Positions 1 to 64,000 of a stretch of DNA of 64,000 bases are shown one piece after another (position 1 is the first letter of the stretch; each line of letters starts with the position of its first letter). The notes beneath the pieces were generated by a model, which had not been told where the DNA came from, did not search any database, and worked only from the letters and a program-made list of their open reading frames with translations. Source of the stretch: an uncultured Acidobacteriota bacterium (GTDB taxonomy: Bacteria; Acidobacteriota; UBA6911); assembly GCA_963809485.1 (NCBI GenBank), contig CAWEJX010000001.1, positions 1 to 64,000 of the forward strand, written 5' to 3'. The translations under genes and the position numbers were made by a program.

Positions 1-25
1 GTCCGCTTTGGGGGTAAAGCGGACA
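1..25. repeat. REP-like palindrome (partial cluster at window edge)
   Basis: GTCCGCTTT-GGGGGT-AAAGCGGAC hairpin, same family as clusters at 2431, 2973, 4584, 6438, 8255. Confidence 0.85.
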
Positions 26-223
26 AAGCGCCTTGTCGCCGAACCGCTGATGCAGGGGCTACCCCGCATGGCACACTTGATCCTCGCAGTGGCTCTCGAG
101 AGAGCGCGCTACTGCGGCCTTGACTATCTCACCAATGGCCGCCCGCAGCTCGCAAACTGGATGCGCTCCATGTCTGACCGTCCTTCAATGCTGAGGACGG
201 CCCCCGTAAAGGTGCAACGGTAA
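26..223 (+). pseudogene. possible C-terminal fragment of a glutathione S-transferase-like protein
   Basis: HLILAVALE...GRPQLANWMRSMSDRPSM..T resembles GST C-terminal helices; no 5' part, begins right after a REP unit. Confidence 0.35.
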
Positions 224-483
224 AACAGTTACACCGTCTCACGGTCGTGTAGTGCTATCTGTTGAACAGCCAAAACAGCACGCTGAATACCACGCTGCAC
301 TGCAATATCGAAGATAGAGCATCCTTGCCCGAGCGGCAATTTCATCTCGTTGCTTGGCACGCACGCGCCAATCCAGGCATACTACTAAGTGCGAAGCTTG
401 GCTCAGACGCTTCGTTCGATTGCACCGCCATCCTTACGACCCGGTGGCCCGTGATCAATTATTCGATTCTGCCAAAGAAAGTC

Positions 484-2331
484 ATGGATCCCATTCAGCT
501 CTCGTTGAGCCTGGCGGGGATCGCGGTGCGCAGTCAACGATTAATGGTCGATTTTCTGACACGTCGTCCCGACTTGGGCGGACTGGGCGATCCGGCCGGA
601 ATAGGACGGGCCTTCCTTGATCTAACCGCCAAGATGATTGCTGATCCGATGTCGATTGCGCAGATGCAGCTAGAGCTGTGGAAGGAACATGTGAAACTCT
701 TGCAGCGCACGACAGAACGGCTGTTTGGTCTTACCAGCAAATCTGACCACCGCCCCGTCGCGACCGATCGGCGCTTTCAACACCCGGCTTGGACCGAAAA
801 CGTCCTCTTCGACTATATCAAGCAAAGCTATTTGTTTTCCGCGGAGGCAATTCTGTCGGCGGTTAATCGCGTCGATGGTCTCAATCCGAAAACGGCACAC
901 AAAGTGAACTTCTATACAAGTCAGTTCGTGGATGCCATGGCTCCTTCAAATTTTCTTGCTACCAACCCGGAGGTATTGCAAACCACCATCGAGACCGGGC
1001 GGTGAGAATCTTCTCAGAGGCCTGACAAATCTGCTGGATGACCTCGAACGCGGTCGCGGACAACTTGCGGTCACTATGACCGATCCGAAGGTCTTTCGTC
1101 TCGGTGAGAACGTAGCCACCACACCAGGGAAGGTCATCTTCCAGAATGAGCTGATGCAGCTGATCCAGTACGCTCCCTCGACCGTTGAGGTTAAACGGCG
1201 ACCTCTCATCATCGTGCCGCCCTGGATCAACAAGTTCTATGTGCTCGACCTAAGGCCTGAGACGTCTTTTATCAAGTGGGCTGTGGATCAGGGACATACG
1301 GTATTCGTGATTTCCTGGGTCAATCCAGACGAGCGTCTCGCTCATAAAGGCTTCGAGGATTACATGCTCGAAGGCCCGCTTGCCGCACTGGACGTTATCG
1401 GGGTTGCGACCGGCGAGCGCGAGGTGAACGCCATCGGCTATTGCCTTGGAGGCACGCTCCTCGCTGCCACGCTTGGATATCTATCGGCCCAGAACGACGA
1501 TCGGATCCAGACAGCGACATACCTCGTGACTCTCGTCGATTTCACGGATGTCGGCGACATGGCGGTATTTATTGATGAGGAACAGCTGGCAGTCACTCGA
1601 GAAGCGCATGCGAAGTCGCGGATATCTCGAGGCGCACGATATGGCCTTAGCCTTCAATATGCTGCGCGCCAATGATTTAATATGGAGTTTTGTTATAAGC
1701 AACTATCTCCTCGGAAAGCAGCCGATCCCGTTCGATTTCCTCTATTGGAACGCGTGATTCCACGCGCATGCCGGCTGCGATGCACAGCTTCTATTTGCGT
1801 AACATGTATCACGAGAACCGGCTTGCCATTCCGGGAGGGATCAGTCTTGCCGGGGTTGCGATCGACCTCGCGCGAATCAAGACGCCCACCTTCTTATTGT
1901 CGACGCGGGAGGACCATATCGCACCGTGGCAGTCGACCTATGCCGCAACCCAGCTATACAAGGGGCCAATTAAGTTTGTGCTCGCCGATTCCGGCCACAT
2001 CGCTGGGGTCATTAGCCCACCTGGCAGTAAGTATGGCCACTGGCAAAACCCAAACCTCCCCAAGAGCCCGGCTGAATGGTTCGAAACCGCGAATCTGGTT
2101 CAGACCTCCTGGTGGCCGACGTGGGAAGAATGGGTATCGTGGCATGCCGGCGGTTCGGTCAAAGCACGCGAGCCCGGTGGACCATTGCAGCCGATCGAGG
2201 ACGCACCAGGCTCCTATGTTCGTGCCCGTGTCCATACCGCTGCAGGCAATCAAGGAAATACCCATAGCGCCGCACCAGCGCCTAACGCCGACCTGCGCAC
2301 AGCACCACCGAAGTTTAAGGCAGGGCAATGA
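484..2331 (+). pseudogene. phaC: class I poly(3-hydroxyalkanoate) synthase, broken by three +1 frameshifts
   Basis: DRRF..W, PSNFLATNP, TPGKVIFQNELMQLIQY, PPWINKFY, lipase box GYCLGG, DHIAPW, SGHIAG spread over four ORFs; frameshifts at ~997-999, ~1588-1592, ~1754-1755. Confidence 0.9.
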
Positions 2332-2430
2332 TGTGCAGAAGATCGACGCTGCGGCCGCAAAGGATTCCGCCATCGCGAAATTCAGAATCTACGCGGTCGA
2401 AGGCCTGACCCAATAGAGGTCAGACAGCTG

Positions 2431-2549
2431 ATGTCCGCTATTGGCACAAAGCGGACGTGGGCTAGTGCACTGCAAACGTCCGCTTTCGGGGGTCAAGCGG
2501 ACATACGGTTTTGCACTGCAAATGTCTGCTTTTGACCCAAAGCGGACAT
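2431..2549. repeat. REP-like cluster, 3 palindromic units
   Basis: units at 2431-2458, 2476-2504, 2522-2549 (ATGTCCGCT..AGCGGACAT) joined by 17-bp linkers ending GCACTGCAA. Confidence 0.9.
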
Positions 2550-2618
2550 ATAAAAGCTGAGACTTAGGAAATTGGCCAGGGTTCGCGCCGCTTACCTCAG
2601 CAATATCGTCTGTGGTCA

Positions 2619-2801
2619 TCAAACGCCTTTGAACAACACTCCGAGCAGCAGCGCCACGTAAGCGATCATCGCGAGCCAGAACTGGTATTCGGTGAGAAAC
2701 TGGATGCGTAAGAAGTGTCCAATAAGCGCGACGACTGCGAGGATCACAGAGATGATCACGATCCGTGTGGTGGGACGGTTGATGTTGATCTGATTAGCCA
2801 T
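2619..2801 (-). CDS. small two-TM membrane protein
   Basis: 60 aa, two hydrophobic helices, strong RBS (AGGAGG) before ATG. Confidence 0.7.
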   Translation of the reverse strand: MANQININRPTTRIVIISVILAVVALIGHFLRIQFLTEYQFWLAMIAYVALLLGVLFKGV

Positions 2802-2972
2802 GGTACTTCCTCCTTGTTCCCCTTGTTGTGGTTGACCTCTCCCTTACAGGCAGGTGCAAATTGGGGAGTAGGTCACGAAGTTTGCCTTAATGGTCGCCTT
2901 CAGATTAACGCAGGATATCGCATTCATGACAAAGGCGCCGACTTAAACAGTTGTGGGGAACCCTCACGGCGA

Positions 2973-3046
2973 ATGTCCGCTATTGGCCCAAAGCGGACAT
3001 CAACGATCCATGGACGAATGTCCGCTATTGGGGGTAAAGCGGACAT
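2973..3046. repeat. REP-like cluster, 2 units
   Basis: units 2973-3000 and 3018-3046. Confidence 0.9.
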
Positions 3047-3216
3047 CACGTGGCCCTACAGCACCACCGCCAAATCTGGGAAGCGAGCGCATAGGTCGGC
3101 ATCGCCAAGATCGCGGCGGCGAGAAATCATTTAGACCAGCACCGGTTGGCGCCGCGCAATTGGTGCAAAGGGGCCGACCAACATCCGTGATGCGGTGCAA
3201 GGTCTCGCCAGGCATT

Positions 3217-3387
3217 TCACAAAAGATGTAGCACCATCGAGAGAAACACCACCAAGATGATCGCCACAATCAAAAGCGTCACTTGTCCTTTGGCGCTTAG
3301 CTTGGTCAGCCACGAAGCAGACAGCGGTTCGGGCTTGGGCGGCTCAGGCTTGGGCGGTTCGGGCTTCGGCGGCGGCTGGTTTTTCAT
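3217..3387 (-). CDS. small membrane protein with PPKPE repeats (not in ORF track)
   Basis: 56 aa MKNQPPPKPEPPKPEPPKPEPLSASWLTKLSAKGQVTLLIVAIILVVFLSMVLHLL; 15-bp repeats with synonymous variation and a C-terminal TM helix. Confidence 0.55.
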   Translation of the reverse strand: MKNQPPPKPEPPKPEPPKPEPLSASWLTKLSAKGQVTLLIVAIILVVFLSMVLHLL

Positions 3388-3540
3388 GCTCGGTTACGAT
3401 TGTCAGGGACACCGTCCGGTCAATTACGGATGTTTACGTAAATGCAAAAAAACGACAAGCTGTACGGAGCCAGCAACGCTCCAGCGCTTTCAAGACAGTC
3501 TGATTTCCGGCGTCTTAATATTCATCTTAGCGGAGATGGT

Positions 3541-3669
3541 TTACTTACCAAGACGCACAGCGGAAGTCGCGAATGCTTGGGCAGCCGGCTCCTGAATGCT
3601 GTTGAGTACAACGACGCCAATGATAGCGAGAATGACCGCAGCAACGCAGGCCAATAAGAATGCCTTCAT
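3541..3669 (-). CDS. small exported/membrane peptide (not in ORF track)
   Basis: 42 aa MKAFLLACVAAVILAIIGVVVLNSIQEPAAQAFATSAVRLGK, purine-rich RBS (AAGGGGG); resembles a small rhizobial protein type. Confidence 0.6.
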   Translation of the reverse strand: MKAFLLACVAAVILAIIGVVVLNSIQEPAAQAFATSAVRLGK

Positions 3670-3929
3670 GATGACGACCCCCTTTTTTCGGCAGTTACAT
3701 TCGTCCTTTATTCGTTTTTATTCCGATGACTGACCGGCGCCAGGTTAGCGTATGGACAATCTCAGAGCGGCATCCAGAGAGCCATACTGCTCGCTGCGCA
3801 TACGATTGACGTGTGCAGTTAAGTGACAGATTTTTTTCCCACTGAGATTACAATTCACAAGCATTTCGAGAAGCGCCATCAGCTGATGGCGCTTCAGGTA
3901 GTCACGCAACGGTCTTAGACCAGCCCAGA

Positions 3930-4349
3930 TCAAGCCATCGTGCTAACAGGCGCTCGCTCAGTCGGCGCCGCTTCGCTTGACGCCCGCTCCGGCGCCGGTA
4001 GCTGCAGCACGGTGGCCTGCTGACCCTCGCGCAGCTCCGTGACCAGGACAATTTCCCCATCGGGGAACTCCAGCGCGTCGTGATGCATGGTCGGCTGGTC
4101 TAGATTGATCTGCCGAAAGCGCGCGACCTTCTGCTTGAGGCTGCGACGGCGAAAGATACGGAATGCTCCATCGCATTCCACGTCTTGCACAAACGCAACT
4201 TCGGTTCCAGGCAGCAGGCAAACGGCCACGGTGGGCTCGCCGATTGCGGCAAAGCCGCGCGTTAGCGAGTTCCTGAATCGGGTCGAGACTAGCTTGTCGC
4301 CCACGCGTGCTGGACGCGATGCGACAAACTGGAGGCTATAGTCGCACAT
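3930..4349 (-). CDS. conserved hypothetical protein (MCDYSL family, Rhizobiales)
   Basis: MCDYSL..SRPA.VGDKLV..RGFA..AVCLLPGTE..HHDALEFPDG..GQ.ATVLQLP; GGGAGA RBS. Confidence 0.8.
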   Translation of the reverse strand: MCDYSLQFVASRPARVGDKLVSTRFRNSLTRGFAAIGEPTVAVCLLPGTEVAFVQDVECDGAFRIFRRRSLKQKVARFRQINLDQPTMHHDALEFPDGEIVLVTELREGQQATVLQLPAPERASSEAAPTERAPVSTMA

Positions 4350-4642
4350 GATCAATATCTCCCTGTTGCTGCGAACAGCCGGGAAGTATCCTTCGATCCA
4401 AGTGCGTGAGAGATCGGGCTTGGGTCCGGGATTTCCCGGATGTGTCGCGATCCTGGTCGGATGCTAGCGGCATTGATGACTGCTGGGAAGCAGGCAATTT
4501 CTGTCCGGCGACCGTCGCGGAATAGCTGCTCGCCAGCGCAGACGAGGTGATCGAAATAAAACGCTATTTGCTGCGCTGCATGAGTTCTCGCTATTGGCAC
4601 AAAGCGGACATCCCTCGTTGCACCGCACATGTCCGCTTTTGA

Positions 4643-4987
4643 TGCTGTGGACGGCGCCCCCTCTGCGGCATCAAGAGTGCTATAGGGTGGTTGCGTGAAG
4701 TGAGAGCGACAAGGAGGTGAGGCCAGGCAACGACGACGGCGTTTGAAGTTTTGAAGAAATTGGCGAGGACATGACGACGTAATGCAGACACGGTCGTTCC
4801 GGGGATCGGGAGAACCCGTTTGGGTCAGCGCACTTTAAAGTGCGTGTTTTTGATTGGGACCCGATCCGCGCAGAGCATTAGGGCCAGCGGCCTAACCCGC
4901 CGCACAAACAGGCCGGCACACATGACCGCACCCGACCAATGCTGCGCAACGTCAGAAAGTTCTTGCCAAGGCGCCGTCCACACATGA
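4643..4987 (+). mobile_element. non-autonomous IS1111-type (IS110 family) mini-element, 345 bp, no transposase
   Basis: perfect 13-bp sub-terminal IRs TGTGGACGGCGCC (4646-4658) / GGCGCCGTCCACA (4970-4982); TGA core at both junctions (4640-4642, 4985-4987); orphan SD AAGGAGGTG (4711-4719) with no ORF behind it. Confidence 0.85.
4772..4954 (+). ncRNA. putative bridge RNA / seekRNA with target- and donor-binding loops
   Basis: closing stem 4772-4796/4933-4954; target guides TTTGGGTCA (4819-4827) and GTTTTTGA (4846-4853); donor guides AGCATTA (4874-4880) and CACACATGA (4917-4925). Confidence 0.75.
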
Positions 4988-5102
4988 CCCAAAGCGGACA
5001 TGCAAGAATGGCCTGAGGTCCAATTGCATAGCAGACGACCGAACTACCTATTTTTGACGATATCGAATCGCCGCTGATATAGGCGGAAAGCGCAGAGACC
5101 GC

Positions 5103-6064
5103 TCAGGGATCGAGCGAGGCGAGATAGGCGACGATCGCCAGCATGTCCTCCTGTTCGAGGTTTGACACCACCTGGGCCATCAGCGGGCTCCACTCGCCGG
5201 TGCGCGAGCCATGACGGAAGTCATAGAGCTGGCGAAACATGTAGCTCGGCGAGCGGCCGGCGATTCTCGGCAGCGGCCCGAGCCCCTTGAGGTCTGGTCC
5301 GTGGCACGGGCCGCATGCGAGCGTCTTTCCTGCCCCTTTCGTCACCAGCACCTCGCCTTTCGTCAGGCTGCCGACCGGAACGTAGGCGGTGAAGGTCGAG
5401 CGCGGATCGCGGCTCTCGAACCGGATGAGATCATCGGGGATTTCGAGGATACGCTGGCCTAGCGGCTCGCGTTCACCACCCTCGGCGGCTGCCCAGAGCA
5501 GACCGGCGACGTAGGCTTTAGGCGCCGTGTCGCTCTCGACCACCTTGATGCGCTTGCGCGGCTGCAAGGCGGAGAAATAAGTCGCCGCAGCTTCCACCTC
5601 GGGATCGGTGATCGGCTTTGACAGCGCGATCATCAGGGTGGGTGGCGAGCGACCGGAGACAGCGGTTCCGCGCGCGCCACTCTTATAATCCGCCATCTGT
5701 TGAATGATGTAGCTCTTCGGCAGGCCGGCGAGGTCCGAGTTTTCGGGACCGCCGGGCCCGTCGGCACGATGACAGTAGCCGCACGCGAAGACGTCGGGCT
5801 TGCGGCCACTGGCAACGATATCGGGCAACGGCCGTGGTCGCCCGGATGCCAGATCGGCGCGATGAACCTATCCCGCAGCTGGCTCCAGGTATAACCGGCG
5901 GTGCTGTCCGGCACGCGCACGGGCCTGCCATCGTCGACCGGGGGCTTATGGTTCGGGTTATTCGCCGGATAAGCCCACTGCGGCGGGGCGTCCGCCGCCA
6001 TGGTGGCCGCGGTCGGCAATGCCACAGAAATGATGGACGCAAAGAAAGCTGTAGCGATTTTCAT
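5103..6064 (-). pseudogene. periplasmic diheme c-type cytochrome (c4-like), one frameshift
   Basis: signal peptide plus PQWAYP in ORF 5633-6064; CGYCH and CGPCH heme motifs in ORF 5103-5828; a single missing base at ~5830 would join them (HG-PLPDIV). Confidence 0.8.
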
Positions 6065-6437
6065 GGAAGCCCCCGGTGCAGGCGCGCTTCCGCCCGGCGA
6101 GAGCGTAGCATTGCGCTGTTCGTGCGGTCGATAGAGAGCGGAGCCCCAAACAGTCCAAGTGAGCTACGAAGCACGGTTCGTTACTCCACTTAAGTTAGTC
6201 AAGTTTTCCGGCAACATCGCGCTCGCCCATGCCCAGAAAGCCGCCAACGCCGATTTGCGCCACCCTAGGTCGGATTGCGGCCGCACACGGTCTCTTTGAA
6301 GGTGAACGCTAGTGTCATTCGGATTACGGCCACGCTCAGACCAGCGTGACCGCCACCGCCTGCGGCGAAGACCCCTTCCGCATTGTGCGGCGAACAACGG
6401 CTGAACCAATGGCTGACGAACCGCGCCCATAGTCGCG

Positions 6438-6556
6438 ATGTCTGCTATTGGCCCTTAGCGGACATCGGGCTGAGCGCGCCGAATGTCCGCTTTCGGGGGT
6501 AAAGCGGACATGCCTTTTTGCGCTGCAAATGTCTGCTTTTGACCCAAAGCGGACAT
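6438..6556. repeat. REP-like cluster, 3 units
   Basis: units 6438-6465, 6483-6511, 6529-6556. Confidence 0.9.
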
Positions 6557-6797
6557 GCCAGCCGAGCTAACAAATGCGCCTTTTGGCTGAACAGCAGGGC
6601 GCTTTGTCGATCCTACCTGCCTCAAGGGAAGTTGCTTAAGCAACCGGCTTGGTGACTCCGCACGCCACGGACGAATTTCCGCTCTTGACTGTGCGCTGGC
6701 TCACACAGCCCTGAGAGACGACCGACTATGCTTTTCTGGACAAGCAGCCTTCTCGGCGGTGCGGCTAAGTGCGGGTAACTCAGGATCGGCAAAAAAA

Positions 6798-8231
6798 ATG
6801 GTGCATCTCGGCAAGCACGCAATCGTCATCGGCGCAAGCATGGGCGGGCTCTTGGCCGGTCGGGCGTTGGCTGATTATTACGATGAAGTGACTCTTGTTG
6901 ATCGCGATGCACTGCCTCTCGCGCGCGAGCCTCGCAAAGGCGTTCCTCAGGGAAGACATACGCATGGCCTTCTTGCTCGGGGGCGAGAAGTGCTTGAAGA
7001 GCTGTTCCCGGGCTTTACCGCGGAAATGGTAGCTGAAGGTGCGGTGTCGGGCGATGTCGCTAACGACGTCCTTTGGTTCAACCACGGTTTTTATTTGTCC
7101 AACGTGCATAGCGAGCTTTCTGGGCTAGCCATCAGCCGCCCAATGCTGGAGTGCGGCGTGCGCCGCAGGCTGCTGCAATTGCCCAACGTTCGGATACGTC
7201 AGTGCTGTAAGGTATTGGGGCCCATCTGCGACCGTGATCGCAACCGTGTAACCGGTGTTCAGGTTACAGCGCGAAATGGTTCGGACGAAGTCGAAACGAT
7301 CAGCTCTGACCTGGTTGTCGATGCCAGCGGCCGTGGTTCGCGTAGTCCTTCATGGTTGGAGGCTCTGGGATATGCCAAGCCGCGTGAGGAGCAGATTAAG
7401 GTCAATATCGGCTACAAAACTCGACTTTACCGTCGTCGGCCGGAAGACCTGCATGGCAAAATAGGAGCGGTTATTGCGGCGTGTCGGCCTCATTGGCGTT
7501 CTGGCGTCATTTTGGCGCAAGAGGGTGAACGGTGGACTGTCAGCCTTGCAGGCTACTTCGACGATGAAGTTCCAGCAGATGAAATCGGGTTTATTGAATT
7601 CGCGCGAAGTTTGCCTAAGCCGGAGATATTCGACGTTATCAAAGATGCAGAACCACTGGGTCCAATCCTGCCCTATCAGTTCAGCACAAACCAGCGCCGC
7701 TATTATGAAGAGCTGTCCTGCTTTCCCGAGGGCTTTGTAGTCTGCGGTGACGCTCTGTGCAGCTTCAATCCTGTCTATGGTCAGGGGATGACCGTGGCTT
7801 GCATGGAAGCCCTGAAGTTGGGTGAGTGCCTAACTAAAGGTTCTGATGGCATTGGACGCCGTTTCTTCTGCACGGCCGGTCGACTGATCGACAATCCCTG
7901 GCAAATCGCGGTGGGCAGCGATCTGCAACACGAGCGTGTTGAAGGCAAGCGCACGGCTCAGGTGCGCTTTGTCAATTGGTATATCGCGAGATTTTTTCAG
8001 TCCGCGAACCGCGATCCCGTTCTTGCAACAAAATTCCTGGAGGTGGCCAACCTAAGGAAGGCACCTTCGACAATGCTCAGCCCAGCAGTCGCACTTCGAG
8101 TGCTTTATGGTGCGCTGGTGGCTGTGTCATCCCAACTCCATCCCACCGCCCAGAAGGGTGGCAGCGCGGCTATGCCAGCAGAAATGCAGATGGAGATGCC
8201 CGAGAGCCGCAGTGCACCTGCCATGAAGTAA
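6798..8231 (+). CDS. FAD-dependent monooxygenase/oxidoreductase
   Basis: HAIVIGASMGGL Rossmann motif, RKGVPQGRH.H, DLVVDASGRGS, GDALCSFNPVYGQGM. Confidence 0.88.
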   Translation: MVHLGKHAIVIGASMGGLLAGRALADYYDEVTLVDRDALPLAREPRKGVPQGRHTHGLLARGREVLEELFPGFTAEMVAEGAVSGDVANDVLWFNHGFYLSNVHSELSGLAISRPMLECGVRRRLLQLPNVRIRQCCKVLGPICDRDRNRVTGVQVTARNGSDEVETISSDLVVDASGRGSRSPSWLEALGYAKPREEQIKVNIGYKTRLYRRRPEDLHGKIGAVIAACRPHWRSGVILAQEGERWTVSLAGYFDDEVPADEIGFIEFARSLPKPEIFDVIKDAEPLGPILPYQFSTNQRRYYEELSCFPEGFVVCGDALCSFNPVYGQGMTVACMEALKLGECLTKGSDGIGRRFFCTAGRLIDNPWQIAVGSDLQHERVEGKRTAQVRFVNWYIARFFQSANRDPVLATKFLEVANLRKAPSTMLSPAVALRVLYGALVAVSSQLHPTAQKGGSAAMPAEMQMEMPESRSAPAMK

Positions 8232-8254
8232 CCCATCCCACCTTATACGCCCCA

Positions 8255-8375
8255 ATGTCCGCTATTGGCACAAAGCGGACATGCCTAGTTGCACTGCACA
8301 TGTCCGCTTTTGGGAGTAAGAGCGGACATGCCGAGTTGCACTGCACATGTCCGCCTTTGGGGGTAAAGCGGACAT
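8255..8375. repeat. REP-like cluster, 3 units, between convergent genes
   Basis: units 8255-8282, 8300-8329, 8347-8375; linkers GCC(T/G)AGTTGCACTGCAC. Confidence 0.9.
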
Positions 8376-8423
8376 GATGACGCGAAGGTAAAAAGCTGAA
8401 AGTTTGAGGCCGCTGTTCCGAAA

Positions 8424-9170
8424 TTACAACGAACTCATTTCTACCATCCCATCCAAATGCGGCTTCGTATTGCTCCGCGCCTTGATGAATTCTCCGAGTT
8501 TCTGCTCGCTGAATTGGAATTGGATTGGCGTGAGCTTCCCACGAAACAATTCGTAGCGCAGCCAAACTCGATAAGTGTTGACGATATCCGTTTCGCAATA
8601 GTCCGCGACTTCCTTAATCCTGCCTTCCAGGCAATATCGCGCGACTTCGCCACCATGAATGCCCTCGGGCTTCCCTGACATCCCCATGACTTTACAAATC
8701 TCATGCAGCGTGGCTTTCGCTTGCGACGCAAACGAGGAGAGAACGTCGCACAGGTCGATTGCGTCGTCGGTGTACCGATTGAAGTAGGGGCGGGCAGATA
8801 AACCAGGTGCGGCGATGCTGTAAGTCATTGCGCGGTATCGCAAGACGGGCAGATCGAAGCTGTTACCGTTAAACGTTACAAGTTGCGGGTTCAGCTCTGC
8901 GATTTTATCGACGAACGACTGAATGAGCTCTTTTTCGCTTCTCTCGCCAATGTGCGGTGCGCCAAGTGCGTCAACTGCCCAATGATCGTTTTCGCGGTGA
9001 GCGACAAGTGCGCCGATGCAAACAATGGAGTGGTAGATGTGTTTCGGGAATTTGTCGCCCATTACTTCGCGGATTTCAGCGTCAGTCTTGCCGGTCAGAT
9101 AATTCGCGGCTGCGAACCCCTGAAGGTCAGGGATCGTCTCGATGTCCCAAATTATGACGTTGCCGTTCAT
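8424..9170 (-). CDS. PolB-like 3'-5' exonuclease (DEDDy)
   Basis: WDIET (ExoI), LVTFNGNSFDLPVL (ExoII), YCETD (ExoIII). Confidence 0.88.
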   Translation of the reverse strand: MNGNVIIWDIETIPDLQGFAAANYLTGKTDAEIREVMGDKFPKHIYHSIVCIGALVAHRENDHWAVDALGAPHIGERSEKELIQSFVDKIAELNPQLVTFNGNSFDLPVLRYRAMTYSIAAPGLSARPYFNRYTDDAIDLCDVLSSFASQAKATLHEICKVMGMSGKPEGIHGGEVARYCLEGRIKEVADYCETDIVNTYRVWLRYELFRGKLTPIQFQFSEQKLGEFIKARSNTKPHLDGMVEMSSL

Positions 9171-9503
9171 GTATCAAAATCTCCAACAGGGTTGGGGAAT
9201 CCAAAAAGGCCGCGTCCGGCCAAGGTCGGGAGGCGGAACGACCCAACTAACTTGACCCTGCAAATGTTTCCTTACCCGATCTCCGAAACGATTATACTTT
9301 TCTGAATGTTTTACTGATCTGGAGAATTCTACGGTGGCCAGCACACTACACTCCTTCGACTTAAAGAGAGTTAACAGATCGGCCGCTGTCGTCGCCGCGT
9401 TGTATCTTGCGCTGTCTGATCAACCGCGATTAGCTTTGGCCCATCGTCAAGAGTTCGGGCTTCTGCGAAATCGGCCCGATGCCAGCCTGCTTCTCCGAGC
9501 AAG

Positions 9504-9770
9504 GTGGATCGCACAGACGAGGCGGCGCTTCGGCGCCGCAAACAAACGGAGACTTCTCCAATGGCTACCAAGAGTCCGCGGGCCGCGAAAAAACGGGCCA
9601 CAGTCAAAAAACAAGAATGCACCGCCATCTTCGAGGAGGTCGAAAAGTTCGAAGACCTCGCGCCGCGGATGCACGAATTGTTGTTGACCAGCCCAAGGGG
9701 ACAAGAATTTATCTTCGCGTTCGAGATCGCAGAACAATCAACTAGGCGGGTGCCCGACCGGTTCACGTGA
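9504..9770 (+). CDS. small hypothetical protein
   Basis: basic N-terminal tract followed by an acidic amphipathic region; start could be the internal MATKSPR. Confidence 0.4.
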   Translation: MDRTDEAALRRRKQTETSPMATKSPRAAKKRATVKKQECTAIFEEVEKFEDLAPRMHELLLTSPRGQEFIFAFEIAEQSTRRVPDRFT

Positions 9771-9821
9771 TTAACGCGGTGTTGCCGATTTGCGGGTAGG
9801 ATGAGAGAGAGGGAGCATTGC

Positions 9822-10520
9822 ATGACGTCAAATGGTGATCGCTTTGAAAGCGCCTACAACAAGATCGACGCGCTGCTGCGCAAGAAGGTCGGTGGGACAA
9901 GAACCCTTTCTTTTTCGTTCGTCGTCAATGAGGCGGCGAGCAAGGATCCGACGGTGCGCATGCATAAGGACGATTTACTGGAATATGGAGATTTGAGGAA
10001 TGCGATTGTCCACGATCGGGGCAAGGCTCCTGTCTTGCTGGCTGATCCCCGCGAGGACGTCGTGGAAAAGATTGAGAATATTTGGAACCGCCTTTCGCAC
10101 CCGAGAATATTGCGGTCGCTTGCGCGGTCGGTTCCGCTTCGGATCTTCCCCGCGAGTGCGGTCTTGGCAGAATCACTTTCATACATGCGTGCGAATGATT
10201 TTTCGCAGGTCATAGCTCTTCGTGATGAAAAGTATCTAGTCCTGTCCGCGGAGGGCATCGCTCATTGGCTGGAGGCCAAATCGAAAGAAGACATCATCTC
10301 GCTTTCGGAGGCGCGACTCAGCGACGTCCTCAATTTCGAGCCCACGGATAGCTGTGTCTATCTTAAGGCCAACGACACTGTCGATCGGGCACGCGAGGTC
10401 TTCGCCAATGACATCGGTAAGAGGGTATTCAGCGCGCTCGTGACCGAACACGGGAGCGCGAAAGAAAAGCCAATTAATATCGTGACCCCCTGGGATTTCG
10501 TGGCAGGCACGCTTCGATAA
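9822..10520 (+). CDS. HEPN-like domain fused to a CBS pair
   Basis: helical N-terminal domain with RNAIVH (RxxxxH); C-terminal CBS-like repeats (YMRANDFSQV, ALVTEHG..INIVTPWD); GAGGGAG RBS. Confidence 0.7.
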   Translation: MTSNGDRFESAYNKIDALLRKKVGGTRTLSFSFVVNEAASKDPTVRMHKDDLLEYGDLRNAIVHDRGKAPVLLADPREDVVEKIENIWNRLSHPRILRSLARSVPLRIFPASAVLAESLSYMRANDFSQVIALRDEKYLVLSAEGIAHWLEAKSKEDIISLSEARLSDVLNFEPTDSCVYLKANDTVDRAREVFANDIGKRVFSALVTEHGSAKEKPINIVTPWDFVAGTLR

Positions 10521-10765
10521 ATCTAACAGCTCCATGGAGATCAAAGCGCAATAGTTAGCTCACGCACTTGCGAATAACCGCTCCGTCCCGAGATGCCAAG
10601 TCCATTCGCTGAATTAGTTCGCCATTTGGACACAACGAGGATTACGGTGGCACAGACCAACTTGAATAGGATTCTACAATGTTAAAGGTCGTGGCTTGGC
10701 CGTTGCATTGCATCGCCTTGCGGATTTGCGTGGCGAATCACTTATGTCCGCATCATCCACGCTAT

Positions 10766-11065
10766 TTATTTTTGGTGCTTAATCTTCAGCTGCGCCTCAT
10801 TCGCAGCTATAAATGCACGAATGTCGTCTGACACGTCCAGTAGCTTCAACCACTGTTCCTTATATAGCGTTACGGGAAAGCGCCCCAAACCATAGACTGA
10901 GACTCCTCCCTTTTCGCTCACCTTCATGCGGATACCAGAAGACGTCCCCTTTTTGAGCGCAGCATTTTCAGCGCGAAGGCGTTCGAGTTCGGCTTTTAAA
11001 TCTTCATCAGACGTGGGTTTCCCAAGTAACCGTTCGAGCTCAGCTTTCAGGTCTTCGTCAGACAT
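10766..11065 (-). CDS. conserved small hypothetical protein with duplicated N-terminus
   Basis: coiled coil plus KVSEKGGVSVYGLGRFPVTLYKEQW; SDEDLKAELERL occurs twice. Confidence 0.8.
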   Translation of the reverse strand: MSDEDLKAELERLLGKPTSDEDLKAELERLRAENAALKKGTSSGIRMKVSEKGGVSVYGLGRFPVTLYKEQWLKLLDVSDDIRAFIAANEAQLKIKHQK

Positions 11066-11109
11066 GACTTTCCCAAATATTGCTAACTATCTTCGTGTCT
11101 CCATTTCGG

Positions 11110-11336
11110 GGAGGCGGTGCTGCCACGGGCACCGGAGCCTGGGGCCGTGTTTTGGCCCATGTTTCCGGACGTCCGTACTCCAAAAAGGCATACAGGGCAA
11201 TGCCCGACAAAGATAGAAGCAGTGCCGCGATGGCCAGAGGAACGCGGCGCCGCCGGATGAGGGAATACAGGCGTCGGGTCCCCGCAGGAGCAGGGAGCTC
11301 TTCCCCGGTTGAAGAAGGCAACGGGTCACCGGTCAA
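11110..11336 (-). pseudogene. truncated membrane-anchored protein (5' fragment at the segment junction)
   Basis: RRRR + TM helix + Pro-rich linker, then no domain; GAGGAG RBS; lies downstream of coaD; left boundary approximate. Confidence 0.5.
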
Positions 11337-11407
11337 GCAAATCGCTCCTCAGCGAAACCAGAGAATGGCGCGAGCCTTAAGAAATCCTGCGTGCAAGCAT
11401 GCGCAAC

Positions 11408-11902
11408 TCAGGAAGGAATCCGGATGCCGTATTTGCGGCAAAGACGCTTCTCAACGCCCGCGGGAACAAATTCGTTTATCTTTCCCCCGCGCTCCGCTAT
11501 TTCCTTTACTAGCTTTGAGCTCAGAAAAGAATACGATTCCGCAGGCAGCATAAAAACAGTCTCGACCTTGTTGGAGAGACGGCGGTTCATCAAAGCCATC
11601 TGAAGCTCGTATTCGTAGTCGGACACGGCTCGAATGCCTCGGACGATCACGGAAGCTCCGATCTTTTCCACAAAGTCGACGAGCAAACCCTGGAAAGAGG
11701 TTACGGAAACATTTTGCAGGTCCCGAATCGCCTCCTCCAACATTTCTATACGCTCCTCAACCGAAAAGAGAGGAGTTTTTTCGGCATTTCCAAGAATCGC
11801 GACGACCACGTGGTCAAAGAGCGCGGCGCTTCGCTGAATGAGATCAATATGGCCATTCGTGACCGGGTCAAAGGATCCGGGATAAACCGCTCGAGTTTCC
11901 AT
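11408..11902 (-). CDS. coaD: phosphopantetheine adenylyltransferase
   Basis: YPGSFDPVTNGHIDL, VRGIRAVSDYEYE, LSSKLVKE. Confidence 0.97.
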   Translation of the reverse strand: METRAVYPGSFDPVTNGHIDLIQRSAALFDHVVVAILGNAEKTPLFSVEERIEMLEEAIRDLQNVSVTSFQGLLVDFVEKIGASVIVRGIRAVSDYEYELQMALMNRRLSNKVETVFMLPAESYSFLSSKLVKEIAERGGKINEFVPAGVEKRLCRKYGIRIPS

Positions 11903-11970
11903 GGGCAAATTTCACGTATCTCTCAAAAGTACAGCGGATTATAGGTGGAAGATGCAGGAAATTGCAAGCC

Positions 11971-12297
11971 TCACTCCAATTCCCCCACAATGTCCCTAAA
12001 GACCTGGCAGAGCCGCGAAGCTTTGCCCTGATTCGGCATCTGCCTGATGGACTCCAGGGCCCGGTGCCAGTTCTCCGTCTCCGCCCGCGTCCCGCCCCCT
12101 GCCGCACGCAACCTCCGGACGTATCGGCGCACCTGATCCGCCGTGTCGAGATAATATTGACGCCGCTCCAGCGGCGTCGATTTGGATTCCACCGCTATGG
12201 CAATCGCCAGCTGAATCCTTGCCCACTCCAGTTCAAGCAGAAGATCTCCCTGAGCGTGGCTCTTCCGTGCCTTTATCAAGGCTGGATTCTTAATCAC
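11971..12297 (-). CDS. hypothetical helical protein
   Basis: 108 aa ORF divergent from the sigma factor, protein-like composition. Confidence 0.55.
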   Translation of the reverse strand: MIKNPALIKARKSHAQGDLLLELEWARIQLAIAIAVESKSTPLERRQYYLDTADQVRRYVRRLRAAGGGTRAETENWHRALESIRQMPNQGKASRLCQVFRDIVGELE

Positions 12298-12403
12298 ATT
12301 GCCCCGCAGTTTCCCTGAAATACAAAGCCCCCGGACGAAACAATAGGAATGTCAGGAGATCGTCTTCTTACTAACAATCCCAAGTCTTATTGAGCGAAAA
12401 AAT

Positions 12404-12982
12404 ATGCATACAAACCAAGTCGGAGACGCCGAAGATTTGCGAGCGGTCCTGGAACCGATTCTGGATCGCAACAGCCGCAAATGGCTGCGGTTCATCATGG
12501 GAATACTGGGAAGCGAGGCCGATGCCGAGGATGTCATGCAGGAAGCGGTGCGACGGGTGCTGGTCCGCGGCCAGCCGCTTCCATCGCCTGAGCATGTCCG
12601 GATGTACCTGGGGCGTGCCATCGTCAATGCAGCGCTGGAGTTTTATAACCACAGGAAGCGGGAGCGTATGAGGCAAATTCCTATATGGGACAATATATCT
12701 GCGCCCGATAAAGCCGTCAGCCCGTATGACTTCATGGCGGAAAAGGAACATTCGGATCAGACGCAGCAGCTGCTCGCGCTGCTGCGATCGGGATTGGCGC
12801 GCCTTCCGCAAAAACAGCATGAAGCATTGCGGCTCACGATACTGGAATCTCGGGGCCTGTCGATTCGGGACATAGGCATGACCAACGGAATCCCCTATTC
12901 CACCTTACGGCACCGCAGCAAACAGGGTCTCAAGCATTTGCGAAGATACCTTGAGCGTTCGCTGGCGATAAAACAGACGTAG
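12404..12982 (+). CDS. ECF-type RNA polymerase sigma factor
   Basis: DAEDVMQEA (region 2), LARLPQKQHEALRL..GLSIRDI..GIPYSTL (region 4). Confidence 0.85.
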   Translation: MHTNQVGDAEDLRAVLEPILDRNSRKWLRFIMGILGSEADAEDVMQEAVRRVLVRGQPLPSPEHVRMYLGRAIVNAALEFYNHRKRERMRQIPIWDNISAPDKAVSPYDFMAEKEHSDQTQQLLALLRSGLARLPQKQHEALRLTILESRGLSIRDIGMTNGIPYSTLRHRSKQGLKHLRRYLERSLAIKQT

Positions 12983-13214
12983 GCTGATCCCTTTAAGGGA
13001 AACGACGGATTAACAGTCCTCATCAATGCCGGAGGATTAAGCCAATCCGTAGAATGCGGTTTTGCGGGCTGCATGAACCTTAGCCGCTGACACACGCTTA
13101 CCGTTGCCCTATTGATCGGTTGTTCGTCAGCGTTTTGTCCGTGTATGTCGGCGTTCAATAATTCTGGAACTGTCAAACTCTTTGAGTCTCCCAGAAAAGC
13201 TGGGGATTACCAGT

Positions 13215-13781
13215 TTATTTATCCGGCGAGCCGCCAGATTCATAAAAGCTGAGGCAATGGTCGCCTTGCCGAACAATACGCGATCTGTGGTAACGCCCGC
13301 CCGAAGCGGGAAGGTCCGCTTTGCGGTGGTGCTCGATCACTACATAGGAAGACGGTGCCACGAGCTCTTTTTCAAAGACGATCTCCACAAGATCGCGGTA
13401 GGGCTTCCAGTTGTAGGGAGGATCGAAAAAGATAATATCCGCCCGGAATCCCTGACGGGCCAGGAATCGCAATGCCGGAAACACATCCTGCCGGAGCACT
13501 CGATAGCCGGTCTGGATTTTGCAGCGTTCGAGGTTCTGGCGGATGAGCCGCTCTCCCGCCGGCGTGCTCTCGATGAATACGACTTCCTGAGCGCCCCGGC
13601 TGAGCGCCTCGATACCGATGGCGCCTGAGCCGCCGAAAACATCAAGCACAATGGAGCCTGCAACACGGGAACCCAGGATGCTGAAGAGAGCCTCCTTGAG
13701 GCGATCCCCCGTGGGACGCACGTCCATACCGGCCGGCCCCTGCAACCTTCTGCCCCGAAACTTTCCTGATATAACCCGCAT
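13215..13781 (-). CDS. rsmD: 16S rRNA m2G966 methyltransferase
   Basis: MRVISGKFRGRRL, RPTGDRLKEALF, LDVFGGSG.IGIEALSRGA, DPPY. Confidence 0.95.
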   Translation of the reverse strand: MRVISGKFRGRRLQGPAGMDVRPTGDRLKEALFSILGSRVAGSIVLDVFGGSGAIGIEALSRGAQEVVFIESTPAGERLIRQNLERCKIQTGYRVLRQDVFPALRFLARQGFRADIIFFDPPYNWKPYRDLVEIVFEKELVAPSSYVVIEHHRKADLPASGGRYHRSRIVRQGDHCLSFYESGGSPDK

Positions 13782-13872
13782 ATAGCCGAAAATTACGAAT
13801 GACGGATTACGAATGACGGACTATTGGTCCGTGATTGCCGCCCTTGAATCTTCAAATCTTAGCACATTTATT

Positions 13873-14274
13873 AGTCAGGCACCTCCGGCAAAGCCGGAGG
13901 CTTGAAAGATTGGAGCTGCTCAAAGCGGTTGGAGGAGTTACGCTGGTCTTGAACGCTGACTTACGCGGGCAAAAGCCGATGAGGCGCTTCCGATCCCCGC
14001 AGGGGCCAGCGCTCCGCGCTGGACAGATTTCTGCGGCGGCACTGTGGCAAACGCCCTGTTTCACATAACCTCAATCTCCTTGCCGCACGGCGCTTGCCAC
14101 AGTGCCGCCGCAGAAATCTCCATCGGAAGCGCCTCATCGGCTTTTGCTCGCCGACCCTCGCCGAACAAATCGGCGTTTGTCAGCGCATTTGTCAGCGTAT
14201 CTCAGCGTTTCAAAATACGGAGCTGTCAAACTCTATGAGTCCCCCGGCAGAGCCGTGGGTTTACCAATAGAATT
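13873..14274 (-). mobile_element. IS200/IS605-type non-autonomous element (no tnpA)
   Basis: sub-terminal hairpins CCTCCGGC-AAA-GCCGGAGG (13882-13900) and CCCCCGGC-AGA-GCCGTGGG (14241-14259); ATTAGTCA at both ends; no credible ORF inside. Confidence 0.6.
13965..14151. repeat. long nested inverted repeat
   Basis: arms 13965-13994/14122-14151 (29/30 complementary) and 14025-14055/14089-14119 (30/31). Confidence 0.9.
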
Positions 14275-14307
14275 AGTCATTCGTCACCCGTAATTCGTAA
14301 TTCCTAC

Positions 14308-16458
14308 TTAGCCAGTTAAGGCCAGTCCGAAATAATCCTTCCAGCGCTGCCGGATGAGCAGCGCGGCCCTCCGACAATCATCATCCGGATGGGAACGCAG
14401 GATCCGGAGGAAGCGTTCCGCTTCAACCCGGGCGACCTCAAGGGCCTTTCTATCCCGCACAATGTTGGCATACCTGAACGCCGGGACTCCGGACTGGCGC
14501 GTCCCGATCATCTCGCCGGGCCCGCGCAGTTCGAGGTCCACTTCGGCGATGCGGAATCCGTCGTTCGTTTCACACATGATTTCGATGCGGCGCCGTGCTT
14601 CGGGATTGTTGTGCACATCGGTTACCAGCACACAGGCAGATTGATCCGGGCCGCGCCCGACTCTCCCTCTCAACTGGTGCAGTTGGGCCAGCCCGAAGCG
14701 CTCCGCGTGTTCAATGACCATGAGAGTCGCGTTCGCTACATCGACTCCAACTTCAATGACGGTCGTCGAAACCAGGACCTGAATGCGGCCGGCGGCAAAC
14801 TCCAGCATGGTCCCTTCTTTTTCGGCGCTTTTCATGCGGCCGTGCAGAAGCCCGATGCGCAAATCGGGAAACACCTGAGTCCTGAGATATCCGGCCATTT
14901 CCGTTGCAGCGCGCAGATCGGATTTTTCGGATTCCTCCACCAGGGGATACACTACATACGCCTGATGCCCGGCCGAAACGGCCTGACGGATGGAGTCCAG
15001 GGCTTTCTGCCGATCCTTTTCCTCGCACCATGAGGTGGCGACGGGCTTGCGGCCCGGCGGCATCTGGTTAATGACGGAGACGTCCAGGTCGCCGTATAGA
15101 GTCAGCGCCAGGGATCGGGGGATCGGCGTGGCGGTCATAACCAGCAGATCGGGACGTTGGCCTTTCTCCCTCAGTATGTTGCGCTGTACGACGCCAAAGC
15201 GGTGCTGTTCGTCAATCACGGCCAGCGACAGATTTTGGAACTCCACGCCCTCCTGAACCAGCGCGTGAGTCCCGATGGCGATCTGTGTTTCCCCGCTTCG
15301 GAGCCGTTCCAGAACCTGCTTCTTGCCTTTGGCGTTCAGGCTGCCTTTGAGCAGGTCGATTTTGTAGTCCAGGGGTCCGAGAAGCCGCCGGAAACTGAAG
15401 AAGTGCTGTTCGGCCAGAATTTCCGTCGGCGCCATGATGGCCACCTGCGACCCGTTCTCGACCGCGATGATGGCCGCCTGCGCGGCAACAATGGTCTTGC
15501 CCGAGCCGACGTCGCCCTGCAGCAGCCGGCTCATGGGATAGGGAGAACACATATCCTGGGCGATTTCTTTCAGGGCGTGCTTTTGCGCTTCGGTCGGATG
15601 GAAAGGCAGGATTTTTTTGATGGACATCCGGATGCCATCGCCCAGTTTGAAGCTTCGATTCTTGAGATGGCGCGCGCGGTTTTCGCGAGCCATGTGAATG
15701 CCCACCTGAAGCTGGAAAAGCTCTTCGAAGATGAAACGTTTGTGAGCCGGCGAAATTCCTGCGTTGAGAAGACTCATCTCCTTGTCCCGTTCCTGAGGAG
15801 ATTGGCCCCTGAGCTCCGGGAAATGGAGCAGTTGCATCGCCTTTGGCCTGGAAAGAAGCCGGAGCTGCCGGGTGAGATACTCGGGTAGAGCGTCCGGCAC
15901 AGAGGGCGGGAGCCCGGAGATAACCGAATACATAATCTGCCGCAGAGTGCGGGTACGCAGGTCCTCCAGCCTGCGGTAGATCGGGACCACCCGGCCTGAA
16001 TGCAGGGACGGCCCCGCCCCTTCATCCTCGAAGATTTCACACTCCGGGTTCATCAGGGTCAGAGAACCTCGAGAATAGGAATCCGTTTTAGCCTGGCCAT
16101 AGAGGACAAGGCGGACCCCCTGCTGATAAATGCGCCGGAGATAGGACTGATTGAAGAATTTAACCCGGATGCTGCCCTTCCCGTCCCGGACCAGCATTTC
16201 AAAAATAGAGAAGCCGCGGCGGCGCGCATCAAAACCTCCAACGCTGCAGACCTCGCCCCGAATCAGCACCCATTCGCCTTCCCTCAGCGCATTTATGGGC
16301 CGGAATTGCGTCCGGTCCTCGTAGCGGAATGGCACATAGTCAAGAAGGTCACCTGCTTTGTAGATGCCGTGCGCGGCCAGAATCGCCGACCGACGCGGGC
16401 CGATTCCTTTGAGAAACTGTACCGGGGCATCGAGACCTGTGTTTCCGGCTGGTGTCAT
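14308..16458 (-). CDS. recG: ATP-dependent DNA helicase RecG
   Basis: LLQGDVGSGKT, DEQHRFGV, MTATPIPR, QLHQLRGRVGRG. Confidence 0.97.
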   Translation of the reverse strand: MTPAGNTGLDAPVQFLKGIGPRRSAILAAHGIYKAGDLLDYVPFRYEDRTQFRPINALREGEWVLIRGEVCSVGGFDARRRGFSIFEMLVRDGKGSIRVKFFNQSYLRRIYQQGVRLVLYGQAKTDSYSRGSLTLMNPECEIFEDEGAGPSLHSGRVVPIYRRLEDLRTRTLRQIMYSVISGLPPSVPDALPEYLTRQLRLLSRPKAMQLLHFPELRGQSPQERDKEMSLLNAGISPAHKRFIFEELFQLQVGIHMARENRARHLKNRSFKLGDGIRMSIKKILPFHPTEAQKHALKEIAQDMCSPYPMSRLLQGDVGSGKTIVAAQAAIIAVENGSQVAIMAPTEILAEQHFFSFRRLLGPLDYKIDLLKGSLNAKGKKQVLERLRSGETQIAIGTHALVQEGVEFQNLSLAVIDEQHRFGVVQRNILREKGQRPDLLVMTATPIPRSLALTLYGDLDVSVINQMPPGRKPVATSWCEEKDRQKALDSIRQAVSAGHQAYVVYPLVEESEKSDLRAATEMAGYLRTQVFPDLRIGLLHGRMKSAEKEGTMLEFAAGRIQVLVSTTVIEVGVDVANATLMVIEHAERFGLAQLHQLRGRVGRGPDQSACVLVTDVHNNPEARRRIEIMCETNDGFRIAEVDLELRGPGEMIGTRQSGVPAFRYANIVRDRKALEVARVEAERFLRILRSHPDDDCRRAALLIRQRWKDYFGLALTG

Positions 16459-16601
16459 GTCTGCATTATAGATTGAAGATTCGAAATTCGAGCTTGATAA
16501 AAGGCCGCATCAAATCCCGGATCTACAGCCGGAGGCAAAGCGGCCAATATGCCCATGAATCAAATTTGAACATGCCCATGCTATCTGCTATAAAAGATCT
16601 A

Positions 16602-17174
16602 ATGCGAAACCGTTTCCTATGGCTCATTTTTTTTTGCATCCTGGCTTCTTGCGGCGGGCGGAAGCTGTCGGGCGATAAGGCCAGGGACCTCGTAATCCAC
16701 CTTCCGCAGGAAGCGCTCGAGAGGGAGGATGTGGAGATAGTCAACATCCGGCAGGTAGGAGGATCGGAGGCCGTCCTGGAAACCCGTCTCAAGACCGCAT
16801 TCCGTCTCGAGAAGGATGGGGATGAGTGGGTGGTTCGCGATGTCCGGGTGGGAAACGGCCAATGGGAGAAAGTGAGCAACCTCGAGCAGGCTCTGACTGC
16901 AGTCAGGATTGAAGAAACCCGGAATAGGCTGGACCGCATCGTCGAGGCAATCCGCAAATACCGTGAAGCCAACGGCAGCCTGCCTGCATTCAAAGACTAT
17001 GTGGCTTTATCGGACCTGCTTTCTCCTGGGTTCCTGACGCCTCTGATCCGGCTGGACGCATGGAGACAGCCGCTGGCAGCCGAACACCGCAACAGCTCCA
17101 TAATAGTATGGTCGGCCGGCCCGGACCGCGAGCATGGCACCGCCGACGATATCCGGCGCACCTTTCCGCCATAA
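16602..17174 (+). CDS. lipoprotein with a GspG/pseudopilin-like C-terminal domain
   Basis: lipobox ILASC; AIRKYR..NG.LP, DAWRQP, SAGPDREHGTADDI. Confidence 0.7.
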   Translation: MRNRFLWLIFFCILASCGGRKLSGDKARDLVIHLPQEALEREDVEIVNIRQVGGSEAVLETRLKTAFRLEKDGDEWVVRDVRVGNGQWEKVSNLEQALTAVRIEETRNRLDRIVEAIRKYREANGSLPAFKDYVALSDLLSPGFLTPLIRLDAWRQPLAAEHRNSSIIVWSAGPDREHGTADDIRRTFPP

Positions 17175-17248
17175 AGCAGAGTCCCGCAGGCGTCGGGCGG
17201 ATCCGGGGCCTCGTCCTCACTAAATCGGTGCTGAAATTCGCTGGATTT

Positions 17249-17896
17249 TTAGACGCCGTCGAGGATGTGGCCGAGCTTTTCTTTCTTGACCTTAAGGTAT
17301 CCGCGTGTGAGGGAATTCGCCGGAATTTCCAGTGGGACGCGTTTTTCAACAACGATTCCCTCCTGTTGCAGTCCCTGCACTTTTTCCGGATTATTGGATA
17401 GGAGGTGGATGCGCACCACGCCGAGGTATTTTAAAATCTCGGCGGGCATACGGTAGTCCCGAAGGTCCGCTTCAAATCCGAGCTTTTCATTGGCTGCAAC
17501 CGTATCGAGCCCGCGGTCCTGCAACTCGTAAGCGTGTATTTTGTTGATCAGCCCGATCCCCCGCCCCTCCTTTTGCTGGTAGACCAGCACTCCGTTGCCT
17601 GCCTTGGCAATGAGGCCCATCGCGGCCTCAAGCTGATCTCCGCAATCGCAGCGCTTGGAGGAAAAAACATCGCCCGTCAAACATTGGGAATGGATGCGGA
17701 CCAGGGCAATGGTCCCGGGATGCGGGTTCCCCGCCACCAGGGCGACAGCCTCCTCCCCGGAGTCCATATCGCGAAAACCGTAAATGGTGAAATCTCCCAA
17801 ACGGGTGGGCAGCTTGGCGCAGGGAACCTTGTCAAAACGAATCGAGGGGCCGGCATTTTTCGGCTGCGCCGATCGGCCTTTTGTTGCTTTGCTCAC
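17249..17896 (-). CDS. ribA: GTP cyclohydrolase II
   Basis: VRIHSQCLTGDVF.S.RCDCG, EGRGIGL.NK, LSNNPEK. Confidence 0.96.
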   Translation of the reverse strand: MSKATKGRSAQPKNAGPSIRFDKVPCAKLPTRLGDFTIYGFRDMDSGEEAVALVAGNPHPGTIALVRIHSQCLTGDVFSSKRCDCGDQLEAAMGLIAKAGNGVLVYQQKEGRGIGLINKIHAYELQDRGLDTVAANEKLGFEADLRDYRMPAEILKYLGVVRIHLLSNNPEKVQGLQQEGIVVEKRVPLEIPANSLTRGYLKVKKEKLGHILDGV

Positions 17897-18351
17897 TTTT
17901 CCTTCTTCTCACTCCCGGCAGCCTCTTCCGAGCCTTTCTTCGCTTTCTTTTCCTTTTTGCCCTTCTTGCCTTCTTCGGCTTTGGCGGGCTTAAATTCGCT
18001 CCCGATCAGTTCCAGGTACGCCATCTGCGCACCGTCGCCATCCCGGAAACCGAGCCGGACGATGCGGGTGTAGCCCCCATTCCTCTGGGCGAAGCGCGGA
18101 GCAAGTGTTTCGAACAGTTTGGTGACGACGGCCGGATCCTTGACATAGGCCAGCGCCTGGCGCCGCGCGTGAAGGCTTTCGCGCTTACCAAGCGTTATCA
18201 TGCGTTCCGCAATGGGACGAACTGCTTTGGCGCGATCCAGCGTTGTCCGAACACGTTCCTTGTCGAAAAGTGACGTGACCATGTTGCGAAACATCATCAC
18301 GCGATGGGCTGTCTTGCGCCCCAGTTTTTTTCCAGCAACTCGATGTCTCAT
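17893..18351 (-). CDS. rplQ: 50S ribosomal protein L17
   Basis: MRHR..KKLGR..AHR, GGYTRI. Confidence 0.98.
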   Translation of the reverse strand: MRHRVAGKKLGRKTAHRVMMFRNMVTSLFDKERVRTTLDRAKAVRPIAERMITLGKRESLHARRQALAYVKDPAVVTKLFETLAPRFAQRNGGYTRIVRLGFRDGDGAQMAYLELIGSEFKPAKAEEGKKGKKEKKAKKGSEEAAGSEKKEK

Positions 18352-18388
18352 GAAACAAGTCTCCGATCTGCTTCAGCGGTCCTTCCGA

Positions 18389-19378
18389 CTATTCCGCCTT
18401 GGGAGCAGGAACAGGCCTGCCCTCCGGGTCGAGCTTCATGCCGAAAGACAATCCCATTTCGGAAAGAATTTCTTTGATTTCGTTCAAGGACTTGCGTCCG
18501 AAGTTCTTGGTCTTCAGCATTTCCGCCTCGGTTTTCTGTACAAGCTCCCCGATGCTTTTGATATCGGCATTCTTGAGGCAGTTATAGGACCGCACCGAAA
18601 GCTCCAGTTCCTCCACGGAGCGTTTCAGGTTCTCATACATCCGTTCGGATTCCCGATCGACCTCTTCCTCCTCGGGCTCAGGCTCCTCCTCGAAGTTTAT
18701 GAAGATGAACATGTGGTCCTTGACGATCTTGGCAGCCTGAGCGACGGCGTCCTGGGGCGGGATACAGCCGTTGGTCCAGACGTCGAGAACGAGCTTGTCA
18801 TAGTCCGTGGTCTGGCCCAGGCGCGCGGCTTCGACGGCATAATTCACGCGCTTGATGGGCGAGTGGACGCTGTCGAGCGGAATGTATCCGATGGGCAGAT
18901 CCTCCTCGAAGTTTTCGTCCGCCTGAATGTACCCGCGCCCTCTTTTGATGCGCATCTCCATCTTGAGTTTGCCCCCTTCGCCGATGGTCGCGATGTGAAT
19001 ATTGGGGTCAAGGATCTCGACATCCGGGTCGGGCGTAATGCTGCCGGATGTCACCTCTCCCGGCTGATCCGACTCGAGGTAGATGGTTTTCGCATGATCC
19101 ACGTTGAGTTTGAGTGGAACCTGCTTCAGGTTCATGATGATATTGGTCGCATCCTCCGTCACGTTGGGGATAGGCGTGAATTCGTGAAGAACCCCTTCAA
19201 TCTTCACGGCAGTGATGGCCGCCCCCTCGATCGAGGACAACAGGACCCGGCGCAGCGCATTCCCGATGGTTGTGCCGAAACCTCTCTCGAAGGGCTGAGC
19301 AAAGAAGTGGCCGTATGTCGGACTCAAGGTCTCAAGATCGCAGATCAGTCTTTTCGGCTTTTGAAAAGCTTTAGTCAT
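18389..19378 (-). CDS. rpoA: RNA polymerase alpha subunit
   Basis: [42 protein letters not shown]. Confidence 0.98.
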
Positions 19379-19404
19379 AGTTTTCCCCTTGCCTCATCTC
19401 TCTC

Positions 19405-20037
19405 TTACTTCGAATAGAGCTCCACGATGAGTTGCTCGTCAATAGGCATCTGGATGTCTTCACGCTTGGGCAAAGACGTCACAGTGCCCTTCAGGCTTTC
19501 CGAATCCAGTTCCAGCCAGGCCGGAACTCCGCCCCTGCCGCCAACCGTCCCGATGGAATCCAGTATCTGCTGATTCTTCCGGCTCCGTTCCTGAAGAGTG
19601 ATCACATCGCCGGCTTTGACCTGGGCGGATGCGATATTCACCCTTTTGCCGTTCACCAGGACGTGGCCATGGGTTACCAGTTGCCGGGCCTGGTCGCGCG
19701 AAGGCGCAAAGCCCAGGCGGCAGATGACATTGTCCAGGCGGCATTCCAGGCTTAAGAGCAGCGTCTCACCCGTAATCCCTTTTTTCTTTTCAGCTTTGGC
19801 AAAATAGTTAGCGAACTGGTTTTCGAGAACTCCGTAGATACGCTTCACCTTCTGCTTTTCGCGCAACTGCACCCCGTAACCCACGGTCTTGGGGCGATGG
19901 TCGCGGCCGTGCTGTCCCGGAGGGAAATTACGCTTCTCCACGGCACAGGTATCCCTGAAGCAGCGGTCGCCCTTGAGGAAGAGCTTCGTTCCTTCCCGGC
20001 GGCAAAGCCGGCATTTCGCGTCGCGGTATCTGGCCAA
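19405..20037 (-). CDS. rpsD: 30S ribosomal protein S4
   Basis: [34 protein letters not shown]. Confidence 0.98.
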
Positions 20038-20155
20038 TTTGTTGCTCCTTTTTCAATGACTCCATTCATTCTAGATTGCGAAGGACGGGTTGCGGACCGC
20101 GAATCCGGTCGCGAGGCATCCCCCCGCAACGCGTCATTCCTAATTCTATATCCGG

Positions 20156-20566
20156 TCACACGCGGCGCCTCTTGGACGGGCGACACCCATTGTGCGGGAT
20201 TGGCGTAATATCCCGAATGGCTTTGACCTCGAGGCCGGCACTCTGCAGAGCCCGGATGGCAGATTCCCGGCCGGCGCCCGGTCCCTTGAGCTGAACCTGC
20301 AGCGTGCGCATGCCGTATTCCTTGACGGCATTGGCGGCAATGGTGGCCGCCTGTTGCGCCGCAAACGGCGTCCCCTTGCGCGATCCTTTGAATCCCACGG
20401 CGCCGGCGCTCGACGTGGCCAGGAGATTGCCTTCCAGGTCGGTGATGCTGATAATCGTGTTGTTGAATGTCGCGAGGATGTGCGCGATTCCCGCCGGGAT
20501 GCTCAGCTTCTCCCGCTTCTTACCGGTCTTCCGTTTCGTGGTCTTTTTCTGTTGTTTCTCTGCCAT
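20156..20566 (-). CDS. rpsK: 30S ribosomal protein S11
   Basis: [27 protein letters not shown]. Confidence 0.98.
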
Positions 20567-20588
20567 TTGTTACCTCAGCAAGCGTTCA

Positions 20589-20951
20589 CTACTTTTTGCC
20601 GACAATTCTTCGCGGGCCTTTTCGCGTCCGGGCGTTGGTATGGGTTCTCTGCCCTCGGACCGGCAGTCCCCGCCGGTGACGCAACCCCCGATAAGAACCG
20701 ATTTCCATGAGCCGTTTGATGTCCATGGAGACCGATTTGCGCAGGTCCCCTTCAACCATTCCATCTCTCTGGATGATATTCCGGATGCGCACCGCCTCAT
20801 CTTCGGTCAGATCCTTCACTTTGGTATTGATATCGATGGCGGCCTCCTGGCAAATCTTGGTAGCCCTGCTCTTGCCGATTCCAAAGATATAGGTCAGGCC
20901 TATCTGAACCCGCTTATTCAGCGGCAGATCCACTCCTGCGATTCTAGCCAA
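20589..20951 (-). CDS. rpsM: 30S ribosomal protein S13
   Basis: [26 protein letters not shown]. Confidence 0.98.
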
Positions 20952-20965
20952 TTCTTACCTCCCTT

Positions 20966-21079
20966 TTAACCCTGACGCTGCTTGTGCTTAGGGTTGGAGC
21001 ACCTGATCTGGATCACTCCCTTGCGGCGCACGATCTTGCATTTGGTGCATATTTTCTTTACCGAAGCCCTAACTTTCAT
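20966..21079 (-). CDS. rpmJ: 50S ribosomal protein L36 (not in ORF track)
   Basis: hand translation [37 protein letters not shown]. Confidence 0.97.
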
Positions 21080-21092
21080 ATAGAGATCCTAC

Positions 21093-21311
21093 TTACTTGT
21101 ACCTGTAAACAATTCGCCCCCGCGACAGATCATAGGGAGAAAGCTCAACCAGGATCTTGTCACCCGGCAGGATACGAATAAAGTTTTTGCGCATTTTGCC
21201 CGAAACGTGCGCCAGCACCACGTGCTTGTTTTCCAGCTCGACCCGGAACATGGCATTGGGCAGCGTTTCAATCACAGTCCCCACAACCTCGATTGCATCC
21301 TCTTTAGCCAT
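21093..21311 (-). CDS. infA: translation initiation factor IF-1
   Basis: [27 protein letters not shown]. Confidence 0.98.
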
Positions 21312-21411
21312 ATTACCTATGGACGAATTACGAAGGACGAAAGACGAAGGAAAGCGCCATGCGCCGGCAAAACGGCAACGTTATGGCCTTTGGGATTCTC
21401 TTCGCAATCCG

Positions 21412-22074
21412 TCATAGGTAACTCGCGACTATGTTCATGATGGACCTGGAAATTTCATCAACAGGTCTATCCCCATTCACTTCGACGTACGCCGTCTGGC
21501 CCTGGTAATGCTGAATCAGCGGCCGGGTTGTTTTGTGATACACCTGGAGCCGCTCCGCGATCACCTCGGCTTTATCATCCTTGCGCTGCACCAGCGCTGT
21601 CCGGCATTCATCGCACTGCCCCGCAGCCTTGTCCGGATCGAGATTGGCGTTGAACATCTTGCCGCATTTCGGGCATGTCCAGCGGGAAGACAGGCGGCCA
21701 ATCAGGACGCCATCGTCCACATCCACCGCTATCGTCAGGATCCGCGTGCCGTCCTTGCTCAACAATGCCTGCAGGCACTCCGCCTGCGGAATCGTCCTCG
21801 GATATCCGTCCAGGATGAATCCGCGGTCGCAATCCTTCCGGGCGAGGCGTTCGGCCACAATTGCATCCACGAGCTCATCGGGAACCAGAGTCCCGGCCTC
21901 CATATAGGCCTGGGCTTTCCTCCCGAGTTCCGTCCGATTTTTCAGTGCCTCGCGCAGTATATCCCCTGTCGAGACATGAGGAATCTTCAAGGCCTCGCTC
22001 ATCATCCGCGCCTGGGTCCCCTTTCCGGCCCCCGGCGGCCCCAGCATAATAATCGCCAACCTCTGATAATTCAT
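21412..22074 (-). CDS. adk: adenylate kinase (Zn-LID type)
   Basis: GPPGAGKGTQA, STGDILR, LDGYPRT, CPKC..CDEC. Confidence 0.96.
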   Translation of the reverse strand: MNYQRLAIIMLGPPGAGKGTQARMMSEALKIPHVSTGDILREALKNRTELGRKAQAYMEAGTLVPDELVDAIVAERLARKDCDRGFILDGYPRTIPQAECLQALLSKDGTRILTIAVDVDDGVLIGRLSSRWTCPKCGKMFNANLDPDKAAGQCDECRTALVQRKDDKAEVIAERLQVYHKTTRPLIQHYQGQTAYVEVNGDRPVDEISRSIMNIVASYL

Positions 22075-22153
22075 TCTTGCCTGTTCACGATTCAGGGTCC
22101 ACGATTCAGAGTGTCGTCTGCCTCTATTCGTCAATCGTCAATCGTCAATCCCT

Positions 22154-23569
22154 TTAGCCTCTCCGGCCGCGAATTCTTCCCTTCTTCAGGAAGCCGTCAT
22201 AATGGCGCATGATCAGCTGGGATTCGATCTGCTGAATGGTATCCATGGCCACACCGACGACGATCAGGAGGGACGTGCCGCCGAAATAAAACGTTACACC
22301 CAATCCTGTGGTGATCCAACTCAAGCCTGCCGAGTTCAGGAAATCGTCGAGCTTCGGGCCTATCCAGGGAAGCGGCTGGACCTTGAAGCCCGTAATCAGG
22401 AATTCCGGAAGGAGGCAGATAAGCACCAGGTAAATCGATCCGGCGAGAGTGAGCCGGCTCAAAATCCGGTCGATATATTCCGCGGTTCTCCGCCCCGGCC
22501 GGATGCCCGGAATGTAGCCTCCATATTTGCGGATGTTGTCCGCAACTTCCATGGGATTGAAAATGATGCTGACGTAAAAGAAACAGAAAAATATGATCCC
22601 CACGATGTACAGGAGATTATACAGCGGCATCCCCTGGGCAAGCTGCGCCGCCAGGCTGCTCATGAAAGTATTCGGCATCACGGCACCCAGGGTCGAAGGA
22701 ATCGAGACGATGGAAGCCGCAAAAATGACCGGTATCACACCGCCCGAGTTTACTCTCAGCGGCAGGTGCGTCGCCTGTCCGCCATAAACCTTGCGTCCGA
22801 CGACGCGTTTGGCATACTGCACCGGGATTTTCCTTTGTCCCCGTTCCACAAACACGACGGCCGCGACGACCACCACCATCACCACGACCAGCAGGATCAC
22901 GGTAAAGATGGACCAGGTGCGCTGCTGGACGTTTACCCAGATATTTTGGATAGCCGTCGGAAGGCCCACCACGATGCCCGCGAAAATGATCAAACTGATG
23001 CCGTTGCCGATTCCCCGCTCGGTGATCTGCTCCCCGATCCACATAATGAAGGCGGTGCCGGTGGTCAGGGTAATCATCACCATGAAACGGAATCCCCAGC
23101 CCGGTTCCGACACTATCTGGGCGCCGGTCCCTCCCCCGGAGCGCTCCAGGGCGACAGCCGTCATGAACCCCTGGAAGAGGGTAAGCGCGACGGTCAGGTA
23201 GCGGGTGTACTGGGTGATCTTTTTGCGTCCCAGTTCGCCTTCTTTGGAGAGCTTTTCCAGATAAGGCACGACAACAGTCGCCAGCTGGAGAATAATGGAT
23301 GCCGTGATATAGGGCATAATGCCCAGGGCAAAAATGCTGAAGCGCCGCAGCGCGCCGCCTGTAAATATATCCAAAAAACCAAAGATCGTGCCCGATTGTG
23401 ATTGAAAGAGTTGCTCCAGCGCATCGCTATTTATACCCGGCGTCGGGATAAATGCGCCGATGCGGTACACAGCCAGCAGACCGAGCATGAACAGAACTCG
23501 CTTGCGCAGGTCCGGGATGCTGAAAATGTTTTGTATGGAACTGAAAATCGGACTTCTTTCTTCCGGCAT
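22154..23569 (-). CDS. secY: preprotein translocase SecY
   Basis: SIFALGIMPYITASII, GIGNGISLII, PGIRPG, GGTSLLI. Confidence 0.98.
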   Translation of the reverse strand: MPEERSPIFSSIQNIFSIPDLRKRVLFMLGLLAVYRIGAFIPTPGINSDALEQLFQSQSGTIFGFLDIFTGGALRRFSIFALGIMPYITASIILQLATVVVPYLEKLSKEGELGRKKITQYTRYLTVALTLFQGFMTAVALERSGGGTGAQIVSEPGWGFRFMVMITLTTGTAFIMWIGEQITERGIGNGISLIIFAGIVVGLPTAIQNIWVNVQQRTWSIFTVILLVVVMVVVVAAVVFVERGQRKIPVQYAKRVVGRKVYGGQATHLPLRVNSGGVIPVIFAASIVSIPSTLGAVMPNTFMSSLAAQLAQGMPLYNLLYIVGIIFFCFFYVSIIFNPMEVADNIRKYGGYIPGIRPGRRTAEYIDRILSRLTLAGSIYLVLICLLPEFLITGFKVQPLPWIGPKLDDFLNSAGLSWITTGLGVTFYFGGTSLLIVVGVAMDTIQQIESQLIMRHYDGFLKKGRIRGRRG

Positions 23570-23661
23570 CGTCTTTCAGAACCTCAAAGACTTGTAAGTT
23601 CCAGCCCCCGCGGACTCCGTGTCCCGGGGAGTTTGTGATCCAGCTCTTTTACCCCTTGTGC

Positions 23662-24108
23662 TTATGCGATGACCTCAATGGCGCCGCCCGCCTTCTGAAT
23701 CTTTTCCGCGGCGCTCTTGCTGAACTTGTGCGCGCGAACCGTAAGGGCATGCGGCAATTCGCCAACTCCGAGAATCTTCACTCCATCCCGGAGGTTCTTG
23801 ATGATGCCACGTTCCTTCAGCGCCTCCGGGGTCACCTGCGCGCCCGCCTCGAATCCCGCGAGCTTTTCCAGGTTGACCGCGGCGTATTCCTTGCGGAAGA
23901 TGTTGTTGAATCCGCGCTTCGGCAGACGGCGATGCAGCGGCATCTGCCCCCCCTCAAAGCCCGGGCGCATTCTGGTACCCGCGCGCGACAGCTGACCATT
24001 GTAGCCGCGCGTCGATGTCTTACTGTGTCCCGACCCGATTCCCCGGCCAACCCGCTTTCTCTTGCGGTTGGCTCCCGGTGCCGGCTTCAATTCATTCATG
24101 CTTAACAT
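23662..24108 (-). CDS. rplO: 50S ribosomal protein L15
   Basis: [26 protein letters not shown]. Confidence 0.97.
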
Positions 24109-24163
24109 AGTCGTTTGCCTTTTGAGAAACGGCCGCTGCAGGGGGGCCAATGGCCCTACGTTC

Positions 24164-24379
24164 CTACGGCTCGCTGAGAATCCTGAACAAATGAGGCGCC
24201 TGCGCAACCATTCCTCGCACCGCAGGGGTATCCACCCGGCTCACCACCTGGTTGAGGCGCTTAAAGCCCAGGCTTTTGACAATCATTTTGTGCTTTTTGG
24301 GCGCCGCGATCGCGCTGCGATAATACTGAATTTTCAACAGCGCACCGCCTTCGGGTACCGATTTCTTTTTGGATGCCAT
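24164..24379 (-). CDS. rpmD: 50S ribosomal protein L30
   Basis: RSAI..SLG..L...DTPAVRGM; position between rpsE and rplO. Confidence 0.92.
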
Positions 24380-24382
24380 CGC

Positions 24383-24877
24383 CTATAATTCCTCGACTTG
24401 TCTTCCGCGCAGTTTCGCGACTTCCCCGGGTTCCCTCAATCTTTTCAAGCCGTCGAAGGTTGCCTTGACGACATTATGAGGGTTCGTGCTGCCAAGGGAT
24501 TTCGTGAGGATATTGGAAATTCCGGCAGACTCGACCACAGCCCGCACAGGACCGCCGGCGATCACGCCGGTGCCTTCCGAGGCCGGCTTGAGGATCACGC
24601 GTCCGGCTCCGTACCTGCCCAGGATGACGTGGGGAATCGTTCGTCCCTTGAGCGGGATGCGGATCATGTTCTTGCGCGCCTGTTCGACGCCTTTCTTGAT
24701 GGCCTGAGGCACTTCCTTGGCTTTCCCCATGCCGTAGCCGACTTGCCCGTTCTGGTCGCCGACAACCACGAGAGCGCTGAAACTCAGGTTTTTCCCTCCC
24801 TTGACGACTTTCGTCACGCGGTTGATGGAAACGACCTGGTCTTTAAATTCCTGCGCATTCGGATCGATCTTATCCAA
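24383..24877 (-). CDS. rpsE: 30S ribosomal protein S5
   Basis: [26 protein letters not shown]; TTG start after GGAGG. Confidence 0.97.
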
Positions 24878-24935
24878 GCTTCCTCCAATTTGATTTTCAG
24901 GGGCTGCAGCCGTGCGCCCCCGCAATCCTTTTCAC

Positions 24936-25304
24936 CTAAAACTTCAATCCCGACTCCCGGGCCGCTTCGGCGATCGCCTTGATGCGGCCATGATAGAGGT
25001 ACCCTCCCCGGTCGAAAACCACAGACTCGATTCCTTTGGCCCTGGCCCGCTCGGCAATAGCTTTGCCCACTCGTTTGGAAGCCTCAATGTTTCCGCCGCT
25101 TTTCAGATCTCCCAGGACGCTCTTTTCCGCCGTGGATGCGGCGGCCAGGGTTTTCCCCTGCGAATCATCCACTATCTGGGCGTAAAGGTATTTTGAACTG
25201 CGGTACACGCAAAGCCTGGGACGCGTTGGCGTGCCGGTGATTTTCACCCGGATTCTCCTGTGTATCCTGCTACGTTCCCTGGAACGGTCGACTGGACTAA
25301 TCAT
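24936..25304 (-). CDS. rplR: 50S ribosomal protein L18
   Basis: [20 protein letters not shown]. Confidence 0.97.
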
Positions 25305-25864
25305 TATGCACCCTTCTTCCCGACTTTAAGCCGGACAGTCTCGGAAGCGTACCGGAGGCCCTTCCCTTTGTATGCATCCGGCCTTCTCAAGGATCGGATA
25401 TCGGCGGCAACCTGCCCTACGAGCTGCTTATCCGGGCCCGAAATCGTCAAGGTGGCCACGTAGTTCTGAATGCCCTTGCTCTGCTTTTCGACCTTCACGC
25501 TAATCCCGGGGGGAATAGGGAACTCTATAGGATGCGAGTAGCCAAGAGTGAGAGTCACAGCCTTGGGTTTTGCCTCGACCTTGTAGCCGATCCCGACCAG
25601 GTCCAGATCCTTGGAAAAACCCTCGGTGACTCCTCGAATGCAGTTCGCCGCCAGCGCGCGAGCCAACCCGTGGTACGCGGGATAGGGCTTCTCATTCGAA
25701 TCCCGGACGGCCGTCAGCGTATCCCCATTCAATTCGAATCGAATTCCGGGCGGTATCGGGGCCGACAGCTTGGCCTTGCTGCCCTCGATCGAAAGCTGGC
25801 CGTCACGGATGATCACCTTGACTCCGCTCGGCACTTTGATCGGTTTTTTTCCTATTCGCGACAT
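25304..25864 (-). CDS. rplF: 50S ribosomal protein L6
   Basis: [23 protein letters not shown]. Confidence 0.97.
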
Positions 25865-25955
25865 AAAGCACCTTTCAAGATTCAAGATTCGTGACTGGAA
25901 ATCGTGAAAACCGCTTTCCATCCCGAATCCCGAATTTCGAATCTAATTCGAAATC

Positions 25956-26354
25956 TCAGCTGATGGTGCAGAGCACCTCTCCGCCTAATCCCTTCTCCTG
26001 CGCCCGCTTGCCTGTAAAAATCCCCTGGGACGTGGAAAGGATGCAAATTCCCAACCCCCCCAGTACAGAGGGAATCTCGGCTTTACCGGCGAAAACCCTG
26101 CAGCCGGGACGGCTTATCCTGTCCAGGGACGAGATCACCGGACTCCTGCCCGCTCCGTAGCGAAGCTGGATACGGATGATTCCCTGCTTGTTGTCCTGGA
26201 CCAGGCTGTGGCCGGAAATATATCCCTCTTCCTTCAAGATACGCGTTATCTCAAGCTTCAGCTTGGACGAGGGCACATCGACGGTTTCGTGTTTCGCCTG
26301 GCTGGCATTTCGAATCCGCGTCAGAAGGTCGGACACGGGATCGGTCATTGTCAT
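25956..26354 (-). CDS. rpsH: 30S ribosomal protein S8
   Basis: MTDPVSDLLTRIRNA, ISRPG, GGEVLC. Confidence 0.97.
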   Translation of the reverse strand: MTMTDPVSDLLTRIRNASQAKHETVDVPSSKLKLEITRILKEEGYISGHSLVQDNKQGIIRIQLRYGAGRSPVISSLDRISRPGCRVFAGKAEIPSVLGGLGICILSTSQGIFTGKRAQEKGLGGEVLCTIS

Positions 26355-26451
26355 GATCAACTCTCCAACAAAAAAATTTGCGATTGGCCAATAACGGTAG
26401 AAACTCGCCGACGTCTGCTTTCAACCGTCATTCGTAAATCGTCAATTCGGT

Positions 26452-26637
26452 TCACCAGCTCGATTTGGTGACTCCGGGTATTTCACCCGACAGCGCCAGA
26501 GATCGGAAACAAAGGCGACAGAGCTGAAATTTCCGGTAATATCCGCGCGACCGGCCGCAACGGAGACAGCGATTATGCGCACGCACCGAAAATTTGGGCG
26601 TCCGTCTGGCTTTGGCTTTCATACAGGTTCTTGCCAC
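26452..26637 (-). CDS. rpsN: 30S ribosomal protein S14, type Z
   Basis: GTG start; [25 protein letters not shown]. Confidence 0.96.
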
Positions 26638-26683
26638 AGTAACTCCCGTCCGCAGTTCCGGCGCAAGGCCGGATTTCAGTTCC

Positions 26684-27235
26684 CTATTGCTGGCCCTTCT
26701 TGGCAAAGGGCATTCCCAAAATTCTTAAAAGCTCAAATGCTTCGTCATCGGTATTGGCAGTCGTGACGATCGTGATATTCATGCCGCGCGCCTTGTCCAC
26801 CTTGCCGTAATCGATCTCGGGAAAAATCAGCTGATCTCTCTGGCCGAGAGTGTAATTTCCCCGTCCATCGAAAGATCGCGGGGAGACCCCGCGAAAGTCC
26901 CGGACGCGGGGCAGGGCGATGCTGATGAGACGGTCGAGGAACTCAAACATGCGGTCGCCGCGCAGCGTCACCGTGACCCCGATAGGCATTCCCTGGCGCA
27001 GCTTGAAGGCCGCGATGGATTTCTTGGCTTTCGTGATCACCGGATGCTGGCCCGTGATCGCGGCAAGCTCCTCGGCGGCGACATCAAGCAATTTGGCATT
27101 GGAGATGGCTTCGCCCAAACCCATGTTGACATTAATTTTTACAAGTTTCGGTGCCGCCATTACGTTCCTGTACCCAAAATGCTTCATCAAGGCAGGTACG
27201 GCTTCCGTCTTGTATAATTCCCGAAGTCTACTCAT
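26684..27235 (-). CDS. rplE: 50S ribosomal protein L5
   Basis: [21 protein letters not shown]. Confidence 0.97.
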
Positions 27236-27264
27236 GATCTGACCTTTCAAACCCTGACGTGCGT

Positions 27265-27591
27265 CTACTCATCCAAAAGCTCGTTGCAGTTCTTGCATAT
27301 CCGGACCTTCCGGCCGTCCTGCATGATGCTGAAGCCGACCCGTGCGTGTTTGTTGCACCGCTTGCAGACAACCATCAGGTTGGATATATGAACCGGGGAT
27401 TCCTTCGGCAGGATTCCGCCCTTGACGTTCTTTTGCGGATTGGGCCGGGTGTGCTTCTGAATATAGTTCAAACCCTCAACGACCGCCCGATCCTTGTCCA
27501 GGAACACCTTGAGCACCTTTCCTGTTTTGCCCCGGTCTTTTCCGGACAGTACGTAAACCGTATCATTCTTCTTTATATGCACTCTGGACAT
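27265..27591 (-). CDS. rplX: 50S ribosomal protein L24
   Basis: IKKNDTV.V.SGKDRGK.GKV (KOW), HISN. Confidence 0.97.
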
Positions 27592-27617
27592 CGGATTCTG
27601 TCCTCTTTCCACCGCTG

Positions 27618-27986
27618 CTAGAGCACTTCAGGCGCCAGCGAAACGATTTTCAAAAAGTCCCTGTCCCTCAATTCCCGACTGACGGGACCGAAAACGCGTG
27701 TTCCAATGGGTTCCTTCTGGTCATTGATGAGTACCGCGGCATTGTCATCAAAGCGTATATAAGTGCCATCCTTGCGCCGGTATTCCTTGCGCGTCCTTAC
27801 GATAACGGCCTTGACCACCTGGCCTTTCTTAACGGTGCCGTCGGGAGACGCTTCCTTCACGTTCGCCGTAATGATGTCTCCCAGAGACGCAACGCGCCCT
27901 ACCTGGTTGCCCAATGCGTGAATGCAGGAGATCTTTCGAGCCCCCGAATTATCCGCAACATCCAAAATCGTTCTCATCTGTATCAT
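27618..27986 (-). CDS. rplN: 50S ribosomal protein L14
   Basis: [29 protein letters not shown]. Confidence 0.98.
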
Positions 27987-28073
27987 GATGACCCTCAATT
28001 CATTGACGATTTGCGATTGAAGACGGGAAACCGCGCCTGATGTCGTCGCTCGTCCCTCGCACATTCGAAACCG

Positions 28074-28349
28074 TCAATCCGCACCAGCGGCACTCGTCAG
28101 TTTTTCGACTACTCGCCATCTCTTGCGCGCACTCAGCGGGCGTGTTTCGACAATGCGCACCCTGTCCCCGACCTTGCAGGATTCATTTTCATCATGCGCC
28201 AGGAATTTCGAGGTCTTTCGCTGAATCTTCTTGTACAGGGGGTGCTGCACCAGCCTGTCGACGGCAACGGTTACCGTCTTCTGCATGGCAGTGCTGGTTA
28301 CGGTGCCAACCTGGCTTTTGCGAATTCCCCTTTTTTGCTCAGTACCCAT
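28074..28349 (-). CDS. rpsQ: 30S ribosomal protein S17
   Basis: MQKTVTV, HPLYKK, ETRPLS..KRW. Confidence 0.97.
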   Translation of the reverse strand: MGTEQKRGIRKSQVGTVTSTAMQKTVTVAVDRLVQHPLYKKIQRKTSKFLAHDENESCKVGDRVRIVETRPLSARKRWRVVEKLTSAAGAD

Positions 28350-28362
28350 TCTTTCCTCTTCA

Positions 28363-28437
28363 AAATTACGAATGACGGGTTACGAAATCCAGGAACATTG
28401 GATTTCATCCGTCATTCGTAATTCGCCATTCGTCATT
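28363..28437. repeat. inverted heptamer-repeat hairpin between rpmC and rpsQ
   Basis: ATTACGA-ATGACGG-GTTACGA ... CCGTCAT-TCGTAAT-TCGCCAT-TCGTCAT; overlaps the rpmC stop codon. Confidence 0.8.
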
Positions 28438-28627
28438 TGATGGATCCCATTTCCTTCAGGATCGTCTGTATACGGGCGATGTCCCTTCGGATGCCTCTCA
28501 TCTTGGGCGCGCTCTCCAGCTGGCCCGCCGCGGTTTGGAAACGGAGTCTGAGAAGCTGCTTGCGCAGTTCGGATTCTTCCAGTATCAAGTCTTCCTTGGA
28601 CATGTCCCTCATCTTGGAAGCCTTCAT
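28433..28627 (-). CDS. rpmC: 50S ribosomal protein L29
   Basis: [17 protein letters not shown]. Confidence 0.95.
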
Positions 28628-29046
28628 ACGTCCTCCTTCCCAAATCTCTTCACAAACTTGGACTTGACACACAATTTGTGTCCGGCGAGCCGCATCGCTT
28701 CCTGCGCTTGATCTTCCGGTATCCCTTCCATCTCATAGAGGATCTTCCCGGGCCGGACCACTGCAACCCATCCCTCGGGGGCTCCTTTGCCTTTCCCCAT
28801 ACGGGTTTCGGCGGGTTTCTTGGTGATCGGTTTGTCCGGGAATACGCGGATCCAGATTTTGCCGCCTCGTTTCACAAACCGGGTGATGGCGACGCGCCCC
28901 GCCTCGATCTGGCGGTCGCTGACCCATCCGGTCTCCATGGCTTTCAATCCATATTCCCCGAAGGTCACTTCGGAGCCCCGCCACGCTTTACCCCGCCGTT
29001 TTCCCTTCTGCTGCTTGCGATACTTGACTTTTTTCGGCATCAACAT
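28624..29046 (-). CDS. rplP: 50S ribosomal protein L16
   Basis: [23 protein letters not shown]. Confidence 0.98.
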
Positions 29047-29066
29047 AATTCAAAAACTCCTGGAGG

Positions 29067-29717
29067 CTACCGGGCCTTTTCAGGCTTCTGCATTTCGAAA
29101 ACCTCGCCCTTATAAATCCAGACCTTTATGCCAATCTGGCCGTAAGTGGTCCTCGCTTCGGCAAATCCGTAATCGACGTCGGCACGAATCGTATGCAACG
29201 GAAGCTGGCCGCTCAGATACCATTCTGTGCGCGCGATTTCGGCGCCGTTCAGGCGCCCGGAGCAGCGCACCTTGATTCCTTTTGCGCCGAAGCGCAGGGT
29301 ACCGTCGACGGCGCGGCGCATGGCGCGCCTGAAGGCGATGCGCTTTTCGAGCTGCTGGGCAATCCCTTCGGACACCAGCTGCGAGTCCAGCTCGGGTTTG
29401 TTCACTTCCTGGATCTTCAGGTTAACGTCTCTTCCGGTCAGCAGCTGGAGATCCTTTTTCAGCTTCTCTATTTCGGTTCCCTTTTTGCCGACGATGATTC
29501 CCGGCCGAGAAGTGAAAATAATGATGGTCAACTTATTCGCCGCCCGCTCCACCTCGATGCGCGAAATTCCGGCATGCGCAAACTTCTTCTTGAGCATGGT
29601 TTTGAGGCGAAGGTCTTCGTGAAGCAGCGCACCGTAATCCTTTCTGGCAAACCACCGGGACCGCCACGTTCTGTTAACGCCTAATCTGAAACCGTAAGGA
29701 TGAACTTTCTGACCCAC
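29067..29717 (-). CDS. rpsC: 30S ribosomal protein S3
   Basis: [25 protein letters not shown]. Confidence 0.98.
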
Positions 29718-29728
29718 GGATTACCTCC

Positions 29729-30085
29729 CTACTCTTCCTCTATATCCTTGCCCTTGATAAGAATGCTCACATGCTTGTAGCGGCGCTGCTGGCGGTAGGC
29801 CCGGCCCATAGGGGCGGGGCGGACACGCCGGCGGAATTTTGTGGGCCCGGTGTCAACCACAGCGCGATCCACGATGAACATGTCTACATCGGCTGCCGCG
29901 TTTTTCTCCTTGGCATTGGCCACGGCCGAGAGCAGCACCTTCTCGATCGGTTTGGTGGCCCGCTTATTGGTTAAACGGAGAATGGCCAACGCATCCTGAA
30001 CGTTCTTTCCGCGTATGAGATCGATGACCAGCCGGGCTTTCTGCGGCGATCCTCTCAAGTATTTGCCTTTTGCTGTCGCTTCCAT
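29729..30085 (-). CDS. rplV: 50S ribosomal protein L22
   Basis: SPQKARLVIDLIRGK, SAVANA, PAPMGRA. Confidence 0.97.
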   Translation of the reverse strand: MEATAKGKYLRGSPQKARLVIDLIRGKNVQDALAILRLTNKRATKPIEKVLLSAVANAKEKNAAADVDMFIVDRAVVDTGPTKFRRRVRPAPMGRAYRQQRRYKHVSILIKGKDIEEE

Positions 30086-30147
30086 ATCCCTCTAGTTCCA
30101 GATTCGAGATTCGAATTCCGAAAACAATCCCGAATCCCGAATCCTTT

Positions 30148-30447
30148 CTAAGACGCAGGCGGCTTGACCGCCGTAGTTTTTTCGGCCACCTTCGTGGTGT
30201 GCCCCTTGAAGATGCGGGTCGGAGCAAACTCCCCAAGCTTGTGGCTGACCATGTTTTCCGAAATATAAATGGGGATGAACTTCTTGCCGTTGTGCACGGC
30301 TATCGTCAGGCCAACCATCTCCGGCGTGATCGTCGAGCGCCGGGACCAGGTCTTGATTACGGTCCGGCTTCCCGCTCCGGAAGAGGATTTCACCTTCTTA
30401 AGAAAGTGTTCATCTACAAAAGGTCCTTTTTTTACTGATCGGGTCAT
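30148..30447 (-). CDS. rpsS: 30S ribosomal protein S19
   Basis: [27 protein letters not shown]. Confidence 0.98.
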
Positions 30448-30455
30448 GCTGCTCC

Positions 30456-31283
30456 CTACTTACCCCGGCGCTTGATGATGAAGCGCTGGGTGCGTTTATT
30501 GTTCCTGGTTTTATAACCTTTCGTCGGCACTCCCCAGGGACTGACGGGGTGTCTTCCTCCGGAGGTCTTTCCTTCACCGCCGCCGTGAGGGTGATCGATC
30601 GGGTTCATGACCACGCCGCGTACCGTGGGGCGTTTCCCCAGCCAGCGGCTGCGGCCTGCCTTGCCGATCGACACGTTCTCATAATTAAGGTTGCCCACCT
30701 GCCCGATTGTAGCGTAGCAATCAAGGTGCACCATCCGCGTCTCGCCGGACGGCATCTTGATCTGGGCATATCCGGCTTCCTTGGCCAGCAGCTGCGCGGC
30801 AGTGCCGGCCGACCGTGCCATCTGCCCGCCTTTTCCCTCCTTCAGCTCGATGTTGTGAATCATCGTGCCCAGGGGGATGTTTTTGAGCGGTAGGGAGTTG
30901 CCAACAAGTATGTCCGCGGATTCGCCGGCTACCACCGACGTTCCGACAGCCAGGCCGTCGGGCGCCAGAATATAGCGCTTCTCACCATCCGCGTATGCCA
31001 GCAGCGCAATGCGGGCGGACCGGTTCGGGTCGTATTCCAGCTGCACAACCCTGGCCGGGATCTCCCGCTTATCGCGCCGGAAGTCGATGATGCGATATAG
31101 TTTCTTGTGCCCGCCCCCTCTGTGGCGCACCGTGAGCCGTCCCTTGTTGTTGCGCCCCGAAATTCGCTGTTTGGACCGGGTAAGGCGCTTGAGCGGGCGA
31201 TCGGTTGAGAGTTCCGAATTGTCTAAGGTCGTCCGGAACCGTATCGCCGGTGATGTTGGATTATAGGTCTTAATAGAGGACAT
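30456..31283 (-). CDS. rplB: 50S ribosomal protein L2
   Basis: [21 protein letters not shown]. Confidence 0.98.
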
Positions 31284-31304
31284 GATTTCGCCCAGCTCCC
31301 ACTT

Positions 31305-31598
31305 TTATACTGTGTCGGAGAATTCAATCATTTTTTCGCCGGCCTTGAGCGTGACATAAGCCTTCTTCCAGTCCGGCCTGCGTCCGGTGTAGCGGCCCTG
31401 GCGGCGCTTCTTCCCATGGAAGGTCGCCGTTCTCACGCTTTGGACTTTTACCTTAAAAATCTTCTCGACGGCGTCCTTGATTTCTATCTTGTTGGCATCA
31501 CGCAAGACCTTGAACGCAACCGTCCGGAGGTTCTCCTTGACATGCGTGCTTTTCTCGGTGATGACGGGGAGCTTTAATACGCTTTCTCTTCGGTTCAT
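31305..31598 (-). CDS. rplW: 50S ribosomal protein L23
   Basis: PVITEKS, ANKIEIK.AVE, WKKAYVTL. Confidence 0.97.
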   Translation of the reverse strand: MNRRESVLKLPVITEKSTHVKENLRTVAFKVLRDANKIEIKDAVEKIFKVKVQSVRTATFHGKKRRQGRYTGRRPDWKKAYVTLKAGEKMIEFSDTV

Positions 31599-32221
31599 CG
31601 GCTTAAAACCTCCTGCACCTGGAGGATCGAATCCCGGGAAAACAGCAGGGTATTGCTGTTCACGACGTCGAAAATATTCACCGCGGAGCCGGAAACCAGC
31701 TTGACCTTCGGCAGATTGCGTGACGAAAGCGAAAGGTTTTTATTTTCGCCGGCATTCACGATAAGCACCTTGCCCGTGGCACCGAGACCCGCGAGGATCT
31801 TTTGAAAATCCCTGGTCTTGGCGGTTTCCAACTGCAGCGCTTCAATCACCGCGAGCGCGTTCTCGCTGAGCTTGGCAGAAAGAGCCGATCGCATTGCGCC
31901 CTGGAGCTTCCTGCGCGGAAAGCTGTACGTGTAGCTTCTCGGCTGCGGCCCATGCACGGTTCCGCCATGTCTCCACAAAGGGCTCCGTATGCTGCCGACG
32001 CGTGCGCGACCCGTCCCCTTCTGGCGCCACAATTTCTTCCCGCTTCCGCTTACCGAGCCGCGGACCTTGGTTGAAGCCGTTCCGGCTCGAAGCGAGTCAT
32101 TGTAGTGCTTCACCGCTTCCCAAATAAGGGCTTCGTTGAACTCTGCCTTGAATACGGCATCGGAGAGCTCCATCTTGCCAACAACCTCATTGGAAAGGTT
32201 TTTTACTTCAATCTCCGCCAT
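31595..32221 (-). CDS. rplD: 50S ribosomal protein L4
   Basis: WRQKGTGRAR.GS.RSP.W..GG..HGP. Confidence 0.97.
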   Translation of the reverse strand: MAEIEVKNLSNEVVGKMELSDAVFKAEFNEALIWEAVKHYNDSLRAGTASTKVRGSVSGSGKKLWRQKGTGRARVGSIRSPLWRHGGTVHGPQPRSYTYSFPRRKLQGAMRSALSAKLSENALAVIEALQLETAKTRDFQKILAGLGATGKVLIVNAGENKNLSLSSRNLPKVKLVSGSAVNIFDVVNSNTLLFSRDSILQVQEVLSR

Positions 32222-32241
32222 TACCAACCTCTCAACACAAG

Positions 32242-32326
32242 AATTACGAATGACGAATTACGAATGACGAGTGGAAACCATTTAGGATGATTTTCATTCG
32301 CAATTCGTAATTCGTCATTCGTCATT
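32242..32326. repeat. inverted heptamer-repeat hairpin between rplC and rplD
   Basis: (AT[T/G]ACGA)x4 ... (TCG[T/C][A/C]AT)x4 with a ~25-bp loop. Confidence 0.88.
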
Positions 32327-32328
32327 TG

Positions 32329-32958
32329 TTACGCCTTCCGGACTACCACGTATCCGCCATTGCGGCCGGGGATCGCTCCCTTAACCAGAAGCAGATTCTC
32401 CTGCTCTTTAATGCCGACGACTCTAAGGTTTTGCGTGGTGACGTTTTCGTCTCCCATGTGGCCGGCCGCGCGCATCCCGGGCAGAACTCGGCTGGGATAG
32501 GCCGACGCACCGATGGACCCCGGAGCACGGTGGAACATGGATCCGTGGGTGGCCGCGCCGCCGCCGAAATGGTGGCGTTTGATGACACCGGCGAAGCCCT
32601 TGCCCTTGCTTCTTCCAAGGACATCGACCTTGTCGTTCATCTTAAATACCTGGCTGACCAGGAGCTGCTCCCCGACCTTGGGGGATTCGCCTCCATCTCC
32701 GGAACGGAACTCCTGCAGAACGCGGCAGGCAGGGACTCCGGCTTTTTTAAAATGCCCCGCCCTGGGCTTGTTGACGCGCGAGGGCCGGATAAATTCGACG
32801 AGACCCACCTGAACCGCTTCGTAACCATCCCTGTCTTTGGTTTTGCTCTGAATAACGACGCAGGGGCCGGCTTTGATTACCGTAACCGGAGTGACGGTCC
32901 CGCGTTCGTCGAAAACCTGGGTCATCCCCACTTTTATTCCGATCAGTCCATCCACCAT
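32329..32958 (-). CDS. rplC: 50S ribosomal protein L3
   Basis: [31 protein letters not shown]. Confidence 0.97.
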
Positions 32959-32966
32959 ATCAAATC

Positions 32967-32994
32967 CCCGTTTCCCGTTTCCCGTTTCCCGTTT
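32967..32994. repeat. tandem heptamer (CCCGTTT)x4
   Basis: exact tandem copies in the rpsJ-rplC spacer. Confidence 0.9.
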
Positions 32995-33053
32995 CCGGTC
33001 ATATTTCTTCAACCCTGAGCAGGGAGGACTGGACGGGGGAACGTATTTTATGA

Positions 33054-33380
33054 CTACTTATGTTCGGTGCCGAAAGCCTTGATTTCGACGTCGATCGCCG
33101 CCGGCAGATCCAATTTCATCAATGCATCGACCGTCTGCGGGGTGGGCTCCAAAATGTCCACCAGACGTTTGTGCGTCCGTATCTCGAACTGCTCCCGCGA
33201 TTTCTTATCCACATGGGGGGAGCGGAGGACGCAGAATTTGTTCTTTACCGTAGGCAACGGAATGGGGCCTGAAACCCGGGATCCGGTGCGTTTGGCAATC
33301 TCAACGATTTCAGAGGTGGATTGATCCAGCACTCTGTAGTCGTAAGCTTTCAGCCTGATTCTTATCTTTTCATTCAACAT
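33054..33380 (-). CDS. rpsJ: 30S ribosomal protein S10
   Basis: [29 protein letters not shown]. Confidence 0.98.
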
Positions 33381-33391
33381 GATTGATCCGC

Positions 33392-34579
<1,188 letters not shown>

Positions 34580-34593
34580 ATTTCCCTCCGAAC

Positions 34594-36687
34594 CTAAAAA
34601 CCCGACGACTTTCCACGGATCTTCGAGATCACTTCTTCACTGACTGCCTTGGGCGCTTCCTCGTAGTGAGAAAAGTGCATGGAGTAAGTTGCCCGACCCT
34701 GTGTCATGGAACGCAGGTCCGTCGAATAACCGAACATCTCCGAAAGCGGGACCTTGCATTGAATGATGGTTGAACCGAGGCGCGCCTCGGTTGATTCAAC
34801 CCGTCCCCTGCGTGCATGCAGGTCGCCCGTGACGCTTCCCATAAACTCTTCAGGCACTACGACTTCAACCTTCATCATCGGTTCCAGAAGCACAGGTTTC
34901 GCGCGCTTGGCGGCTTCTTTCAGCGCCATGGAACCGGCGATTTTGAAGGCCATTTCCGAAGAGTCCACTTCGTGGTAGGAGCCATCTATCAGCGTTACCT
35001 TTACGTCCACCACCTCAAATCCGGCGAGGACTCCGGTTTCGAGAGCCTGCCGGACGCCTTCTTCCACCGGGGCAATATACTCGCGCGGGATTGCACCCCC
35101 GACTATCTCGCTGAGAAACTCGATTCCGCTTCCGGCCGGTTGCGGATCGAGGTTGATCTTCACATGGCCGTATTGACCCCGGCCGCCTGTCTGCCGGACA
35201 AATTTCCCCTCTGCCTCGGCATGCTGGCGAATGGTTTCACGATATGCGACCTGCGGCTTGCCGATATTCGCAGCTACCCCGAATTCCCGGACCATCCGGT
35301 CCACCAGGATTTCCAGGTGAAGCTCCCCCATGCCCGAGAGGATGGTTTGTCCCGTATCCGGGTCCGTGTGAACCCGGAACGTCGGATCCTCGCGGACCAG
35401 CTTGTCGAGCGATATGCCCAGTTTTTCCTGATCCGTCTTGGTTTTGGGCTCAATCGCGACGGAAATCACGGGCGCCGGAAATTCTATCGCTTCAAGTACG
35501 ATCGGGTGCTGTTTGTCACAGATCGTGTCCCCGGTGCTCACATTTTTTAAACCTACTGCCGCCGCGATGTCGCCGGCGTAAACTTCCTTGATCTCTTCAC
35601 GTTTATTGGCGTGCATCTTCAGCAAACGTCCGATCCGCTCCGACGAATCCCGGGTGGAGTTGAATACACCGGTGCCGGATTTGAGCTGGCCGGAATAGAC
35701 CCGGAAGAAGGCCAGATGCCCGACAAAAGGGTCCGTCATAATCTTAAAAACCAGCCCCGAAAAAGGCTCATCGTCGGACACCCTTCGAACCGGCGGCTTG
35801 CTGCCGTTTTGCGTTACGCCCGTCACCGGAGGAACATCCAGCGGAGATGGGAGGAAGGCGACGATGGCATCCAGCAGCTGCTGAATCCCCTTGTTTTTAA
35901 AAGCCGATCCGCAGAGAACGGGGACAAATTTCAGCCCGATAGTCCCTTTGCGCAGGGCAGCCCGGATGTCCTCTTCGGAGATCTCGCTCGCATTCAGGTA
36001 TTTTTCGAGCAGCTGATCATCGACTTCCGAGGCAGCCTCGATCATCATGTCGCGGTACCTTAGCGATTCCTCGCGGTATTCCTCGGGAATGTCCTCGACC
36101 TCGAAATCGGCTCCGAGGGTTTCTTCCCGAAACGCTATGGCTTTTAGAGTGATCAGATCAATCACTCCCCGGAACTCATCCTCAGTACCCAGCGGGATCT
36201 GAACTGCCACGGGAACGGAATTCAGGCGCATGCGCATCATCTGCAGCACCCGCGGGAAGTCAGCTCCGGGGCGATCCATCTTGTTCACGAATCCGATGCG
36301 CGGAACCCGGTATTTGTCTGCCTGGCGCCAAACGGTTTCCGACTGCGGTTCCACCCCCTCGACAGATCCGAAAAGGGCAACCGCGCCATCCAGGACGCGA
36401 AGGCTTCGCTCGACCTCGGCCGTGAAATCGACATGGCCGGGAGTATCGATGATGTTTATCCTGTGATCCTCCCAGTAACAGGTTGTGGCCGCTGAGGTTA
36501 TGGTGATTCCCCGCTCCTGCTCCTGCTCCATCCAGTCCATGGTCGCAGTGCCTTCGTGCACTTCGCCCAGCTTGTGTGTAATGCCCGTATAATAGAGAAT
36601 TCGCTCCGTAGTCGTGGTCTTGCCGGCATCGATATGGGCCATGATGCCGATATTGCGAATTTGTTCCAGGGGTACAGAGCGAGTCAC
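34594..36687 (-). CDS. fusA: elongation factor G
   Basis: [30 protein letters not shown]. Confidence 0.99.
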
Positions 36688-36699
36688 GGAGAAACCTCA

Positions 36700-37170
36700 C
36701 TACCAACGGTAATGGGCGAAAGCCTTGTTCGCTTCCGCCATGCGATGCGTATCCTCTTTTTTCTTGATGGCCCCGCCTCGATTATTGGAGGCATCCAGTA
36801 TCTCGGCTGCCAGCTTCTCCCGCATGGTTTTTTCGCCACGCGCCCGCGCGTTGGAGATAATCCAACGAATCGAAAGTGACGTCCTCCGGTCCTGCGGCAC
36901 CTCTATCGGAACCTGATAGGTCGCACCGCCCACACGCCGGGATTTCACCTCCAGGATCGGCTTTACATTTTCGAGGGCCTTTTTGAAAACCTTGACAGGG
37001 TCCTCTTTGGCACGATCTTTGACCAAATCGAGACTGCCGTAAAAGGCTCCTTCCGCGACGCTCTTCTTACCCTGGACCATCATGCAGTTGATGAACTTGG
37101 TGATGAGCGTACTTCCATAGGCCGGATCCGGCAGCGTCTCTCGTTTCGGTACTTCTCTTCGCCTCGGCAT
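36700..37170 (-). CDS. rpsG: 30S ribosomal protein S7
   Basis: [30 protein letters not shown]. Confidence 0.98.
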
Positions 37171-37325
37171 ACTAAAGATCTCCCAAAGCCCTGCTGGTAC
37201 TCATTAACTTTATAGGGTGAGGATGCTCCACCGAGAGCGAATCTTGTCGGCTTCTGGCAGGCGCCGTTGCAGATTCTCGGCGGGCGCGAATCGCTCACCC
37301 CTGAACAATAGATATGAAGAAGTGA

Positions 37326-37700
37326 TTAGCTTTTAGGCCGCTTGGCACCATATTTCGAGCGGGAATTTTTCCGATCCTGCACTCCGACAGAATCCAATGT
37401 TCCCCGCACCACATGGTACCGAACCCCGGGGAGGTCCTTGACACGTCCGCCGCGAATTAACACGATGGAGTGTTCCTGCAGGTTGTGACCGATCCCTGGA
37501 ATATAGGTTGTAACCTCTATTCCGTTGGTAAGCCGGACACGCGCAACTTTACGTAGGGCGGAATTTGGCTTTTTGGGCGTCGATGTATACACCCTGGTGC
37601 ACACGCCTCTACGCTGAGGACTCCCCTGCAAAGCCGGACTCTTCGTCTTATAACGAATCTTCTTTCGGCCAGATCGTACCAGCTGATTGAAGGTCGGCAA
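37326..37700 (-). CDS. rpsL: 30S ribosomal protein S12
   Basis: [23 protein letters not shown]. Confidence 0.99.
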
Positions 37701-37796
37701 ACTATGCTCTCCTTATATTTAAGTCCCGCGTGGATAGGAATATCTCTCACAATAAAGCATCCCCGGACCACGCCTGATTCAGCGAAAAACCTGACG

Positions 37797-37825
37797 ACTA
37801 TAGCAAACCCTCAGAATCGTGTCAA
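37797..37825 (-). promoter_or_regulatory. sigma70 promoter of the str/ribosomal operon
   Basis: TTGACA-17 bp-TATAGT on the minus strand, ~100 bp upstream of rpsL. Confidence 0.8.
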
Positions 37826-38063
37826 GCAAATGAAATATTTGAAGATTCTTTGAATCGCGGAACCGATTTCCAGTCCCTGATCCCGAGGTCGATTGCAGGC
37901 GGAATTGGCCGGTCCACGGGCAACCCAGAAACCTGAGGCCGGATAAAACCAGCCCCGGCGAATATAAAAAACCACAAATTGAGGCCTGAGATGACGGTAT
38001 ATCTGCTTGGCAACGCGGATTACGAGATGAAGCGTCGGATCAGCAAAAAAGCAAAATGGCGTC

Positions 38064-39212
38064 CTAAAGACTTTCAATGGCGGATTTCATCCGGTCAAGG
38101 GCCAGAATCAGGCGCCGGCGGGGACAGGCGAAATTCAAGCGGACATAATTTTCGCCCCCTTTGCCGAAGTCCGCGCCGTCGCTCAGTGCAACCTGCGATT
38201 TTTCCAGGAAAAATTTTGCGGCATTTCCCGGGATGCCCGCCTTTCGGCAATCCAGCCAGGCCATATATGTGCCTTCCACTTTGCACATCCCGATTTCCGG
38301 CATTTTCCCGCGAACGTACTCGAGCAGGAAATCCCGGTTCCCCTGCAGATACACCAGGACCTGCTCCAGCCATTCATGGCCTTCGCTGTATCCTGCCGCG
38401 GCAGCCACAATGCCCATCAGATTGACTCCCGGGAGGGTGCCATGGCTGATATTCCTCCAGGCCCTGCGCAACTCCGCATTCTTGATCAGGGCAAATCCGC
38501 ACTCCAGACCGGCCACGTTGTAGGTCTTGCTCGGAGCCATCAACGTCACGGTCCTGTCCTCCACTTCGGGACCCAGAGCGGCAATCGGGATGTGGTGATA
38601 GGGCGGATAGACCAGATCGCAGTGAATTTCATCGGAACATACTATCAGCCGCCGGCGCAGGCAGATTTCGGCGATTTTCTCCAATTCCGGCTTCGTATAT
38701 ACGCGTCCTACAGGATTGTGTGGATTGCACAGAACAAAAATCCGCGTTGCTTCAGTAATGGCGTTTTCGAAAAGTTCAAAATCGATTTCATAGCTATCGC
38801 CATTCCTGACCAGAGGAGGGTCCTGGAGGATTCTGCCGTGTTCTGCCGGGTCCCGCAGGATCGGGAAGTAAAGAGGAGGCTGGGCCAGGACTCCTTCACC
38901 CGGCGCGGCGAACGCCTGAAACGCAACGTTAAGGCCCGGCACAATCCCGGGAAGGAACTGTATTTGCGGCTCGTCCACAATCCAGTCATAAAGTTTTTTC
39001 ATCCTGTCCGTCAGTACGCCGGCCAGTTTCCGTGGCAGTCCATAACCGAAAACCCCGTGATCAACCCTCGCGTGCAACGCCTCAATTACGGGCTCGGGAG
39101 ATCTGAAGTCCATATCCGCAATCCACAGGGGTATGACATTTTCGGGATGAACTCCCCACTTGATGCTATCCGTGCCTCTCCGCTCTATGTCCTGATCAAA
39201 GTCGTATTTCAC
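38064..39212 (-). CDS. MalY/PatB-family PLP enzyme (cystathionine beta-lyase)
   Basis: R.GTDSIKW, PLWIADMDF, LCNPHNPVGR, SDEIH.D, APSKTYN; GTG start chosen over the longer ORF that overlaps ssb. Confidence 0.92.
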   Translation of the reverse strand: MKYDFDQDIERRGTDSIKWGVHPENVIPLWIADMDFRSPEPVIEALHARVDHGVFGYGLPRKLAGVLTDRMKKLYDWIVDEPQIQFLPGIVPGLNVAFQAFAAPGEGVLAQPPLYFPILRDPAEHGRILQDPPLVRNGDSYEIDFELFENAITEATRIFVLCNPHNPVGRVYTKPELEKIAEICLRRRLIVCSDEIHCDLVYPPYHHIPIAALGPEVEDRTVTLMAPSKTYNVAGLECGFALIKNAELRRAWRNISHGTLPGVNLMGIVAAAAGYSEGHEWLEQVLVYLQGNRDFLLEYVRGKMPEIGMCKVEGTYMAWLDCRKAGIPGNAAKFFLEKSQVALSDGADFGKGGENYVRLNFACPRRRLILALDRMKSAIESL

Positions 39213-39324
39213 GGCGCCAGCATACAGGCCGCAGGTTGGAGGATGCAAGCGACAGGTCCGCAACCTGAAGAATTTTTCGCTCAACCGCAACCCCGGTCCA
39301 TTAGGTAAGCAAGGAGGATCTAGC

Positions 39325-39702
39325 ATGGGAACGATGAATAAGGTCATACTGATCGGCCGGTTGGGAAAAGATCCCGAGGAGCGGACCACGGCAGGAGGCA
39401 CTCGCGTATCGAGCTTCAGCCTGGCAACGGACAATTATCACGGCAGCAACGGCGAAAGAACCACCGACTGGCACCGAATAGTTGTGTTCGGCAAAATTGC
39501 AGAACAGTGCAACCAGTATCTGCGAAAGGGCCGTCTGGTCGGTGTCGAGGGTTCGCTGCAAACCCGTTGCTGGGAAAAATCCCCGGGAGAAAAACATTAT
39601 TTCACGGATGTCGTTGCTTCTCGCGTGACATTTCTCGATTCGAACGGCAGCAGGCCGCCTGTTCAGCAGGTGGCGGAAGAACACGAAGAGGAACCATTTT
39701 GA
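39325..39702 (+). CDS. ssb: single-stranded DNA-binding protein
   Basis: MNKVILIGRLGKDPE, TDWHRIVVFG, acidic EEEPF tail. Confidence 0.95.
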   Translation: MGTMNKVILIGRLGKDPEERTTAGGTRVSSFSLATDNYHGSNGERTTDWHRIVVFGKIAEQCNQYLRKGRLVGVEGSLQTRCWEKSPGEKHYFTDVVASRVTFLDSNGSRPPVQQVAEEHEEEPF

Positions 39703-39903
39703 GAGAGAGGCCCGGAACAGGCGGGTCGGCCGTCGCGATTAGCCGCCCTACCATGGCCTGACGTCCCATCCTGGTTGCCCGGCCGATGCCAGTCCGGCAA
39801 AAAATCCCGGTTCTGCTTCATTAACAAAAAGAAGGGGAGCAGAACAATCCTGGCCGGATTGCATCCTGCACAGAATGCTGGCGTTGTGATACAGTAAGGC
39901 ATC

Positions 39904-42159
39904 ATGGTAGCGGAAAAAGGGGCGCTTCCGGGGAAAAAACCGAAGAGGGCTTCGCCCTGGCTCTGGGCCTTTTTTGTATTTCTGATCTTTTGTTTCGTCG
40001 CTGCAGGAGCATTGATCGGAACGCTTGCAGGCTACCAGTACAACCTTCCCAAAATACAGAGCCTGGAAGACTATCGCCCCGACGTCATAACCGATGTCTA
40101 CTCTGACGACAGCAAGGTGATCGGCGAATTTGCCATTGAGCGAAGAATTGTCGCATCCCGCGACGAAATCCCCCACAATTTCGAGATGGCCATCGTCGCG
40201 GTCGAAGATGATCAGTTTTACCACCATTCCGGGATCAACTACTTCTCCAACATTCGGGCAATCTACAAAGACATCATCAGAATGAAGAAGTCGGAGGGGG
40301 CCAGCACCATTACACAACAACTGGCGCGCATGCTGCTTCGCAATTATGAGAAGACCTTCGACCGCAAGATCAAGGAACTGCTGATAGCCTGGAAGATAGA
40401 AAACCAGTACTCCAAACAGCAGATCCTCACGCTCTATGCCAATCTGCACAACATGGGACCCGGTATTTATGGAGTGGCTGCCGCCGCCGACTACTATTTC
40501 GGAAAGCCGCTCAAGGAACTCACGCTCGAAGAATGCGCAATGATTGCGGGGCTGCCGCGCAACCCGAGCGCATATTCCCCCCGCCTGCATCCGGCCGCTG
40601 CATTGGCAAGACGCAATTACGTGCTTGACCGAATGGCTGCGGAGCGCATGATCTCAGCCAGGACGGCAGCCGAAGCCAAACTAAAGCCGCTGATCCTCAA
40701 GCCTCCCGTGCATGACGATTCGGAAATCGCCCCGCATTTCCTGGAGTGGGTCCGCACATCTCTGGCCGCCCGATATTCGACCGACGAAATCTGGAGGAAG
40801 GGGATGCAGGTTTACACCACGCTCAACATCGATATGCAGAAGGCTGCTCGCAAAGCCCTTGCTGAAGGGCTGAGGAACTACGACAAGCGGCACGGATGGC
40901 GCGGCCCCATGGGCAATGTTCTGCAAATGCCCGGCGTCAATATCGACGGCTATCAGCATGCGGACTGGCGCGCCTTTCTCAATCCGGACGACATCGTCGT
41001 AGGGCTGGTGAAGGCCGTTGTGGATTCGGAGGCCGTCGTAAAGATCGGCAAGTACCAGGCCACCGTCGGCGCCAGGGAGATTGCGTGGACCAAGGCAAAA
41101 TCGCCTGCCCAGATCCTGAAGACCGGCGATCTGGCCTATTTCAAAATTGTTTCGCTGGACGATACCCATAAAACCGCTTCTCTCCTGCTGGAACAGCATC
41201 CGCTGGTGGAAGGCGCCGTCATCATTGTTGAGAACAAGACCGGCGAAATCAAGGCGATGGTGGGCGGCTACGATTTCGGGTCGAGCGAGTTCAATCGGGC
41301 AACTCAGGCAATGCGGCAGGTCGGATCGACTTTTAAACCGCTGGTTTATTCGGCGGCGCTCGAAAACGGAATGACGGCCGACAGCATCGTCTTGGACTCC
41401 CCCATAAGTTTCACCGACAGCCTCGGGCGAACATGGCGGCCGGGCAACTACGACGGCAAATTCAAGGGAGAGATAACGATCCGCCAGGCAATCACGGAAT
41501 CGCGCAATGTGCCGACCATAAAGGTGGCCTCGCAGTTGGGCATTAAAAACGTTGTGGTGATGGCCCGGCGATTCGGGCTCGGCGGCCCGCTGAGTCCCTA
41601 TTTGCCGCTTGCCCTGGGAGCGTGCGAAGCCACCCCCCTGGAAATGGCTTCCGCATTCACAGTCTTCCCCAATCTCGGGATTCAGGCCAAGCCCTATTTC
41701 ATACGGCGTGTGGAAGATTACGACCATGCACTGAAGGAAGAAAATGGGTCGCAAAGTCGCCCCGTGCTGGAACCCAAGATCGCGGAGCAGATGCTGCGTC
41801 TGCTGCAGGATGTGGTCCAGAGCGGTACTGCAACATCGGCAAAGTCGCTCAAATGGCCCGTGGGCGGGAAAACGGGAACCACGGACGATTTCACGGATGC
41901 ATGGTTCGTGGGCTTTTCACCCTCCATCACCGCTGCAGTCTGGGTTGGTTTTGACGAAAAAAAGACGCTGGGAGCCAGGGAATCCGGAGCCGTGGCAGCG
42001 TTGCCGATATGGATCAATTGCATGCGGGAAATACTGAAGGATAAGCCGATGGAGTCTTTCGCTGCGGCGGAACCGGCGGGCCCGGTCATCGACGATTCCT
42101 CGGATTCTCCAGGCTCCAAAAGCCTTTACATCGAAGACCTCCCCGTCACCAAACCATAA
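39904..42159 (+). CDS. class A penicillin-binding protein 1A
   Basis: EDDQFY.H.G, GASTITQQLA; SxxK (STFK), SxN (SRN), KTGT. Confidence 0.95.
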   Translation: MVAEKGALPGKKPKRASPWLWAFFVFLIFCFVAAGALIGTLAGYQYNLPKIQSLEDYRPDVITDVYSDDSKVIGEFAIERRIVASRDEIPHNFEMAIVAVEDDQFYHHSGINYFSNIRAIYKDIIRMKKSEGASTITQQLARMLLRNYEKTFDRKIKELLIAWKIENQYSKQQILTLYANLHNMGPGIYGVAAAADYYFGKPLKELTLEECAMIAGLPRNPSAYSPRLHPAAALARRNYVLDRMAAERMISARTAAEAKLKPLILKPPVHDDSEIAPHFLEWVRTSLAARYSTDEIWRKGMQVYTTLNIDMQKAARKALAEGLRNYDKRHGWRGPMGNVLQMPGVNIDGYQHADWRAFLNPDDIVVGLVKAVVDSEAVVKIGKYQATVGAREIAWTKAKSPAQILKTGDLAYFKIVSLDDTHKTASLLLEQHPLVEGAVIIVENKTGEIKAMVGGYDFGSSEFNRATQAMRQVGSTFKPLVYSAALENGMTADSIVLDSPISFTDSLGRTWRPGNYDGKFKGEITIRQAITESRNVPTIKVASQLGIKNVVVMARRFGLGGPLSPYLPLALGACEATPLEMASAFTVFPNLGIQAKPYFIRRVEDYDHALKEENGSQSRPVLEPKIAEQMLRLLQDVVQSGTATSAKSLKWPVGGKTGTTDDFTDAWFVGFSPSITAAVWVGFDEKKTLGARESGAVAALPIWINCMREILKDKPMESFAAAEPAGPVIDDSSDSPGSKSLYIEDLPVTKP

Positions 42160-42276
42160 TTACGATTTACGGATGACGAATTACGAATTTCAACATACAT
42201 TGCGATGGGCGTCGAGGTTCGGGACAAATCGCCGAGGAACAACGAACCGCATTCAATTCGTCATTCGTATTTCGGT

Positions 42277-43251
42277 TCAGCGATCGCGCTGGACGATGTA
42301 TTCGGGGATGCACAGCAGCGCGTCCCGGGCCTGGCTGGCGGGGAAATCCTTTAGGCACTCTTTCGCTTTTTGCGCATAGTCCCGGGCTTTTTCCAGCACA
42401 CGATCCGCCGTGCGGTACTCCCGGACAAGGTTAAAAATCTCGTCCCGGTTCGCGGCGTCGGATTCGCTCTCATGAAGGGCTTTGCGCACCATCTCCCGGT
42501 ATCGGGGTTCGCCGTCGCGCATAAGGTATATCAGAGGGAGCGTCAGCTTCCCTTCCTTCAAATCACTTCCAACCGGTTTGCCGAGCGTGCTTTCGGTCGA
42601 GGTGAAATCAAGGACATCATCCACAAGTTGGAAGGCAAGCCCGACATTCAACCCATAGAGGCGCAGGAGTTCTTCCCTTTTTTTGCCCGCCGTGCCCAGG
42701 ATCCCCCCGAGCTGGGAACAGGCGGAAAACAGGAATGCGGTTTTGCGGATGGAAATATCCAGGTGCTGCTCTTCGGTGATATCCAGGTTTCCGTTTAACG
42801 TAAGCTGGATGAGCTCTCCTTCAACCATTTTGCGCGTAGCTTCTATGAGGACATCCAGCACTTTCAGACGGCGCTCCCCAAGCGCCAGGCTGAAAGATGT
42901 CATGTACAGCCAGTCTCCCACCAGGACGGTGATTTCATTGCCCCACTGGGCATTGACGGAAGCGCGGCCCCGTCGGACGTTTGCATTGTCTATAATATCG
43001 TCGTGAACCAGTGTGGCCGAATGGATCAACTCGACAACAGCGCCCAGCCGCGGCCCAACCGGTCCCTCGTAACCGCACATTTTGGCGCCCAGCAGCAGGA
43101 TAGCGGGCCGTATACGCTTGCCGCCGCTGCCGCAGATATACTGACCGATGCTGTCAATCAGCGCAATGCCCGGAGTCGACTGCCGCGTCAGCTCCACTTC
43201 CACCTGCGCCAGATCCTTCTCGATCAGCTTATAAATTTCATGTGGAGTCAA
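42277..43251 (-). CDS. polyprenyl diphosphate synthase (IspB/HepT-like)
   Basis: GGKRIRP, LVHDDIID..RRG, FQLVDDVLD, GKLTLP. Confidence 0.95.
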   Translation of the reverse strand: MTPHEIYKLIEKDLAQVEVELTRQSTPGIALIDSIGQYICGSGGKRIRPAILLLGAKMCGYEGPVGPRLGAVVELIHSATLVHDDIIDNANVRRGRASVNAQWGNEITVLVGDWLYMTSFSLALGERRLKVLDVLIEATRKMVEGELIQLTLNGNLDITEEQHLDISIRKTAFLFSACSQLGGILGTAGKKREELLRLYGLNVGLAFQLVDDVLDFTSTESTLGKPVGSDLKEGKLTLPLIYLMRDGEPRYREMVRKALHESESDAANRDEIFNLVREYRTADRVLEKARDYAQKAKECLKDFPASQARDALLCIPEYIVQRDR

Positions 43252-43350
43252 TTCGATACTCTCTGCGGCCGTTCATTAGAACTAATAACTCAAAGCACTT
43301 AACGGCATCGATCTTATCATAGCTGGATTGCCGGCAGCCATCAATTCCGA

Positions 43351-43692
43351 CTATTTGAGCAGAGCGCCATTGGACACTTCCTCGCTGAATGTAGCCAGGA
43401 CCGGTCTCCCGTCGACCGAAGCAGCCACGATCATGCCGTTGGACTCCACGCCCATGAGCTTGGCCGGTTTCAAATTAGCCACCACGACGACCTTTCGGTT
43501 CAGCAGGCCGGCAGGCTCGTAAACCTCGGCAATCCCCGCAACCACCTGCCGTACTTCCGTCCCTATATCCACCCTGAGTCGGATCAGTTTGCGCGAGCCT
43601 TCGATCTTTTCCGCTTCCAAAATCTGCCCTACGCGCATCTGTACTTTTGCGAAATCCTCTATGCTTATTTCATTCATCAGTTCTTCGGACAT
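43351..43692 (-). CDS. standalone tRNA-binding OB-fold protein (MetRS C-terminal/Trbp111-like)
   Basis: ISIEDFAKV.MRVG, RQVVAGI, ANLKPAKLMGVESNGM. Confidence 0.92.
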   Translation of the reverse strand: MSEELMNEISIEDFAKVQMRVGQILEAEKIEGSRKLIRLRVDIGTEVRQVVAGIAEVYEPAGLLNRKVVVVANLKPAKLMGVESNGMIVAASVDGRPVLATFSEEVSNGALLK

Positions 43693-43715
43693 TTTTGCTC
43701 CTAATCTCCAAGTCT

Positions 43716-44975
43716 TTAAGGCTCCTGCAAATAGGCATGAATCGCCGCAGCATGAACTTCCTTAAGAGCCACTCCCTTTTCAACCGCCAGGCGGCGGCAG
43801 TCCTCGAATTCCGGCACAAAATTGACCGGCAGCCCGTTGAACATGGATATCTTCATGGTGACTTCTCCGTAGCCGGTTTGAACCTTACGAAACTTGCGCT
43901 GCAGCGTCTTGCGGCGGGCTACGGTGTATCTTATCCCTATGGTTGTGGTCTCGCGGAAGAACACTTCCGCCAGCCGGTCAATGTCCCGGGTGGCGCACAC
44001 GCATGTCACTTTCTGCGCCGGACGGTTTTTCTTCATCTGAATCGGCGTCGAATAGACATCCAGCGCACCGGCCCCAAGGGCCAGTTCCTGGAAATATCCA
44101 TAAATCTGGGGGCTCATGTCGTCGATAGTGGCCTCCATCACAGCCACTTCGTCTTCGGGAGATGCATCAAGTTCTGCCTGGACTTCACCGAGGCTTACCC
44201 TCAAGACATTGGCATTGCCGGGAATCTGCCGTGTACCGGCGCCATATCCCGATGCCAGAATTTTCATCGCCGGCCGCGTCCTGAATTTCGCGACGAGTGT
44301 CGCCAGCAGAACCGCGCCGGTGGGCGTCGTCAGTTCCCCTGTCACTGAATTCGCAAAAATTGGGACATCCTTAAGCAATTCCTGCGCGGCCGGTCCCGGA
44401 ACCGGATAGATCCCATGCTGGCACTCCAGGGTTCCCTGTCCGACATTCACCGGAGACGAAACGACATGAACAGGCAGCAAATCCTCCATGGCGATCATGG
44501 TTCCGACAATATCAATTATGGAATCCACGGCGCCCACTTCGTGGAAATGCACCTTTTCCGCCGGCTGTCCGTGAACCTTCCCTTCCGCTTCGGCCAGCCT
44601 GCGGAACGCCTCCACCGACCTTTCCTTCACCCACGCGGACAGTCCGCTGGATTCGATCATCTGCCTGATATCTGCCAGGCTCCGGTGGCTATGCGAGTGG
44701 CCTGCCTGCACATCAAACTTGGTTGCCTGGATCCCCGAACGGCTGCATTTTTGAGAGGAAATCTGATAGCCCTTAAGCGGAAGAAGATTCAGCTTGTTTC
44801 GCAGCTCCTCGAAATCGCAACCGAGATCGAGGAGAGCCCCGATCATCATATCTCCGCTGATGCCCGAGAATGGTTCAAGGAACAGTATTTTCTCCTCACT
44901 GGTCTTTGATTTGGCTCGCACGTTGGCTCCTCTCGCTTGCAGACTGAGTCTATGGGTCACGTGCCGTGAAGTCAA
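43716..44975 (-). CDS. larC: nickel pincer cofactor biosynthesis protein LarC (start uncertain)
   Basis: SGISGDM.IGAL.D, HFHEVGAVDSI.D, GELTTPTG, MKKNRP, ETTTIGIR, PEFED. Confidence 0.93.
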   Translation of the reverse strand: MTSRHVTHRLSLQARGANVRAKSKTSEEKILFLEPFSGISGDMMIGALLDLGCDFEELRNKLNLLPLKGYQISSQKCSRSGIQATKFDVQAGHSHSHRSLADIRQMIESSGLSAWVKERSVEAFRRLAEAEGKVHGQPAEKVHFHEVGAVDSIIDIVGTMIAMEDLLPVHVVSSPVNVGQGTLECQHGIYPVPGPAAQELLKDVPIFANSVTGELTTPTGAVLLATLVAKFRTRPAMKILASGYGAGTRQIPGNANVLRVSLGEVQAELDASPEDEVAVMEATIDDMSPQIYGYFQELALGAGALDVYSTPIQMKKNRPAQKVTCVCATRDIDRLAEVFFRETTTIGIRYTVARRKTLQRKFRKVQTGYGEVTMKISMFNGLPVNFVPEFEDCRRLAVEKGVALKEVHAAAIHAYLQEP

Positions 44976-44983
44976 GGCGGTGG

Positions 44984-45363
44984 TTAGGGATTAGGGATTA
45001 GGGATTAAGGATTAAGGGAGCTGAGTGTCGAATATCGAACAGACCCGATTATGTAATTCATAATTCTTGATTCCACATACGGCGGTTCAAAAAGCCATAA
45101 CAAAATTTATTGCACATGAAACCAGTTTTGTCTTTTATCGGTTGCCGGTCCTTTTGAGGAGCCAGCAACCCCCGCCTAATCCCTAATCCCTTATAACTAA
45201 TGGCTATTAACTAATCCCCCGCCAAGGCTGGTTGATTAGTGTCTGAGATTTTTTCCCAGGGCTGCTATTTCATGATCAAGATTCACAGCGTGGCCCCAAG
45301 CTGAATCCAAATCCCTAATCCCTAATCCCTAATAACTAATCCCTCGTTAAGGCTGGTTGATTT
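44984..45363. repeat. (TTAGGGA)n / (TCCCTAA)n inverted heptamer arrays with a duplicated right arm
   Basis: G-rich arm 44984-45018; C-rich arms ~45175-45238 and ~45311-45363, both ending AAGGCTGGTTGATT. Confidence 0.85.
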
Positions 45364-45415
45364 GAGCGGATCGTTAGGGTATGTTTTGATCGAACCGTGG
45401 AAAGCTTTGGAAATT

Positions 45416-47386
45416 ATGATACTTGCACTCACACGAAATCTCGAGAAAGCACTCCTTCAAAGGATCGCGGAACGGTACGGCGTCCGCTATGATTCCCTGA
45501 ATTATACAATCCCGCCCAAAATCGAGCTGGGCGAATTGGCGCTGCCGATAGCTTTCGACCTGGCACGCAAGGTTCGCCGTCCCCCGATGGAAATCGCCAG
45601 AGAGCTGGCAGCCGACGCGGCCGGAATCCCCGGTATTTGGAAAGCAGATGTGGCAGGCGGGGGCTATTTAAATTTCCACCTGGATCGGGCAGCGTTTGCA
45701 CTGGAGTTGGCCCGCAGCGTCGCCCGGCAGCGTTTCGGCAGGTCCTCGGGGCCCGAAGAGGCAGGCAAAATCATCGTAGAACATACCAATATTAATCCCA
45801 ACAAAGCGGCACATATCGGGCACTTGCGAAACGCCACCCTGGGTGATTCCTTTGTGCGCTGTCTCCGCTTCCTGGGCTACGAAGTCGAGGTGCAGAACTA
45901 TCTGGACAACACGGGAGTCCAGGTCGCGGATGTCGTCGTCGGGCTCGAGCGCATGGAGGGGAAAATGCTCGCCGACGTGGCGGCGATCGGCGGAAAATTC
46001 GACTACTATTGCTGGGATGTCTATGCCCGGACAACCGATTTCTACCAGCAGGCAGACGAAAACAAAAAGTGGCGCAGCCTGACGCTTCAGGCGATTGAGG
46101 CGGGAGGCAACGCAACCGCCGACCTGGCGCAGCACGTGGCCATGCGTATCGTAAAAGCGCATCTGGCCACCATGGCGCGCATCAATGTGCAGTACGACCT
46201 TCTGCCGCGTGAAAGCGAGATCCTCCACCTGCACTTTTGGGAAACTGCCTACCAGCTGTTACGGGATCGCCGGGCTATATACTTTGTGGACGAGGGAAAG
46301 AACCGGGGCTGCTGGGTTATGAAAACCGGAGATCCGTCGGAAGCCGAAATCTCGCGAGAAGAAGCGGAAGAAGACGAGAAAATTATCGTCCGTTCGGACG
46401 GCACGGTCACTTATGTCGGAAAGGATATCGCCTATCAGCTCTGGAAATTCGGCCTGCTGGGTCTCGATTTCCAATACCGGCTGTTCGATACCAGCGATGG
46501 CCACCGCCTCTGGATCACTTCGACCGAAGCGGATCCCGAGGCGAAACCGCCTGCATTCGGATCTGCCCATCGAGTTTATAACGTGATCGACAGCCGGCAG
46601 GCATATTTGCAGAATATCGTGGTGCAGGGCCTCCAGGCGCTTGGGTTTGAGGAGCAAGCCGGCAATTCGATTCATTTTTCCTATGAGATGGTCGCGTTGA
46701 CGCCGGCCTGCTGTGATGATCTGGGCTTTCCTCTTTCGGAAAACGACAGAAAGCGCCCTTACGTGGAGGTGTCCGGGCGCAAAGGGCTCGGCGTCAAGGC
46801 CGACGACCTCCTGGATGCGCTGGAACGGAAAGCGCTGGCGGAAGTCCACGCTCGGCACTCGCTGCCGGAAGAGGAGTCGGAGAGGATCGCCCGCATCATC
46901 GCGGTGGGAGCTTTGCGATATTTTCTGCTGCGTTTTGCCAGGAACACGGTCATAGCTTTCGACCTGAAGGAAGCCCTCAATTTCGATGGAGAAACAGGCC
47001 CTTACGTCCAGTATGCGGCGGTCCGTGCCAATAACATATTCCGCAAATTGACCGAGTCCGGCGAAAACGCCCCGGGCCTCGAGGGGGTGTTCCCGGATCT
47101 TGGAGAATTTCTTGCCGCCGACAACGAAATATGGGAAATGGTCTACCAGGCGGCGAGATTGCCCGAAGTGGTGCGCCAGATCGCCCAGTCCCTGGAACTG
47201 GGGCAGCTCTGCAAATACGCCTTTTCATTGGCGCAGAGATTCAACCTCTTTTACCATAGACACCACATACTGTCCGAGACAGATGCGCGGCGCAAACAGC
47301 ACCTGCTGCTGGTGGCGGACCTGGTGCGCAGGCAGTTGACGGAGGCGCTGCACCTGCTTGGGTGCGAGGTTCCGCCCAAAATGTGA
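45416..47386 (+). CDS. argS: arginyl-tRNA synthetase
   Basis: EHTNINPNKAAHIGHLRN, RSDGTVTY..KDIAY, GETGPYVQYA, C-terminal PPKM. Confidence 0.96.
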   Translation: MILALTRNLEKALLQRIAERYGVRYDSLNYTIPPKIELGELALPIAFDLARKVRRPPMEIARELAADAAGIPGIWKADVAGGGYLNFHLDRAAFALELARSVARQRFGRSSGPEEAGKIIVEHTNINPNKAAHIGHLRNATLGDSFVRCLRFLGYEVEVQNYLDNTGVQVADVVVGLERMEGKMLADVAAIGGKFDYYCWDVYARTTDFYQQADENKKWRSLTLQAIEAGGNATADLAQHVAMRIVKAHLATMARINVQYDLLPRESEILHLHFWETAYQLLRDRRAIYFVDEGKNRGCWVMKTGDPSEAEISREEAEEDEKIIVRSDGTVTYVGKDIAYQLWKFGLLGLDFQYRLFDTSDGHRLWITSTEADPEAKPPAFGSAHRVYNVIDSRQAYLQNIVVQGLQALGFEEQAGNSIHFSYEMVALTPACCDDLGFPLSENDRKRPYVEVSGRKGLGVKADDLLDALERKALAEVHARHSLPEEESERIARIIAVGALRYFLLRFARNTVIAFDLKEALNFDGETGPYVQYAAVRANNIFRKLTESGENAPGLEGVFPDLGEFLAADNEIWEMVYQAARLPEVVRQIAQSLELGQLCKYAFSLAQRFNLFYHRHHILSETDARRKQHLLLVADLVRRQLTEALHLLGCEVPPKM

Positions 47387-47391
47387 TCGCC

Positions 47392-47853
47392 ATGTTGACC
47401 CTGAGATGGATCGGCTTCATTGTCAGCCTGCTGCTTCAAACCGCCACGGTGCCTTCTTTCCCTGAAGGCGTCCTGAGCCCTTCCGAAAGCCTCAGTGTCA
47501 AAGGGGAAAAAAACATAGAACGTCGCGTTAGGATCTATGAAAACGCATCTGCAAGATATCAAGGCCTTATCGAGGGGGCGATTTCCACCGAGGAATTCCA
47601 GGCCATTCCCGGGAACCTGATGCTTTGGATAGCCCTGCTCGATGAATCTCTCAAGGATATCGAGGCCAATCTCAAATCCAAAAAAAAGTCCCGCGCTCTC
47701 ATCCGTTACGAAATTCAGGTGCGCAAAACCATAACGACGTTGCAGGACAACAGATTCCGTGCTCCGGAAGATCAGCAGGAGGTATTTGATTCCTGTCTTG
47801 CCCGGGCGGGAGAAGTTCGTAAAAGATTCGTGGAAATACTTTTTAAAAACTGA
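47392..47853 (+). CDS. secreted hypothetical helical protein
   Basis: signal-like N-terminus; follows argS directly. Confidence 0.7.
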   Translation: MLTLRWIGFIVSLLLQTATVPSFPEGVLSPSESLSVKGEKNIERRVRIYENASARYQGLIEGAISTEEFQAIPGNLMLWIALLDESLKDIEANLKSKKKSRALIRYEIQVRKTITTLQDNRFRAPEDQQEVFDSCLARAGEVRKRFVEILFKN

Positions 47854-47881
47854 ACGATTGCCCGTTCATCGGGGGCTTCTC

Positions 47882-48424
47882 GTGCAACGCACATATCTGA
47901 TGATTTCCTTGCTTCTGCTTCTAATAATTGCATCTCCCCTGGCCGGCAAGGAGTTCCTGACGGATAAAGAAATCGAGCTGATTCAGGATGCCCAGGAGAT
48001 CGGCCCGAGAACTGTCCTATACATGGACGCAGCCAAAGCGCGCCTCAAGGCGGCCGAAGAAAGGCTTTATGGCAGGGAATCTCTTCCCGGGGATCCGTTC
48101 GAGTTTTTCACGCCGGAAGATATGCTGGAGGGCTACTACCGCATTCTTCAGAGCGTGATGTACAATCTCGATGAGGCGTTCCAGACGCCGGGCTCCAGCC
48201 GGGAGCAGGTTCGAAAGGCGCTGAATGCTTTGAAGAAGACCACGGAGTATGCCGTCAAGGAACTCGAAATTCTCAAGAGACTGGCCGAGGAAAAGCAAAA
48301 GGAGGAGCTCTGGAACCGGATCAATCAAGCAATCGAAATTACCCAGGGGGCATTGGACGGGGCCGAGTCCGGCCTCACCCGGCTGCCGCCGCCGGCTCCA
48401 GACAAGAAATCCCGCAACCGCTAG
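47882..48424 (+). CDS. secreted hypothetical helical protein
   Basis: signal peptide LLLLLIIASPLA; FLTDKEIELIQDAQE. Confidence 0.72.
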   Translation: MQRTYLMISLLLLLIIASPLAGKEFLTDKEIELIQDAQEIGPRTVLYMDAAKARLKAAEERLYGRESLPGDPFEFFTPEDMLEGYYRILQSVMYNLDEAFQTPGSSREQVRKALNALKKTTEYAVKELEILKRLAEEKQKEELWNRINQAIEITQGALDGAESGLTRLPPPAPDKKSRNR

Positions 48425-48442
48425 CCTGCAAGGCCGCTCCTG

Positions 48443-49090
48443 TCAGACATTGCGCCAGAAATCCGGTTCCACGCAGATCATTTTTTGTTTCCAGGTCAGA
48501 TGCTTGCGCCGCTTCAAATCCTGGAGCAGGCGGGACAGGGTTTCGGGGGTGGCGCTGATTGCCGCCGCCAGCTGCTTTTTGTTGATCTCCACATGGATGC
48601 GCTCCCGCTCACCGTACTGCTCAAGGAGGAAAGCCCGCAGGCGCTGTTCCACATCCTGGCTCGTCAACTGCTGGATCTTGTCAGCCAGGTATCTCTGTTT
48701 GCGCAGCAGCATAGCAATGAAATCGTTGCGAAAATCCTCCTGCCGGAGAAGACCGAGCAGGTCGCGGCGCATCAGTTTAAAAACCAGGACATCCGTAAGC
48801 GCAACTGCGGTTACGGGATATAATTTCTTTTCAAACAGAATGACCTCCGCAAAAACCTCGCCCGGCTTGATGATCTTGATCACGGTCTCGCGGCCATCGG
48901 GCGAGAGCTTGTGCAGCGATATGCGCCCCCGCGCCAGGAGATACATCGCCTCCCCGGGCTCCCCTTCGCGAAAAAGCACCGTCTGTTTTTTGCGCTGGCT
49001 CGGAAGGCAGAGACTGGAGAGCGCCTTTTGACTCGATCGCGTAATTCCCTCAAAAAAACCCGCCTGATCCACAATCCGCAGTACATCCAT
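48443..49090 (-). CDS. Crp/Fnr-family regulator (HcpR-like)
   Basis: LFREGEPG..MY.L..G, PGEVFAE, HTH TPETLSRLL; divergent from hcp. Confidence 0.92.
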   Translation of the reverse strand: MDVLRIVDQAGFFEGITRSSQKALSSLCLPSQRKKQTVLFREGEPGEAMYLLARGRISLHKLSPDGRETVIKIIKPGEVFAEVILFEKKLYPVTAVALTDVLVFKLMRRDLLGLLRQEDFRNDFIAMLLRKQRYLADKIQQLTSQDVEQRLRAFLLEQYGERERIHVEINKKQLAAAISATPETLSRLLQDLKRRKHLTWKQKMICVEPDFWRNV

Positions 49091-49146
49091 TTTTCAACCC
49101 TTGAATTTCGGTGCGTTGCTGATAGATTTAAAAAATAGCGGTTTTC

Positions 49147-49160
49147 TTGACCCATATCAA
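49147..49160. promoter_or_regulatory. FNR/HcpR-type operator
   Basis: TTGAC-CCAT-ATCAA, 9/10 match to TTGAT-N4-ATCAA, between the regulator and hcp. Confidence 0.75.
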
Positions 49161-49232
49161 TTTTATAGCGAAAAACACCGCTAAGATATCTGCTGTTGGA
49201 CTTAAAACAAAATCTCACAGGGGGAGCAAATA

Positions 49233-50888
49233 ATGAGCATGTTCTGTTACCAATGCGAACAAACTGCCGCCGGCCGCGGCTGCGAAAAGGTGGGCGTTTG
49301 CGGAAAAGAACCTACTGTGGCAGGTCTGCTGGACCTGCTGCTTTATGCAGCTAAGGGCATCAGCCAATATGCGCACCGGGCGCGCCAACTGGGAGCCAAG
49401 AACCATGAGGCGGATGTTTTTATCCTGGAAGCCCTGTTCACAACCGTGACCAACGTGAATTTCGATCCCGCCCGGATTGAGGAATTGATCCGGAAAGCGG
49501 CGGGGATTAAAAAAGACGTACAGGCCGCCTACGAGGAAGCCTGCCGCCGCGCAGGGAAGCAGGCGGAAAAACCCGAAGGGCCGGCCCAATGGACGCCCGC
49601 GGCATCGCGCGAAGGGCTGCTGGAACAGGCATCCCATATCGGCGTCCGTCAGGCCAGGGCTTCCTTTGGAGACGATCTCGCCGGTCTCTCGGAACTGCTG
49701 ACTTACGGCATGAAGGGTTTTGCCGCGTACGCGGATCATGCCCTTGTGCTTGGCAAAGAGGATGACAAAGTTTATGCATTCACCCATGAAGCGCTGGATT
49801 ACCTGACTCAACCGAATCCTGCTGTGGACAAGCTTCTCGAGCTGAACCTCAAATGCGGCGAAATCAACCTGGCGGTCATGGAGATGCTCGATGCCGCCAA
49901 CACGGGGGCCTACGGCAATCCGGTGCCGACCAAGGTGCGCGTCACTCCGGTGAAAGGCAAGGCGATACTTGTATCGGGCCACGACCTTAAAGATCTCGAA
50001 GAGATTCTCAAGCAAACTCAGGGACAGGGCATCAATGTTTACACCCACGGAGAAATGCTGCCCGCGCACGGCTACCCTGGCCTCAAGAAATATTCCCACC
50101 TGGCGGGAAACTACGGCGGAGCATGGCAGGATCAGGCGAAGGAATTCAACGCATTCCCGGGCGCCATCCTCATGACCACAAACTGCATTCAGATGCCGCG
50201 GGAGGGATACAAAACCAGGATATTCACTTCCGGGCTGGTCGCCTGGCCGGGAGTTCAACACATCGGCGACCGCAACTTCAAGCCGGTGATTGATGCGGCG
50301 CTGGCCGCGCCGGGCTTCGAAGAGGATGCTCCTGAACAGTCGATCCTGGTTGGATTCGGCCACAACACCATTTTGAGTGTGGCGGACAAGGTCATCGATG
50401 CAGTCAAAGCCGGGAAATTGCGGCGCTTCTTCCTGATCGGCGGCTGCGATGGTGCAAAGTCCGGCCGCAATTACTACACCGATTTTGCCAAGGCTGTCCC
50501 GCAGGACTGTGTCATTCTCACTCTGGCCTGCGGCAAGTATCGCTTTAACAAATTGGATTTCGGCGACATCGGCGGCATCCCCCGTCTGCTGGACTGCGGA
50601 CAGTGCAACGATGCCTATTCCGCCATCAAGGTCGCGGGCGCACTGGCGCAGGCGTTTGGCTGCGGCGTCAACGACCTGCCCCTGTCGCTGATCCTCTCCT
50701 GGTACGAGCAGAAGGCATGCGCCATCCTGCTGACGCTGCTCTACCTGGGCATAAAGAACATCCGCCTCGGTCCCAGCCTGCCGGCGTTTGTCACTCCCAA
50801 CGTGCTGAATGTTCTGGTGGAAAAATTCAACATCAAACCGATCACCACGGTTGAAGCGGATCTGAAAGCGGCGATGTCTGCGGCGTAA
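49233..50888 (+). CDS. hcp: hybrid cluster protein (hydroxylamine/NO reductase)
   Basis: MFCYQCEQ..GC..GVCGK, SGHDL, THGEMLP, GGCDG, GQCNDAY, SWYEQKA. Confidence 0.97.
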   Translation: MSMFCYQCEQTAAGRGCEKVGVCGKEPTVAGLLDLLLYAAKGISQYAHRARQLGAKNHEADVFILEALFTTVTNVNFDPARIEELIRKAAGIKKDVQAAYEEACRRAGKQAEKPEGPAQWTPAASREGLLEQASHIGVRQARASFGDDLAGLSELLTYGMKGFAAYADHALVLGKEDDKVYAFTHEALDYLTQPNPAVDKLLELNLKCGEINLAVMEMLDAANTGAYGNPVPTKVRVTPVKGKAILVSGHDLKDLEEILKQTQGQGINVYTHGEMLPAHGYPGLKKYSHLAGNYGGAWQDQAKEFNAFPGAILMTTNCIQMPREGYKTRIFTSGLVAWPGVQHIGDRNFKPVIDAALAAPGFEEDAPEQSILVGFGHNTILSVADKVIDAVKAGKLRRFFLIGGCDGAKSGRNYYTDFAKAVPQDCVILTLACGKYRFNKLDFGDIGGIPRLLDCGQCNDAYSAIKVAGALAQAFGCGVNDLPLSLILSWYEQKACAILLTLLYLGIKNIRLGPSLPAFVTPNVLNVLVEKFNIKPITTVEADLKAAMSAA

Positions 50889-50904
50889 TCAGGGACAATA
50901 AATT

Positions 50905-50933
50905 CGGGAGCTCTGAGAAATTCAGGGCTCCCG
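50905..50933. terminator. hairpin between convergent hcp and cytochrome c genes
   Basis: CGGGAGCTCTGA-GAAAT-TCAGGGCTCCCG. Confidence 0.55.
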
Positions 50934-50965
50934 GTCCCCGCGGGACCCTTCCTTTACCAGCGTGC

Positions 50966-51286
50966 CTACTTCAGGCCCGTAAGAAACGCAATAAGGTCGC
51001 TCAGATCTTTTTCAGGCAGATTCGGATACGGTTTCATGGTTGAGTCCGCCTTCATTTCCTTCGGTGTTTTGATCCATCTTTTCATTACTTCAGGCTTTAG
51101 CTTCGAGCCCACCTGGTCCAGGGCCAGTTTGGGGCCGCCTACGCCCGCGATGGAGTGGCATAATGCGCACTTTTGTGCGGCGTAAACCTCCCGGCCCCTC
51201 TCTGCCGCAGAATCGGCAAAAAAGGCTGTACCGCCGTAAACAATCGCCAGCACGCCGGCAATAAGTCCCACTGCTGCTGCCTTCAT
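50966..51286 (-). CDS. monoheme cytochrome c
   Basis: signal peptide, CALCH, distal MKP. Confidence 0.9.
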   Translation of the reverse strand: MKAAAVGLIAGVLAIVYGGTAFFADSAAERGREVYAAQKCALCHSIAGVGGPKLALDQVGSKLKPEVMKRWIKTPKEMKADSTMKPYPNLPEKDLSDLIAFLTGLK

Positions 51287-51309
51287 AGGTCACCTCACCC
51301 CATAACGGA

Positions 51310-52032
51310 CTATTCAATCTCGCCGTAACCGGAATGATAGCGGGGCGGATTGAAGAAGTGAACTGTCCTTTTTTTAAACACTCCCACGAGCAGCACTCCG
51401 GCAAGAAAGCCGCCTACATGCGCCCAGAAGGCAATGCCGCCGGCATCCCTCCCGCTCGCCATGCTGCCGTTCAGGACCTGAAGAAGAAACCAGAAGCCGA
51501 GGATGAACCCTGCCGGGATATACATAAGCCGCATGAAGAATCCCAGGAAGATCAGAGTCCACACACGCGCCCGAGGGTAGATCATGACATAGGCGCCCAG
51601 CACTCCGGCAATAGCGCCGCTGGCACCGATGGTCGGAACCGTCGATCCCGCACTGGATAGGATATGGGCGATGGACGCCAGGATACCGCATGCCAGATAA
51701 AAGATAAGGAAGCGCACCCTGCCCATGGCTTCCTCGATGTTGTTGCCGAATATCCATAAAAACCACATGTTTCCGATCAGGTGCATCCAACCGCCATGAA
51801 GAAACATGCTGGTAAAGAGGCTTCCCGCAGGCGGGATGACGGCGACATTTCCCGGCAGGCTCTGCGCGCCAACGACCACGGCGGGAATGGCACCGTACCT
51901 GTATGCGAACAGCTGCGACGCGCCCGGCGCCAGCGAAACCTGATAGAGGAAAACCAGCACGTTGACCGCGATCAGCGTCCAGGTAAAGAACGGCGTGATG
52001 GTTGTGGGATTATCGTCTCTTAAAGGAAACAT
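51310..52032 (-). CDS. rhomboid intramembrane serine protease
   Basis: MFPLRD.NP, SMFLHGGWMHLIGNM, GASGAI, AFWAHVGGF. Confidence 0.95.
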   Translation of the reverse strand: MFPLRDDNPTTITPFFTWTLIAVNVLVFLYQVSLAPGASQLFAYRYGAIPAVVVGAQSLPGNVAVIPPAGSLFTSMFLHGGWMHLIGNMWFLWIFGNNIEEAMGRVRFLIFYLACGILASIAHILSSAGSTVPTIGASGAIAGVLGAYVMIYPRARVWTLIFLGFFMRLMYIPAGFILGFWFLLQVLNGSMASGRDAGGIAFWAHVGGFLAGVLLVGVFKKRTVHFFNPPRYHSGYGEIE

Positions 52033-52038
52033 AGCGAA

Positions 52039-52066
52039 TTGACGATTGACGATTGACGATTGACGG
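52039..52066. repeat. tandem heptamer (TTGACGA)x4
   Basis: three exact copies plus TTGACGG, just upstream of the rhomboid start. Confidence 0.9.
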
Positions 52067-52188
52067 TTGGAAACAAATGTTCATTATATTCGGCATCTGA
52101 TGCAAATGTCTTCATGTTGTCCTAGGCGCATCATACTGCACTTGGCCCGTTAAGATAACCCGGCAAAGCCGGCGGGCTGCCGATGTAT

Positions 52189-53352
52189 TCAGCTTCCCGT
52201 AATCAGGCGGTTGCGTAAACGGCTTTCACGGGCCAGATCGATGGCGGTCCAGGCCATCGCCAGAGCGCCGTCCGCTACTGCCCTGTCGGCAGATTCCGTC
52301 ACGCAGCATTCGGTAAATTCCTTTTGATGATTCACGGCCGGCAGCGAGGCAATGCCGATCATTGGATGAATGGTGGGCACGCAGAGCGAGACATTTCCCA
52401 TGTCCGTGGATGCAACGACTTTGTGTTTCTCCTCTTCCGCGCCCGCGAAGGAGCGGCCCAGCAGCTCGGAATTGCGCTTGTAGAGCGCCGCGATATCCGG
52501 ATCGTGAACCAGTTCGGAGTAAGGCCTGTCGCCGCCTATGATTTCCAGTTTGGCTCCCGTAGCCATTGCCCCCGCCTCGAAACAGCGATAGACCCTGGGC
52601 CTGAGGTTTTCCAGGTCTGCCAGCGTCTGGCCGCGCACAATGTACCGGGCTGACGTGTGCGCAGGGATGACATTGGGGGCATCTCCGCCGTGCAGAATAA
52701 TCCCATGAATCCGGTCGGTCGCCCGGATGTGCTGTCGCAACAGCCCGATGGCCGTCTGGGCAACCGTCAGCGCATCGGCCGCGTTGATCCCCATCTCAGG
52801 AAAGGCTGAGGCATGGGCTTCCTTGCCGGTGTAGCGGATATCGAAGGTGGAAGCAGCTATGATCTGGGGGGTGAGGACATCGAAGGGTGAAGGGTGCACC
52901 ATCATGGCGGCGTGAATCCCCTCGAAAGCGCCGCGCTCAAGCAGCAAAATCTTCCCTCCCGCGTCTCCGCCCTCCTCGCCGGGCGTGCCGATCACCGTAA
53001 CGGTCAGACCGGCCTCATCAGCCACGCCGGACAAGGCGAGCCCGGCGCCGACAGCAGCGGCCGCGATGATATTGTGACCGCAGGCATGGCCGATCTCCGG
53101 CAGAGCATCGTATTCGGCGCACAGGGCGACATGGAGCGCTCCTTTGCCGATTCTGGCCGAAAAAGCCGTCGGCAGGCCGCACAGATTCGCTTTGATTTCG
53201 AATCCCGCATCGGCCAGCATGTCCGTAATCCAGGACGAAGCCTTTCTTTCCTCGAAGCCTGCTTCCGGATTCGCGTGAATCTTGTGGCTCAGATCCACGA
53301 GATTTGCCCGAACGGAGTTCAATTTTTTCTGTGCTTCGGCCCTGGCGTCCAT
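52189..53352 (-). CDS. M20-family amidohydrolase
   Basis: AEYDALP.IGHACGHN, GTPGEEGG, STDMGNVS. Confidence 0.93.
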   Translation of the reverse strand: MDARAEAQKKLNSVRANLVDLSHKIHANPEAGFEERKASSWITDMLADAGFEIKANLCGLPTAFSARIGKGALHVALCAEYDALPEIGHACGHNIIAAAAVGAGLALSGVADEAGLTVTVIGTPGEEGGDAGGKILLLERGAFEGIHAAMMVHPSPFDVLTPQIIAASTFDIRYTGKEAHASAFPEMGINAADALTVAQTAIGLLRQHIRATDRIHGIILHGGDAPNVIPAHTSARYIVRGQTLADLENLRPRVYRCFEAGAMATGAKLEIIGGDRPYSELVHDPDIAALYKRNSELLGRSFAGAEEEKHKVVASTDMGNVSLCVPTIHPMIGIASLPAVNHQKEFTECCVTESADRAVADGALAMAWTAIDLARESRLRNRLITGS

Positions 53353-53543
53353 GTTCTTTCTCCTTGTTTCGTCCGTAACATCCTATAATACCCTCAACCG
53401 GCATTTCTCACGAGCTTTCTGCAGCGCGGGGCCCGCCGCCGGACAAGGCACTGATTTTGCCGGTGCCCGATAAGATCCAGGAACTCCAAACACTCAAAGT
53501 TTTGGAGATGTTGTACTAGAATGATTTATTCGAGGATGCGATC

Positions 53544-54929
53544 ATGACGTTTTCATTGAAGAATCCAAACCCTGCGGCCACCTATCATGCTGCCTTCCGA
53601 TGCATCAACGGCTGTCCGGGAGAATACCCGCTCAACGAAGTCATATACCAGTGCCCCAAATGCCAGGATCTGCTCGAAGTGGTTCATGATCCCGTCCCGC
53701 TGCGCATGACCGCGCCGGATGAATGGAAGGACATCTTCGACAGCCGGTTCATGCGCACATTCTGGCCTTACGGCTCCGGTGTATGGGGGAAGAAAGAATT
53801 CGTCTGCCCCGACATCCTCGATGAAAACGTCGTATCCACCTGTGAGGGAGGAAGCAACCTGTTCTGGGCCGAACAGCTCGGTTACCGGTGGGGACTGAAA
53901 GACCTGTGGGTCAAGCAGTGCGGCAACAGCCACAGCGGATCTTTCAAGGACCTTGGGATGACAGTGCTCGTCAGCATGGTCAAACAGATGCGTCACGAAG
54001 GGAAGAACATCCCCGCGGTGGCGTGCGCTTCGACCGGCGACACTTCTGCCTCGCTGGCGGCTTATTGTGCCACCGCCGGGATTCCGGCCATCGTTTTCCT
54101 TCCCAAAAACAAGATTTCCAGTGCACAGCTGGTCCAGCCGCTGGCGCATGGCGCCATCACGCTGGCGATCGACACGGATTTCGACGGCTGTATGGAAATT
54201 GTCAAACAGATAACCAGCCGCAACAATATTTACCTGGCGAATTCCATGAACTCGCTGCGCATCGAGGGGCAGAAAACCATCAGCTTCGAGTTGTGCCAGC
54301 AGTTCGACTGGTCCGTACCCGATCTTATCGTAATTCCGGGCGGCAACCTTGGGAATGTGAGCGCACTCGGACAGGGATTCCTGCTGATGAAGGCCGCCGG
54401 ATTGATCGACCGCCTTCCGCGCATCGTCTGCGCCCAGGCGGAGAACGCCAATCCTTTGTATATGAGTTATCTTCGCGGCTTCGAGGAATTCGAACCGGTG
54501 CAGGCCAAGCCGACCCTCGCGAGCGCCATTCAGATCGGTCACCCCGTAAGCGTAAAAAAAGCGATCCGGGTCCTGAAACAGTTCAGCGGGGCGGTTGAAC
54601 AGGCGACCGAGGAGGAACTGGCGGAGGCGGCCGCCGAGGCCGATTTAACCGGTTTGTACAATTGCCCGCATACGGGGGTGGCACTGGCCGCGCTGAAGAA
54701 GATGGTCCGGCGCGGTGAAGTCCAGCCGGAGCAGCGTGTGGTGGTCATCTCAACGGCGCATGGCCTGAAATTTACCAGTTTCAAGACCCGGTACCACGAA
54801 TCCCAATACCAGGGGATGCAGTGCCGCTTCGCCAATCCCCCGATTGAAGTGCCCGCACGGTACGATCAGGTCAGGGATGCACTTTTCCGCAGCCTGGAGG
54901 CCCGCAATGCCCAGTTTTCGAAGTCCTGA
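53544..54929 (+). CDS. thrC: threonine synthase
   Basis: SGSFKDLGM (PLP lysine), [28 protein letters not shown]. Confidence 0.95.
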
Positions 54930-55000
54930 AATGGCGCGAATGATAGGCCCGGGCGCGTGAACTGCCGCAATCCGGGACACAGGTCTCAGGAGAAACTAAA

Positions 55001-56077
55001 ATGCTAGTGATGATGAAATCGCACGCGACATCCGAAGAAATAGATGCCGTCTGCCGCAAAATAGAATCCCTGGGCTACAAAGCCCATCCAATCCCGGGAA
55101 TCACGCGTACCGCAATCGGCATCACCGGCAACCAGGGCCCCATCGAAGCCTCGTTGCTCGAATCTCTTCCAGGCGTGGGAGAATGCGTTCCGGTTTCCAA
55201 GCCCTACAAACTCGTCGGGCGGGAACTCAAAGAAGAAACGACCGTGATCGATCTTGGCGACGGCGTGTTAATCGGCGGAACGGAACTGGCGATCATTGCC
55301 GGCCCCTGTGCCGTGGAAAACCGCGACCAGGCTCGAACAATAGCAGCGAGGGTCTCGGCATCGGGGGCGCGTCTGTTCCGAGGCGGAGCATTCAAGCCGC
55401 GAACCTCGCCCTACAGTTTTCAGGGGCTGGCGGAGGAGGGGCTCGAGATTCTGGCCGAGGTCGGCAGGGACTTCGGCTTGAAAATTGTCACCGAGGCCAT
55501 AGATGTCGAAAGCGTCGAACTGGTGGAACGCTCGGCCGATATCATTCAGATTGGCGCTCGCAACATGCAGAATTTTTCGCTTCTGAGGCGGGTGGGCAAA
55601 TCGTATCGGCCGGTGCTCCTGAAGCGAGGTATCTCGGCAACCCTGGATGAACTTTTGATGGCTGCAGAATACATACTTTCAGAGGGGAACTATAGGGTGA
55701 TTCTGTGCGAGCGGGGAATCCGGACGTTCGCAGATCACACGCGCAATACATTAGATCTGAGCGTGATCCCGGCCGTACAGCGGCTGAGCCACCTGCCGAT
55801 TATCGTCGATCCCAGCCATGGCACCGGGCGCCGGGAAAAGGTCATTCCGCTTTCCCGCGCAGCGATCGCAGTAGGCGCAGATGGATTGATAGTCGAGGTT
55901 CACCACCAGCCGGAGTTGGCCCTCTCGGACGGGAACCAATCCATACATCCATCCGAGTTCAGCCAGTTGATGAATGAGATCCGCCAGATAGCCGGGGTGC
56001 TTGGCCGAACCGTCGCGCCGGGTCGCGATACACCCGTCCAGGACGATCCGCTAGCCAGGCATGGGCTGCGCCCTTGA
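55001..56077 (+). CDS. aroF: DAHP synthase type I-beta with N-terminal regulatory domain
   Basis: [39 protein letters not shown]. Confidence 0.95.
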
Positions 56078-56143
56078 CGCGAATGGAATTCTCGTAACAT
56101 CGGGAATGACGGTTTAATCCGAAGACAGGCACGGAGGCTAATC

Positions 56144-57043
56144 GTGCAAGTCGGCATAACAGGCTCGACCGGCCTCATCGGCTCCCAATTGAACTCCTAC
56201 CTGACCGGCAAGGGGCATCAGGTTCTCCGTATTACTCGCAAAACTCCGGCAGGCCCCGGCGAAATAAGCTGGGATCCGTCTTCAGGCAGACTGGATAGCG
56301 CGGCGCTTGAAGGCGTCGATGCGGTATTCCATCTGGCAGGCGAAAACATCGCGAGCGGCAGGTGGACATCCGAAAGGAAGCGCCGCATTCGCGAGAGCCG
56401 CATTCAGGGAACCCGCTTGCTCGCCCAGGCACTGGCACATCTTCCCGATCCGCCCAAAGTGCTGGTCAGCGTTTCCGCCGTCGGCTACTACGGAGACCGA
56501 GGGGACGCGCAGCTGGCGGAAGATAGCGGGCCGGGCACAGGATTTTTGGCGGATTTGTGCCGCGAGTGGGAAAGCGCCACGGAACCTGCATCCCGGAGAG
56601 GAATCCGCGTGGTCATGCCCCGGCTCGGAACGGTATTGAGTCCGGCGGGAGGAGCCCTTGCCCTGATGCTGCCTGTTTTCCGGCTTGGGATTGGAGGCCG
56701 AATCGGCAGCGGAAGTCAATTCATGAGCTGGATCGCCATGGAGGACCTTCTGGGAGTTTTGTATCATTCGATCGATAGCGAATCGCTGCGGGGTCCCGTC
56801 AATGCCGTCTCGCCCAATCCGGTCACAAACCTGGTGCTATCCAAAACGCTGGGACGCGTGCTCTCGCGGCCCGTAATCTTTGCGCTGCCGGCTTTTGCGG
56901 CGCGCATTATATTTGGAGAAATGGCCGATGAGGCGCTTCTCGCAAGCGCCAGGGTGTCGCCGGTGAAGCTCATTGCTTCGGGTTTTCAGTTCGGGTATCC
57001 CGAACTGGAACCTGCCCTGCGACGGGCATTAAAAGGGCCGTAA
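56144..57043 (+). CDS. NAD-dependent epimerase-like protein (YfcH/TIGR01777 type)
   Basis: ITGSTGLIG, HLAGENI..RW, SAVGYYG, GSGSQFMSWI. Confidence 0.92.
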   Translation: MQVGITGSTGLIGSQLNSYLTGKGHQVLRITRKTPAGPGEISWDPSSGRLDSAALEGVDAVFHLAGENIASGRWTSERKRRIRESRIQGTRLLAQALAHLPDPPKVLVSVSAVGYYGDRGDAQLAEDSGPGTGFLADLCREWESATEPASRRGIRVVMPRLGTVLSPAGGALALMLPVFRLGIGGRIGSGSQFMSWIAMEDLLGVLYHSIDSESLRGPVNAVSPNPVTNLVLSKTLGRVLSRPVIFALPAFAARIIFGEMADEALLASARVSPVKLIASGFQFGYPELEPALRRALKGP

Positions 57044-57073
57044 GGCGGCATATCTTCGTGCAGGGCACGAAGC

Positions 57074-57742
57074 TTGGCCCGGCAATGCGAAATGCGCACA
57101 GGATTACGCGTAAAAACATCAATCCCCAATGCAAGTCTTCTTTTTGACCCGGAGGGCCTCGGTCTTGAAGAGTATCCACGGGAGTTCTTCCGCCGTGATA
57201 CCGTGAACGTAGCCCGCGAGATCATCGGTGCGTGGTTTGCCCGGCGATACCGCGGCCGCTGGTACGGTGGACGCATTGTTGAAACCGAGGCTTATCTGGG
57301 CAGCTCCGATGCTGCCGCACACACATGGCGCGGGCGACGTACCCCCCGGGTTGAACCGATGTACCTGGACGGCGGGCACCTTTACGTCTTTTTGGTATAC
57401 GGGATGCATTATTGCGCCAATATCGTCACGCAACCGGCCGGTGTCGCTGAAGCAGTCCTGCTGAGGGCAGCCGAGGGGCCGGCGGGAACCCCTTCCAGGC
57501 TTATGAGCGGGCCCGGCAAGCTCTGTGCCGCTCTGGGTATTACCGCGGTCTCGAGCGGCGAGGACCTGTTGTCGAACGGCGGTCTGCGTCTATTCCATGT
57601 CGATGGAAGCCGGACCGATATCGGGGTATCCAGGCGTATCGGCGTGGATTATGCAGGGGACGCGGCACACTGGCCGCTGCGCTTTTTCGACAGGCGTTCA
57701 CCGGCAATTTCCGGATCATCCCGGCTTAAATCAAGCCTTTAG
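57074..57742 (+). CDS. 3-methyladenine DNA glycosylase (MPG family; start uncertain)
   Basis: GRIVETEAY, YVFLVYGMH, AVLLRA, GPGKLC.ALGI, RIGV. Confidence 0.93.
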   Translation: MARQCEMRTGLRVKTSIPNASLLFDPEGLGLEEYPREFFRRDTVNVAREIIGAWFARRYRGRWYGGRIVETEAYLGSSDAAAHTWRGRRTPRVEPMYLDGGHLYVFLVYGMHYCANIVTQPAGVAEAVLLRAAEGPAGTPSRLMSGPGKLCAALGITAVSSGEDLLSNGGLRLFHVDGSRTDIGVSRRIGVDYAGDAAHWPLRFFDRRSPAISGSSRLKSSL

Positions 57743-57777
57743 CTCCAGGCTTCGAAATCGGCATCGAGGCCGGGGGT

Positions 57778-58221
57778 TCAAATTTTGTAGCCTTTGCCCC
57801 CGGCTTTTTCGAAAATGGACTCGAGTTCCTCGATCAAGTCCGGTGCACTGCGGAAGCCCATAATGCGGTCCACTTCCTCTCCGGATGAATCGAGAATTAT
57901 GATAGTGGGATATCCATCGACATTGAACCCATTCACCAGGCGGTCTCCCTGGGAATCCGTGTCCGTAAACACTCTTACGAACACCTGCTTGCGGGAAAGT
58001 TCGATAAATTTCTGATCGGAATAGACCTCACGGGTCATTCTTCGGCAGTGCGGTCACCAGCTTGCAGACAAGTCCAGCACGATGAACTTCTTTTCCCTCT
58101 CCGCCTGCTTCAATGCGGCATTGAAGTCTTTTACCCAGGCAACCTGTGCAAGTGAGACTACGGGAGAAATAAGAAAAGCTGCCAAAACGATGCCGGGAAA
58201 AAATGCTTTTCGATAAGTCAT
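57778..58221 (-). CDS. secreted thioredoxin-like selenoprotein (UxxC)
   Basis: hand translation: signal peptide, W..DFNAALKQA..EKKFIVLD..ASW-TGA-PHC; TGA at 58054-58056 is in frame with ORF 57778-58038 (VDGYPTIIILD..G); 147 aa. Confidence 0.85.
58019..58040 (-). promoter_or_regulatory. candidate bacterial SECIS element
   Basis: GAAUGACC-CGUGA-GGUC-U-AUUC hairpin; loop starts 22 nt after the UGA, with G at loop position 2. Confidence 0.6.
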
Positions 58222-58393
58222 ATTTGGTTACAGACCCCTTTCCCAATAATCAGAGTAATCTATCGCGGAGGGATGCGGAAGCGCGATTCGATAAATACCG
58301 GTTCCCATCATCCCCAAAAATTCTGTTTCGCTCCGGATTGCTTCGCTTCAGCTCCTCCGCCTTCCGGATGTAAAAACCGGTTCCTGTCCGGCA

Positions 58394-61087
58394 TCAGAAA
58401 CCGCCAGGCAAGGGATGCAGCGGATCCGGTTTGTCGGGATCCAATCCAAGATCCCTGATGGCTCCGGCGACCTCTCGCGCCGGGATCCTCCCTTCCAAGG
58501 ACAGCGCCTGCAGGGCTGCAACGGCTATGCTTTCCGCATCCACTTCAAAAAAACGCCGCAACGACTCGCGCGTGTCGCTGCGGCCGAATCCATCGGTCCC
58601 CAGGGTGACATAGCGAGGACTTACCCAGGGCCGAATCAGGTCAGGCACCGTCTTAATGAAATCGGTGGCTGCGACTATGGGCCCCGGCACGCCTTTGAGG
58701 CACTCGACAACATAAGGCACGCGAGGATCCGATTCGGGATGCAGTCTGTTCCAACGGTCCGCCGATAAAGCTTCATCCCGCAGCTGCTGATAGCTCGTGG
58801 CGCTCCACACATCAGAGGAAATCCCGAATCGCTCAGCGAGAAGGTTTTGGGCCTGCAGGACACACTGCATGATCGAGCCGCTGCCGAACAGCTGCACATG
58901 ATGCTTCAGTTTTGCCGGAGCCCGACGGAAGAGATACAGGCCCTTTAAAATGCCCTCCTCCATATCTTCGGGCATCGGCGGATGCAAAATGTTTTCGTTG
59001 TACAGGGTGATGTAATAAAAAACATCCTCGCCTTTCCGGTACATGCGATGGAGCCCGTTCTTCACGATCATGGCCACTTCGTACGCAAAGGCCGGATCGT
59101 AGGAAACGACGTTCGGGATGACCGAAGCAAGGACATGACTGTGTCCGTCCTGGTGTTGCAGGCCCTCCCCGTTCAGAGTGGTTCTGCCCGCCGTCGCTCC
59201 CATGGCGAATCCGCGTCCCCGCGCGTCTCCAAAAGCCCAGAAGAGATCGCCCGTGCGCTGAAATCCGAACATCGAATAGAAGAGGTAGAAAGGGATTGCG
59301 AATTCCCCGTGGGTGGCATAAGTAGTCCCCGCTGCTGTGAAGCTGGCTGTGCTGCCGGCTTCCGTGATCCCTTCTTCCAGAATCTGACCTTCCTTCGATT
59401 CGTGGTACGTAAGGAGCATGCCGGCGTCCACCGATTCATAGAGCTGGCCCACGGAAGAATAGATCCCGAATTCGCGGAACATGGAGTCCATTCCAAAAGT
59501 TCTGGCTTCATCCGGAATAATGGGCACGATGCGCCGGCCGATCTCCTTGTCGCGCATCAACTGCCGTAGCAGGCGGACGAATGCCATGGTCGTCGAAACT
59601 TCGCGGCTTTTCCCGGTCCCGGACTTGAATTCGTCGTACAGATCGGGCTGGGGTAATTCGAGCGGCTTGCTGCGCACGATGCGCCGGGGCAGGAATCCAC
59701 CCAGCGAGCGCCGCCGCTCCAGAAGATACCGGACCTCCGGGCTTCCGGCACCCGGATGATAGTAGGGAGCAGATTCCAACTGATTATCGGCAATAGGCAG
59801 TTCGAGCAGGTTGCGAAAATCGCGCAGTTGATCCAGATTCATCTTCTTCAGCTGATGAGCGACGTTTTTGCCAAGAAATCCCTCGCCCAGAGCCCAGCCT
59901 TTTACGGTTTTGGCCAGAATGACTGTCGGCGAGCCTTTGTGATCCGTGGCCAGCTTGTAAGCGGCGTAAAGCTTTCTATAATCGTGTCCGCCTCGCCGCA
60001 AGGTCTGCAAATCCTTATCGCTGAGATGCTCCACCATCCTGCGCAGCCGGGGATCCGGCCCGAAAAAATGCTCGCGAATATAATCTCCTTTGGCTGTCGC
60101 ATACTTCTGGTAGGCGCCGTCCACCGTTTCGTTCATTTTTTCCAGAAGCACTCCGTCCACATCCCTGCTGATCAGAGAGTCCCATTCCCGTCCCCAAATG
60201 ACCTTGATGACGTTCCATCCCGCGCCGCGAAAGACCATTTCCAGTTCCTGGATAATCTTGCCATTGCCTCGCACAGGCCCATCCAGCCTCTGAAGATTGC
60301 AGTTCACAACGAAAACGAGATTGTCCAGCCGTTCCCGCGAGGCTAGAAAAAGGGCACCCAGAGTTTCCGGTTCATCACACTCTCCATCACCGAGGAAGCA
60401 CCATACCCGTGAGTTTTCCGTGTTGGCGATCTTGCGCGCCTGGAGATAACGATTGAATCGAGCCTGATAAATTGCGGTGAGAGGCCCGAGCCCCATGGAA
60501 ACGGTTGGGAATTCCCAGAAGTCGGGCATCAGTCGAGGATGCGGATAGGAAGACAGCCCCGAGCCCGCGACCGATTCCCGGCGGAAACCATCCAGTTGAG
60601 CCTCGGTTATGCGTCCCTCTAGAAAAGCTCTCGCATAGATGCCGGGCGACGCGTGTCCCTGAAAGTAAATCTGGTCCCCCGATGTCCCGTCGTCTTTGCC
60701 TCGGAAGAAATGATTAAATCCGATTTCATAAAGAGAGGCTGATGAAGCATAGGTTGAGATGTGGCCGCCGATACCGTCGACATGCTTGTTGGCCCTCGTA
60801 ACCATGGCCACAGCATTCCAGCGCACAATCCTCCGTATCCTCTTCTCCATTTGCTCGTCGCCCGGGAAAGGAGGTTCCTGCTCGGGAGAAATGGTGTTGA
60901 TGTAGGGAGTGCTGACAAGGTCCGGCACGTCAATGTCAAGCGCCCGAGCCCGTTGCAGCAATATGCGCAGCAGGGAACGCGCCCTGCCCATTCCCCGGTC
61001 GCGGACCACGGACTGCAGGGAATCGATCCATTCCTGTGTCTCGGCCGGATCTGCATCCGGTAACTGCTGGTTGGTATTCTTTAACAT
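58394..61087 (-). CDS. aceE: pyruvate dehydrogenase E1, homodimeric type
   Basis: DPAETQEW, YFQGHASPGIYARA, PTVSMGLG, GDGECDE..N, DEARTFG, GTDGFGRSD. Confidence 0.97.
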   Translation of the reverse strand: MLKNTNQQLPDADPAETQEWIDSLQSVVRDRGMGRARSLLRILLQRARALDIDVPDLVSTPYINTISPEQEPPFPGDEQMEKRIRRIVRWNAVAMVTRANKHVDGIGGHISTYASSASLYEIGFNHFFRGKDDGTSGDQIYFQGHASPGIYARAFLEGRITEAQLDGFRRESVAGSGLSSYPHPRLMPDFWEFPTVSMGLGPLTAIYQARFNRYLQARKIANTENSRVWCFLGDGECDEPETLGALFLASRERLDNLVFVVNCNLQRLDGPVRGNGKIIQELEMVFRGAGWNVIKVIWGREWDSLISRDVDGVLLEKMNETVDGAYQKYATAKGDYIREHFFGPDPRLRRMVEHLSDKDLQTLRRGGHDYRKLYAAYKLATDHKGSPTVILAKTVKGWALGEGFLGKNVAHQLKKMNLDQLRDFRNLLELPIADNQLESAPYYHPGAGSPEVRYLLERRRSLGGFLPRRIVRSKPLELPQPDLYDEFKSGTGKSREVSTTMAFVRLLRQLMRDKEIGRRIVPIIPDEARTFGMDSMFREFGIYSSVGQLYESVDAGMLLTYHESKEGQILEEGITEAGSTASFTAAGTTYATHGEFAIPFYLFYSMFGFQRTGDLFWAFGDARGRGFAMGATAGRTTLNGEGLQHQDGHSHVLASVIPNVVSYDPAFAYEVAMIVKNGLHRMYRKGEDVFYYITLYNENILHPPMPEDMEEGILKGLYLFRRAPAKLKHHVQLFGSGSIMQCVLQAQNLLAERFGISSDVWSATSYQQLRDEALSADRWNRLHPESDPRVPYVVECLKGVPGPIVAATDFIKTVPDLIRPWVSPRYVTLGTDGFGRSDTRESLRRFFEVDAESIAVAALQALSLEGRIPAREVAGAIRDLGLDPDKPDPLHPLPGGF

Positions 61088-61422
61088 GCTAACCGCCTTC
61101 TGTCCTTCAAAGTTATATGTTAGGGGAAAGCAGATCCGCTTCCAAGCTGAACCGAATCAACTTTGTACCCTCGCATATCTGAATCCGGGCATGCCCATTT
61201 CTGATTCCGAGGGATCGGAAGCCATGATTCAGGGAATATTTCCCCGATTCAACAATCAGGCTGTTTGATGATATCATACTAAGTGTTTTGATTATAACCA
61301 GATAGCGATTTGCAGGAGTTGGCATGGCGTTTGCAATAGTAGAAGGCCATAAAGACCTGACTAACGCTTACCTCATGCGGCGGAAGACAGGTAAGAATTC
61401 TTATGATGAATAAGGAGGAAAT

Positions 61423-62514
61423 ATGAGGAGACTTCAGAATAGCCGTTTGGTGCCTGCCCTGCTCGTCGCTTTGGTTCTTTCGCTGGCTGCTATCGGTTGG
61501 GCGCAGGGAGCCAATACCTCTGCGCAAAGCCTGGCTACGGCCGGCAACGTGCCGGTTGCGGCCGGCCAGAAGCTTGAAATCGAGGGGACTGTTCAGGATT
61601 TGCAGGGCGATATCCTGACCGTGCGCAGCCCCGGGGGCGGGACGTACAACGTGTCGTTGTCCGCTGACATCGAAATCAAGGAGAAGAAAAAGAATATATT
61701 CCGCGGAGCCAAAAAATACACCCGGAAGGATCTTATTCAGGGGCTCTATGTGGAAGTTAAGGGAGTGGGCGAAAGCTCCGGAACAATCGCTGCCAAGGAG
61801 GTCCGGCTGAGAAATGACGATTACCTAGTTGCGCAAACGATGGACACGCGGGTTGTGCCTGTGGAAAAAGAGCTGAAGGCAACCCAGAACCGTCTGAGTG
61901 AAACGGAACAGAACGCCCAGCGGCTTTCCGGCCAGATCCAGGAAGTATCGGCCATATCGAATGCCGCCCGTGATAACGCAAAAACAGCGCAGACTTCAGC
62001 GGATACCGCGATGGCTGCTGCGAATAATGCGCAATCTTCAGCCGACGGCGCGAAGGCCGGCGTCCAGACTACGAACGAACGAATCACGTCCCTGGACGAA
62101 TACAGCATAAAGAACATCACGACGGTGCACTTCAAAGCTGGCAGCGCTATCATTTCGCAGGAAGATCAAGCACAACTGGACGGAATCGCCGAACAGGCTA
62201 AAGCCGAAAAGGGATTCCTGATCGAGGTGGCCGGCTTCGCCTCGTCCGATGGCGATGTGGAGCAGAACCGCCGGTTGAGCCGTAAACGCGCCGATGCGGT
62301 GATTCAATTCCTGGCCGAAAACCACGGCATACCGCTCCGCCGGTTCGTTGTGCCCATGGGCTATGGAGAAAGCCAGCCCGTAGGGGACAACGATACGCGC
62401 GACGGCCGTAAAGAAAATCGCCGGGTCGAGGTACGCATCCTCGTGAGCAAAGGGCTGGTTTCGGCACCGGGCTCCACGAGCTCTGACACAACTGCGACCA
62501 ATCGGCAGCAGTAG
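61423..62514 (+). CDS. OmpA-domain protein with N-terminal OB-like and coiled-coil regions
   Basis: signal peptide; GFASSDG..N..LS..RA.AV, GYGE..P, NRRVEV. Confidence 0.9.
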   Translation: MRRLQNSRLVPALLVALVLSLAAIGWAQGANTSAQSLATAGNVPVAAGQKLEIEGTVQDLQGDILTVRSPGGGTYNVSLSADIEIKEKKKNIFRGAKKYTRKDLIQGLYVEVKGVGESSGTIAAKEVRLRNDDYLVAQTMDTRVVPVEKELKATQNRLSETEQNAQRLSGQIQEVSAISNAARDNAKTAQTSADTAMAAANNAQSSADGAKAGVQTTNERITSLDEYSIKNITTVHFKAGSAIISQEDQAQLDGIAEQAKAEKGFLIEVAGFASSDGDVEQNRRLSRKRADAVIQFLAENHGIPLRRFVVPMGYGESQPVGDNDTRDGRKENRRVEVRILVSKGLVSAPGSTSSDTTATNRQQ

Positions 62515-63530
62515 TGATATATCCCGGATCGGTCCACGGATATATGCGGATGACGGCATTGATCAAGCGAATATCTGCATACGCCTGTGGACTGATCCTT
62601 TTTTCAGGCATCCTCCAAAATCTGCAGGCTCAATGGAGCTCTGCACGGTCCTCCGGTGATTCTTCAGCTTTTGAGGTTCAGGTCCCCAACGTCATTCGCG
62701 TCAGCACAAATCTCGTGACGGTGCCCGTTTCCGTTACGGATGCGGCCGGTCACCCTGTGAGCAACCTCGTTCCGGGCGATTTCCGAATCGAGGAAGATGG
62801 GGATTTCGAAGTCCTTGCAAAGGTGGCTGAAGCGGGACAATCTCCTTTAAACCTTGCGCTGCTTTTTGATCTCTCCGGGAGCGTCAATCCCCGATTCGAA
62901 TTCGAGCAGCAGGCGGCCATCCGCTTTTTGGAAAAAGTTTGGAAGCCGGGAGACACCGTATCCATTGTATCATTCAGTGATCAGCCGCGGATACGCCTGC
63001 AAGCCTCAAACTCCCTGCCCGAAGCTCTGCGAAAATTGATGGGGCTTGAGCCCACCAAAAGCATGACGGCTTTCTTTGACACGGTTGTTTTATGCGCAAA
63101 TATGCTGCGCCAGTCGGCAACGCCGGAAACGCGTCAGTCTCAGATTGCCCTGTCGGACGGTGAGGATAACGGAAGCCGCTACAATCTCATGGAGGCGGCC
63201 ATGGAGGTGCAGCGTTCCGACACCATTTTCTATTCCATAAATCCGGCCGGGGCATCCGTCAGGCTGAATGAAATCAGCCGCAAAGGGCAGGGCAACCTTG
63301 AGTCCCTGGGGGCGGAAACGGGCGGCTCAGCCTTTGTATCCGACAAAGCCGGCGATCTCGATGATATTTTCAGCCGCATAGCCACAGAACTCCGGGCTCA
63401 ATACCTGCTGAGCTATTATTCCTCAAATTCCCGTCCGGACGGAAAATTCCGGCGCATCACCGTATCTCTCCCGAGAAAACCGGAACTTCGCGTCCGCGCC
63501 CGGCAGGGCTACTACGCCGTCCGCAAGTAA
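62514..63530 (+). CDS. VWA-domain protein (acidobacterial type; start uncertain)
   Basis: IRVSTNLV.VPVSVTD, MIDAS DLSGS, SDGED, ELRAQY..Y, DGKFRRI, RQGYYA. Confidence 0.9.
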   Translation: MIYPGSVHGYMRMTALIKRISAYACGLILFSGILQNLQAQWSSARSSGDSSAFEVQVPNVIRVSTNLVTVPVSVTDAAGHPVSNLVPGDFRIEEDGDFEVLAKVAEAGQSPLNLALLFDLSGSVNPRFEFEQQAAIRFLEKVWKPGDTVSIVSFSDQPRIRLQASNSLPEALRKLMGLEPTKSMTAFFDTVVLCANMLRQSATPETRQSQIALSDGEDNGSRYNLMEAAMEVQRSDTIFYSINPAGASVRLNEISRKGQGNLESLGAETGGSAFVSDKAGDLDDIFSRIATELRAQYLLSYYSSNSRPDGKFRRITVSLPRKPELRVRARQGYYAVRK

Positions 63531-63795
63531 ACTGCCATTCCGCTCTAAGAGAACTATTGCCCAAAATCCAGTTGGCGGTATCAGAGAGGTTGTGGATTAA
63601 AAGCAGCCTGAAGCAAGGACTCAGAAGCTGGAAGCCAGGATTTTGCATGCTGCCATCCGATTTCGGCTCCTGCTTCCGGCTGCCTTTTTTCCCTATCGCC
63701 ACAATACAACTCCAATCCTGCAGGAGGCATCCGGGGTAAAGATCCGATCGTCAAAACATCTTGTGCTTTTCACCGTGCGCGATAGTATGAGAACC

Positions 63796-64000
63796 ATGAA
63801 TGACAGGCGACAATTCAAGACGGCATTCATACTGGGCGCCGGGCTCGGCATGCGGCTTCGCCCGCTTACGGAAAAGTGCCCGAAGCCCCTTTTGGACATC
63901 GGCGGGCGTCCCATCATTACGTACGCCATGGATCATCTTTTGTGCATCGGAGTCGAGCGCTTCATCGTGAATACGCATCACTGCGCCCGGGCCTATCTGG
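63796..64000 (+). CDS. NDP-sugar nucleotidyltransferase, 5' partial (not in ORF track)
   Basis: AFILGAGLGMRLRPLTEKCPKPLL.IGGRP, VNTHH; runs off the window end. Confidence 0.88.
   Translation, partial: MNDRRQFKTAFILGAGLGMRLRPLTEKCPKPLLDIGGRPIITYAMDHLLCIGVERFIVNTHHCARAYL

Follow-up and report, generated by a model that had tools for sequence, protein, structure and literature searches.

The window, by which we mean the whole 64,000-nucleotide stretch of DNA analyzed here, contains a REP palindrome that is interrupted at TGA by an insert of 345 bp (348 bp including one TGA copy; window 4640-4987). The question raised by this locus is what so short an insert is, and whose RNA and recombinase would move it. 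The order at the site is ATGTCCGCTTT (4629-4639), TGA (4640-4642), insert, TGA (4985-4987), and CCCAAAGCGGACAT (4988-5001). A third REP arm, AAAGCGGACAT, lies upstream at 4601-4611 and is an addition to the first-pass annotation of this DNA. That annotation had described an IS1111-type insert in a REP, with perfect 13-bp inverted repeats and no transposase ORF, and each of these points was confirmed with the same coordinates: no ORF that overlaps the insert exceeds 66 aa, and a transposase is absent from the element. The features are collected in Table 1.

Table 1. Positions in the window of the mini-element, its predicted RNA and guides, and the surrounding REP sequences.
Feature	Position	Strand	Details
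Uninterrupted target copy GCTTTTGACCCAAAGC in neighboring REP	2528..2543	+	
Upstream REP arm AAAGCGGACAT	4601..4611	.	Pairs with arm 4629-4639
Left half of split REP (left target), ATGTCCGCTTT	4629..4639	+	
Left TGA copy (probable core TG plus A)	4640..4642	+	7-bp left extension TGATGCT by the convention given in Siddiquee et al. (PMC11187229)
Left end (LE), 56 bp	4640..4695	+	91% identical to bases 1-54 of the 1374-bp L123 element
Left sub-terminal inverted repeat TGTGGACGGCGCC, 13 bp	4646..4658	+	
Deletion remnant, ~60 bp	4696..4755	+	Common to 354- and 363-bp minis
Right end (RE), complete 3' non-coding region of parent IS, 232 bp	4756..4987	+	95% identical to L123 bases 1144-1374
Predicted bridge/seekRNA core, outer stem GTCG to outer stem CGAC	4793..4936	+	
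Predicted target-binding loop	4804..4866	+	Stem GATCGGG/CCCGATC, hairpin 4828-4845, two guides
Right-target guide TTTGGGTCA	4819-4827	+	Exact complement of right target TGACCCAAA
Left-target guide GTTTTTGA	4846-4853	+	7/8 to left target GCTTTTGA, U-G wobble mismatch
Predicted donor-binding loop	4868..4929	+	Stem GCG/CGC, inner stems 4882-4914, two guides
Right-donor guide AGCATTA	4874-4880	+	Complement of core plus LE TGATGCT, 6/7 with wobble
Left-donor guide (C)ACACATGA	4917-4925	+	Identical to RE plus core
Right sub-terminal inverted repeat, 13 bp	4970..4982	-	
Right TGA copy plus right REP half (CCCAAAGCGGACAT), right target	4985..5001	+	
Second uninterrupted target copy GCTTTTGACCCAAAGC	6535..6550	+	

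The 13-bp repeat TGTGGACGGCGCC has two matches in the window compared with 0.00 expected. When the repeat is read as 12 bp, it leaves extensions of TGATGCT on the left (7 bp) and ACA on the right (3 bp), which is the pattern reported for IS1111 elements, where sub-terminal inverted repeats of about 11-13 bp are extended by 7 bp on the left and 3 bp on the right (PMC11187229). Target and end sequences recur within the window more often than expected. TGACCCAAA occurs four times (0.56 expected), in the internal guide (4819-4827, - strand), in the right flank (4985-4993), and in the uninterrupted REPs at 2533 and 6540, and CACACATGA occurs three times (0.25 expected), including once in the guide (4917-4925) and once at the right end (4979-4987).

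The insertion site is TG(A) in the loop of the REP palindrome, and insertion is orientation-specific: every examined relative lies in the same orientation at GTCCGCTnn-TGA-CCCnnnGCGGAC, and the left-flank type GTCCGCTnnTGA is also present at insertions of relatives. Target duplication is absent from the examined relatives, which share TG(A) alone at both junctions. The guides had been proposed to line up on a TGA core. TGA is indeed found at both junctions in the window, but the true core is probably TG, since a sister subfamily has TGA at its left junction and TGG at its right junction.

A blastn search of 72,556 plasmids matched 210 plasmid records, always over bases 113/119-348 of the mini-element only, and no plasmid record covered at least 80% of it. 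Three annotated records were opened, from Nitrobacter hamburgensis plasmid 1 (RE 88% identical), Bradyrhizobium japonicum (75%), and Sinorhizobium meliloti (70%). In each of them, the matching segment immediately follows an IS110-family transposase CDS or an IS630 that has inserted into this CDS; the latter is the case in the Nitrobacter record, where the IS630 separates the transposase CDS from the RE match. The first 56-83 bases of the mini-element match the stretch just upstream of that transposase CDS, and in L006, the sequence immediately preceding the IS110-family transposase CDS is 81% identical to LE. In L006, L007, L008, and L123, the homolog of window 4756-4987 comes right after the transposase gene.

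Scanning one-genome-per-species contigs for the RE terminus gave at least 117 stretches. Among the 117 listed stretches, compared with the element by blastn, dozens are full-length with LE and RE about 1.37 kb apart, and the full-length elements among the listed matches are mostly in soil Alphaproteobacteria, in Xanthobacteraceae, Pseudolabrys, or Bradyrhizobium records. The closest of the listed matches, L123 (1374 bp, RE 95% identical), has an ORF of 344 aa with PF01548 (DEDD_Tnp_IS110) and PF02371 (Transposase_20), and is the kind of full-length parent with the same ends that the first-pass annotation had suggested looking for; the full-length relative L134 likewise has both domains. Judged by these homologies, the parent type is an IS1111-group element of Xanthobacteraceae-type soil Alphaproteobacteria. 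By the same comparison, window 4640-4987 is an internal-deletion derivative of an IS1111-group element and not an autonomous member, because it is without a transposase while L123 and L134 encode both domains. It is short and non-coding and has ends in common with an autonomous IS, all of which are features of a MITE.

The remnants left between the two ends are homologous among the minis of 348, 354, and 363 bp (z 10-16), and the deletion is therefore older than the insertion in the window. The corresponding piece of the 362-bp mini comes from the 3' end of the transposase gene (final ~65 bp, z 11), with 91.7% identity to the resident full-length element starting from base 1082; it is only weakly linked to the remnant in the window (z 2.4). 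A single ancestral deletion for the minis is likely from these comparisons. The tree of the 232-nt right ends does not decide between a single and a repeated origin because it is poorly resolved, with one starred branch; the minis need five changes in the free tree, and one is still allowed.

Minis with the same LE/remnant/RE architecture were found in at least six other genomes, with 75-96% identity. G041 has two minis of 354 bp (91-92% identical), G042 has nine of 362 bp, and G044 has one of 363 bp (86% identical); these are also the full-length matches covering bases 1-348 (two, nine, and one, respectively). The single mini of G043 is 96% identical, matches bases 1-334, and has a disrupted right terminus. 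One mini each was found in L115 (353 bp) and L068 (truncated by the contig end), and L051 has one 184-bp derivative. The element had been called a minimal passenger, which the smaller derivative in L051 puts in doubt. Among 201 sampled genomes from the family of G045, five contained RE and none was found to contain a mini; only three candidates were scored per genome.

The nine G042 minis are 95.9-100% alike and occupy eight REP loci, the flanks of which are at most 87% alike, over partial lengths. Their parent in that genome is one 1378-bp element with an intact ORF of 345 aa, which is 81% identical to the L123 protein. In G041, two minis occur beside at least four full-length parents. With regard to the copy number of a MITE, G042 has nine copies at eight loci plus one parent, and the bin of the window has one copy. 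Two of the nine G042 copies represent a tandem duplication of a 559-bp unit, which is built from a solo left end belonging to a sister subfamily, a REP-bearing stretch of 197 bp, and the mini. The tandem joint, RE-TGA-LE, is the joint expected of a circle junction. L112 was considered as a head-to-tail mini dimer, which was ruled out, as it is instead a tandem duplication of the 559-bp unit.

In the 21-contig, 6.04-Mb bin of the window, the element is single-copy. It was found in none of 24 genomes of the same genus and was absent from 15 of 16 genomes of the same class. The bin encodes a single IS110-family recombinase, which has only 24-25% identity to the parent type, and no cognate recombinase for the mini was found there. 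Most likely, the window copy is inert in its present bin, because it is single-copy and without a cognate recombinase there. However, the segment in which it lies may be foreign to the bin or mis-joined, so that its single-copy status in the bin says little. Within the contig, the REP family is confined to the first 8.4 kb, with 13 of the 33 genome matches of AAGCGGACAT located there, and by tetranucleotide make-up these 8.4 kb rank among the 3% most distant from the bin mean. The genes of this segment are 65-69% identical to genes of mini-bearing genomes, compared with 80-93% for the REPs and 78-96% for the mini.

Against this background, the window copy could be an immobile relic left by a one-off deletion in a full-length IS once present at this REP, as its single-copy status, the lack of a cognate recombinase in the bin, and the failure to find an empty site might suggest. 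Contigs from public runs and the metagenome contig L146 gave no empty-site allele of the window locus. Candidate empty-site joints in public-run reads turned out to be other REP loci or to have unrelated letters between the two sides, and L146, which was reached via a word in the left flank, is 96% identical to window 3529-4614 and then continues with a different REP arrangement. A relic is nevertheless very unlikely, considering the LE, ~60-bp remnant, and RE shared at 75-96% identity with at least six other genomes and the homologous remnants of the 348-, 354-, and 363-bp forms. In the peat DNA run X1, a contig across LE, the junction, and RE (4630-4781) has a summed depth of 104 compared with about 5 for unique flank, which is a rough guide only, as contigs cannot show copy number. 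Thus, on these sequence comparisons the mini is a member of an amplified family, with sister copies multiplied in other soil bacteria, and not a one-off relic. The first-pass annotation had suggested counting same-length copies in the source genome and in relatives; the former has the single copy, whereas minis of the same architecture are multi-copy elsewhere. The case that it would have taken as evidence of a relic, a single copy with relatives that all keep the transposase, is not what was found, since transposase-less minis are multi-copy in other genomes.

The short element could also be an assembly artifact, produced when a full-length IS was collapsed or mis-joined in an error-prone contig. 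The neighboring phaC is readable in three frames, which suggests indel errors, C4917 within the left-donor guide is unsupported by other data, and the first 8.4 kb are compositionally odd for the bin. Still, three public runs, two of RNA and one of DNA, provide independent contigs that cross the mini-specific junction with 0-3 differences, and MAGs from other assemblies carry the same architecture, which makes an artifact exceedingly improbable.

Among these contigs, those from RNA libraries come from two studies; they match window 4724-4916 and 4731-4819 without differences and thus cross the mini-specific junction. Other contigs in the same libraries join 4758 to the ends of transposase genes and so represent full-length elements. 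The RNA-library contigs are a hint of mini expression; DNA carry-over is possible, and contigs prove neither transcription nor RNA ends. A scan of 4500-5100 in the linear element gave no sigma-70-type promoter. Near the right end, there is a conserved CTTGCCA that could be the -35 of a circle-junction promoter. No convincing -10 was seen by eye in RE-TGA-LE.

The right end appears from its conserved fold to encode a two-loop bridge/seekRNA. A consensus structure was built from 54 relatives, and its curated version has 32 pairs in seven helices. Across the 54 relatives, 96.0% of cells are paired in this consensus, compared with 19-38% in slid-partner controls. Compensatory changes on both sides occur in 15 of the 32 pairs, which was reached by none of 500 shuffles, and this structural covariation bears out the two-loop bridge RNA of the first-pass annotation, whose stems and loops coincide with the consensus of the 54 relatives. 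All 32 consensus pairs are intact in the window copy (29-32 in other minis), and its single-sequence fold has a z of -3.1 versus shuffles. A search of 4300-5300 against Rfam 15 with E up to 10 yielded nothing relevant, only a chance match (E = 9); such a family may simply be missing from Rfam.

Each guide was compared with its partner as the mean longest exact match to the element's own flank versus the flanks of other elements, with 2000 permutations, in tests that are inflated by sequence relatedness. Own and other means were 7.06 and 5.72 for the right-target guide, 4.62 and 3.46 for the left-target guide, 4.88 and 4.31 for the right-donor guide, and 7.94 and 4.29 for the left-donor guide, and the observed values were reached in 0, 0, 4, and 0 of 2000 permutations, respectively. 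Longest-match statistics were preferred because a one-column shift in the alignment of one subfamily makes the exact-substring counts for the right-target guide too low. As far as such matching can tell, all four guides follow each element's own flanks or ends across relatives, in agreement with the guide/target covariation that the first-pass annotation had anticipated. The order of the guides, with the top-strand complement first, is that of IS1111, which it had also pointed out and which agrees with Siddiquee et al. 2024 (PMC11187229) as described there.

The subfamilies demonstrate how guides and partners change together. Elements ending CACACGTGA carry ACACGTGA, and those ending CACACATGG carry ACACATGG; the right flanks of the latter start with TGGCAC or TGGCCC opposite guides GTGCCA or GGGCCA. 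The subfamily inserted at TGACAGTTTA carries TAAACTGTC. Left ends starting with TGATGCG, TGATGTG, or TGATGAG pair with CACATCA-type guides and not with AGCATTA, the wobble position of which is conserved in the two nearest subfamilies. In 51 of 54 rows, the last 8 nt of the element recur in its own left-donor guide; the three exceptions are one mismatch, one deletion, and one extraction offset. The worst fit is that of the left-target guide, where the last 5 nt of the left target are exact in only 8 of 34 rows and many elements have CGA where the target reads TGA.

The loop-2 guide had been described as identical to the right end plus core. This stands for the family-typical 8/8 match (ACACATGA), whereas the 9/9 match (CACACATGA) depends on C4917, which is missing from the other 53 aligned elements and from the public-run contigs covering the position. 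The left-target and left-donor guides extend into the product junctions and in this resemble the handshake guides described for IS621 (PMC11208158), to which they may correspond.

Taken as a whole, the window mini is probably a non-autonomous, MITE-like IS1111 deletion derivative that has kept both ends and the whole bridge RNA gene, is missing practically all of the transposase gene, and would be mobilized by a borrowed recombinase. A DEDD recombinase from a full-length relative would be loaded with a bridge RNA, the target-binding loop of which would pair with the REP halves GCTTT-TG / TG-ACCCAAA, while the donor-binding loop would pair with the circle junction CACACA-TG-ATGCT, the mini moving as a circle. 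We infer mobilization in trans and use of the mini's own RNA, which should be able to act as that guide.

Whether the mini depends on its own RNA or on that of a parent can be addressed where both reside in one genome. Residents of G041, G042, and G043 carry ACACGTGA with a CACACGTGA end, whereas all minis carry ACACATGA with a CACACATGA end. In G042, the target guides of the mini and of the resident full-length element are identical, and one base of the left-donor guide differs, each matching its own right end (A versus G). Both G041 minis are inserted at GCTTTTGA, which fits their own guide GTTTTTGA at 7/8 with a wobble-compatible mismatch, compared with 5/8 for the guide GCTAACGA of the four residents, and the left flank of the G043 mini, GTTTTTGA, equals its own guide at 8/8. 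These comparisons favor use of the mini's own RNA. It is conceivable, if a little short of an even chance, that a guide RNA gene has itself turned into a mobile element, with its own RNA programming a foreign recombinase for its own A-type right end and its preferred REP variant. Such recombinase-free, self-addressed elements would spread, diversify their addresses, and compete with their parents.

Alternatively, the minis may be true MITEs in which the RNA is a vestigial passenger, retained only through its position, with the deleted transposase gene on one side and the indispensable right terminus on the other, while the RNA of a full-length element does the guiding. The A-type full-length elements L123 and L122 share the target and donor guides of the window mini, so that all of the guiding could have been the work of a parent's RNA, as is also suggested by the identical target guides of the resident element in G042 and by the activity in trans reported for the IS1111 non-coding region by Siddiquee et al. 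(PMC11187229). The left-donor guide is lost in L068 (29-bp deletion) and L115 (14-bp deletion), so the RNA is not maintained in every copy, and L051 has lost the 5' half of the target loop. A vestigial RNA is less easily reconciled with the different guide and end types of co-resident minis and full-length elements, the better fit of the G041 minis to their own guide, the 32 intact pairs of the window copy, and the mini-specific-junction contigs in RNA libraries of two studies, and we regard it as rather unlikely.

The non-autonomous element with its own guide RNA can be placed among known systems. IS1111-group elements, such as ISEc11 and ISPa11, which targets Pseudomonas REPs, are described with the same 12-13-bp sub-terminal inverted repeats and extensions of 7 and 3 bp, an RNA gene in the right non-coding end with the top-strand complement before the bottom-strand match, and orientation-specific insertion without duplication, with a REP target (PMC11187229, PMC11208160); bridge RNAs in the right end of IS1111 elements were also reported by Durrant et al. 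2024. They differ from the mini in being ~1.37 kb long with a transposase gene, compared with 345-348 bp without one. MITEPpu9, associated with ISPpu9 in Pseudomonas putida, is likewise a non-autonomous IS110-family derivative with IS-like ends and a small-RNA gene, and it is reported to be multi-copy in REPs and to form circles with the transposase of its parent (PMC12288879). However, its cargo Ssr9 is described by Pares-Guillen et al. 2025 as dispensable for transposition and not a bridge RNA, whereas the cargo of the window mini is the guide RNA, and the bridge RNA of ISPpu9 is placed upstream of the transposase gene, unlike the right-end RNA of the mini (PMC12288879).

Siddiquee et al. 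2024 reported activity of the IS1111 non-coding region whether it is supplied in cis or in trans, as well as movement of a mini IS carrying cargo (PMC11187229). That engineered mini-IS follows the same principle, in which ends, RNA, and a recombinase in trans suffice; the window mini differs in being natural, with the RNA in cis between its ends and no other cargo. A 2026 preprint (bioRxiv 10.64898/2026.08.14.744561) reports that partial IS110 fragments circularize and re-integrate and that small recombinase-only IS110 elements occur, so that RNA and recombinase are separable; the loci described in its text are of IS110 type and not an amplified RNA-only IS1111 family. The literature searched contained no account of a natural IS1111 MITE with a retained bridge RNA. 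The closest precedents are MITEPpu9 and the engineered mini-IS with its seekRNA in trans, and a transposase-less IS1111 mini that keeps its guide RNA represents a rarely described hitch-hiking mobile element.

Bridge/seekRNA recombination is usually described as a unit of one gene plus one RNA. Here, a natural family without a recombinase and with an intact self-matching RNA outnumbers its parent nine to one in one genome. For the window copy itself, an orphan whose surrounding segment may be no part of its bin, the practical message is more modest. The family would point to a class of elements that are overlooked by annotation pipelines or mistaken for small RNAs or REP-associated repeats, and the minis offer compact (~350 bp) natural donor designs for engineering. 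If the minis are indeed self-addressed and recombinase-free, they would constitute a natural split bridge-recombination system. The family would serve as a natural test bed for the use of cis-encoded guides in trans-mobilization and would show that an RNA module and its ends suffice for spread when the enzyme is shared.

The REP family (ATGTCCGCTTT...AAAGCGGACAT) that hosts the transposase-less IS1111-group mini-element was found solely within the contig's initial 8.4 kb (window 1-8400, G000:C1), a segment that starts inside a REP and is a tetranucleotide outlier relative to the bin (top 3%). This stretch could have been acquired recently, or it could result from a chimeric join. It also carries a PhaC gene whose PhaC_N domain is divided over the first two of three successive ORFs (see the table below), and the broken frame reflects either a pseudogene or indel errors in the contig. 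The C at window 4917, which gives the left-donor guide its 9/9 match, is missing in the other 53 aligned elements and in contigs from public runs, and may be an assembly error.

In the target-binding loop, the hairpin GCGCACTTTAAAGTGCGT is followed by the guide GTTTTTGATT (window 4828-4855), and this segment scored as intrinsic-terminator-like. With this guide variant, the U-run behind the stem comes from the address itself. A separate repeat in the same bin, GGTGCGGAC(C/A)AAAAC(C)TGTCCGCTTTTT, consists of a hairpin and a T-run; three copies lie ~3 kb from the sole IS110-family transposase gene of the bin (contig C20, 1028230-1029267).

Coordinates of features in the window, its bin (G000) and genome G042
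Feature	Location	Details
PhaC (poly-hydroxybutyrate polymerase) gene	window 262-2416	ORFs 262-1005, 932-1675, 1682-2416
Hairpin and T-run repeat	G000:C20:1032171-1032460; C4:255703; C4:378053; C6:389059	
Tandemly duplicated 559-bp unit	L112 / L132 (G042:C4:20152-21472)	

Elements of a sister subfamily at L007, L050 (4247), L067 (2534) and L098 (1504) have TGA at the left junction and TGG at the right, TGG being matched by the right-target and left-donor guides and TGA by the left-target guide. The pattern points to a core of TG, with guides that run on into the product junctions. At L066 (2818-2865) and L089 (about 260-300), the final 24 bp of the right end of a sister subfamily (ACCCGTGGGCGCCGTCCACACATGA) are tandemly duplicated.

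Three pieces make up the 559-bp unit of G042: a solo left end, which belongs to a sister IS1111 subfamily and is in its turn inserted at a REP; a 197-bp stretch of REP-bearing DNA; and a mini-element of 362 bp. The joint between the two units is exactly RE-TGA-LE (right end, TGA, left end), and it looks as though a composite circle had formed and then re-integrated.
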